Positions 1 to 64,000 of a stretch of 64,000 bases of DNA are shown piece by piece. The position numbers were made by a program, and so were the translations under genes. Source of the stretch: Macrostomum hystrix (lineage: Eukaryota > Animalia > Platyhelminthes); contig CATNEN010000011.1 of the NCBI GenBank assembly GCA_950097015.1, forward strand, positions 1,922,001 through 1,986,000, read 5' to 3'. The notes beneath the pieces were generated by a model that saw only the letters and a program-made list of their open reading frames with translations, made no database searches and had not been told where the DNA came from. The stretch's first letter is position 1. Each line of letters starts with the position of its first letter.

Positions 1-128
1 CCCAACCCGTTCGTTAAGAATGGCATGAATGGCGTAAATAATTCTGTTCATGCGTCCTACGAAACCAATGCCACTTTGCTACTTAACCATGCTCAAACTA
101 AACTCAAATTCCAACTCATCCGTTCAAG

Positions 129-3100
129 GCGCCAACGAGAGGCCGAGCTATCTCGACGTCGCTCCCTCCTGCAGTCCCTCCGCGACCTGTCACCCAGCCT
201 GCTAGCAGTGGGACTCGAGCCCGTTGCTCACGACGACATCAGCTTCACTGAGCCGCCTGCCGAGCCACTGGACCCATCAGGTCGCGACTCCGATGATCTG
301 CTACTCCTGGAAGCTCGCCTCAGCCCCTGCGGCCAGCTTCTTGGACCCGACGGACGCCCGTTAGACGTCGCCGACACGTATAGGGACGCCACGTACCACT
401 GCCTGCTGGCGTGGCTCATCAGCTTGTCCGGGCCGCGACCGAAGCCGCACGATCCGCTGCATGTTCTGGGACTTCGCCAGCTGGCCGACTGGCACAGCGT
501 CGGCAACATCCGCCTGCAGGTGGCCGCCTGCGCCAATCGCCAGGTGACGCTGCACCGATTTCTAGCCGACTGCAGCTTGGCCAAGGCCTGCTCAGCCTGG
601 CTCAAACTTGAGTCCGCCGACTTCTTCATCAGTCGGCATCCTCTGGCAGCTCTGCTCGGCGTCAGTCGTTCGATGGACGGCAAAGCCATTGGCGCTGATC
701 GGGTGTCATTGTTCTGGCACCCGCTGAGACGAGAGCCGTCTGGGTTGGCTGAGCACTGGCCGCCCTGCTCGCTTCCCATGGAGGCGTCGGTCCTGGAGTT
801 GGACAGAGACCTGGTGGCCGGGGAGCCGAACCTGATGCTGCGTCTGCTACGAGCCACGACAGCAGCCGGCTGCGACATTTCCGGAATTCGTCTGGTCTAT
901 CCTACGGCTGCGGTGCCGAAGCCAACAGTTGCCCTGGCTGTGCGTGGCTGCGGCGCTGTTGCGGCGATGCGCAACATTGGCGGCGTTTTTGAAGGCCGGC
1001 GAGACGGCTGGGCGGTCAGCCGCTTTGTGGAGAGCGTGCCGAGGTAATCAATGGGATTTCTTGCTGTTGATTCGACTACGAAATGGGATTTCGACTACGA
1101 AATGGGATTTCGACTACGAAATGGGATTTCGACTACGAAATGGGATTTTGACTACGAAATTGGATTTCGACTACGAAATAGGATTTCGACTACGAAATGG
1201 GATTTCGACTACGAAATGGGATTTCGACTACGAAATGGGATTTCGACTACGAAATGGGATTTCGACTAGGAAATGGGATTTTGACTACAAAATGGGATTT
1301 TAACTACGAAATGGGATTTCGACTACGAAATGGGATTTTGACTACGAAATGGGATTTTGACTACGAAATGGGATTTCGACTACGAAATGGGATTTTAACT
1401 ACAAAACGTGATTTTGACTACGAAATGGAATTTTATACTTCAAGATGGGACTATTTACTTAGAAATGGGATATTTTCAAACAACTGGATTTTGACTGTGC
1501 CTTCTTTTTTCAAATTCCCAGGGACTTATCCCGCTATTTCGGAGGCCGCGTCTCGCCTAAAATCACAGCGTCGCAGTTGCGAGCCCTGGCTCCCGACAGG
1601 GAAGAAGCTGGATTAACTGCCAGACTGCTCACGGCAGCACCGCTTGAGGACATGGCCCTGCTGGCCTCTCCACTCATCACCGAGATCGGATGGGTGAGAA
1701 ATGGAGAGAAACAGCAGATTTTAGGGATAATTTTCGGGGAGTCTTTTCGACGTTTGGCTAATTCTTGGATAATTGTACGCGGGACAATTGTCCGTGGTAT
1801 AATTGTCCGTGGGATAATTGTCCGTGGGATAATTGTAAGTGGGATAATTGTCCGTGGGATAATTGTACGTAGGATAATTGTCCGTGGGATAATTGTCCGT
1901 GGGATAATTGTCCGTGGGATAATTGTAAGTAGGATAATTGTCCGTAGGATAATTGTAAGTGGGATAATTGTACGTAGGATAATTGTCCGTGGGATAATTG
2001 TCCGTGGGATAATTGTCCGTGGGATGATTGTACGTAGGATAATTGTCCGTGGGATAATTGTCCGTGGGATAATTGTCCGTGGGATAATTGTCCGTGGGAT
2101 AATTTTCCGTGGGATAATTGTAAGTGGGATAATTGTCCGTGGGATAATTGTACGTGGGATAATTGTCCGTGGGATTATTGTACGTAGGATAATTGTCCGT
2201 GGGATAATTGTCCGTGGGATAATTGTCCATGGGATAATTTTCCGAACGATTGTTGGCTGTGGGGTTATTTTCCATCATAAAATTTCCCCGTTCGATGATC
2301 ATCCGTGGCATAATTTTTCCCGCAATAATTTTGAGTTATTTAATTATCTCAGGTGCTTCATCTGGCCAGCGAGAGCGGCTTCGCTCTGATTGGCTGTCGC
2401 AGGGTGCAGCTGCACAAAGAGGAGCTGGCTAGCCAATTAGGCATGGCCGAGAGCCAGGCCGCCTGCTTCTCCAACGGTGTCGGCTGCGTGCTGCTGCTGC
2501 GCCGGGAGAACGCCCTGCATCACGCTGGCGCCTTCATCCAGACTGCGGTGCGAGAGATCAAGTCGCGACGACAGCTGGGTGAGTTCACCTGTTAGACAGA
2601 AATGAACTCACCTGTTAGACAGATAGTATCACCTGTTACACTGATAGTATCACCTGTTAGACAGCTATCGTGTCACCTGTTAGACAGATATGGTGTCACC
2701 TGTTAGACAGATAGTATCACCTGTAAGACAGATAGGGTCACCTGTTAGGCAGATAGCATCACCTGTGAGACAGATAGCATCACCTGTTAGACAGATAGTG
2801 TCGCCTGTTAGACAGCTATGGTGTCACCTGTTGGACAGATAGGGTCACCTGTTAGACAGATAGTATCACCTGTAAGACAGATAGGGTCACCTGTTAGGCA
2901 GATAGCATCACCTGTGAGACAGATAGCATCACCTGTTAGACAGATAGGGTCACCTGTTAGGCAGATAGCATCACCTGTTAGACAGCTATGGTGTCACCTG
3001 TTGGACAGATAGGGTCACCTGTTAGACAGATAGGATCACATGTTAGACAGCTATGGTGTCACCTGTTAGACATATAGCGTCACCTGTTAGACAGATAGGA

Positions 3101-6100
3101 TCACCTGTTAGACAGATAGGGTCACCTGTTAGACAGATAGTGTCACCTGTTAGACAGCTATGGTGTCACCTGTTGGACAGATAGGGTCACCTGTTAGACA
3201 GATAGGATCACCTGTTAGACAGCTATGGTGTCACCTGTTAGACAGATAGGATCACCTGTTATACAGCTATGACGTCACCTGTTAGACATATAGGGTCACC
3301 TGTTAGACACATAGGATCACCTGTTAGACAGCTATGGTGTCACCTGTTAGACATATAGCGTCAACTGTTAGGCAGATAGGGTCACCTGTTAGACAGATAG
3401 GATCACCTGTTAGACAGATAGGATCACCTGTTAGACAGATAGTGTCACCTGTTAGACAGCTATGGTGTCACCTGTTGGACAGATAGGGTCACCTGTTAGA
3501 CAGATAGGATCACCTGTTATACAGCTATGGTGTCACCTGTTAGACAGATAGGGTCACCTGTTAGGCAGATAGGGTCACCTGTTAGACAGATAGGGTCACC
3601 TGTTAGACAGATAGTGTCACCTGTTAGACAGCTATGGTGTCACCTGTTAGACATATAGCGTCAACTGTTAGGCAGATAGGGTCACCTGTTAGACAGATAG
3701 GATCACCTGTTAGACAGATAGGGTCACCTGTTAGACAGATACTATGTCACCTGTTTGACAGCTATGATGTCACTTGTTTGACAGCTCTGGTGACACCGTT
3801 AGACAGAGAACGTCAAATTAACTGATAGTGTATAGAACAATCGAATCATGTAATCCTCACTTTATCCATTCCCTAATTAGGTGCCCCAGCGTCGCTTCTG
3901 TTCTTCGCTGTTCCTTACCTGGTGACGGTGCTGCAGACAGTTCACTGCACCCGAATCGAGTCGGTGAGAAATTTCGTGATTTAGAAGGCCAAAGTAGTGG
4001 TTAATAAAAATTGTAATATTCACGGAACAGACATTAACCCCTAGTTATGCAAGCCTGCAACGACAATTGCAATACCCGAACGCCAAATAACCCAACCTGA
4101 ACCCGCAGTTACCCAACCTGAAACTACAGTTACCCAACCTGAACCTACAGTTACCCAACCTGAACCCGCAGTTACCCAACCTGAAACTACAGTTACCCAA
4201 CCTGAACCTACAGTTACCCAACCTGAACCTACAGTTACCCAACCTGAAACTACAGTTACCCAACCTGAAACTACAGTTACCCAACCTGAACCTACAGTTA
4301 CCCAACCTGAAACTACAGTTACCCAACCTGAACCTACAGTTACCCAACCTGAACCTACAGTTACCCAACCTGAACCTACAGTTACCCAACCTGAACCTAC
4401 AGTTACCCAACCTGAACCAATAGTTACCCAACCTGAAACTACAGTTACCCAACCTGAACCTACAGTTACCCAACCTGAACCAATAGTTACCCAACCTGAA
4501 ACTACAGTTACCCAACCTGAACCTAAAGTTACCCAACCTGAACCTACAGTTACCCAACCTGAACCTACAGTTACCCAACCTGAACCTACAGTTACCCAAC
4601 CTGAACCTACATTTACCCAACCTGAACCTACATTTACCCAACCTGAACCTACATTTACCCAACCTGAACCAATAGTTACCCAACCTGAACCCCCAGTTAC
4701 CCAACCTGAACCCCCAGTTACCCAACCTGAACCTACAGTTACCCAACCTGAACCCGCAGTTACCCAACCTGAACCCCCATTTACCCAACCTGAACCCGCA
4801 GTTACCCAAAATGAACCCGCAGTTACCCAACCTGAACCTACAGTTTACACAACCTGAACCCGCAGTTACCCAACCTGAACCTACAGTTTACACAACCTGA
4901 ACCCGCAGTTACCCAAGCTGAAGACAGATGCTCACCGTGTGGAAGATTGCCGTTTCGCCGACCAGGAGCAGCTGGCGGCTCTGCTGATTTCTGGCCGAAA
5001 TTTCCAGGCCATCGCCGCCCAGCTGCTGGACCAGTTCGCCGATCTGGAGCTGCTGGGCTTAAAGTGTCTGTCGCGACTGCCGCAGCTGCATTCTCACTTC
5101 GTTGCCGAGCTGTTGCTAGGCGAAGGCGGCGGCGGGGGCGCCGAGTGGAGAGCAGCCAAGCCGCTGATGGAGCAGCCGGCGCTGGTGTTTGTGATTCGCG
5201 GAGTCGGCCTAATGCAGCGGCTGGCGGAGCTGATGCCGCATTATCCCACCTGTGGGGATTATCGGGTACTGCACACAGGCAGCTGGCATCAGGCCTACAG
5301 GTAGGCGGAGTGTAAAGAGTTCGAATCGCAGCCAATTGTTAATCTAATTATTCACTTGCAGTAGCTGTACAATGGGTAAAAATTTAAGTGGGTGTAGTAG
5401 TAGCCTCCGTTGTCCACGGACTGAATTGTTGTACACAGCATCTGACACAACTGGGCTAAGTTGCATTGGTGAAAAAAATGTAAGTGACCTTCTTTTAAGT
5501 TTTCTTTTAGTTTTGGATTTACGGTAGAAAGACAACGCTATTTCCCCTGGGGATTTTTAAATACCCACTGCCTACTTCACGATAGCTCCCAAACCGAATT
5601 ACCGATTTTCGTGAAAGTCCACCTCATGGAACAAAGTTTTCCACTCTTTTAAAATACCGGTCTTACTGCTTTCTACTGGTCTTGCTACTTGAAGAACCTT
5701 TTTTACCCGGAAACACAGAAACTTAATAGCTCTTCCCGCATTTTTTCGTGAGATTCTTAGCAGATGCGCTACTGTTAGTAGTGCACTGTGAATTTATATA
5801 GCTTTTCTATCGAGTTTCTTACTGATATCAGCATTAAAATGAAATGAATCGAATCGAATAGCCAGAGTCCAACTGCTTTCCTGCCTCATTTCCAGTCTGA
5901 CACGCAACTTTTTCGCCGATTTCGAACTATTTGAATGCCCCGATCGTCGAGCATGTCTACTCACCTGTCCGCCTGCGGTTTCGGCCACCGAATCGTCGGC
6001 GGAGATCGCTGCTCAAACTGTGCTCTCACAGCTAAGGCATCCGGGACCAGATCGCATTGCTAGCCGAAGTATTTTGCTGTTGAGCGGAGCCGGCAATTCT

Positions 6101-7420
6101 CACGACGATGATCAGCATTGGTTACTGAGAGCCGTTGCTAGGGTGGCGCGTCTGGTTGCTAGGGACTCGTTCGACCTGGACTGGCTCGGTTTGGTTGAGC
6201 CGCAACAATCGAAGGAGGAGGAGGGAGGTCAGAGAGCTGTGGAAGGCATCCATTGCGTGATGCGGCTGCGCAGAGAGAACGCAGTCGCCGCTCTGGCTTC
6301 ACGCCGGTCTGCCCTGGTGGAAGCTCTTCCGTCACGGATGATCGCCAGGGTGCCAGCCAGCTGGCGCCAGATGATTGACGTCGAGCAGATGCTGAGCTTG
6401 GATCGAGTGGTAAGCTTTTGAAATAGTATTTTTATCGTTGACCTTGAGTTTGACCTTGTGGTTTGACCTTGTAATTGACCTCGTGGCTGACCTCGTGGTT
6501 GACCTTAAGTTTGACCTTGAGTTCCTCAAGGTTAAAAATAGCGCGGTCTTCCTACTGTTATAAAAACGTCAAACCTCTCGACTACACAACAGATCGGAGC
6601 CAACGATGAGCTCTTCTCATCCCAGCAGCCTCCGTCAGCTGTCGCAGTCAGCAATCGCTATTCTGTCAACGCGTCGCCATCCGCGTCGACGACCGCCGCC
6701 AGCGACTGCGTCGGAGTTCTCTGGCGTCTACCGGAAGAACCGCTGCCTCTGCTGGCTCGACTGTGCGACCTGCTGCATCGGCGTGGCGTCCAGCTGATCG
6801 GTCTGAGAAGTCTCCGTCTGGACAACGTTTCGCCGGGCCGATGCGCCAGTGTTGGGCGCGACCTTCGACTGCGTCGCCTACTGGACAGCGCTGACGATCG
6901 TCGTGATCGAAGTCAGCTAGAAGCCGTGCTGACTGTAAGACTCAGGGGCACCTCCTGAATCTTTCCGTACACACCTAGACTACATTAGGACACCTTCAGA
7001 TACTCGTACTAGATTCTCGCTCCAGACACACATTCTGTACACCATCTTAAAGCAATAGAACCCTTACAGTTGTTGTTTGCTCTTTTCAGAACAAAGACGA
7101 GCTGTTGCCAGGCACTTATTTGGTCTTCGTCCTGGAGGGAAATCTCGTGTCACTGGGCCTGCCTAACTACCTGACGTACGTGGCCTTATAAAAATTGAAT
7201 CCCTTAATATTTGCAACTATCATCTCTCACATCCGCTGATTCTCAACATTCCAGTGAGTCGGTGCCGCCAGATTCCACTGGGCTTCTGTCTCACCTGGGC
7301 CACCCGCCGGTTGTCTATCAGACCGAAGGTGCCACAGCTGGCGCGGTTCATCTGGCTAACCGACTGAGCCTGTCGCTACTACCTAGCAACCTAATTGTTT
7401 GCCTTGACAACGCGGCTTGA
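129..7420 (+). CDS. Multi-exon protein with several degenerate nucleoside-diphosphate-kinase-like repeats (DNAAF8/Daap1-like candidate). Exons ~129-1043, 1522-1693, 2353-2578, 3881-3963, 4909-5300, 5896-6409, 6593-6934, 7090-7175, 7255-7420; the 5' end is uncertain or lies upstream of the window
   Basis: All internal junctions are GT..AG and keep one open frame to TGA at 7418-7420. Repeated NDK-fold-like segments: LLRATTAAGCDISGIRL..VALAVRGCGAV, SGFALIGCRRV..LLLRRENAL, LELLGLKCL..LVFVIRG..LHTGSWHQAYSLTRNFF, SFDLDWLGL..MRLRRENAV, LLHRRGVQLIGLRSL..LVFVLEG. No intact NxxHGSD motif. The family assignment is inference. Confidence 0.75.
1071..1428. repeat. 19-bp minisatellite (AAATGGGATTTCGACTACG) in intron 1
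   Basis: Tandem units visible directly; source of the ORFs at 929-1616. Confidence 0.95.
1765..2240. repeat. 15-bp minisatellite (GGGATAATTGTCCGT) in intron 2
   Basis: Tandem units visible; produce the RGIIV and NYPTD pseudo-ORFs. Confidence 0.95.
2570..3810. repeat. 21/23-bp minisatellite (TCACCTGTTAGACAGATAGGG / ...GACAGCTATGGTG) in intron 3
   Basis: Tandem units visible, starting at the exon 3 donor. Confidence 0.95.
4088..4922. repeat. 21-bp minisatellite (TTACCCAACCTGAACCTACAG) in intron 4, running into exon 5
   Basis: About 40 tandem units; the last unit overlaps the splice acceptor. Confidence 0.95.
6437..6525. repeat. Short 12-bp tandem repeat (TTGACCTTGAGT-like) in intron 6
   Basis: About 7 degenerate units visible. 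Confidence 0.75.
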
Positions 7421-7616
7421 ATCGATGACTATCCCTTCTTTTTTACGAAATTATAGGAAATCTTGATTGACTTCTAAGAAGACATTTAGGGGATATTTTG
7501 GAGATATGATTTACGTAAAGTTCGATTTGCTAATTTGTTTTCCGGTCCCTTTGTTACGCTAATTCAAATGTATTTAAATATATTACACTTTATTTTGATG
7601 CCAAGACCAGACCCCT

Positions 7617-9622
7617 GTCCCCTCCTCTGATCCCCTGAACCTCCTCTGATCCCCTGAACCTTCGCTGATCCCATGAAAGTCCTCTGATCCCCTGAACCCT
7701 CCTCTGATCCCCTGAACCTCCTCTGATCCCCTGAAACTACTCTGATCCCTTGAACCTCCTCTGATCCCCTGAACCCTCCTCTGATCCCCTGAACCTCCTC
7801 TGATCCCCTGAACTCTCCTCTGATCCCCTGAACTCTCCTCTGATCCCCTGAAGCTACTCTGATCCCCTGAACCCTCCTCTGATCCCCTGAACCTCCTCTG
7901 ATCCCCTGAACCTTCTCTGATCCCCTGAACTCTCCTCTGATACCCTGAACTCTCCTCTGATCCCCTGAAGCTACTCTGATCCCCTGAACCCTCCTCTGAT
8001 CCCCTGAAACTACTCTGATCCCCTGAACCTTCTCTGATCCCCTGAACTCTCCTCTGATCCCCTGAACTCTCCTCTGATCCCCTGAAGCTACTCTGATCCC
8101 CTGAACCCTCCTCTGATCCCCTGAAACTACTCTGATCCCTTGAACCTCCTCTGATCCCCTGAACCCTCCTCTGATCCCCTGAACCTCCTCTGATCCCCTG
8201 AACTCTCCTCTGATCCCCTGAACTCTCCTCTGATCCCCTGAAGCTACTCTGATCCCCTGAACCCTCCTCTGATCCCCTGAACCTCCTCTGATCCCCTGAA
8301 CCTTCTCTGATCCCATGAAAGTCCTCTGATCCCCTGAACCCTCCTCTGATCCCCTGAACCTCCTCTGATCCCCTGAAACTACTCTGATCCCTTGAACCTC
8401 CTCTGATCCCCTGAACCCTCCTCTGATCCCCTGAACCTCCTCTGATCCCCTGAACTCTCCTCTGATCCCCTGAACTCTCCTCTGATCCCCTGAAGCTACT
8501 CTGATCCCCTGAACCCTCCTCTGATCCCCTGAACCTCCTCTGATCCCCTGAAACTACTCTGATCCCCTGAACCCTCATCTGATCCCCTGAACTCTCCTCT
8601 GATCCCTTGAACCCTCCTCTGATCCCCTGAACCCTCCTCTGATCCCCTGAACCTCCTCTGATCCCCTGAATCTTCTCTGATCCCATGAACGTCCTCTGAT
8701 CCCCTGAAACTACTCTGATCCCTTGAACCTCCTCTGATCCCCTGAACCCTCCTCTGATCCCCTGAACCTCCTATGATCCCCTGAACCCTCCTCTGATCCC
8801 CTGAACCTCCTCTGATCCCCTGAACCTTCTCTGATCCCATGAACGTCCTCTGATCCCCTGAAACTACTCTGATCCCTTGAACCTCCTCTGATCCCCTGAA
8901 CCCTCCTCTGATCCCCTGAACCTTCTCTGATCCCATGAACGTCCTCTGATCCCCTGAAACTACTCTGATCCCTTGAACCTCCTCTGATCCCCTGAACCCT
9001 CCTCTGATCCCCTGAACCTCCTATGATCCCCTGAACCCTCCTCTGATCCCCTGAACCTCCTCTGATCCCCTGAACCTTCTCTGATCCCATGAACGTCCTC
9101 TGATCCCCTGAAACTACTCTGATCCCTTGAACCTCCTCTGATCCCCTGAACCCTCCTCTGATCCCCTGAACCTCCTCTGATCCCCTGAACTCTCCTCTGA
9201 TCCCCTGAACTCTCCTCTGATCCCCTGAAGCTACTCTGATCCCTTGAACCTCCTCTGATCCCCTGAACCTTTTTTTGATCCCCTGAACCCTCCTCTGATC
9301 CCCTGAACCCTCATCTGATCCCCTGAACTCTCCTCTGATCCCTTGAACCCTCCTCTGATCCCCTGAACCTCCTTTGATCCCCTGAACCCTCCTCTGATCC
9401 CCTGAACCCTCCTCTGATCCCTTGAACCCTCCTCTGATCCCGCTGAACCTCCTCTGATCCCCTGAACCTCCTCTGATCCCCTGAACCTCCTCTGATCCCC
9501 TGAACCTCCTCTGATCCCCTGAACCTCCTCTGATCCCCTGAACCTCCTCTGATCCCCTGAACCTCCTCTGATCCCCTGAACACACCTCTGATCCCCTGAG
9601 TACTCCACTGATCCCCTGAACC
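7617..9622. repeat. 19-21-bp minisatellite (CTCTGATCCCCTGAACCT(C)) downstream of the NDK-like gene
   Basis: About 2 kb of tandem units with recurring variant blocks; source of the GDQRR/RGSEE pseudo-ORFs. Confidence 0.95.
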
Positions 9623-10154
9623 CATTGATATTAGTAGCAGACGTGCTATAATTTCATAATTGCTTTCAATCACTTGAAGTGAATTCGTCCCTCAATACGT
9701 GTGCCCTGACTGATTTTCTATTAAATTGAGACTTTATTTCATTGGATTGATATGTAAATCGGATTTTTTATTTAAAACATCAGTCCCTTTAGCATTCAGA
9801 TTTCATGAATGTTCTTTGGTTACTTTTGCTTTGCTTTGCCTTCAAGAACATTTTTGCTAATTTTTTTAATATCGTATGATGTTGCTGCTTTAGCCAATAC
9901 ATGTACATGTACGAGTATCTTCAATCTACAGCAACAGTTGAATGTTCTCTTAATGAAACTGTACGTGTTCCATTTATTCGTCACTAAATTCACTCATCGA
10001 ATAAAATTCATAGCATAGTTTAGCACCATTCTAGAGCATATTTGCAAAGGCTGAATGAAGACTTCAGGAAGAATTCCGTGTTTGTCATTTAATTTTATCC
10101 TGAACAAATATACTGTCCTGAACATCCTGAACAATATTCGAAAACAAAAGCCAT

Positions 10155-10840
10155 GAGTTCTAGACACTGAAACCCTGAGATCTAGACACAGAAATCCTGA
10201 GTTCTAGGCACTGAAACCCTGAGATCTAGACACTGAAACCCTGAGATCTAGACACAGAAACCCTGAGTTCTAGGCACTGAAACCCTGAGATCTAGAAACT
10301 GAAACTCGCATATCTAGACACTGAAACTCTAAGATCTAGACACTGAAACCCTGAGATCTAGACACTGAAACCCTGAGATCTAGAAACTGAAACCCTGAGA
10401 TCTAGAAACTGAAACTCGCATATCTAGACACTGAAACTCTAAGATCTAGACACTGAAACCCTGAGATCTAGAAACTGAAACCCTGAGATCTAGAAACTGA
10501 AACCCTGAGATCTTGAAACTGAAACCCTGAGATCTAGACACTGAAACCCTGAGATCTAGACACCGAAACCCTGAGATCTAGAAACTGAAACCCTGAGATC
10601 TAGAAACTGAAACTCGCATATCTAGACACTGAAACTCTAAGATCTAGACACTGAAACCCTGAGATCTAGAAACTGAAACCCTGAGATCTAGAAACTGAAA
10701 CCCTGAGATCTTGAAACTGAAACCCTGAGATCTAGACACTGAAACCCTGAGATCTAGACACCGAAACCCTGAGATCTAGAAACTGAAACCCTGAGATCTA
10801 GAAACTGAAACTCGCATATCTAGACACCGTAACCCTGAGC
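10155..10840. repeat. 21-bp minisatellite (ACTGAAACCCTGAGATCTAGA)
   Basis: Tandem units visible. Confidence 0.95.
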
Positions 10841-11285
10841 TTACTGTAACCCTGAATAAGGAACCCAAAAGAACACTAGGTGTCGCTACTCGAACAAGGA
10901 GTTGATATTTTTTAAATCGATGTAGCCGTAGCTAATTAAAGTTTATTTGGTATTGAAATTTAATAAAAAGACCAACTAACATTAGAACAGGTATTATATT
11001 TTGTGCAGTCCGCAGTTGTCAAGAGTGCTAAAAGCGCATTCTTTTCAGGTATAAAAAAACTATATCAGCAAACTTTGGTTTGGAAAGTTAAGATATTCGT
11101 TGTCTTAAGAACTGAAAAAAGAGAAAATATATTCGGCTTTAGTCGCTTTGAGTCAATTAAAGTACGGAGATCGAATTCGGATGGAGTACAGTTAGAGCTG
11201 GGGTTACTTTCTTATTAAGTTAATAGAATATTCAAAATAGTGCCGCGTCTTTAACGGTCTTCAAACTCTGACTTGGACGAGTTGT

Positions 11286-13134
<1,849 letters not shown>

Positions 13135-14102
13135 TCTGAAGCTTTTATTTGGGGGGTTAGTTATTGGACGGAGGATAAAGGAGGCTTTAAACGGCTCGTC
13201 GTTTCGTGGCGCGGTGAAGTTGTACGGGGCGGCCTGGCGGGTCTGGTATTTATAGTCCGCCGTGGCAGAGGGAGGCTGCCCCGAATTTGGAATGGGCGCC
13301 CGCCCGGGCGTTGCTAAACAACCGGAGGGGGTGGGGGCGGTGGGCCAGTCTGACTCACAAGCCTGCAACTATTGGAAAAGCCATTAACTTCATTCCAGTG
13401 TACACTGGACATGGTCTATGTACATTGGTCTCGGATGAGTGTACAACGAGCATGAGGGGATAGAGGGACGTCAGGCCCAATTAAACGCAGGCTAAAAAAG
13501 GCGCGAGACAGAAAGAAAAATAGAGAGACGGGCAGAAGACACCACCAGTCAAACCAGTTCGCCATTCATTCATTCCTCTTCTCTTCCCTGCATCCACCCA
13601 TCTGCGCGCTCCAGTGTGTGCTGTTGGTGTGACTCAGCTAGCTCAAACAGAGCTCAAAGCATTAGCGGTTTGAGTTGGATGGAAGCAGACAATAGAATTG
13701 AAGCTAGGAGCACTGAGTGGTAGCTTTTCTCTCTCCCACAGCATCCGAACCCTTAGTTAGCTCCGTCGCCTTTCTTTCCAGGACTTGAGACCAAGATCTT
13801 TATGTCAATGTATTGAACTGTCTGCTGTTCCCTCATCTATCACACACTCCTGCATTAGCATCAATGATTTTGAAATGAGATTTTTTTTCACTTCTCAAAT
13901 TGCACTTTTGTCGTTTTTCAAGTGCCGATACATAGATATATAGACATGTAAATCTTATTTGCACTTAAAACTTTGAAATGAGTCATAGTTCCGCTCATTC
14001 AGCCCATTGCAACAATGAAAGTGATTTCCTCCAAATTAGTCACTCCTTTACAATAGTCTGAGTACCTTTTAGACATTCTGAATACCTTTTTGGATAGGCT
14101 TA

Positions 14103-14395
14103 GTAACTGTTAGACAGTTCGTACCTGTTAGACAGTTCGTACCTGTTAGAAAGTTCGTACCTGTTAGACAGTTCGTACCTGTTAGAAAGTTCGTACCTGT
14201 TAGAAAGTTCGTACCTGTTAGACAGTTCGTACCTGTTAGACAGTTCGTACCTGTTAGACAGTTCGTACCTGTTAGACAGTTCGTACCTGTTTGACAGTTC
14301 GTATTCGTACCTGTTAGACAGTTCGCACCTGTTAGAAAGTCCGTATCTGTTAGAAAGTTCGTACCTGTTAGACAGTTCGTACCTGTTAGACAGTA
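14103..14395. repeat. 18-bp minisatellite (ACCTGTTAGACAGTTCGT)
   Basis: Tandem units visible. Confidence 0.95.
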
Positions 14396-16048
14396 CTACC
14401 AGTTACTAAGAGGCCAGATAAATAATTTTTTTCAGGTAGAATTACTTAAAAGAAGCAATTATCGATCAATTTCGAAACTGCCTTTGATGACGCACATATT
14501 GCCGTCTTTAAAACCATAGAATTGAAATAAACAATATCTAATAGAGTAGCAGTCAAGCTTGAGTCTATAGTCCCAGACAAGTTCAGTCTCTAAGGCATGT
14601 ACTCTCTATAATTGAACTGAAAAGGCGAAAACGGCATCAAACCAGTTTTTATAGGGTGGACACTTCTTGTTTTTTATTATTTGAAAACATTTTATTGTCC
14701 AAGAAAATTTTTGTCAACAATCGCAAATAGACGCATTTTTTGGAAGAAGTTTTTAGCTAGAAGCTGTAGTTATGGACGCTTTTCTTTCGAATTATGGCCG
14801 CAACTATGCTGGACAAAATAAACACTCGAGGGTGGAGTGCTGCTCAATTATTTTACCTGCATGAAATAAAGCAATGCGCCATTTGAATAGTTTATGCAAG
14901 ATTCTATACTCGAGCTTTGCAAAGTTTCAGCATTTGATGGCGAACAATGCAAAATTAGCCAAATTGTCTTTGAATGCCAAATAGACGCAGCGCTGCAGAT
15001 CATTCATGCGTTTCAATTTTATTTTCTTTAATTGTTGCAGAAACTCCACTACATTCGATGGGCTTTTCGGAGCCTGAGCTGAATACCAAAATCTGACAAG
15101 GGGGGCACAATTATAAGAGGGTCTTATTCAGGCAACTGGACCCAACCAAGTTTGCGTTTAATTAATTCGACGAGATGGGGCAGCCAGAGGCTGGGAGGGT
15201 GGGGTTTAAGCCGTCGCATTGGATTGAATAGCTGGGTAATGTAGACGCATGGCAAGATTCTCTATTTACAATTGAAATGCAACGCGCGCCTGCATGCCGC
15301 TCATAGCAACCAATCTTCTATAGATTGTGCGTGCTTAGCAACTCAGCGAGAGACGGGCGGGGGCGAGAGAGCTCTGCAGACGCAAAACTGGTTTGAACAG
15401 GTTCTGAGTGAGGGCTTAGAGTTGTATTGAGATACGCCTATATACTGCATGCGATAGCTTTTATCTGTCTTCTATAGAGAAAAACGATTTCATTTCAGGC
15501 GCTTATAGCTCAAACTTCTCAAACTGCTTGCTTAACTTTGCTCAGGAGACTGTTTAAGCAGAGTAAGACTTAGGGTTCAACCAAGGGTCGACTGAGTTTG
15601 CGACCAAATTTAAACAAAAAATGCAACTGCGCCCATGCTGTGAAATGTGTGTAAATTCGTTAAAAGAACGTGAAAAATTGCCGATAAAGAAACGCGAAAC
15701 GTGAATCGGACTGCAACCATGTTTGAGCAATTACAGCTGTTAATCTGTACTACCCTCTCAGACTGTACTCAAATTCACCTTTCTATATTATTACTTCATT
15801 TTTGGGCCCTTCATAATCTGTTAATCAGAAAATTGTGCTTTGATAGTCGAGAGCACGATTTACAGCTCACCTTAATTTAGACATTTAAACTTGAAAACTC
15901 TCTTTTAATCTTTTAAAAATGCTTCTTTTGTCGTGTGGTGGAAAGTTGCAAAAGTATATAGTTGTGTAATTTAAACGAGCTCGTATTACAAATAAAGATG
16001 CAAAAATTTAAATCGATAATTCTAAATGGTTGTTTACAAGCATTTCTA

Positions 16049-16313
16049 GGGGGTTGTAGCCTACTGGTCAGAGCGTCGGACTCACGACTTGAAGGTCGGG
16101 GGTTCGATTCTCGACTGCACTAGACAATTTGTGTCCTTTAGCTAACTCAACTCTGCATTGCTTCAGTTCACCCAGCTGTTAAATGGGTACCAGCATCAGC
16201 TGGGGTAATTGAGGGTGGGTGTGGCGCCCCCCCAGTCCATGGACTGAACAATTGCAGCGGCTGTGCTGTAGGCTGCACATCTGGCCCAATTGGGGCAGGT
16301 GTAATCAAGTATT
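16049..16313 (+). mobile_element. tRNA-derived SINE
   Basis: A box TAGCCTACTGG (16057), B box GGTTCGATTC (16101), tRNA-like head without an acceptor 3' arm or T-run terminator; body contains CACCCAGCTGTTAAATGGGTACC, resembling the conserved central motif of Meta/V-type SINEs (from memory). Confidence 0.75.
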
Positions 16314-17733
16314 ACTAATCAATGCAAATTATATTACAAGCGCTTTTTTTAATTCTTTTAATTTCCAAAATCCTATTTGTTTGATAGGCATAACTTAAAA
16401 AGCCAACAATTTCTTCTATCGGCAAAAGAAGCATTATGCAAAAACGCATGCCAAATAGTTTCATAAAGAATTTTGGACATGCGAAAGACGTTGAAATGCT
16501 CTCTCGGCAACGGGGGTTGTTGCTGAGTCCCATAGCCAGTGTGCAGGTAGCAGAGCCGAGAAAATTTTTATAACACAGCGGGGGCCATGCATGAGAGGCT
16601 ATACGAGAAGCGAGCGGGGCTAGTTAATTCTAGCGTTGCCATTGGCAACCCGCGCGTTGCTAAGGCGAATGCGAGCGGCTAGAATTGGAATGCTTATAGC
16701 GTGGTCTCAGCTCAGCGCCATATATTGTGCGCGCGTGGGTTGAATTGAGAATGCCAGATGATGATTGAGTGGCACGAAACTACGAAACTAGTCTGAATAG
16801 ACTAATGTAAAGCTATGCCGGGGCAACATAACATAAGCAGTGCAGCTTGAGTGCTGTCACTTTATACAAGCTTCGTTTTTAGCTATCAGTTGGATGGAGC
16901 AGGCCATTGTCCCGAGATGAAAATGCGTCATCAACTCTTCTGCAGCGCTATACTGGCGCTGGTCTTCCACTGTGCCCGCAGCTCACACTATTACACCTGT
17001 ACTCAGCGGGACTAAAGAGATAAAGCTCTTGCCTTTTCTATGAGCGGCTCGTTGTCATGGGCAACTACTACCCTTTCACCCTCTTAGTGAGCCGAGCGAG
17101 TACAATGGAAATGGACGGGTGTATTAAGCCTGTCAGCCCAATGCGCATTCTCAACTCATACTCATTCCTTTCCAATCTATTCACCTGCCCTCGCAGCTAT
17201 TCTGCCTTCACAAACCCTACCTGTCCCCACCCTTTCGTTGCTAAGGCCGCGTTTCTCTCTCTCTCTCTCCCTCTCCCCACCTCTCAGGTCGCTATGGTCG
17301 ATCGACCCACCCACCGTCACCCCCACCAGCGGCCACTTCAAACTATGGCAACCGGGGAGGCTAGGGCGTAAAATGAAGAAAAACACTTCCAATGACTCTC
17401 GCTTGCTGACGCTGCATGGCCCGCAGGTAGCTGCACCACCTCAAACCCTGGGCTACTCTATTGAAGCTCTTACCTGCGTGCCTCCCCAACCCGACCACTT
17501 CTACCCACTTCTACCCCTGTAGCCGTTGCCAAGCGCTTCGCTCCTCTCCCCATCTGGTTGCTGGGCGACTCGGCGCGTCGGCGCCAACCCCGCCGAGGCG
17601 GCCGCGAGAGCATAAATGCGGAGCGCGGGGCCGGCCCAGAGGCCAACCGCTCCGGCGCTCCACTGCGAACCAAACAGCCCGTTCAGCTATAATTTGAGGC
17701 TTTCGCTTCCATTCCCAACAGCTCTCAGCCAAC

Positions 17734-19167
<1,434 letters not shown>

Positions 19168-20814
19168 ACAACTCGCTCCCAGTTGGCAACTATTGCGAAG
19201 ACCTTCAAGAAGAGCTGACATAATGATTAAATATTGGCGAACATTTTTCTAAGAAAAAGTCCAAAGCGACAATGCTAATACCAAAGCTGAAGTCTATATT
19301 GAAATTTAGTAAATAGCTTTGATGTTTAAACATCGTTGTTACTGGCGTGCCTTGTAAAACTTACACATTACATTACGACAGGGAAGGAGCTGGATTGTTT
19401 TTATTGTCAAACAAAATATATTATTTATAAATATTGTTTCTTTTTTAAATTCTTGAACTGAGAGGTTCATAATTTCAGTTTACTTAATTGTCTTTCGTGT
19501 TTCTTTTAGTTTTTTATTACGAATGATCGTCAAACAAGACAAGGTAATAACTGTTATAGCCAATCAAGTGAAGAATTCAATTTTAGTTTTGGTTGGTCAC
19601 TAAAAACTTTTGTATGCCAAAACGGAATTTGCATTTTGTCCAGATGATATACAACAGTATAAGACGATAAGCATTCGACAATCTATTCGGTAACTATATC
19701 GATTTGTCGGACTAAATTACACTTTTAAATTAGTGTGAAAAAGCCTTTCTTTATTGCTTAAAAAAACAAATTTCCATAATATGTCTAGAAAAAGCAGATC
19801 AAGATTGGAGATCTGAATTTGCATTTTCTAGGAAACAACGAGGTAGTATGAGTCAGCCTGGGCGCATTTGAACAAGAAATCAATGTAAAACGAACGCGAT
19901 CATTTCATCCTACTCGACTGCACAAAGTAGTAGTAATGCTAGGAAAAGATAGAAAAATAATTTTTTTTTATTTTGGGCAAGTTTTATAGTAAGTAATAGA
20001 TAGAATATTGAATGGTATCTGATGGAAAAACTGGAATTATGAAATAAATAGTACATAATGATGGACATAATGTCACAGATAATGTCACAAATAACACTAT
20101 TTATGTTTCCACATGCCATGTTAAAAAATAGAACTTTCATTTTTGAAGCGAATAACAAGACATAATTGAAGTCTTGAAATGAAAATTTTCATTTAAAAGC
20201 GATTTTAACATAATTGTCCTATTCCAGACACTGAATTCCTAAGAACTATATTTAGGCCCATTCGATAATTAAAACAAAATACTTTTACACAGAAAATACA
20301 AATACAAAAGTACAAAAGTAACAAAAGTGCCCGAAAGAGAATAATGTACGACCTATCATCAGAGAAAATTGTTTTCTTTTTTAAACTTTGTTCTTCAAAA
20401 AAAACAAAAGCAATTAAACAAAATGGTAATAAAGTGACAGGATGAGGAAACAAAACCACATTGATACTGAAAGCCTGACAAACAGAAAAGTAATGAGAAC
20501 CTACTTTATTCGTTAATGGATGTGTTTTATTCAAGAAAAATGCGAACATTAAATTTTCATTGTTGAAGTAAGATAGAATATGATATTCTTAAGATTAATT
20601 GTGAGTTAATATTTTATAATTACTTTCCTGGCGGGTATACAATACCAATAAAAGTAGTATGACTTGGTGAAATCGTATCTTACGATTTGATCAAGGACGA
20701 CCAAAGTAACAAATATACAGGACGCAGCACTCACGTGTTACTGTTATGTGAAATAAATTTCCATAGTAAGCTCATTTTTTACCGAAAAGTTAATCGCAAA
20801 TCTCAGAACATATT

Positions 20815-21213
20815 GTATTACTGAATTGTATTACTGAATCGTATTACTGAATTGTATTACTGAATTGTATTACTGAATTGTATTACTGAATTGTATTACT
20901 GAATTGTATTACTGAATTGTATTACTGAATTGTATTACTGAATTGTATTACAGAATTGTATTACTGAATTGTATTACAGAATTGTATTACAGAATTGTAT
21001 TACTGAATTGTATTACTGAATTGTATTACAGAATTGTATTACTGAATTGTATTACTGAATTGTATTACTGAATTGTATTACTGAATTGTATTACTGAATT
21101 GTATTACTGAATTGTATTACTGAATTGTATTACAGAATTGTATTACTGAATTGTATTACTGAATTGTATTACTGAATTGTATTACTGAATTGTATTACTG
21201 AATTGCATTACTG
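20815..21213. repeat. 13-bp minisatellite (TGAATTGTATTAC)
   Basis: Tandem units visible. Confidence 0.95.
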
Positions 21214-21665
21214 AAGTTATTTATTTATTGGACCATGCTAACGTATTATAAAAAGTGCAATATGTTAAATTGTGCATTTCTATATCGAGTGCTATAGAAT
21301 ATTTATCCGAGTATTAATATCTCTGAATAATACTTTACTTTAAGCTTATTGTTGATGCCTAGCTAACCGAAACACAGATTTACACAGTAAAGCACAATAG
21401 AATGCTCACTAGCCAATAAACTATACAGCATGTATAAATATACCTAAATGCTGGCTGTCATCAAGCTACAGGATACATTTTGAAGGTCCCAGTGAAAAGA
21501 AGTACCTTTCTAAACGCGAATCAATTAAAAAGTGAAATCATTTCGAAAAAGTGGCCCTCGAAAAAATTGTCCATATATAGATTTCGATGCTGCGCCCTTG
21601 TATTTTAATAACGCATTTGACAATCTAAATGGGAATTCGGACAATAAAACCGGGAATCGATAGGC

Positions 21666-22053
21666 CGCGGGTGGGCAAAATCCGGCCCGTGGACCAGATG
21701 TGGCCCTCGAAGCTCTCAAATCCGGCCCCTTCCGGCTCATGTATCATGTCTCATCTTTCCCCTGTCGCATCTCTCCTCGGTCTCGTCTCTCCCGTGTCTC
21801 ATCTATCCCGTGTCAAATCTCTACCGTGTCTCATCTCTCCCGCGTCCCATCTCTCCCGCGTCCCATCTCTACCGTGCCTAATCTCTCCCGTGTGTCATCT
21901 TTCCCGTGTCTTTTCTCTCATGTGTCTCATCTGCCTGTCAACTCTTCTCTGACTCATCTCTCCACTATTTAATATTTCTACAGTCAATACGGCCCGCTGT
22001 CGTATTTTAGGTTCTCTCTTTGGCCCGCTAGCTAATAAGTTTGCCGACCCCTG
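21666..22053. mobile_element. Non-autonomous hAT-type DNA transposon (MITE) with an internal CT-rich tandem repeat
   Basis: TIRs CGCGGGTGGGCAAA / TTTGCCGACCCCTG, subterminal GGCCC motifs, degenerate 8-bp TSD CGATAGGC / CGATACAC. Confidence 0.7.
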
Positions 22054-22418
22054 CGATACACATTCAAGCCAAGCAATAGACTGAGGCTGATTAGAAAGGC
22101 GCTGGCGATCCGCTACAGGAATAGGGTCACTTTCAGGTCAAAGAGAAGAAAACAGGGAAGAGAAGGGGGAGATATGAAATCGCAGTCTTGGTTAAAGTTC
22201 TGATTGCTTTTTCTCACAATTAATGTCCAAAAATTGTTGTCTATGGCCTAGCCTCCCTCTGTAGACTTTGCTAAGCTGCTTGATTCCATCGATTGGGCGC
22301 TGTCTGTGGCCTGGCTTGAATCTCAATGGCAGTCCCGTTTTGATTGTCAAAAGCGATTGGTCTCTTGGATTTGATAGAATAGCAAAAAACTATCTAGAAT
22401 TTCCATTCAGCTGACTGA

Positions 22419-24911
22419 TTAGACTACATGTGTCGCCAGCTTGTTGACCTGTTCCACCAGCGGCTGCAGAGACAAAGGATCCGGCGTCGCCATGAGCGGC
22501 AAAGCTTCGGCGACAGCGTTGCACAGCATCAGATCTTCAACCTTGCAGCTGCGGCAGCTGCAGGATCGGATCATCGCTGAAGCGGCGCGCCTTTTGCACA
22601 CGCAGTCGTTTCTGCTGCAGGGCCGATTGTCAGTCGCTGCTTTGCCTGGCCTTCGCTCCGCACTGCGTCGAGGAAACTGCCGGAGAATCGGACGAATGGC
22701 AAATAGAAACGGACGAAGTGCGCTAGCTAGGATGATCTTGTACTGCGCGTTCAGCTTGCCATTGAAGAATCCGTAGACGGTGGCATTGACGCACGGAGAC
22801 AGTTGAATGAGGACCATGCACAGTGTGTGAAAAGTCTGGTCCTGAAGCCAGGTGTCTCCGCTGGATCGCCCAGCTCGGTTGTCCTCCCCGAAGTCGGCCG
22901 TGCTGTTCAGCATCGCCTGCATCATGAGGCGCCTCTCCCAGCGTTTCCAATGCTGCCAGTTGCCATAGTCCTGGAGTGCGTTCGACACAGTGAGGGGCAG
23001 CCAGGCCAGGGCGAAGAAGCCGGCGATGACGCCGAGCAGGGTGCTGATCCGGCGCTGACGGTGCCGCTTCATCCGGGCTAGCGGGGTCTCCAAGCTAGCT
23101 GTGTCCCGGCCCTGCCAATGCCGGTGCAACTGCAGACGCTGGCGTAGTCGGCAATGAATGGCCGAATTCGAGTAGGTGATCACAATGAGAGGCAGCAGGA
23201 ACTGCACTAGCAGGGTGACAACACTGTACGTCAGTTTGGCTGTGTGATTGTTCTCGAAGCCTATAGTTGAATGGGTTGTCGGGTAGCACATCATTTGGTG
23301 ACACTAGACCCGCAGCCAGCGAGGAGGCAATTCTGCCCGTTTCGCTGACTCCTGAGCACACACGCACACATATAATGTACGCAGGCAGACACTCACACAG
23401 GTGCGTAACATCTGACATCTTTGTCATGACTCTCCGATCATGACTCTCCGATCATGAGAGAGGCAAAGGTATCAACACTCTGAAGGACAGGAAACTACGT
23501 TTCTAAGAAAAAACTGTGGAATGGTTTTCGCCGACAAGTTCATTATGGAGATAAGAAATGTCCTCTTTTTTTCTAATTGAAGTTTTGATAATGTACTTGT
23601 ATCGTTATTAGTACATTAACCCACAAGTGCAAGTTAAACCCATTTTAAACCCATACCCCCAGTGGTCTTTGGCTGTTCTTTAATGTGTGATTAAAGCTTC
23701 GGAGGTCGAGAGTGCGAAAATCTTTCTAGGAAAATCTTTTTTTACCCGACTGTGAAATGGACAATAGCTGGGGGGCGAAAGGCACCGACTTTCATGGCGA
23801 TCCCACAGTCCATGGACTGTACACTCCTCAAAGTCTCACCCTCGCTGCAGAAGTACATCGTCTTTCCGTTCCTCTCAACAGCCATGGGGTCCGGCACAGC
23901 GCTGGCGAAGAGAATCAGCGGAACGGACAGGCCGAAGGCCAGCAGCCAGACACACAGAAGCAGAAGGATCAGGAGACTGTTGCTCAGCGGTGGCTTAGTT
24001 GGGAACAGGGTGGACTGGTGGGCGGAGAATGGTTGTGGTTTGAGTATCGTTGCGTTGCAATGTTTCTTTCGAGACACCAAAAAGCATGCCATAGATTCAG
24101 TAGGTTATAAAAAACTGAGTTGTTAATAAAAACTCATAATAAGAGAGTCTTAATCAGATGATCGGAGAAAGTCATGATCGGAGAGTCATGATCGGAGAGA
24201 GTCATGATCGGAGAGAGTCATGATCGGAGAGAGTCATGATCGGAGAGAGTCATGATTGGAGAGAGTCATGATCGGAGAGTCATGATCTGATGTCATGATT
24301 TGAGAGTCATGATCGAAGAGAGTCATGATCGGAGAGTCGTGCTCGGATAGAGTCACGATCGGAGAGAGTCATGATTGGATATGGTGTGTTCAGCGCCGCT
24401 GTCTCACCCGCATTCTGTCTAGCGCGATGGCTGCAATAGAGAAGGTCGTAGCGAACATGTTAAGGCCGGTGGCACAATTGACGAGCTTGCAGGCCCAGGT
24501 GCCGAGACTCCAGCCACCGTATCGCTGCCAGAGTCTAACTAGGCCGAATGGCTGGGTGAATAAGCACAGGATGATGTCCGAGATCGCCAGGTTCACAACG
24601 AAACAGATTCTGTTCCACTGTAGATTAGGGCACAGTTTGACAGACACAAGCAGCATAATGTTGCCAATTGCACCGAATCCGATGAGTAACACCTGTACTA
24701 CTGTCAGGATCACCAGCGTTGAATAGATTCGATAGTTGTCACGATTGAATTGTTCAAATTTTTGTTTAAACAGCCAAGACTTATTGTTACACTGCAGATA
24801 GTTGTAAAGTACGCTAACATGATTTGGAGATGGCGCCAAAGTTGGTAGCGAGCAGTTGTAACCGAAACTTCTGCTAATAGCCTGCTGCAGCGTCAGCAGC
24901 ATCGCTTCCAT
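22419..24911 (-). CDS. Class A neuropeptide GPCR, NPY/NPF-receptor-like (exons 24911-24408, 24014-23840, 23260-22419)
   Basis: Seven TM segments with GN (TM1), NLAISDIILCLFTQPF (TM2), CK..ALDRM (TM3), VW..SVP (TM4), QFLLPL (TM5), FALAWLPL (TM6), CVNATVYGFFN (TM7); splice phases keep the frame. Confidence 0.88.
23304..23420 (-). mobile_element. Truncated SINE (family A) in GPCR intron 2
   Basis: Near-identical to 48222-48300 (CTAGACCCGCAGCCAGCGAGGAGGCAATTCTGCCCGTTTCGCTGACTCCTG). Confidence 0.75.
24159..24376. repeat. 14/16-bp minisatellite (TCATGATCGGAGAG(AG)) in GPCR intron 1
   Basis: Tandem units visible; an inverted short copy lies at 23424-23457. Confidence 0.9.
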
Positions 24912-24964
24912 GTTGAGCTGGCAGAAAAATAGAAGACACAGGCATTCTTAATTCTGCAAGGTGA

Positions 24965-25590
24965 TGACCCTGACAGAAGCACTAGTGTTATTGCACAATG
25001 ACCCTGACAGAAGCACTAGTGTTATTGCACAATGACCCTGATGGAAGCCAGGGTGTTATTGCACAATGACCCTGATGGAAGCCAGGGTGTTATTGCACAA
25101 TGACCCTGATGGAAGCCAGGGTGTTATTGCACAATGACCCTGACAGAAGCACTAGTGTTATTGTACAATGACCCTGATAAAAGCCAGGGTGTTATTGCAC
25201 AATGACCCTGACAGAAGCACTAGTGTTATTGTACAATGACCCTGATAAAAGCCAGGGTGTTATTGCACAATGACCCTGACAGAAGCACTAGTGTTATTGT
25301 ACAATTGCCCTGATAAAAGCCAGGGTGTTATTGCACAATGACCCTGACAGAAGCACTAGTGTTATTGTACAATGACCCTGATGGAAGCCAGGGTGTTATT
25401 GCACAATGACCCTGATGGAAGCCAGGGTGTTATTGCACAATGACCCTGATAAAAGCCAGGGTGTTATTGCACAATGACCCTGACAGAAGCACTAGTGTTA
25501 TTGTACAATGACCCTGATGGAAGCCAGGGTTTTATTGCACAATGACCCTGATGGAAGCCAGGGTGTTATTGCACAATGACCCTGATGGAA
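24965..25590. repeat. 34-bp minisatellite with two interleaved variants (GTGTTATTGCACAATGACCCTGATGGAAGCCAGG / ...GACAGAAGCACTA)
   Basis: Head-to-tail units with no spacers. Confidence 0.95.
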
Positions 25591-27497
25591 GTCGGACAAT
25601 ATTATAAAAAAACGAATAATTTATGCTCGCCTTAGTTATTCTATCATAAAATAGTGTAACATAGAGACGTGTTTACGTAACTTTTTTGCTTCCAGACGAC
25701 AGGTAAGAAGGTATATTGACACTTATTGCGTCCAATCTTGAAATCAGAGACTTGAGATTTGGCACGTGGCACAGGCAGAGGGGATGCATGAGGCAGGTCT
25801 GATTGGGAATTAAGTATTTTAAGTTGGTCAATGGCAGACTCGGGCCTATCCAGAAATCCCAAACCGGATATTGGATGACTTAACTGAGATAAATCACTGA
25901 GACGGCATACGACCCGCATAGTGACTTCACACACCTAAATATCCCGTATTCAATCCCATTGAAAACTAAAAACACTTCGGTATCCTTCTGTGAAAGTTCC
26001 AAACGATAATCTGAAAACGTTTTTGAGAATATTAGTTTTCTTGTTCTAAAACTCTTAGACCAGCAGCAGCAGGTTGACCACGTGACGCGGAGGATATCCG
26101 CCAAAAATATTTTTTCACCCAGACTCAGTGCCCAATTGCCCAATGTCTAGCCGGTTGAGCACAGTGTTAGGCTTAAAAAACGAGAATTTTACTCACTCAA
26201 AATGTGTCCGAGCTTTCCTGCTTCTTCAGATTATTTCTAGTCGAGGCGGTTTTACTCAAACACAGCCTGCTGACTGCTGCTGCTGCTGCTGATGCTGCTG
26301 CTGCTGCTGCTGCTGCGGCACATTAAATGGGAAAATTTGCGGGGCTAAAGACTGGAAAAGCTCAACGAATCCTTAGCCGCCATTGGCTGCAGCTATGACT
26401 TACCTGTCCTGAGCATGCCACCTAAGCACCGCTCATCCCTACAGTCACACTCACTCAGTCACTGAGTGCTGCCTGCGAAATTAATGCACCCTCTTTTTCA
26501 TTCTCTCTTTAATACTTTAACCTCGATTTATTTTTCTATATTTCATCTCTATTCCATATCTCATCTCTATTTCATATCTCATATCTATTCCATATCTCAT
26601 ATCTATTCCATATCTCATATCTATTTCATATCTCATCGCCAGCCTAGTCTTAAATACCTCATCCTATATTTAATCTCCCAGGGAATACAAAATAATGTAG
26701 AATCTTATCTGCCCCATCAATGTCGAACCCAGTATCGATACAGGAAACTCATATTGTTATTGTTATTACCGAGCTCAGATTGCTAATCTAGTATTGTCAA
26801 TTCCCTTTCTCTCCCAAACCGGTGCTTTTGTTTCAAAATCTTATTAACGGCCCACTTTTTAATAATAAAAAACCATCGTCCGCATATTCGATCAGCCGTG
26901 TAGCGAAATGTAACTCGACGCCATCGACGAGCAAAGAAGGAGCGCACAAGCAGATGGCAGAGCGGCGACTGACGACATTTAATTATAGAGCAGGGCAGCA
27001 GCAGCAGGAAGAGATGCTTTAATCTGCAACAGCTTCGTGCGATTTTATCAAGGAAATACCGGAATCCAGTGTAGCATGCAAACCGGACTGGGCTGGATTA
27101 GCTGAGCCACCTCACGCACCTGTTTAATCCTGGGAATTAGCTCCCAGATTCATCTTAAGGTGCTGAAGGACTTGCTAAACTAAGAATAGAAAACAAATTG
27201 TAGCGGTAGTCACTCTTTGGTCCGAAAAACAGAGCTCAATGCGACTATCAGATGTAGAATGTAGCTAACCTGCTGAGAACACTGCCTAATTATGGTAGCG
27301 AATTGAGAAACTACTCAGTAGCTACTAATGAGATGCACACTAAAGTACATGTTAATGCTTGGTTATACAAGGAAGCTTGTAGCGTATCTATCTATCTATA
27401 ATCATCCCTACATTGCATGCGATAATTTATGGCGGGAGTAATAATTCAGATTTTTGCAGGTGAGCTGAAGGCACTGGCATATTTTTTTCGTGACAAT

Positions 27498-27715
27498 GGA
27501 GGCAATTCTGCCCATTTCGCTGACTCCTGAGCAAACAGTACGCCAGTAGATCTAGTTACACACAGGCACACGCGTACACAGGTATGTACATCAGTCCTGA
27601 CTTTCTCATCGTCAGGCAGTGTACACTTTCACTTTACCTTGGAGGTTGGCCCTCAATGGGCGCGACAAGACCCTGAGCCTTCTTTCCGCGGCTGCGCCCC
27701 AACTAAACGCGGAAT
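27498..27715 (-). mobile_element. Diverged SINE (family A) copy, truncated at its B-box region
   Basis: Shares GGAGGCAATTCTGCCC.TTTCGCTGACTCCTG, CCTGACTTTCTCAT.GTCAGG.AGTGTACACT, CCTTGG.GGTTGGCC and CGCGGAATC with the 48.2-kb copy. Confidence 0.7.
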
Positions 27716-30700
27716 CAAGGGATCTGGAATGTTGGGAGAACAATCAGGGGATCTGGAATGGTGGGAGAACAATCAGGGGATCTGGAATAATGGGAGAACA
27801 ATCAGGGGATCTGGAATGGTGGGAGAACAATCAGGGGATCTGGAATGGTGGGAGAACAATTAGGGGATCTGGAATGGTGGGAGAAGAATCAGGGGATCTG
27901 GAATAATGGGAGAACAATCAGGGGATCTGGAATGGTGGGAGAACAATCAGGGGATCTGGAATGGTGGGAGAACAATCAGGGGATCTGGAATGGTGGGAGA
28001 ACAATCAGGGGATCTGGAATGGTGGGAGAACAATAAGGGGATCTGGAATGGTGGGAGAAGAATCAGGGATCTGGAATAATGGGAGAACAATCAGGGGATC
28101 TGGAATAATGGGAGAACAATCAGGGGATCTGGAATTGTGGGAGAACAATTAGGGGATCTGGAATGGTGGGAGAACAATCAGGGGATCTGGAATGGTGGGA
28201 GAACAATCAGGGGATCTGGAATGGTGGGAGAACAATTAGGGGATCTGGAATGGTGGGAGAAGAATCAGGGGATCTGGAATAATGGGAGAACAATCAGGGG
28301 ATCTGGAATGGTGGGAGAACAATCAGGGGATCTGGAATGGTGGGAGAACAATCAGGGGATCTGGAATGGTGGGAGAACAATCAGGGGATCTGGAATGGTG
28401 GGAGAACAATAAGGGGATCTGGAATGGTGGGAGAAGAATCAGGGATCTGGAATAATGGGAGAACAATCAGGGGATCTGGAATGGTGGGAGAAGAATCAGG
28501 GGATCTGGAATGGTGGGAGAACAATCAGGGGATCTGGAATGGTGGGAGAACACTCAGGGGATCTGGAATGGTGGGAGAACAATCAGGGGATCTGGAATGG
28601 TGGGAGAACAATCAGGGGATCTGGAATGGTGGGAGAACAATCAGGGGATCTGGAATGATGGGAGAACAATCAGGGGATCTGGAATAATGGGAGAACAATC
28701 AGGGGATCTGGAATGGTGGGAGAACAATCAGGGGATCTGGAATGGTGGGAGAACAATCAGGGGATCTGGAATAATGGGAGAACAATCAGGGGATCTGGAA
28801 TGGTGGGAGAACAATCAGGGGATCTGGAATGGTGGGAGAACAATCAGGGGATCTGGAATGGTGGGAGAACAATCAGGGGATCTGGAATGGTGGGAGAACA
28901 ATCAGGGAATCTGGAATGATGGGAGAACAATCAGGGGATCTGGAATAATGGGAGAACAATCAGGGGATCTGGAATGGTGGGAGAACAATCAGGGGATCTG
29001 GAATGGTGGGAGAACAATCAGGGGATCTGGAATGGTGGGAGAACAATCAGGGAATCTGGAATGATGGGAGAACAATCAGGGGATCTGGAATAATGGGAAA
29101 ACAATCAGGGGATCTGGAATGGTGGGAGAACAATCAGGGGATCTGGAATGGTGGGAGAACAATCAGGGGATCTGGAATAATGGGAGAACAATCAGGGGAT
29201 CTGGAATTGTGGGAGAACAATTAGGGGATCTGGAATGGTGGGAGAAGAATCAGGGGATCTGGAATGGTGGGAGAACAATCAGAGGATCTGGAATAATGGG
29301 AGAACAATCAGGGGATCTGGAATGGTGGGAGAAGAATCAGAGGGTCTGGAATGGTGGGAGAACAATCAGGGGATCTGGAATAATGGGAGAACAATCAGGG
29401 GATCTGGAATGGTGGGAGAACAATCAGGGGATCTGGAATGGTGGGAGAACAATCAGGGGATCTGGAATGGTGGGAGAACAATCAGGGGATCTGGAATGAT
29501 GGGAGAACAATCAGGGGATCTGGAATGGTGGGAGAAGAATCAGGGGATCTGGAATAATGGGAGAACAATCAGGGGATCTGGAATGGTGGGAGAACAATCA
29601 GGGGATCTGGAATGGTGGGAGAACAATCAGGGGATCTGGAATGTTGGGAGAACAATCAGGGGATCTGGAATGGTGGGAGAACAATCAGGGGATCTGGAAT
29701 GGTGGGAGAACAATCAGGGAATCTGGAATGATGGGAGAACAATCAGGGGATCTGGAATAATGGGAGAACAATCAGGGGATCTGGAATGGTGGGAGAACAA
29801 TCAGGGGATCTGGAATGGTGGGAGAACAATCAGGGGATCTGGAATAATGGGAGAACAATCAGGGGATCTGGAATGGTGGGAGAACAATTAGGGAATCTGG
29901 AATGGTAGGAGAAGAATCAGGGGATCTGGAATGGTGGGAGAACAATCAGGGGATCTGGAATAATGGGAGAACAATCAGGGGATCTGGAATTGTGGGAGAA
30001 CAATTAGGGGATCTGGAATGGTGGGAGAAGAATCAGGGGATCTGGAATGGTGGGAGAACAATCAGGGGATCTGGAATAATGGGAGAACAATCAGGGGATC
30101 TGGAATGGTGGGAGAAGAATCAGGGGGTCTGGAATGGTGGGAGAACAATCAGGGGATCTGGAATAATGGGAGAACAATCAGGGGATCTGGAATAATGGGA
30201 GAACAATCAGGGGATCTGGAATGGTGGGAGAAGAATCAGGGGATCTGGAATGGTGGGAGAACAATTAGGGGATCTGGAATGGTGGGAGAACAATTAGGGG
30301 ATCTGGAATGGTGGGAGAACAATCAGGGGATCTGGAATGGTGGGAGAACAATTAGGGGATCTGGAATGGAGGGAGAACAATCAGGGGATCTGGAATGGTG
30401 GGAGAACAATTAGGGGATCTGGAATGGTGGGAGAAGAATCAGGGGATCTGGAATGGTGGGAGAACAATCAGGGGATCTGGAATAATGGGAGAACAATCAG
30501 GGGATCTGGAATGGTGGGAGAAGAATCAGGGGATCTGGAATGGTGGGAGAAGAATCAGGGGATCTGGAATAATGGGAGAACAATTAGGGGATCTGGAATG
30601 GTGGGAGAACAATCAGGGGATCTGGAATGGTGGGAGAACAATCAGGGGATCTGGAATGGTGGGAGAACAATCAGGGGATCTGGAATGGTGGGAGAACAAT

Positions 30701-31667
30701 CAGGGGATCTGGAATAATGGGAGAACAATCAGGGGATCTGGAATGGTGGGAGAAGAATCAGGGGATCTGGAATGGTGGGAGAAGAATCAGGGGATCTGGA
30801 ATAATGGGAGAACAATTAGGGGATCTGGAATGGTGGGAGAACAATCAGGGGATCTGGAATGGTGGGAGAACAATTAGGGGATCTGGAATGGTGGGAGAAG
30901 AATCAGGGGATCTGGAATGGTGGGAGAAGAATCAGGGGATCTGGAATGGTGGGAGAACAATCAGGGGATCTGGAATGTTGGGAGAACAATCAGGGGATCT
31001 GGAATGGTGGGAGAACAATCAGGGGATCTGGAATGGTGGGAGAACAATCAGGGGATCTGGAATGGTGGGAGAAGAATCAGGGGATCTGGAATGGTGGGAG
31101 AACAATCAGGGGAGCTGGAATGGTGGGAGAAGAATCAGGGGATCTGGAATGGTGGGAGAACAATCAGGGGATCTGGAATGGTGGGAGAACAATCAGGGGA
31201 TCTGGAATGGTGGGAGAACAATCAGGGGATCTGGAATGGTGGGAGAACAATCAGGGGATCTGGAATGGTGGGAGAACAATCAGGGGAGCTGGAATGGTGG
31301 GAGAACAATCAGGGGATCTGGAATGGTGGGAGAACAATCAGGGGATCTGGAATGGTGGGAGAACAATCAGGGGAGCTGGAATGGTGGGAGAACAATCAGG
31401 GGATCTGGAATGGTGGGAGAACAATCAGGGGATCTGGAATAATGGGAGAACAATCAGGGGATCTGGAATGGTGGGAGAACAATCAGGGGATCTGGAATGG
31501 TGGGAGAAGAATCAGGGGATCTGGAATGGTGGGAGAACAATCAGGGGATCTGGAATGGTGGGAGAAGAATCAGGGGATCTGGAATGGTGGGAGAACAATT
31601 CGGGGATCTGGAATGGTGGGAGAAGAATCAGGGGATCTGGAATGGTGGGAGAACAATCAGGGGATCT
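27712..31667. repeat. 29-bp satellite (AATCAGGGGATCTGGAATGGTGGGAGAAC), about 4 kb
   Basis: Tandem units visible; source of all the GEQSGDLEWW pseudo-ORFs. Confidence 0.97.
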
Positions 31668-32171
31668 AGGTGATAGATTTGAAATTTAGTGTCATGACGT
31701 AGACGACTGAACAATCTAGGGGCAAAGAGTGCAAGCGGGTCAGGACATCAACCATTCGGCATGCAATCTCTGCGAAATAGCGGATTAAACTCAAGCTGTG
31801 AAGCTTAATCATTACATGCCTGTCCAGAAACTACATGTAGATTAAATTTGGTTAGATTAAAAAGCATTTAATCGGCCTTCATCGAGTCTCCAGGGGCTAA
31901 GACAATCCTACTTAGGATTCCTTAATACGGGACATTAATTTTAGCTGTCTAATCACAATTTAGCTAATCACAAAGCAGACTCATTCACAGCCTAGAGGGC
32001 AGTGGTTGTTAAGGCCTCTTACATGATTAACGTGTTAGTTTCAAGACTTCAAACAGTTAATTGAAAAAATATGAATTGGCTATAAAAAATTAACTAAATT
32101 GAAAACGAAATGCGATCGTAATTAAAATAAATTCAAACCATCGACAAAAAAGCATTTTCCTATTTTTTCCG

Positions 32172-33148
32172 AGTGTCTCACTGTGTTATCCCAGTGTCTC
32201 AATGTGTTATCCTAGTGTCTCAATGTGTTATCCCAGTGTCTCAATGTGTTATCCTAGTGTCTCAATGTGTCATCCCAGTGTCTCAATGTGTTATCCTAGT
32301 GTCTCAATGTGTTATCCTAGTGTCTCAATGTGTTATCCCAGTGTCTCAATGTGTCATCCCAGTGTCTCAATGTGTTATCCTAGTGTCTCAATGTGTTATC
32401 CTAGTGTCTCAATGTGTTATCCCAGTGTCTCACTGTGTTATCCCAGTGTCTCAATATGTTATCCCAGTGTCTCAATGTGTTATCCCAGTGTCTCAATGTG
32501 TTATCCCAGTGTCTCAATGTGTTATCCCAGTGTCTCACTGTGTTATCACAGTGTCTCACTGTGTTATCCCAGTGTCTTAATGTGTTATCCCAGTGTCTTA
32601 ATGTGTTATCCTAGTGTCTCAATGTGATATCCCAGTGTCTCAATGTGTTATCCCAGTGTCTCAATGTGTTATCCTAGTGTCTCAATGTGTTATCCCAGTG
32701 TCTCAATGTGTTATCCCTGTGTCTCAATGTGTTATCCCAGTGTCTCAATGTGATATCCCAGTGTCTCAATGTGTTATCCCAGTGTGTTATCACTGTCTTA
32801 TCTAAGTGTCTAACTGTGTTATCCCAGTGTCTCACTGTGTTATCCCAGTGTCTCACTGTGTTATCACAGTGTCTCAATGTGTTATCCTAGTGTCTCAATG
32901 TGTTATCCCAGTGTCTCACTATGTTATCCCAGTGTCTAACTGTGTTATCCCATGTCTCACTGTGATATCGCAGTGTCTCAATGTGTTATCCCAGTGTCTC
33001 ACTGTGTTATCACAGTGTCTCAATGTGTTATCCTAGTGTCTCAATGTGTTATCCCAGTGTCTCACTATGTTATCCCAGTGTCTAACTGTGTTATCCCATG
33101 TCTCACTGTGATATCCCAGTGTCTCACTGTGTTATCGCACTGTCTCAC
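32172..33148. repeat. 21-bp minisatellite (GTGTCTCAATGTGTTATCCCA)
   Basis: Tandem units visible. Confidence 0.95.
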
Positions 33149-33512
33149 CAGCGTTGACAATAATTAATCATGAACCAATATATATTACTACTTACAGACG
33201 CGAGAAAGTAGAGTGATTTGGATATTGTAGAAAAATAGGAAACTTTCATAAAACTGGTCGGCACTCGACAGAATGATTTTTTCCTGCAAAGTCAATGTTT
33301 AAAGCACCGAAAAAACTGCACCAACTAAACATTTAATCAATTCATCATTCTCATTATATTTAAGAGGCCTTTGAAGATCTGAATCCAGAGGAACAGAAAA
33401 TGCAACACAGTTTAGACTGCTCGCTTGCTTTAATCTTTGAAGCCGGTATTTACAAGGCTTGCTTTTACATTCTAGAAATCAAATTTCGAGTATTCGATTT
33501 ATTCGCACTTTC

Positions 33513-35902
33513 TCAAAACTTGGGTTTCCTTTTCCTTCCGCTGTACTTTGAGTCGGCCGGTAGCAACCTGCTCTCCGGATTGCGCCTCTTAAACTGCTCC
33601 TTCTTACGCAGTATCCAAGCTCGGGAACCTTTGCGCGCCTGCTGCTGCTGCTGCTGCCTAGAGTTCGAGGCCTCATCCTGCGGCCGGGGCATCGGCCTAG
33701 CTCCGGCAGTGTCCAACACTAGAAAATGCTTTCTGGCTTTGCTAGACTGAGGAAAATCCGTCACTAAGCCGCCAGTGAAGCCGCATGACATTGCAGAATT
33801 CAGCAGCAACTGCAGCTGCAGCTCATCCGCTGGGTAGAACTGGAATACGGCCCTGGCGCCAACTGACATGCAGGCGTACAGTCTGGTGAAGAATGCGCGC
33901 TGCCGCCTGATTGGATTGGCTGTGGACCTGCGGTTGGAGAATCCCATATTTTGGGAAGGGAGAATAACATGATTTGCGAATGAAGAACCCCATATTTTGG
34001 GAAGAAAGAATCCCATGATTTGGGGATGGAGAATCCCATGGGTTGGGAAGTGAAAATCCAATAGTTTGGGAAGGAAGAATCCCATAGGAATCGAAGAACC
34101 CACTGATTAAGGTATCGAAGGAGAACTCATTCATTAAGGAATCCAAGGAGAACCCAGTGATTAAGGAATCGAAGGAGAACCCAGTGATTTAGGAATCGAA
34201 GGAGAACTAATTGATTAAGGAATCGAAGGAGAACTCATTCATTAAGGAATCCAAGGAGAACCCAGTGATTAAGGAATCGAAGGAGAACCCAGTGATTTAG
34301 GAATCGAAGGAGAACTAATTGATTAAGGAATCGAAGGAGAACTCATTCATTAAGGAATCCAAGGAGAACCCAGTGATTAAGGAATCGAAGGAGAACCCAG
34401 TGATTTAGGAATCGAAGGAGAACCCAGTGATTTAGGAATCGAAGGAGAACTCATTCATTAAGGAATCCAAGGAGAACCCAGTGATTAAGGAATCGAAGGA
34501 GAACCCAGTGATTAAGGAATCGAAGGAGAACCCAGTGATTTAGGAATCGAAGGAGAACCCAGTGATTTAGGAATCGAAGGAGAACCCAGTGATTTAGGAA
34601 TCGAAGGAGAACTCATTCATTAAGGAATCCAAGGAGAACCCAGTGATTTAGGAATCGAAGGAGAACCCAGTGATTTAGGTATCGAAGGAGAACCCAGTGA
34701 TTAAGGAATCGAAGGAGAACCCAGTGATTTAGGTATCGAAGGAGAACTCATTCATTAAGGAATCCAAGGAGAACCCAGTGATTAAGGAATCGAAGGAGAA
34801 CCCAGTGATTTAGGAATCGAAGGAGAACTAATTGATTAAGGAATCGAAGGAGAACTCATTCATTAAGGAATCCAAGGAGAACCCAGTAATTAAGGAATCG
34901 AAGGAGAACCCAGTGATTTAGGAATCGAAGGAGAACCCAGTGATTTAGGAATCGAAGGAGAACTCATTCATTAAGGAATCCAAGGAGAACCCAGTGATTA
35001 AGGAATCGAAGGAGAACCCAGTGATTTAGGAATCGAAGGAGAACTCATTCATTAAGGAATCCAAGGAGAACCCAGTGATTAAGGAATCGAAGGAGAACCC
35101 AGTGATTAAGGAATCGAAGGAGAACCCAGTGATTTAGGAATCGAAGGAGAACTCATTGATTAAGGAATCCAAGGAGAAATCATTGATTAAGGAATCGAAG
35201 GAGAAATCATTGATATATAGAATCGAGAACCTAGTGACTTCGATTCAGGAATCGAAGGAGAACCCACTGATTTAGGAATCGAAGCAGAACCCACTGATTT
35301 TGGACTCAAAGGAGACAACGAGGGTCAGACCTGTCAGAGTAGGCCAGCCACTGCAGCGCCGAGATGCTGACTACCGCATCAAAGCAGCCGGCCCGAAACG
35401 GCAGGCCGTGGCCAATGTCGCAACGGGCGAGGCCGCCTTCAACTTCATTCTCCAGTGCAATGTCCAGCATGCTGGCGCTGATGTCAACGCCGAGCCAGCG
35501 AAGCCCGGCTTCGGTCAGGGCGGCACCGCTGATGCCGGAGCCGCAGCCGACGTCAAGTACGAGCATTGAGGATCGCTCAGCTGGATCGTCGGGCAAGCAG
35601 AGCAGCTCAATCGCGCGCTCGGACATCTCAGACTGAATCTGGATGATTCGAGAGCTGGCAGGGAGAAAAATGGAATTGTGGATTGCAAGAATATTGTCAA
35701 TTCAAGTAAATGAATTAGAAATAGCGGAAATACTCACTTCTGTGTGTACTTCTTTGCCTCATTGTCATCATAATACTGGAATAACAAAAATAGGATACCT
35801 ACAATCAAATGCTAACATAAAAAATTAATAATTTTATGACAAAAGCATGTACTTGCCACTTACCAAATCAGGTGGTAGACTTGACTCAGGTCTGTTAGCC
35901 AT
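33513..35902 (-). CDS. BUD23: 18S rRNA m7G methyltransferase BUD23/WBSCR22 (exons 35902-35864, 35775-35738, 35654-35331, 33927-33513; 271 aa)
   Basis: MANRPESSLPPDL|YYDDNEAKKYTQN|SRIIQIQSEMSERAIELL, SAM motif VLDVGCGSG, SISALQWL, RAVFQFYP, GFTGGLVTDFP, C-terminal WILRKKE..YSGRKRK; exon lengths sum to 816 nt. Confidence 0.95.
34090..35300. repeat. 27-bp minisatellite (GAACCCAGTGATTAAGGAATCGAAGGA) filling BUD23 intron 3
   Basis: Tandem units from about 30 nt inside the donor, degenerating toward the acceptor. Confidence 0.95.
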
Positions 35903-36973
35903 TGTTACATAAAGTCTGAAAATGTAGAATTGTGTTTTTTAGTGGCCATTTTTTATTATGGACCAAAAAATTTTAAACAAATAAATAAAAAAACTAACTT
36001 CATGAAAACTTGAAAGAAAATGCACTTCCTTTGGTTTCAAAGAATATGTATTATTAAAGGATATAAAGTCTCAGGAGAATACAAATCAATATAAAAGTGC
36101 TTAATATTAAAGCATATTAAAAGAAAAACTAAAAAAATTCAACAAGACCATGTTTTAATGAATAGACATGGCATTGCATACTATAGTTAATATTTTTGTT
36201 TCTCTAAACAAACTCATGCAAGCTTTGTCCTAGACACTTGCTCTTTTGTCATATAATTAACCTAAGCTCTTGAGTTGTCATTGATTACCACCTTGGCTGT
36301 GATATTACATGGCAGCATTACACAATTGGTCCTATATTACTAGTTAGGACAAGCAAACTCTAGAGATTAGGAATTAATTTTTGAGAATTAGTATTTTATT
36401 ATAGCTTTCTATTGATTGAGAATGATCAGTCACCATCATTTTTAGGATAAATAGGATGAAAACTCCCTTTAGGATCAAAAATTTAATATATAAGACAATA
36501 ATTTTTTACTCAAATTATTGGCCTAATTTGAGTTTTGTAGTAAAGTTCTTGTATTTACATATTTTGTATTTTATATTACATTTTTATTTTTATCAATATT
36601 TATATATATCTTGAAAAATGGAGTAGCTTAGGAATAGGCATGGGGTTATCCAGTCTTTGGGGTAGGCCTATAAAAACTGATATCAAACAATATAAAGCAA
36701 AAAATTAATTGAATACTAATAGGTCTATGTAGAAGTAGAACTTAGGCCTACAAACAACTTTTAGGCTAAGCCAATTTCACAAAGAGAACTAGGCAAAAAT
36801 ATGAAGAGACCAATAAAAAATACAGCATTAGTGCTGTGATCACAAAAATTAAGCTTAAATTAAATTAAGGGATAAGACCTTATAAATCAAACAGGTTACA
36901 AAACACGGAATAAATAATAGATTAAAAGGGAGTTAAAAGTGGAAGAAAAAATCACTAACATGTCCAATAGGGA

Positions 36974-37124
36974 CAGGGGCGTAGCCAGGATTTTTTGGGA
37001 TATCGGTTTTGGTTCTATCCAGCGTATCCCATAAAAAACAATAAATTAATTTCTTTCGAAGAAACTGAATGCGAAAAAATTTAAGACATCAACTTTTGGG
37101 GGTATCGGCCGAGCAACGCCACTG
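36974..37124. mobile_element. 151-bp hAT-type MITE
   Basis: TIRs CAGGGGCGTAGC / GCAACGCCACTG and a perfect 8-bp TSD AATAGGGA on both sides. Confidence 0.85.
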
Positions 37125-38599
37125 AATAGGGATAGGGCCTACACTTATTTTATAGAGCTGCATATGACAACTTCTAAGAAACTAAAAAACTTAACATATT
37201 TTAAAATTCTTTAGGTAAGCAAACAAAAATTAAATTGTTCTGTTTTCTTTCAAACATAGATTTTAAAAAGTTAAAGTGAAAAAGTTCTGATATATTACAA
37301 TTATTTTTCAATTGAATAAAATAATAAGAATTGTAACAATAAAAGTTACATAGGTGTCCAAGAAAAAAGTTTAAATGTACGCTGACCAAACGAATGAATA
37401 ACTGATAAACCCACCTGATCAATCGATCTATTTAGATAATTTTTCCTTACGTGCTCGTAATTGGTGCTAATAAATTTATGTGAATTTGTTTATATAAATT
37501 CCTTAATAATCTAGACAACGCCACAAAAGTGTTACTTCGTTTTTATTGTAGAATTCAATTAATTCTTTAAGGTAGGCCTATGCAGCATAACTTTTGCATG
37601 TCACTGTCATGGTGCCAGCATCAGTAGGCCTATATAATTATAGACAAGAGAGTTCTTTAAATACCAAATATCGAACCATGGAAATCTATAAGTCTTAGTC
37701 TTAGCCTTAAATTATTAGAATATTTTAAAATTGTAGCTAATTTGGCAGCTGTGTCATGGCTAGAATGTAGCAAATGTCCAGTCTAGAGGCAGTACTGGTC
37801 ATCGCCCTAAGCCTAAGCTGAGGCCAACCTGAATGGCAAGCTGCTGTGTGGATAAGCAGAAAATTATTGGCAAGGATCTGTGTGGATATAATTGAAATTA
37901 TCGGCACGGGACCATGGGAATAAGCACTTCCATTAATATAATATATATAATGAATTAATGAGTTTAATCAGATTATAGACATCTAATATACTAAAAATGA
38001 AATGGTTGCTTGCTTGCTTGTAATTGATTTTCTCCCGAACGGCTCAACCGATTTTCACAATTCCTTCACCAAAAGATGCCAAATATGGGGACAATTTTAC
38101 ACATATTTTTATTAAGCTTAACTTTATTGCTAAGGGGATTAAATATTCGAAAAACAAGTTTTTTGACCATTTCAAAGGTCAAACTATCTTGGCCTATTGA
38201 GAATTTCATTCACTGACTGCCACTGAATTAGAATTGCATCGTCAAATTGTGCAACAACCCCTAGCTGATTGAATTTGAAGCCTGCACTCTGGAGACAAAT
38301 TGGAAATAAATGTACACAACCAACCACGAGACTGAGTGTACTCTATTTTCTCACTTCATTGTACAAAGCCAGAACTTTGAGAATTCATTTTATAAGGCTG
38401 ATTTTTGCACCCACTAACCAACAGTCGGAATAGCGGATGTGTAGGCACTAGGAATAGGTTATAGGCTAGGCTAGGGTTTGATTCTGCACTGCATCAAATC
38501 ATTTTAGACTAATTTTCAGCCAGTAGTGATTGAAGACTATTTTAATTTATTTTTTTCATTTCGTAAATAAAATATCATAAATCATAGCACACCTGAGTT

Positions 38600-39600
38600 T
38601 GAATCATTGCAAAAATAGAGTTTGAATCATGGCTAAACCAGATCTTGAATCATGGCTAAACTAGAGTCTGAATCGTTGCTAAACCAGATCTTGAATCGTG
38701 GCTAAACCATAGTCTGAATCATGGCTAAAATAGAGTCTGAATCATGGCTAAACCAGAGTCTGAATCATGGCTAAACTAGAGTCTGAATCATGGCTAAACC
38801 AGAGTTTGAACCATGGCTAAACCAGAGTTTGAATCATGGCTAAACCAGAGTTTGAATCATGGCTAAACCAGAGTTTCAATCATGGCTAAACCAGAGCTTG
38901 AATCATGGCTAAACCAGCATCTGAATCATGGCTAAACCAGAGTTTGAATCATGGCTAAACCAGAGACTAAATCATGGCTAAACCATCATCATCAGCATGG
39001 CTAAACTAGAGTTTGAATCATGGCTAAACCAGAGTTTGAATAATGGCTACACCAGAGTTTGAATCATGGCTAAACCAGAGTTTGAATCATGGCTAAACCA
39101 GAGTTTGAATCATGGCTAAACCAGAGTTTGAATCATGGCTAAACCAGAGTTTGAATCATAGCCAACCAGAGTTTGAATCTTGGCTAAACCAGAGTTTCAA
39201 TCATGGCTAACCCAGCATTTGAATCATGGCTAAACCAGAGTTTGAATCATGGCAAAAACCGAGTTTCAATCATGGCTAACCCAGCGTTTGAATCATGGCT
39301 AAACCAGAGTTTGAATCATGGCTAAACCAGAGTTTGAATCATGGCTAAACCAGAGTTTGAATCATAGCCAACCAGAGTTTGAATCTTGGCTAAACCAGAG
39401 TTTGAATCATAGCCAACCAGAGTCTGAATCATGGCGAAACCATGGGGATCTTTGTCAACTGGGGGATCATTGTCAACTGGGGGATCTTTGTTAACTGGGG
39501 GTTCATTGTCAACTGGGGGTTCATTGTCATCTAGGGGATCATCATCAACTAGGGGATCATCATCAACTGGGGGATCATTGTCAACTGGGGGTTCATTGTA
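38600..39600. repeat. 23-bp minisatellite (AATCATGGCTAAACCAGAGTTTG) followed by an 18-bp array (TCATTGTCAACTGGGGGA/T) from about 39445
   Basis: Tandem units visible. Confidence 0.92.
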
Positions 39601-41396
39601 GCTATAAGAAGCTGTAAATTCAGCTGCTAAAAAGTAAATACTAGACAAATTAAAAGTATTTCTGCTCCCCGAAGGGGGGCAAAACTTGCTAGTAAACTTA
39701 TCTATAATGCAAATAAAACTCTACAATAATAATACAAATTTATATTTATAGCTAAATAAAAATACATTCTTGTTTAAATGTTTTTGGTCTAACTTTTAAA
39801 TTTCATGTCCTACTCTTAACTGCTCAAGGTTACAAGAACTCTCCAAATCCAGCTCTCCACTTAGGTTAGGCATAGGCTCCTCCTATCCCAAATCCTGCCC
39901 AATCCTGCCCAGAAATAAATAAGGATCCTGATCCCATCCAACTCCTAATTTAATAGTAAGCATTATTATTAGTAAACAATTAATAGTTTGACTCTAAAGC
40001 TAAATAGAATGGCCTCTGGGTAATTCCATGAAAAGGTCATCAATACCAATGGGACATAATTTTTTATGCTATATGTATAAAAGTTTATATTTCTATTTGT
40101 ACATAATTATATATAGTTTTATGTTCAAGTAGTTTTAAACATATTTGTCTACCTTTAGGTTTATATATATTTTTTATCATAGTACTCCAACAATCATTTC
40201 AATGTTCTGCAGGACATGATAAAAAGTGAATCTAGCTTTCATTAAGGAACTAATTAGTCCTAAATTTAACTCAGAGAATATAAATATAAAAATAACTTGA
40301 CTTTATTATATCTAAAAACTGAAATAAAAAAGTTTTATGACCTAACATATTTCTTTTTATCATAACTTTTGCTTTGAAAAGTTTGGGCTTTGTTTTTTAA
40401 AAGTGTTAAAAACAACCATAATTTTTTTATGAACAGTTGTTATACCAAGTTCAAAAGGCTTGTGATGTGATTTTTTTACTAAAATTTTTTCTTATCCTGT
40501 ATCTTAACTTAAATTGTCTTTTTTGTTAGCATATGATATGTTTAATATGCTTAAAAAGCCCTGCAAAGTTGCCCAACAACCATCATTTCCTGGCATTCTT
40601 AAAACCTGTATATATTCAGAAAACATTATTACTATCATTTCTTTCATAAATTTAATAAAATTCATACAATTAACTACATCAGTACTGTTCTCAAGTTGTG
40701 TAGGCCAATTTTTAATCAATTTCTTTTGTAAATGTTTCTTGTGTCAATTTTAAAGACAATACATGTTCTTAGAATTCAAGCCTTTAAGAGATACAGTAAA
40801 TCTTGTTTTATATGCCTTAAAATAAATTATCTTTTTTGTTAAGTCCTACTAAGTCATTGGTTTATTTAATTGTTTCATGCACTATTGCCTCTATTAACTG
40901 ATTAGCCATATATATAATTATTGAGTCAGGCAATCTTGAAGATTATGTTTTGTTGAAGGTACAAGTACATGGTAGGTTTGATCTGAAATGTGAGAGTAGT
41001 GTAATAAATTTTATGGTTAGAAAAGCATTAAATATTTTTATTAGAACAAATATTTGTTTTAAGCAATCTTAAAACCAAGATATTTGAATCCAAATTAGAG
41101 GGATTCAGTATTTTGATTCAGGCTAAAATTTGTATATGATTCTATCTCTAAAGATAGGTTTAATCAATAGACTTAACACTTTCTTTTATGAATAGATAAC
41201 TTTTTAAAGTGGCATGTTTTTTTATTGCTAGATAGAAACTGTGGTTCGAACTGTGCTAAAAATTTAATTTGATAATAGTTCATACTGATAATAAACTTTT
41301 TTAGTGACATTTGATTTAGTGAAATAAATCTTAGCATCATTTTTTGCAGACAGCCTATATTTTTGAAGACCGGTTAAAGACTAAAAGGCAGAAAGC

Positions 41397-42965
41397 ATGT
41401 CCAACTTCTTTGACAATATTGGCAACAAATTTGAAGCCATGGGTAATGTCTTCAAACAGCAGGCAAGCGGGAGTGGCGCCAGAAGCAGTGCAAGCAGCAG
41501 CAGCAGCAGCAGCAGCAGTAATGTCAACAGTTATTGCAACGACTGTCGCACCCAATTCCCCAGCCTGTTTCCTAAGAAGCTGCGCTGTGCCGTCTGTCGC
41601 TATTATTTCTGTCGCACATGCATAGCTTCCATACCAGTTAATGGTCGAGTGCAGCTTGGCTCACACCTGCCATTGCGCGATGCCATCAGCAGTAGCGTAG
41701 CTCCGGCCTGTTCTCGCTGCCAGATTTTGAGCAATCCAAACTTCACCTACGACCAGCTGATGAGTCTGAGGGTGCGGGATTTGTTCTGGTATCTGCAGCG
41801 CACCGGCACGCCAAATGAGGAGCTGCGCGGATTGAAAGAGAAAAGTCAGCTGGCCGATCTTGTCATGGAGCGCTTTGGCAGCGAAGATTATCGAAGGCAG
41901 AGGGCTAGTAGCCGGCTGCAGACACACGAGCGGGTGGCCCAGATGGCTACTAATCTGGAGCAACTGGTTGGCGGCTCATCCGGCGGACAGCAGCAACAAC
42001 AACAGCAGCAGCCGGACCATGATAGCCAGGAGCAGCAACAAGAGGGGCGGCAGGTTAGTGGCTGCTTATTTTAGTCCAATTGTTCGTGAGTGGGTTTTCT
42101 CGCACCAAAGTCACTGAGCTTGCAGCCAAGAGTTCGATCGTACAAGCGACGGAGCGGCACGCCCCCAGACCGGCGAACTTGGCGCTTTAGCGCCCATCGC
42201 ACCGCCTCCCCTGAGCAGGCACCACACACAGCAGCACAGACCAGCCGGGGAGGGCAGGAGGCACCCAGAATAGGCAGCAGTGCCCCCCACCCCAGCCCCA
42301 CACGCACATAGCAGACCAAGCCGGGGCGGAAGGCTGATAAGAAATCAGTCCTCAGGGGGGGGTGATGAGTGTAAACTTTTCCAATCGCGCTGACGGAAAT
42401 CCAGAAAGCGCGCGGCGGTGTACACCCGCCCCCCAGCCACCCCCCGCAAGGCCTCACGCCCCAGCGCCAACGCACACAACTCACACAACGCAGAACAGGC
42501 ACACAGAAAGGTAGGAGCGAAGCTATTATTTCAAGCTTTGATTGCACGAAATACGGTGCACCTCCGCCGGTCGCTACTGTCCAAACCCTCCAACAAGTCC
42601 CGAAATTAATCGTGAATTGAAGGGAGAATCGAACTAGCGTCCTTTGGAGTGCAAGGCAGCGACGTTAGCCGCTGACCCACTCGCCCCCTTGCTTTTAGAG
42701 GTGAGCCCTCAATGGCGTAAATTGCACGACAAGCCCCCAAAGCCTTCTCTCCGTTGCTTCGTCATTAAATGAATGGGGACCGCTCTGCCTCTCATCCCTA
42801 ACGGATTATTTTCCCTAACGAATTTATGAAAATTAATTATTTTCCATCCCAGCCAAGCGAAGCTGATGCTGTCAGCACAGAGACGGAAACTGACCAGATT
42901 GGTGCCATTCCCAATGTGCCTCCGCCGCCTTATCCTGGAGCACCCGAGCCAGAAGAACCGAACAG

Positions 42966-43004
<39 letters not shown>

Positions 43005-43545
43005 AATCGACACCGAGTCAGGTGGTCAGGCTGTCGAAGATGACGAAGATGAAATTGTGGAAGGCATTGACATTGAAGTGGCTCAGGATGCCGCTTTGGC
43101 TGAAACCTTGGCCGGACTTGAAGCCGCCGAAGCTCAAGAAGCAGCCGCTGCGGCAGCCGCGGCATCATCGACTCCGCCATCGCATCCCCCAGTTACCAGT
43201 ATTGACCAGATAATAACCGAAGCCGATTTAGATCAACTCAGCGTTCGCGAGATGAAGCAACTGCTGTCTAGAAACTTTGTAGATTACAAAGGCTGCCTAG
43301 AACGCGCCGAACTGCTGGACCGGCTCCGTCGGCTGTATCGCGAACGCGCCGAATCTCGCGAGGCTGTACTAACTGACAGATTGGCCGACTCAGATCTGTG
43401 CAAAATCTGCATGGACGCCGCTATTGATTGTGTACTATTGGAGTGCGGCCATATGGTCACCTGTGTCACCTGCGGCAAACAATGCTCCGACTGCCCCGTG
43501 TGTCGCCAGTATGTTGTGCGCGTTGTGAGAACATTTAAGTCTTGA
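41397..43545 (+). CDS. RNF34: RNF34/RFFL (CARP)-family E3 ubiquitin ligase (exons 41397-42053, 42853-43545)
   Basis: N-terminal FYVE-like CNDC..CAVC..FCRTC..CSRC, SAP-like LSVREMKQLLSRNFVDYKGCLERAEL, C-terminal RING CKICMD..LLECGHMVTCVTCGKQCSDCPVCR; phase-0 GT..AG intron. Confidence 0.9.
42620..42688 (-). mobile_element. tRNA-like SINE head in the RNF34 intron
   Basis: Minus strand GGGGGCGAGTGGGTCAGCGG (A box-like) ... AGTTCGATTCT (B box), followed by a GC-rich body. Confidence 0.55.
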
Positions 43546-43719
43546 TTTTGGAATTTTATTTTTAAATTGCTTGTTTGTATTCTAGCGCTGTAGCTTTCTT
43601 AGGTTAATAGAAGTTTGTTAAAAAAAATTATCTGCAAACAATTGCGTCTTTTATATTATTTACTAATTCTTGTTCTCTCTTCCATTAGCTCTGCTTGGGT
43701 TTAGTGAAATATATCGCTT

Positions 43720-43975
43720 CTCCGTCTCTCCTCTCCGTCTCGTCTCTCCTCTCCATCTCTCTCCTCTCTCCTCTTTCCTCTCTCCCTCTCCGTCTCTCCT
43801 CTCTCCTCTCCGTCTCGTCTCTCCTCTCCGTCTCGTCTCTCCTCTCCTCTCTCCTCTTTCCTCTCTCCCTCTCCGTCTCTCCGTCTCTCCCTCTCCGTCT
43901 CTGCCTCTCTCTCTCCCTCTCTCCCCCTCTCTCTTCCTCTACTTCTCTCTCTTCCTCTCCCACTCTCTCTCCCTC
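43720..43975. repeat. CT-rich low-complexity/microsatellite tract
   Basis: (CTCTC/CCGTCT)n visible. Confidence 0.9.
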
Positions 43976-44854
43976 TCATCTTCCTCAGCATCGCAACATT
44001 TATCCTCTCTCCCTGCCTACTTGTCCATCTCTCTCGCACCCTGCCCTCGTTTTCCGAGAACTAACCAAAGTAAACTCCCACGAAATCATTGAAGCATGGA
44101 AATAAATAATATTAACCCTGTGTTTGTTTTATATTCGAGAATAATTTATTATTTCAACGCAAGCTACACTTCATATTTACAAATTTTACTCCTGAATACA
44201 AGAATGTGCTTATCAGTTTTTTACATTATCTTGTGCTCGAACGATGTACTTATTAAAAGAAAATAAAGTTCTGAGTGACTTTATGGGCATTATTATGTAC
44301 TTGGATATGTACGGTTGTATAATTTTGTATTTATTTTGAATTTAACACACAAGTTAACGTAGTTTTTTTCATACTTTCAAAGTCGGAAATCAATTATTGC
44401 GATGGAAACACGCTGGTAAATATGCTAACTGTCTTGCCTCCAGCGGTCTCAAATTACTTAAAACCATAAACTCCATTATTACGAGTATGTCATTGACGTT
44501 TTTCGTCTAAATCCATTTTTCGTAATTTATATTTGCCAATGTTAATTTGTTCGCACATTTAAGATTAGATTGAGAAAAGCAAAAATCAATACAGATTTTG
44601 ATGATTCAATTAGTCTGGAAGATATTCCATTTAGATATATTTCATTGTCGACTGAATCTAGAATAAAGTTTTATTGGTTCCTATAGCAATCAAGCAAACT
44701 GACATTCCATTATTGTGTGTTTCTGTCTTCCATGTAGATTTCGACTTGTCGGTTGTCGATTATGTATTTAAGATTAGCAGATCTTAAATACATAATCGTG
44801 GGATACGACATCATCGATTTAAGGTCGGGGATTTTGGGATTATGGATTGCAGGA

Positions 44855-45310
44855 TCATAGATTTGGAATCAGGGATTTGTGATCATAGATTTGGAATCAG
44901 GGATTTGTGATCATAGGTTTGGAATCAGGGATTTGTGATCATAGATTTGGGATCAGGGATTTGTGATCATGGATTTGGGATCAGGGGTTTGTGATCATAG
45001 ATTTGGGATCAGGGATTTGTGATCATAGATTTGGGATCAGGGATTTGTGATCATGGATTTGGGATCAGGGGTTTGTGATCATGGATTTGGGATCAGGGAT
45101 TTGTGATCATGGATTTGGGATCAGGGGTTTGTGATCATGGATTTGGGATCAGGGATTTGTGATCATAGATTTGGGATCAGGGGTTTGTGATCATGGATTT
45201 GGGATCAGGGATTTGTGATCATAGATTTGGGATCAGGAGTTTTTGATCATAGATTTGGGATCAGGGATTTGTGATCATGGATTTGGGGTCGGGGATTTGG
45301 GATCATAGAC
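44855..45310. repeat. 28-bp minisatellite (GGGATCAGGGATTTGTGATCATAGATTT)
   Basis: Tandem units visible. Confidence 0.93.
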
Positions 45311-46067
45311 TTGAGATCAGGGATTATGGGATTTTTTTGCGGGATCATTAATTTGGGATTTGAAATTGTCTGATCACTGATCAGGATTACTAGAACAACA
45401 TATTCAGGATTAAATGATCGTTTGTTTTCAGAATTCTTCACGGAAGCATCAAGAATTTTATAGTTTAATTTCTTGGATTTCACAATTTGATTTCTATTTT
45501 ATTATATTATCTTGGTAGATTAAATTTCATGAAATTTATTTCAGATTTTCCTATTTTCGAATATAGGTGTCAAAAGTTTAGTTGTTCAAAATGATTTTTT
45601 TTGCTATTTTGAGTTTAAAGATTTGTTTAGATTTATTTTGTTTTCATTTATCTGCGTGCTTGGTGATGGATGTCAATAAATAATTTAAACATATGTCGTT
45701 ACGTCGTATATAATACAAATTAATTTTATTCACACGCAGAAGCAATAACAGTGACACTAACAGCATGCCTTAGCCGGTGCTGATGTCAATTGTAATATTT
45801 TATTTTCAAATAATTTGCATACAAACTATTGGCCACTTTGAATACCTGCGTTTTTTCTTTTCCTTAATTGAATATCAGTTGGCTAATTTCCTTTTGTATG
45901 ACAGCTCTCTACTCAGCTGTTTAAAGAGTAACAATGACGCATATTTGCAAACTATTTTCATATTCTGGGATAATTCACAGACGCGTCTGTGAAACCTAAG
46001 GCTTCTCGCGTTTTACATTCTTTTCAAAGTAGTCTTTGTTTCTCAATTATTAAAAAGAGAATATATT

Positions 46068-46940
46068 AGCAATCCTTTCTGTTCCTTCATCCTTACATAG
46101 AATAGATTAGCAATCCACTCTCTTCCTTCATCCTTACACAGAATAGATTAGCAATCCATTCTCTTCCTTCATCCTTACACAGAATAGATTAGCAATCCAT
46201 TCTCTTCCTTCATCCTTACATAGAATAGATTAGCAATCCATTCTCTTCCTTCATCCTTACACAGAATAGATTAGCAATCCATTCTCTTCCTTCATCCTTA
46301 CATAGAATAGATTAGCAATCCATTCTCTTCCTTCATCCTTACACAGAATAGATTAGCAATCCATTCTCTTCCTTCATCCTTACACAGAATAGATTAGCAA
46401 TCCATTCTCTTCCTTCATCCTTACACAGAATAGATTAGCAATCCATTCTCTTCCTTCATCCTTACATAGAATAGATTAGCAATCCATTCTCTTCCTTCAT
46501 CCTTACACAGAATAGATTAGCAATCCATTCTCTTCCTTCATCCTTACACAGAATAGATTAGCAATCCATTCTCTTCCTTCATCCTTACACAGAATAGATT
46601 AGCAATCCATTATCTTCCTTCATCCTTACACAGAATAGATTAGCAATCCATTCTCTTCCTTCATCCTTACACAGAATAGATTAGCAATCCATTCTCTTCC
46701 TTCATCCTTACATAGAATAGATTAGCAATCTATTCTCTTCCTTCATCCTTACACAGAATAGATTAGCAATCCATTCTCTTCCTTCATCCTTACACAGAAT
46801 AGATTAGCAATCCATTCTCTTCCTTCATCCTTACACAGAATAGATTAGCAATCCATTCTCTTCCTTCATGCTTACATAGAATAGATTAGCAATCCATTCT
46901 CTTCCTTCATGCTTACATAGAATAGATTAGCAATCCATTA
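46068..46940. repeat. 41-bp minisatellite (GAATAGATTAGCAATCCATTCTCTTCCTTCATCCTTACACA)
   Basis: About 21 near-identical head-to-tail units. Confidence 0.96.
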
Positions 46941-47001
46941 GAAATGCAAAGGAAAACTTTTTCTAAAAAATAATTCGAAGCGTGAATCTCGCTACTTACA
47001 G

Positions 47002-50000
47002 CAGCGTTCCAGCGCATATTACGATCTAAATCTGTTGGATCGGCAGGCGGCCACAGTGGCCCGCAGTCAGAGTCTCGGCTACACCCATCTGGCCTTTGCT
47101 GTTGTGCACTCTAGCTTGAAAGCCCCGCCGCCGCCGCCGCCGCCTCTGCCGACTGACACCTCGGGTGAGTTAAATCTTTGAGTAGCTTTTGTTAGAGGTA
47201 CATAAGGTAACCAGCACATAGATTTAATTGCGTCTGAAAACAAAAAAACATTATCGAATGTTGATTTCAACGACCAAGCAGCGTTCAATCTGTATCCGTT
47301 TTCTCTCTAAACCTTTATGAATTTTTACTCAGACTGTTCCTATGTTCATTAATTTCTTCCCTATTTCTAAGCTTCTAAACCTTTTGTGTTTTCTCCTCCT
47401 TCTCTACTCATACCCACCACTCTTCTCCATTCGTCCCCCCAATTCCTTCTTCCCCCCCACCTCCCGATTCTCCCCCACTTCCTTCTACCCCTCCACTTCC
47501 TTCTACCCCTCCACTTCCTTCTTCCCCTCCACTTCCTTCTTCCCCTCCACTTCTTTCTTCCCCTGCATTCCCTGTGTTTCTCAGATCTCCTTAATCCCTA
47601 TTTTCCATGTCGCATCCAGGCCCAGTTTATTCCCGGTCGGGCAGTCGCCTATCCAGACTGACCCTATCGCTGCCAGCCGAAGTCCAAGAGTCCGAGCTCA
47701 AGTCCTACTTCAGGCAGTACGCCAAAGAGCTCGACGCCTACGACCTGCTGGCAGTGATGCCTCGAAGCCAATCGGCCATGCATGCCTGCGCTGAGAGTTT
47801 ACCAATAGACCTGCTAGCCTGCGACCTGGCCGCTTCAAAGCCTGACCCATTCTGGTCCGACATTCGGGAAGTCAGGACTGCTGTGCGGAGAGGAATCAAG
47901 ATCGAGGTGAGACTGCTCGTTTATAAAAAGATTACAAAATCCCCACAATGCCGCTGTAAGTAGTCCTACTACTAGTAAATTACCGGAACTTACTGCTGAT
48001 CATTTATTTATTACTTACCATTACTGCCACTATTAGTAGTGTGTGTGGGATGTGTACAACTGTTTAATGACATGGAATTGCCGATGGGGCAATTATTTTA
48101 CAAGCTCGTTGCATAAGTACACTAGCGATGCAATTACTTATCGCAGCCCCACGCTTTATAATACTTCTGATATAAAAATAATGGTAATCATTTCAGGAGG
48201 GCTGCGGGCAATGGCACATCCCTAGACCCGCAGCCAGCGAGGAGGCAATTCTGCCCGTTTCGCTGACTCCTGGGCACACAGATACATGTGTGTACATCTG
48301 CCCTGACTTTCTCATTGTCAGGAAGTGTACACTCTCACTGTGCCTTGGGGGTTGGCCATCGGCCTCGGGATTCGCCAAATGGCCTCGCCGCGGAATCGAG
48401 CTCATGGACCTTGGTGCGAGAGGCGACCGCATTAGACCGGTCTGCCACTCACCCCCTCACTCACGCTTGACTTTGAGATTAGAGAATTCCTTATTTTACA
48501 CTCCCTATCCATAATCTCACCCAATCGCTTTTTCTCCATCTTCATCTCTTCATTTATAATTATTTTCCTTCATTCGTTCATCCCTTCCCGTCTAGAATTT
48601 ATTCCAGAATCTCTCCCTTCATCCCGCCCTATCCGGAATCTCTCCATTCATCCCGCCCTATCCGGAATCTCTCCCTTCATCCCGCCCTATCCGGAATCTC
48701 TCCGTTCATCTAGCCATATCCAGAATCTCTCCCTTCATCTCGCTCTATCCAGAATCTCCCCCTTCATCACGCCATATCCAGAATCTCCCCCTTCAACCCG
48801 CCCTATCCAGAATCTCTCCGTTAATCTAGCCCTATCCAGAATCTCTCCCTTCATCCCGCCCTATCCAGAATCTCTCCCTTCATCTCGCTCTATCCAGAAT
48901 CTCCCCCTTCATCACGCCATATCCAGAATCTCCCCCTTCAACCCGCCCTATCCAGAATCTCTCCGTTAATCTAGCCCTATCCAGAATCTCTCCCTTCATC
49001 CCGCCCTATCCGGAATCTCTCCGTTCATCACGCCCTATCCAGAATCTCTCCGTTCATCTAGCCCTATCCAGAATCTCTCCGTTCATCTAGCCCTATCAAG
49101 AATCTCCCCCTTCATCTCGCCATATCCAGAATCTCTCCCTTCATCTCGCCATATTCAGAATCTCTCCCTTCATCACGCCCTATCCAGAATCTCTCCCTTC
49201 ATCACGCCATATCCAGAATCTCCCTCTTCATCACGCCCTATCCAGAATCTCCCTCTTCATCACGCCCTATCCAGAATCTCCCTCTTCATCACGCCATATC
49301 CAGAATCTCTCCTTTCATCTCGCTCTATCCAGAATCTCCCCCTTCATCACGCCCTATTCAGAATCTCTCCCTTCATCTCGCTCTATCCAGAATCTCCCCC
49401 TTCATCACGCCCTATTCAGAATCTCTCCCTTCATCTCGCTCTATCCAGAATCTCCCCCTTCATCACGCCCTATCCAGAATCTCCCTCTTCATCACGCCAT
49501 ATCCAGAATCTCTCCCTTCATCTCGCTCTATCCAGAATCTCCCCCTTCATCACGCCATATCCAGAATCTCCCCCTTCAACCCGCCCTATCCAGAATCTCT
49601 CCGTTCATCTAGCCCTATCCAGAATCTCTCCCTTCATTTCTCTCTATTAAGAATCTCTCCCTTCATCTCGCCCTATTCAGAATCTCTCCCTTCATTTCTC
49701 TCTATTAAGAATCCCTCCCTTCATCTCGCCCTTTTCAGAATCTCTCCTAACCCTAACCCTAACCCTAACCCAGGTGTCCCTGCAGCCGCTGCTCCAGTCG
49801 CAACAGAGTCGAGTCCTGGCCTCCAGCCTCCTATTTGAGCTGCTGACCTCAGCCAGGCTGTCTCCAGCCGGCCTAGTGCTCAGCTCCGGCGCTAACAGCC
49901 AATGGGATCTGCGCGACCCGTTCGGCTATAGCGCCTTAGCCTCTGTGCTGGGCGTGCCGCCAGATAAGACTCGCGACTGCCTGTCGACCAACTGCCAATC

Positions 50001-50247
50001 GGCTGTGGAGAAAGCTCTGGTTAGACGAAAGACTGCTCACGGCGCCCTGGCTATTGCTCACATTGCTAAACTGCCCGGCGTGTGCAGCGTTCAGGTCCTC
50101 GGCGTCGATTCTGCGGCTACGTCGGCGGATTCCGCAAGGAAGCGGGCGGCCCAGGACGGCGAGGATCGCGACCGCCTGATTGACCTGCTGCTGCCGGCTA
50201 AGAGAAGAAAAAAGAAGAAAGGCGGTGCAGTTGTGCGGCTGCAGTAG
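47002..50247 (+). CDS. RPP30: RNase P/MRP subunit p30 (exons 47002-47164, 47620-47906, 49774-50247); no in-frame ATG in the first visible exon
   Basis: YYDLN..LGYTHLAF, RLSRLTL, YDLLAVMPRS..CAESLPIDLL, AVRRGIKIE|VSL, LVLSSGA..DLRDP, STNC..RKTAHG, C-terminal KRRKKKK; splice phases consistent. Confidence 0.88.
47440..47565. repeat. 18-bp pyrimidine-rich repeat (CCCCTCCACTTCCTTCTW) in an RPP30 intron
   Basis: About 6 tandem units. Confidence 0.8.
48222..48456 (-). mobile_element. tRNA-derived SINE (family A), full-length-looking copy
   Basis: Minus strand GGGGGTGAGTGGCAGACCGG (A box) ... GAGCTCGATTCC (B box); body shared with the 23.3-kb and 27.5-kb copies. Confidence 0.8.
48600..49745. repeat. 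29-bp minisatellite (CCAGAATCTCTCCCTTCATCACGCCCTAT) in an RPP30 intron
   Basis: Tandem units visible. Confidence 0.95.
49746..49770. repeat. Interstitial telomeric repeat (CCCTAA)~4 abutting the RPP30 last-exon acceptor
   Basis: CCTAACCCTAACCCTAACCCTAACC|CAG|GTGTCC. Confidence 0.85.
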
Positions 50248-50479
50248 AAACTGGGATTTCTCTAGGCTTTGCTTGTTTGAGAGAATATCCCCAGGCACTT
50301 ATTTTGTTGCTAGACCATTTTAATTTAGATCCTCACTCAAGTTTTCAAATCCCCTAATTATTTCCCATACGTCAGTTTAGCTTCCAGATTACAAATTTAG
50401 ATTTTTTTAGATTCTAAAAACTAGCTTTCAGATCCTAAATTAAGCTCCCTAATCCTTAATAATGCTCCCTGATCCTAAG

Positions 50480-51655
50480 TTTGACTCCCAGATCCCAAAT
50501 TTATCTCCCAGATCCCAAATTTTTCTCCCAGATCCCAAATTTATCACACGTACAGATCACAAATTTATCTCCCAGATCCCAAATTTATCTCCCAGATCCC
50601 AAATTTATCACACGTACAGATCACAAATTTTTCTCCCAGATCCCAAATTTATCACACGTACAGATCACAAATTTATCTCCCAGATCCCAAATTTATCTCC
50701 CAGATCCCAAATTTATCACACGTACAGATCACAAATTTATCTCCCAGATCCCAAATTTATCACCCAGATCCCTAATTTATCACCCAGATCCCTAATTTAT
50801 CACCCAGATCCCAAATTTAGCTCCCAGATCCCAAATTTAGCTCCCAGATTACAAATTTATCACCCAGATCCCAAATTTATCTCTCAAATCCCAAATTTAG
50901 CTCCCAGATCCCAAATTTATCTCCCAGATCCCAAATTTAGCTCCCAGATTACAAATTTATCACCCAGATCCCAAATTTATCTCTCAAATCCCAAATTTAG
51001 CTCCCAGATCCCAAATTTATCTCCCAGATCCCAAATTTAGCTCCCAGATCCCAAATTTATCTCTCAAATCCCAAATTTAGCTCCCAGATCCCAAATTTAT
51101 CTCCCAGATCCCAAATTTAGCTCCCAGATTACAAATTTATCACCCAGATCCCAAATTTATCTCTCAAATCCCAAATTTAGCTCCCAGATCCCAAATTTAT
51201 CTCCCAGATCCCAAATTTATCTCCCAGATCCCAAATTTATCTCCCAGATCTCAAATTTATCACTCAGATGCCGAATTTATCTCCCAGATCCCAAATTTAT
51301 CTCCCAGATCCTAAATTTATCACCCAGATCCCAAATTTATCTCCCAGATCCTAAATTTATCACCCAGATCCCAAATTTATCACCCAGATCCCAAATTTAT
51401 CTCCCAGATCCCAAATTTATCTCCCAGATCCCAAATTTATCACCCAGATGCCGAATTTATCTCCCAGATCCCAAATTTATCTCCCAGATCCCAAATTTAT
51501 CTCCCAGATCCCAAATTTATCTCCCAGATCCCAAATTTATCTCCCAGATCTCAAATTTATCTCCCAGATCCCAAATTTATCTCCCAGATCCTAAATTTAT
51601 CACCCAGATCCCAAATTTATCTCCCAGATCCCAAATTTATCTCCCAGATGCCGAA
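50480..51655. repeat. 20-bp minisatellite (CCCAGATCCCAAATTTATCT)
   Basis: Tandem units visible. Confidence 0.95.
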
Positions 51656-52149
51656 TTCAGCTCCCTCATGCCTATTTTGTTCTTGAATCCGCAGTGCAGT
51701 TGCAAGATACTTGCACTAAGTATCAGTTTATGGGAATGCAAATGTTGCATGCCAATTCATATTAGTCACCAATCTTTAAGGCCGTACGTGAAAATTTTGT
51801 TAATTGATACTCATATGTTAGTTTATTCTCTTGCTTTATTTTTTCCGATTTACATACCGAGTTATCTGCAAGCTAAATATTGCTGCTTTTCAAATGTTAA
51901 TTAACGCAACAGAAAGCATTTCGTATGACTGCTTTTGTGCATTTCTGATTCATCAGCAAAAAATATTTTATGTGTTGTTTTATTTTCATAATTCACTGAA
52001 AATACTAGAAAAAGTTTTTGTACAAAATACAAATACGAGCTCGTACAATGTTAGATATCTTATAGTGTGTATAGTACAGAAAATATGTAATATATTGAGG
52101 GTCTGAGAATTCGATTTAAATTATGGAAGTAAACTGGGGATTATTAGAA

Positions 52150-55100
52150 ACTCAACTGTAGATGTAGGAATTCAACTGTTGATGTAGGAATTCAACTGTA
52201 GATGTAGGAATTCAACTGTAGATGTAGGAATTCAACTGTAGATGTAGGAATTCAACTGTAGATGTAGGAATTCAACTGTAGATGTAGGAATTCAACTGTA
52301 GATGTAGGAATTCAACTGTAGATGTAGGAATTCAACTGTAGATGTAGGAATTCAACTGTAGATGTAGGAATTCAACTGTAGATCTGGGAACTCAACTGTA
52401 GATGTAGGAATTCAACTGTAGATGTAGGAATTCAACTGTAGATCTGGGAATTCAACTGTAGATGTAGGAATTCAACTGTAGATCTGGGAATTCAACTGTA
52501 GATCTGGGAATTCAACTGTAGATCTGGGAATTCAACTGTAGATGTAGGAATTCAACTGTAGATCTGGGAACTCAACTGTAGATGTAGGAATTCAACTGTA
52601 GATGTAGGAATTCAACTGTAGATCTGGGAATTCAACTGTAGATGTAGGAATTCAACTGTTGATGTAGGAACTCAACTGTAGATGTAGGAATTCAACTGTA
52701 GATGTAGGAATTCAACTGTAGATGTAGGAATTCAACTGTAGATCTGGGAACTCAACTGTAGATGTAGGAATTCAACTGTAGATGTAGGAATTCAACTGTT
52801 GATGTAGGAACTCAACTGTAGATGTAGGAATTCAACTGTAGATGTAGGAATTCAACTGTAGATGTAGGAACTCAACTGTAGATGTAGGAACTCAACTGTA
52901 GATGTAGGAATTCAACTGTAGATGTAGGAACTCAACTGTAGATGTAGGAATTCAACTGTAGATGTAGGAATTCAACTGTTGATGTAGGAATTCAACTGTT
53001 GATGTAGGAACTCAACTGTTGATGTAGGAATTTAACTGTTGATGTAGGAATTCAACTGTAGATGTAGGAGTTCAACTGTAGATGTAGGAATTCAACTGTA
53101 GATGTAGGAATTCAACTGTTGATGTAGGAATTCAACTGTAGATGTAGGAATTCAACTGTAGATGTAGGAATTCAACTGTTGATGTAGGAATTCAACTGTA
53201 GATGTAGGAATTCAACTGTAGATGTAGGAATTCAACTGCAGATCTGGGAATTCAACTGTAGATGTAGGAATTCAACTGCAGATCTGGGAACTCAACTGTA
53301 GATGTAGGAATTCAACTGTAGATGTAGGAATTCAACTGTTGATGTAGGAACTCAACTGTAGATGTAGGAATTCAACTGTAGATGTAGGAATTCAACTGTA
53401 GATGTAGGAACTCAACTGTAGATGTAGGAATTCAACTGTTTATGTAGGAATTCAACTGTAGATGTAGGAATTCAACTGTAGATGTAGGAATTCAACTGTA
53501 GATGTAGGAATTCAACTGTAGATGTAGGAACTCAACTGTAGATGTAGGAATTCAACTGTAGATGTAGGAATTCAACTGTAGATGTAGGAATTCAACTGTA
53601 GATGTAGGAATTCAACTGTAGATGTAGGAATTCAACTGTAGATGTAGGAACTCAACTGTAGATGTAGGAATTCAACTGTTTATGTAGGAATTCAACTGTA
53701 GATGTAGGAATTCAACTGTAGATGTAGGAATTCAACTGTTGATGTAGGAATTCAACTGTAGATGTAGGAATTCAACTGTAGATGTAGGAATTCAACTGTA
53801 GATGTAGGAATTCAACTGTAGATGTAGGAACTCAACTGTAGATGTAGGAACTCAACTGTAGATGTAGGAATTCAACTGTAGATGTAGGAACTCAACTGTA
53901 GATGTAGGAATTCAACTGTAGATGTAGGAATTCAACTGTTGATGTAGGAATTCAACTGTTGATGTAGGAACTCAACTGTAGATGTAGAAACTCAACTGTT
54001 GATGTAGGAACTCAACTGTTGATGTAGGAATTTAACTGTTGATGTAGGAATTCAACTGTAGATGTAGGAGTTCAACTGTAGATGTAGGAATTCAACTGTA
54101 GATGTAGGAATTCAACTGTTGATGTAGGAATTCAACTGTAGATGTAGGAATTCAACTGTAGATGTAGGAATTCAACTGTTGATGTAGGAATTCAACTGTA
54201 GATGTAGGAATTCAACTGTAGATGTAGGAATTCAACTGCAGATCTGGGAACTCAACTGTAGATGTAGGAATTCAACTGTAGATGTAGGAATTCAACTGTT
54301 GATGTAGGAATTCAACTGTAGATGTAGGAATTCAACTGTAGATGTAGGAATTCAACTGTTGATGTAGGAATTCAACTGTAGATGTAGGAATTCAACTGTA
54401 GATGTAGGAACTCAACTGTAGATGTAGAAACTCAACTGTTGATGTAGGAACTCAACTGTTAATGTAGGAATTTAACTGTTGATGTAGGAATTCAACTGTA
54501 GATGTAGGAATTCAACTGTAGATGTAGGAATTCAACTGTTGATGTAGGAACTCAACTGTAGATGTAGAAACTCAACTGTTGATGTAGGAACTCAACTGTT
54601 AATGTAGGAATTTAACTGTTGATGTAGGAATTCAACTGTTAATGTAGGAATTTAACTGTTGATGTAGGAATTCAACTGTAGATGTAGGAATTCAACTGTT
54701 GATGTAGGAATTTAACTGTTGATGTAGGAATTCAACTGTAGATGTAGGAACTCAACTGTAGATGTAGAAACTCAACTGTAGATGTAGGAATTCAACTGTT
54801 AATGTAGGAATTTAACTGTTGATGTAGGAATTCAACTGTAGATGTAGGAATTCAACTGTTGATGTAGGAATTCAACTGTAGATGTAGGAATTCAACTGTT
54901 GATGTAGGAATTCAACTGTTGATGTAGGAACTCAACTGTAGATGTAGAAACTCAACTGTTGATGTAGGAACTCAACTGTTAATGTAGGAATTTAACTGTT
55001 GATGTAGGAATTCAACTGTAGATGTAGGAGTTCAACTGTAGATCTGGGAACTCAACTGTAGATGTAGGAACTCAACTGTAGATGTAGGAATTCAACTGTA

Positions 55101-57536
55101 GATGTAGGAATTCAACTGTAGATGTAGGAATTCAACTGTAGATGTAGGAATTCAACTGTAGATGTAGGAATTCAACTGTAGATGTAGGAATTCAACTGTA
55201 GATGTAGGAATTCAACTGTAGATGTAGGAATTCAACTGTAGATGTAGGAACTCAACTGTAGATGTAGGAACTCAACTGTAGATGTAGGAATTCAACTGTT
55301 TATGTAGGAATTCAACTGTAGATGTAGGAATTCAACTGTAGATGTAGGAATTCAACTGTTGATGTAGGAACTCAACTGTAGATGTAGAAACTCAACTGTT
55401 GATGTAGGAACTCAACTGTTAATGTAGGAATTTAACTGTTGATGTAGGAATTCAACTGTAGATGTAGGAATTCAACTGTAGATGTAGGAATTCAACTGTT
55501 GATGTAGGAATTCAACTGTTGATGTAGGAATTCAACTGTTGGTGTAGGAATTCAACTGTTGATGTAGGAATTCAACTGTTGGTGTAGGAATTCAACTGTT
55601 GATGTAGGAATTCAACTGTTGATGTAGGAATTCAACTGTTGGTGTAGGAATTCAACTGTTGGTGTAGGAATTCAACTGTTGATGTAGGAATTCAACTGTA
55701 GATGTAGGAATTCAACTGTAGATGTAGGAACTCAACTGTAGATGTAGGAATTCAACTGTTTATGTAGGAATTCAACTGTAGATGTAGGAATTCAACTGTA
55801 GATGTAGGAATTCAACTGTAGATGTAGGAATTCAACTGTAGATGTAGGAACTCAACTGTAGATGTAGGAACTCAACTGTAGATGTAGGAACTCAACTGTA
55901 GATGTAGGAATTCAACTGTTTATGTAGGAATTCAACTGTTGATGTAGGAATTCAACTGTAGATGTAGGAATTCAACTGTAGATGTAGGAATTCAACTGTA
56001 GATGTAGGAATTCAACTGTTGATGTAGGAACTCAACTGTAGATGTAGAAACTCAACTGTTGATGTAGGAACTCAACTGTTGATGTAGGAATTTAACTGTT
56101 GATGTAGGAATTCAACTGTAGATGTAGGAGTTCAACTGTAGATGTAGGAATTCAACTGTAGATGTAGGAATTCAACTGTTGATGTAGGAATTCAACTGTA
56201 GATGTAGGAATTCAACTGTAGATGTAGGAATTCAACTGTTGATGTAGGAATTCAACTGTAGATGTAGGAATTCAACTGTAGATGTAGGAATTCAACTGCA
56301 GATCTGGGAACTCAACTGTAGATGTAGGAATTCAACTGTAGATGTAGGAATTCAACTGTTGATGTAGGAACTCAACTGTAGATGTAGGAATTCAACTGTA
56401 GATGTAGGAATTCAACTGTAGATGTAGGAACTCAACTGTAGATGTAGGAATTCAACTGTTTATGTAGGAATTCAACTGTAGATGTAGGAATTCAACTGTA
56501 GATGTAGGAATTCAACTGTAGATGTAGGAATTCAACTGTAGATGTAGGAACTCAACTGTAGATGTAGGAATTCAACTGTAGATGTAGGAATTCAACTGTA
56601 GATGTAGGAATTCAACTGTAGATGTAGGAATTCAACTGTAGATGTAGGAATTCAACTGTAGATGTAGGAACTCAACTGTAGATGTAGGAATTCAACTGTT
56701 TATGTAGGAATTCAACTGTAGATGTAGGAATTCAACTGTAGATGTAGGAATTCAACTGTTGATGTAGGAATTCAACTGTAGATGTAGGAATTCAACTGTA
56801 GATGTAGGAATTCAACTGTAGATGTAGGAATTCAACTGTAGATGTAGGAACTCAACTGTAGATGTAGGAACTCAACTGTAGATGTAGGAATTCAACTGTA
56901 GATGTAGGAACTCAACTGTAGATGTAGGAATTCAACTGTAGATGTAGGAATTCAACTGTTGATGTAGGAATTCAACTGTTGATGTAGGAACTCAACTGTA
57001 GATGTAGAAACTCAACTGTTGATGTAGGAACTCAACTGTTGATGTAGGAATTTAACTGTTGATGTAGGAATTCAACTGTAGATGTAGGAGTTCAACTGTA
57101 GATGTAGGAATTCAACTGTAGATGTAGGAATTCAACTGTTGATGTAGGAATTCAACTGTAGATGTAGGAATTCAACTGTAGATGTAGGAATTCAACTGTT
57201 GATGTAGGAATTCAACTGTAGATGTAGGAATTCAACTGTAGATGTAGGAATTCAACTGCAGATCTGGGAACTCAACTGTAGATGTAGGAATTCAACTGTA
57301 GATGTAGGAATTCAACTGTTGATGTAGGAATTCAACTGTAGATGTAGGAATTCAACTGTAGATGTAGGAATTCAACTGTTGATGTAGGAATTCAACTGTA
57401 GATGTAGGAATTCAACTGTAGATGTAGGAACTCAACTGTAGATGTAGAAACTCAACTGTTGATGTAGGAACTCAACTGTTAATGTAGGAATTTAACTGTT
57501 GATGTAGGAATTCAACTGTAGATGTAGGAATTCAAC
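52150..57536. repeat. 20-bp satellite (GATGTAGGAATTCAACTGTA), about 5.4 kb, with ~1-kb higher-order structure
   Basis: About 270 monomers with no indels (phase constant throughout); rare variants recur at about 1 kb. Confidence 0.98.
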
Positions 57537-57916
57537 TGCGACTTTTGGTTACGCGACTTGTTTGTACTTGCTCTGATTGTGTCTCTCTTTTCTTTATCGC
57601 TGCACCCCCCTCCTTCCCCCTGCCCCTGCTACTCTCCACGATTGTACCCCAACCCCCCTTTCGTCGCTTTCCTTTGTCTGCCTATGTACATCTGAGGCGG
57701 GGTTTAACCCTATCCTTACTATCGATCGCTTCTCTCTAGCCGCTAGTGTTAAGTTCAAATATAATGTCTGGCCCTCTGGGCCTTTGTGAGTCATCCCCCA
57801 TTGCGCTCTCTGTCTCGTTTGAGGTTTGGCCGTATGAACGGGCTCTTGCTGCGAAGATTCAATTAATTGCATGACTTCAACTCGCTTCGCTTCTTAATTC
57901 ACTCGAAGTAAAGACA
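57537..57916 (+). mobile_element. Putative 5' LTR of the BEL/Pao element (start inferred)
   Basis: TG at the satellite junction, CA at 57915-57916 immediately before the PBS, TATA-like AATATAAT at 57758; the 3' LTR is not in the window, so the start is unconfirmed. Confidence 0.65.
57829..57873 (+). other. Flatworm spliced-leader-like 45-mer embedded in the LTR
   Basis: GCCGTATGAACGGGCTCTTGCTGCGAAGATTCAATTAATTGCATG aligns without gaps, 38/45, to the M. lignano SL as recalled from memory (GCCGTAAAGACGGTCTCTTACTGCGAAGACTCAATTTATTGCATG); ends in the flatworm-typical ATG. Confidence 0.8.
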
Positions 57917-57928
57917 TGGCGCCCGAAC
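57917..57928 (+). promoter_or_regulatory. Primer-binding site, tRNA-Lys type
   Basis: TGGCGCCCGAAC directly after the LTR-terminal CA; same first 12 nt as the known tRNA-Lys PBS TGGCGCCCGAACAGGGAC. Confidence 0.8.
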
Positions 57929-58504
57929 GAAAATAAGCCCTCTAGAAAAGTAAGTCGTCAGTCGTATTCTCATCGATTCGGTCGAAGTTGCCGGCGGTCT
58001 CGCTCACCTCTTTGTATGCTGCCGGTCTCGCTCGCCTCTTCGTCTGCTGCCGGCCTCGCTCGCTTCTTCACCTGCCTGCCGGCTTCGTTCGCTCTCCCGT
58101 CTACTGGCTCACGCCTGCCGGCCTCGCTCGCTCCCTCGCATACCGGCTGGTGTCTGTCTCCCTATTTCGTGACTGTCTCATCAATTAACTGAACTGTCGA
58201 GATAAGTAATAATAGATTTTACTGATCGCAATCCCATATTTATCATCTGTACTCGCTGGCGTTATTTTTTACGCGGTTTCTCGTTATCTTGTAACTCAAA
58301 CGTGTGTTTTTGCTCTTATTGTTATTTTGTTCTTCACGCATCTCAAAGCTAAAATTCTTCTGTTGCTTTCTCTGTCCTTTGAGTCTTTCTCTGCCTTTTT
58401 TTCTTCACCACTTCAAGGTCCTGCTGTATCCGCTTGCGGCATCCGTTGCGCTCTTCTCCTTGGGGTTCCGATCTTAGCCAGACGCACTTTCGCCAAGGTG
58501 GTCA

Positions 58505-61500
58505 ATGGATGAAGCCATCAGAAAGAGAGCGGCCATTCGGTCCGTTGTGACAAAGACCATAAATCGAGCAGAGAAGTGGCTGTCAGCTGGAAGTGGACGT
58601 GATGACAAAATAAACGCTGAAGCTGAAGCATGCATTGATACTCTGAAGCAGAAACTGGGATTGATGGAGGAATTGGACCTGGACATTCAGAGTCAGATGG
58701 AAGAGGAAAAGCTGAGTCGTGAACAAGAAGAAGCTGATGAGTATGCATTCAGGTGTCGGAAGTACGTCAGATTGTTAGAGAAATCATTATCAAATGCGAC
58801 TAAGTCTGTAACATCTGGACCTCAGGTCAAACTGCCGAAACGTCATATCCCTACATTTGACGGCACGGTGACGTCATGGCAAACGTATTGGGATCAGTTC
58901 TCCTCGTCAATCGATTCGAATAATCAGCTATCGGACATCGACAAGTTTAATTACCTCTTGGATTCGCTCTCTGAATCAGCCAAGTCCTGCATTCGTGGAC
59001 TGAGTGTTACTTCAGCTAATTACAAGGTAGCTATCGATCTTCTACATCAACGCTTTGGTAAATCAGATCTGGTAATTCGAAGTCTAATGAACCAACTGTC
59101 AGATATTCACCTATCAGAGGTGTCATTAGCAGGCTTACGTTCGTTTCACGATGACATAGCTGCTGCCGTTCGAAGCTTGGAAGTTCAGGGAGTAATGTCG
59201 TCGGCTTATGAGGCATTGCTGTTGCCTAATCTGCTTCGTAAGTGTCCAAATGAATTTCGTCTCGACCTAATGAAGTGCGCGAGCCTGTCGAAGAAAGAAA
59301 TCAACAACATGGCTGTTCTGCTGGAGTTTCTACAGACAGAAATTCAAGTTCGAGAGAACGCAGCAGTGGGCGGTAAGAAATCGAGCAACTCAGAAGCCAG
59401 TCGACATTGCCTTCAACCTAAGTCTTCGCTTGCAACGTTAACCGTGCAGTCACGAAATGATCGACAAGCTGTCATGAAGATCTTTTGTACGTACTGTGGC
59501 TCGGACCATACATCTGAGAAGTGTTCGAAGTTGGTCTCGGTGGATGCTCGAATCGAATTTCTGAAGAAGGAGCAGCGTTGCTTTCGGTGCCTCAGGTCAG
59601 GTCATTCATCAAGGACGTGTCATGATTCCCGGCGATGCAGAAACTGTTCAGGCGCTCACCATGTCAGCATCTGCAATTGTGGCCTGTCAGATGGACAGGG
59701 GTCGGGCTTCAAAATGAAAGCAAAGAGTATCGATTCGACAGTCAAGAGTGGCGCGGTCCAGAACAAGACCTTTGCCAATGCGAAGAAGGACGTCATTCGG
59801 CAGGTGCAGACTGGGAGTACGAACGCGGCACAGAGTGAACCTGAATCTGTGGTTTCAACGGAAGGAAACTTTGCTCTCTCCATGTTCATCAATCGTAACC
59901 CCGCTGTCGCTCTTCCAGTTGCAAAGGCAATTCTGATTGCTCCTGACGGACGTCGAGAACTGCTGGTGAGGGTTCTACTGGATACCGCAAGCAATCGGTC
60001 GTATATTCGAGAAGACGTATGCGACTTGCTCCAGTTTGAACGGTTTGCTGAGGAAAGTTTGAAAGTCTCTGCCTTTTCTGGAATCGCTACGACGGTGAAC
60101 TCTTCAAGAGTGAAATTCCACATTCGCAAGGTTGACTCCATGGAGATCATCAGACTGGAAGCTAATGTCGTAAAGCAGATCTGTCAGCCTCAGACTTCAG
60201 TTATCGTCAATTCGTTTCAACACCTTCGTGATGTAGACCTAGCGGATCCATATGACCCACGTGACATCAGTACTCCAATCTCGATCCTCGTAGGCTCAGA
60301 TCAATACTTCCAAATTGTAGGCGACAACGTGATTCGTGGCACCTCAGGACCAGTCGCCATTTCCTCTAAGCTAGGATTCCTTCTCTGTGGTCCTCTAGCG
60401 ATCGATGGGTCAGCCAAGGATGAGCCTATCGTTTCCGAAGATTCAGCTGATTGTAGTACGGCTCAGACCTTGTGCTGCGCTACTCCTGATGATGCCTTTG
60501 TCACAACTGACTCGTCGAAGTGTAACCTCTCTTCATTCTGGCGACTTGAAGCACTAGGGATCAGTGAGCAAAAGGATGATTCCACGGAGGGTTCGTTTAT
60601 CTGTAATCCAAGGCTCGAGAACGGTCGGTACAGCGTCAGTCTACCATGGAAATACCCGGAAGGCTCAGTGCCGTTGGATGATCACTTCGACATGGCGTAC
60701 AGTAGACTGTCGTCCACAACTCGTGCTCTGAGGAAGGATCCAGAGACTCTGACAAAGTATAGCGGAATCATTTCGGAACAGGAAGCTTCGGGCATAATCG
60801 AGAAGGTGCCCGAGAAAGATCTTGGCAAGAACACTTGTCATTATATGCCTCATCACCACGTCATAAAGTCAGACAGTGAGCACACAAAGATACGTATTGT
60901 GTTTGATGGATCTGCCAGACTTCGAACAGGCGACTTCTCAATCAATGATCTTCTTCAAGCTGGTCCGACTGATGTACCTCTGATCCCAGAAATTCTGATG
61001 AGATTTCGCAAACATCCGATCGCCATCATAGGAGACATAGAAAAAGCCTTCTTGCAGATTGCCATCGATAGTGAGGACAGAGACTATCTGAGATTTCTGT
61101 GGACTAACCCGAGTGAGTCGGACAAGGTTTTTCACTATCGCTTCTGTAGATTGCCGTTCGGTCTTACGTGCTCTCCTGGTGTATTGAGAGCTACGGTCCT
61201 TCAACACATTGATAGCCAGAAGAATAATTTTCCACTCGCCGCTGAGATTATTCGCAAAGACTTGTACGTCGACAATTTAGTGACAAGCTGTAAATCTCTA
61301 AGTGACGCATTCAATCTCTACAAAGATGCAAAAAATATCTTCAACCTGGCTGGCATGAATATGCGACAGTGGAAATCCAACTCAGATTCGTTCAACAGCT
61401 CGCTACCCGATCAGGATGTTGGTCATACAAAAAAAGTGCTTGGACTCCACTGGGACTCGGTCAGGGACACATTCGTCATGCAGTTTTCTGAACTAGTTAC

Positions 61501-63838
61501 CCACGTCAACGGATCCTCTTCAACCAAGAGGTCGATGCTAGGAGTACTTGCGTCTGTGTACGATCCGTTAGGAATCTTGTCACCCTCTTTGACTGTTGTC
61601 AAGGTGATGCTACAGAAACTGTGTGTTCGCAAGTCGGGTTGGGACGACGAACTTCCGCCAGATATCGCCGAGAGTTGGAACCGTTGGTTACAGTCGTTGT
61701 CGAGCTCACGCTTCGAAGTTCCTCGCTACCTTTTCGCCGATCTCGATTCGGAGCCAGTTCGAATGGAATTACATGGATTCTGTGATGCAAGTGAATCTGC
61801 TTACGCTGCCTGTGTCTACATTCAGGCCCGGTCGGAAACAAACAACGTTTCAACGCATTTAATTCAGGCCAAAACGCGCGTGGCACCGCTATCAAATCTT
61901 AGCATCGCTAGACTAGAACTGCTGGGAGCCCTAATCTTAGCTCGTCTAATACGCACGGTGTCTTTGCAATTTCCCAGCATGACGCGTTATCTCTGGACAG
62001 ACAGCAAGACAACTCTGCAGTGGATCACCAACACCGACAAGCTTCGCCAAGTTTTCGTTCAAAACCGCGTTAAGGAGATCCGGACTCTCACGTCAACGTC
62101 CGAGTGGCGACATGTTCCCGGGGAACTGAACCCCGCCGACCTGCCATCTCGAGGCTGTCTTCCAGGGCAGCTACAGAAAAACAAGGTGTGGTTTAGTGGT
62201 CCCGAATTTCTTCGATCAGGCATCTACCCAGCTTCGTCTGAAGATAAGCATTCGAGCGCAGTCGCGGAAGATCATAACTCTGCAGAAGCACTATCAACAG
62301 TCGCTGAACAGCCCATGGAATCTAAGAACGTCGATCGTATCTCTTTAATCATTGACATCGGCAAGTTTTCGAACTATTCGAGAGAGTTACGCGTCCTAGC
62401 ATGGGTACAAAGATTTGTCCGCAACCTACGGAGTGCTCGAGCTCAATCGTTGGTCAATAAATCAAGGACGGTGACCGCCGAAGAGTTGACTGATGCAGAA
62501 GTCCTATTGGTAAGGTCAATTCAAAGGGAATCGTTTTCAAAGGAAATCGATCACATTCGGCGTAGCTCTGCTGCAACACATCTGAACAGGAACTTGAATC
62601 TGTGGTTAGATGATAAGGGACTTTTGCGTTCACAAGGTCGTATCTCCGCACTGTCCTTCGAAGTTAATAATCCTATCTTAGTACCTCGCCACAGTCACTT
62701 GGAGCAGCTCATTATTCGACAAGCTCATCAGTCCGTTGCTCACGGGGGAGTTGCCTCAACGCTTAGTAAAGTTCGTGAAAAATATTGGATTCTGAAGGGA
62801 CGTCAACGAACTAAGCAAGAACTATCGAAGTGTGTGGTGTGTAGGAAGGTACAAGGACGCTCATACGTTGTACCTCAGATCTCTCAGCTACCTGAGTTTC
62901 GCCTTTCCGACATCCGACCCTTTCAATCAGTCGGCGTGGACTACTGTGGTCCGATATTCTATCGGACGGGGGAGGATGGTTGTGACTCTCGGAAGGCGTA
63001 CATTCTACTTCTCACATGCTCATCGACTCGCGCAGTGCATCTGGAACTGCTTCCTGACATGACCGCATCGCAGTTCTTGAATGGATTACGTCGTTTTGTC
63101 AGTCGTCGCGGAATACCTTCCATCATCAGTGACAATGCCAAGACGTTCAAGGCTGCCGCGAATATTCTTGGAGCTAGCACCAGCTATAAAGTTCAATCAT
63201 TCTGTGCCAACAAGAAAATCTCTTGGGAGTTCATTCCGGAGAAGGCCCCGTGGTGGGGCGGATTTTGGGAAAGACTCGTTGGAATCGTTAAGGATGGATT
63301 GAAAAAGAGCATTGGCAAAGCTCTGCTAACATTCGATGAGCTATCAACTTCGGTTATCGAAATGGAATCTGTGGTGAACAGTCGACCACTTATGTATGTG
63401 TCGGCGGATGAGATCAACGACGTATTGACGCCTGCGCACTTTCTCTTCGGAACTCGGTTGACTCAGGAGCCAACTCTCTCGTCGAACCGTATCGCCAACG
63501 TCCTGCCATTGCCAGCTCGACTCAAACATCTCAGAAGAGCGTTGAATATTTTTTGGGATGTATGGAAAACGTCATATGTCACCGCCCTGCGTGAGAAAGC
63601 GCTCAAGTCGCATGGAGGAGGACCAGTTGCAAAACCCGGAGACGTCGTTTTGGTTCAGGGAGAACCGCATCAGCCAAGACTGCAATGGAAGATGGGTGTG
63701 GTAGAGTCTGTCCGTGAGGGTCGAGATGGTGCCGTTCGTTCCGCAGTTGTACGTCTGGCGAAGGAAAGGGGCTCTCGGGGGGCTGAGCGCATCAGACGGC
63801 CTGTCCAAGCTCTCATTCCTCTTGAATTGTGCATCTAA
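58505..63838 (+). CDS. BEL/Pao Gag-Pol polyprotein, intact (1777 aa)
   Basis: Gag PTFDG..W..YWDQF, three Cys/His knuckles (CTYCGSDH, CFRCLRSGH, CRNCSGAHHVSIC), protease LLDTAS, RT DIEKAFLQI..LPFGL..YVDN, RNase H LHGFCDAS/WTDS, integrase H..HGG/CVVC, VDYCGP, SDNA, WERLV; order PR-RT-RH-IN. Confidence 0.97.
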   Translation: MDEAIRKRAAIRSVVTKTINRAEKWLSAGSGRDDKINAEAEACIDTLKQKLGLMEELDLDIQSQMEEEKLSREQEEADEYAFRCRKYVRLLEKSLSNATKSVTSGPQVKLPKRHIPTFDGTVTSWQTYWDQFSSSIDSNNQLSDIDKFNYLLDSLSESAKSCIRGLSVTSANYKVAIDLLHQRFGKSDLVIRSLMNQLSDIHLSEVSLAGLRSFHDDIAAAVRSLEVQGVMSSAYEALLLPNLLRKCPNEFRLDLMKCASLSKKEINNMAVLLEFLQTEIQVRENAAVGGKKSSNSEASRHCLQPKSSLATLTVQSRNDRQAVMKIFCTYCGSDHTSEKCSKLVSVDARIEFLKKEQRCFRCLRSGHSSRTCHDSRRCRNCSGAHHVSICNCGLSDGQGSGFKMKAKSIDSTVKSGAVQNKTFANAKKDVIRQVQTGSTNAAQSEPESVVSTEGNFALSMFINRNPAVALPVAKAILIAPDGRRELLVRVLLDTASNRSYIREDVCDLLQFERFAEESLKVSAFSGIATTVNSSRVKFHIRKVDSMEIIRLEANVVKQICQPQTSVIVNSFQHLRDVDLADPYDPRDISTPISILVGSDQYFQIVGDNVIRGTSGPVAISSKLGFLLCGPLAIDGSAKDEPIVSEDSADCSTAQTLCCATPDDAFVTTDSSKCNLSSFWRLEALGISEQKDDSTEGSFICNPRLENGRYSVSLPWKYPEGSVPLDDHFDMAYSRLSSTTRALRKDPETLTKYSGIISEQEASGIIEKVPEKDLGKNTCHYMPHHHVIKSDSEHTKIRIVFDGSARLRTGDFSINDLLQAGPTDVPLIPEILMRFRKHPIAIIGDIEKAFLQIAIDSEDRDYLRFLWTNPSESDKVFHYRFCRLPFGLTCSPGVLRATVLQHIDSQKNNFPLAAEIIRKDLYVDNLVTSCKSLSDAFNLYKDAKNIFNLAGMNMRQWKSNSDSFNSSLPDQDVGHTKKVLGLHWDSVRDTFVMQFSELVTHVNGSSSTKRSMLGVLASVYDPLGILSPSLTVVKVMLQKLCVRKSGWDDELPPDIAESWNRWLQSLSSSRFEVPRYLFADLDSEPVRMELHGFCDASESAYAACVYIQARSETNNVSTHLIQAKTRVAPLSNLSIARLELLGALILARLIRTVSLQFPSMTRYLWTDSKTTLQWITNTDKLRQVFVQNRVKEIRTLTSTSEWRHVPGELNPADLPSRGCLPGQLQKNKVWFSGPEFLRSGIYPASSEDKHSSAVAEDHNSAEALSTVAEQPMESKNVDRISLIIDIGKFSNYSRELRVLAWVQRFVRNLRSARAQSLVNKSRTVTAEELTDAEVLLVRSIQRESFSKEIDHIRRSSAATHLNRNLNLWLDDKGLLRSQGRISALSFEVNNPILVPRHSHLEQLIIRQAHQSVAHGGVASTLSKVREKYWILKGRQRTKQELSKCVVCRKVQGRSYVVPQISQLPEFRLSDIRPFQSVGVDYCGPIFYRTGEDGCDSRKAYILLLTCSSTRAVHLELLPDMTASQFLNGLRRFVSRRGIPSIISDNAKTFKAAANILGASTSYKVQSFCANKKISWEFIPEKAPWWGGFWERLVGIVKDGLKKSIGKALLTFDELSTSVIEMESVVNSRPLMYVSADEINDVLTPAHFLFGTRLTQEPTLSSNRIANVLPLPARLKHLRRALNIFWDVWKTSYVTALREKALKSHGGGPVAKPGDVVLVQGEPHQPRLQWKMGVVESVREGRDGAVRSAVVRLAKERGSRGAERIRRPVQALIPLELCI

Positions 63839-64000
63839 TCCGTCTCCGTCTCGGATCTCTGTTTCTCTAAATCTTTCTGTTCTGTTCATTGGTGCGAGAT
63901 CAGCTACCTTGATAATTTTTGCTCATTTTTGGTTCTCGACTCTTGTTATCGCGTTTCCATCTGTTCTCATTCACTTACCCTTTTTTTGCTTCCCTGACCC

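Follow-up and report, generated by a model that had tools for sequence, protein, structure and literature searches.

A probable relic of the host's mature spliced leader in the long terminal repeats of a BEL/Pao retrotransposon of the flatworm Macrostomum hystrix

Genome-encoded copies of the spliced leader (SL) in retrotransposons were mentioned in a passing remark on Schistosoma mansoni in 2018 (PMC5832876), and a survey of 24 parasitic flatworm species discarded 597 SL-like loci residing in LTR and LINE elements in 2025 (PMC12582326). Both reports give the same explanation as the one that we favor below, and the statement of our first-pass annotation that no such case was known from flatworms does therefore not hold. 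In C. elegans, transcripts of the LTR retrotransposon Cer1 are trans-spliced to SL1, which is present on the spliced 2.4-kb subgenomic mRNA only and not on the 8-kb genomic RNA (PMC3315495). This trans-splicing is all that the study contains in this respect; for a capture of SL fragments by nematode Cer elements, which the first-pass annotation had mentioned, we found no record in the literature. An SL is not mentioned in the study on the LTR retrotransposons of M. lignano either. We know of no SL that was described in the LTRs of the named BEL/Pao reference elements. Within the genus Macrostomum, the SL of M. cliftonense comprises 45 nt and that of M. hystrix is identical apart from lacking the first 2 nt (Table S3, PMC10468722), while the 35-nt SL of M. 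lignano corresponds to the 3' part of the 45-mer (PMC8629364).

We analysed a 64-kb stretch of DNA from M. hystrix (contig 11, positions 1,922,001-1,986,000), hereafter referred to as the window, which harbors an LTR retrotransposon within a satellite array. The main features of the element and its setting are as follows.

52005..57537, no strand assigned: 20-bp satellite array of 5.5 kb (unit close to AGATGTAGGAATTCAACTGT, at least 269 copies), inside which the element is inserted
57538..57916, forward strand: 5' LTR, 379 nt as present, ending in ...AAAGACA and without its first 4 nt (TGTA)
57917..57929, forward strand: primer-binding site (PBS) TGGCGCCCGAACG, directly after the LTR
58505..63838, forward strand: open gag-pol frame of 1777 aa with DUF1759, RVT_1, Peptidase_A17, Integrase_H2C2 and DUF5641

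The domains of the gag-pol frame (with Peptidase_A17 at 4e-47 and DUF1759 at 7e-31), the direct LTRs, the PBS and a polypurine tract (TTTGGGGGAG) ahead of the 3' LTR identify the element as a BEL/Pao LTR retrotransposon. The 3' LTR, which is located just past the window (window-equivalent positions 64383-64761), is identical to the 5' LTR over 379 nt, and the satellite array picks up again in phase directly beyond it. The element had been called intact, which is true of the open reading frame and of the identical LTRs, but the 5' LTR is missing its TGTA (the canonical LTR of the family begins TGTAGCGAC) and no target-site duplication is visible at the window copy. Canonical and sister copies are flanked by 5-bp target-site duplications (CCACC, AGCGT). 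A second full-length copy (L001/L006, C39:14877605-14884823) resides at another site, is flanked by the CCACC duplication and has LTRs that are 100% identical to those in the window; this identity suggests that the family may have moved very recently. The PBS is common to other SL-bearing BEL/Pao and gypsy families and presumably belongs to a lysine tRNA, an assignment that we take from the PBS of HIV-1; a 3'-end pattern search for the gene of the primer tRNA returned PBS copies only. An exact-protein look-up of the gag-pol products of the window element and of its M. lignano relative gave no match. Upstream of the satellite, at 47342-51040 of the window, three open frames of 150-192 aa are located.

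The SL of the host was searched for in the M. hystrix assembly (220,453,370 bases, 42 contigs). The SL RNA genes of this genome carry exactly the 45-mer followed by GTAAG, and 19 loci, in which the SL continues into the intron 30-mer starting with GTAAGACACCG, represent true SL RNA genes, none of which is located inside an LTR. All but one of them, which lies on a fourth contig, are arranged as tandem units on three contigs (18/19; C15, C17 and C42), with a spacing of about 11.6 kb, and each of these units comprises a U1 snRNA gene (Rfam, 152 bits) at a distance of a few hundred bases, as exemplified by positions 1838-2000 of locus L040 on C15. When the whole genome was searched with the 31-nt core of the SL, allowing up to three mismatches, 208 matches were obtained (0 for the reversed control), which include the 19 SL RNA genes. 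Apart from these, the genome thus contains about 190 SL-like segments, i.e. around nine in ten of all matches.

One of these segments lies in the LTR of the window element, where we distinguish the following features.

57760..57767, forward strand: TATA-like box (TATAATGT), 69 nt upstream of SL nucleotide 1
57829..57873, forward strand: SL copy, a DNA-encoded version of the host's mature spliced leader (45 nt) with an identity of 38/45
57871..57897, forward strand: short upstream reading frame of 8 codons followed by TAA, for which the SL copy provides the start codon with its terminal ATG (read from the sequence)
57874..57916, forward strand: 43-nt tail, presumed U5, from the SL copy to the LTR end; in the genome found only beside SL copies

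The first-pass annotation had pointed to a 45-mer at 57829-57873 that resembles the SL which it gave for M. lignano. Indeed, the 45-mer is present letter for letter on the forward strand, as a single copy within the 64-kb window, and the SL sequence given there is correct, since it agrees with the published Macrostomum SL as well as with the SL RNA genes of this genome. We also obtained the claimed ungapped identity of 38/45 to the host SL, with differences at SL positions 7, 8, 9, 14, 20, 30 and 37; over the whole window and both strands, about 7e-9 matches of at least 38/45 are expected by chance. As had been described, 43 nt separate the segment from the end of the LTR (57916), and the PBS TGGCGCCCGAACG comes directly next.

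The segment had furthermore been interpreted as a mature SL and not as an SL RNA gene, which is strongly supported. The copy begins with the first nucleotide of the SL, runs up to the splice donor and is in sense orientation, its terminal ATG is followed by AC and not by GT, it comes without the SL RNA intron and without an Sm site, what lies downstream shows no relation to GTAAGACACCG, and in older members of the LTR family the match to the SL is 45/45. An Rfam search of the LTR yielded no family match. An SL RNA gene would be expected to have a GT donor after the leader, an Sm-binding site, stem-loops and an snRNA-type tandem unit, and the window segment does not qualify as one.

Only part of the hairpin that had been proposed for the segment could be upheld. 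The CCGT/ACGG pairing is kept and three changes fall in its loop, but the isolated 45-mer folds no better than shuffled sequences (z = -1.25 for the host SL and 0.04 for the window variant), and the two sequences are predicted to fold differently. We rejected a conservation of the secondary structure as unsupported, the folding being neither significant nor conserved. In one old copy, the double change C3T and G12A preserves the first stem; this is a single case, the copy is decayed, and C3T as well as G12A are transitions at CpG sites.

Within the LTR family of the window element, the copies form a graded series with regard to their differences from the host SL.

L020 and L021, the most diverged LTRs: 0/45 differences
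L017: 1/45 differences
L015 and L018: 2/45 differences
L014, L027 and L028: 3/45 differences
Young copies including the window (LTRs 99-100% identical): 7/45 differences

All copies of this series have the same upstream bases, extend from SL nucleotide 1 to the last base of the SL exon and continue with LTR sequence that is unlike the SL RNA intron. Since the SL is present at 45/45, 44/45 and 43/45 in older family members, in the same position, we conclude from the comparison of the copies that the window lineage is a diverged descendant of an exact SL copy. Compared with its closest older relative, L014, the window LTR differs at 7/334 positions outside the SL and at 4/45 positions inside. 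These four changes are clustered (positions 7, 8, 9 and 14) and equal the variant of a non-autonomous family and its relatives, where intermediates exist. When this "ATGA loop plus G14" variant was searched for as a 19-mer with at most one mismatch, it was found 66 times in the genome and in none of the SL RNA genes; it is common to the window family and to the non-autonomous 1.8-kb family with the same PBS. Because the block of four changes matches the variant of a second family, the window SL is a mosaic, whose nt 1-19 agree with that variant and whose nt 15-45 agree with the older copies of its own family. The block that is shared with another LTR family points to recombination as its likely source.

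Leaving the recombination block aside, the SL differs from the older copies at 3/41 positions and the rest of the LTR at 29/332, and among the older copies and in the gypsy clade the SL diverges at about the rate of the flanking LTR. Decay at the neutral rate, which had been named beforehand as an outcome speaking against the original proposal, is thus roughly what we observed. Across the LTR copies compared, no sign was seen that identity to the host SL is being maintained: divergence is highest in the youngest copies, and it is the lineage with the greatest success whose SL is the least host-like.

SL copies in sense orientation occur in the LTRs of BEL/Pao as well as Ty3/gypsy elements, so that at least two superfamilies are concerned, and are present in three families with coding frames. 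A second BEL/Pao element (L068), whose pol is 50% identical to that of the window element, carries the SL in an LTR of 266 nt. Two elements of 1.8 kb (L031 and L033, on C15 and C1, respectively) have 351-nt LTRs and an internal tandem repeat with no recognisable gag or pol; they share the PBS of the window element, their SL is located 13 nt before the LTR end, and their family is probably non-autonomous and borrows the machinery of BEL/Pao elements. In the Ty3/gypsy element L066, which has the same type of PBS, the SL lies 333 nt into a 690-nt LTR, and further LTRs homologous to this gypsy LTR also bear the SL. From the presence in two superfamilies we conclude that there were at least two captures, one per superfamily. 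Between BEL/Pao families whose U3 can no longer be aligned, the SL is still about 85% identical or better; instead of plain drift, this could reflect constraint, renewal or captures that took place separately.

A relative of these LTRs in a pre-capture state, with an AG acceptor at the junction, was not found. The sole candidate is L086 (C27:163000-171500, reverse strand, about 900-1080), an old solo LTR of about 180 nt related to the window family, in which the 45-nt SL is replaced by 13 nt resembling its first 6 and last 4 bases; judged by its sequence, it may have arisen by deletion or may represent the state before capture. A BEL/Pao element of nearly full length on a JGI metagenome contig of 6435 nt (L088), which is 45% identical over the first 600 residues searched, has the same PBS as the window element, a similar polypurine tract and no SL-like segment in its LTR. 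Three further loci (L054, L039 and L062, on C25, C7 and C2, respectively) contain exact or near-exact SL cores, which are followed by unrelated sequence that looks single-copy; these loci may represent retro-copied trans-spliced host messages.

Regarding its position in the LTR, the SL had been assigned to the U3/R boundary, where strong-stop DNA would have fixed it. This assignment is plausible in view of two short sister BEL/Pao LTRs, in which the homologous TATA box starts 33 nt before SL nucleotide 1, a spacing that predicts a transcript start within a few bases of the SL, and in view of swapped R-U5 blocks that start with the SL. In the window family, however, there are about 36 extra bases between TATA box and SL compared with the sister families, and because the box is 69 nt upstream, transcription is predicted to start at about 57790 and not at 57829, so that the SL would be inside R. 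In the gypsy LTR, a TTTAAAAG motif is located 13 nt upstream of the SL. A swapped block is evident from the comparison of L031 with L037, which share 288/294 upstream (U3) positions, while 7/45 SL positions, a 4-nt indel at the junction and the U5 tail set them apart (p = 4e-4). Such a mosaic would result if the first jump had linked the U3 of one RNA with the R-U5 of a different one, and it is a second indication that the SL belongs to the strong-stop portion of the LTR. Contigs from four public runs, whose type is unrecorded and which are probably RNA, run unbroken through polypurine tract, LTR and PBS, so that no start and no poly(A) site can be read from them. One contig of 31 letters covers 57849-57879 at high depth with two differences and may derive from host SL joined to other messages.

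Based on the identity, boundaries and orientation of the segment, its position in the LTR, its spread over families, its stepwise divergence and the exchange of blocks, we consider it likely that the segment is a relic of the host's mature SL, which has become ordinary LTR sequence. Its exact SL exon boundaries and sense orientation, without intron or Sm site, argue that a mature trans-spliced RNA was reverse-transcribed, and from the same comparisons we infer that trans-splicing took place, that strong-stop DNA was the route and where transcription starts. In this scenario, the SL would have been trans-spliced to the genomic RNA of an ancestral BEL/Pao element upstream of the PBS, and minus-strand strong-stop DNA would have copied the trans-spliced RNA up to its capped 5' end. 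An irregular first jump could then have set the SL between U3 and the remaining R-U5, after which both LTRs would encode it. From then on, the SL would be transcribed from the LTR promoter, splicing would give no renewal and the segment would drift with the LTR. Because several families share the SL within the strong-stop region, it may in addition have become a crossover point, at which co-packaged elements exchange R-U5 pieces.

Other readings have to be weighed against such a relic. We attach a vanishingly small probability to the insertion of an SL RNA gene or pseudogene as DNA and to a chance or convergent resemblance. The resemblance as such would be accounted for, whereas not one LTR copy has a donor GT, an intron or an Sm site after the ATG, the LTR has no Rfam match, and all 19 loci with the intron 30-mer, the 18 in tandem as well as the single one, lie elsewhere; chance is at odds with 45/45 in the older copies and with the expectation of about 7e-9 for 38/45. 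Insertion, chance and convergence are refuted by the boundaries together with the graded series of copies. Selection on a DNA-encoded leader is a different matter, since the first-pass annotation had suggested that a host-like leader could improve translation or export of the element's RNA or its escape from silencing. Every LTR copy that still has the region retains the SL segment, even deletion derivatives with a length of 200 and 238 nt. The segment persists in two superfamilies and many diverged families, and BEL/Pao families with 50% identity in pol keep it while most of their U3 is unalignable. Moreover, the terminal ATG was lost repeatedly (ATA, AAG, AGA) in several families, which suggests selection on the segment as part of a 5' leader. 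Together, the SL shared next to an unalignable U3 and the repeated loss of the ATG leave room for more than drift. However, the youngest and most numerous copies are the farthest from the host SL (7/45), the divergence of the SL roughly keeps pace with that of the flanking LTR in the BEL/Pao family and in the gypsy clade, and the folds are neither conserved nor significant. In addition, a leader transcribed from DNA would receive an ordinary cap and not the trimethylguanosine cap, which SL RNA gains via its Sm site. The sequence evidence therefore leans against the proposed functions in translation, export or silencing evasion, and we regard selection for a mimic of the leader as quite unlikely.

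The segment could also persist without any selection on the RNA, if it acts as a shared repeat (R). The SL would be present at the RNA 5' end of many families and of all trans-spliced host mRNAs, and strong-stop DNA could switch templates within it, spread R-U5 modules and occasionally reset the segment to the host sequence. In favor of such a role, two independent block replacements are limited to the SL or to SL plus U5 in LTRs with 98% identity elsewhere, the "ATGA loop plus G14" variant with its 66 matches is common to the window family and the non-autonomous family, and host-exact and variant SLs occur side by side in closely related LTRs. The exchange is, however, deduced from sequence mosaics only, the young window lineage displays no reset to the host sequence, and template switching in the SL is compatible with its origin as a relic and does not necessarily replace this explanation. 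To this role, and to the persistence of the SL that would follow from it, we assign a fairly low probability. Whether as a universal R patch, which would link unrelated LTR families and trans-spliced host RNAs in a network of R-U5 exchange, or as a host-like 5' leader that improves the fate of the element's RNA, it appears rather doubtful to us that the leader is a working part of the LTR. If true, either possibility would explain the independent fixation in two LTR superfamilies and the long retention of the segment.

As a relic, the SL segment provides a clean and datable record of host RNA processing in the terminal repeat of a retroelement, with the ancestral exact copy and its stepwise descendants present in one genome. 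Since about nine in ten of the SL-like matches are in transposons, SL-based annotation of gene boundaries and the mapping of SL reads in M. hystrix can be misled by LTR transcripts. If the leader marks the start of R in several families, these LTRs would represent a natural system for strand-transfer recombination between unrelated LTR elements, and it could be tested in a flatworm amenable to transgenesis whether a leader without the special cap affects the fate of the RNA.

Compared with described systems, the window element corresponds to Pao, BEL and Sinbad of Schistosoma in its set of domains, its single gag-pol frame, its short LTRs, its tRNA-type PBS and, as far as the sister copies are concerned, its 5-bp target-site duplications, whereas the LTR of its BEL/Pao relative from the metagenome differs by the lack of an SL-like segment. 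Cer1 demonstrates that transcripts of LTR retrotransposons can serve as substrates of SL trans-splicing, as would have been the case for the ancestor of the window element, but the Cer1 study is silent on an SL encoded in the LTR (PMC3315495). The relics of DinoSL in dinoflagellate retrogenes (PMC6050394, PMC5585692) are similar in that a DNA-encoded remnant of the SL marks an RNA that was trans-spliced and reverse-transcribed; in M. hystrix, it is the retroelement itself that carries the leader, which both LTRs have incorporated. Counterparts of the same kind are found in the reports on parasitic flatworms (PMC5832876, PMC12582326), in which the leader likewise occurs without the rest of the SL RNA and is tied to LTR and LINE elements. 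Those reports consist of one-paragraph remarks on discarded loci, concern partial leaders whose place in the element is not stated and consider an assembly artefact as possible, whereas in M. hystrix, a free-living flatworm, the leader is full-length, has exact boundaries and a fixed place in the LTR, and is found in graded copies and in two superfamilies. The SL-bearing LTRs of M. hystrix are thus of a kind that was already noted, and they are resolved here in much greater detail.
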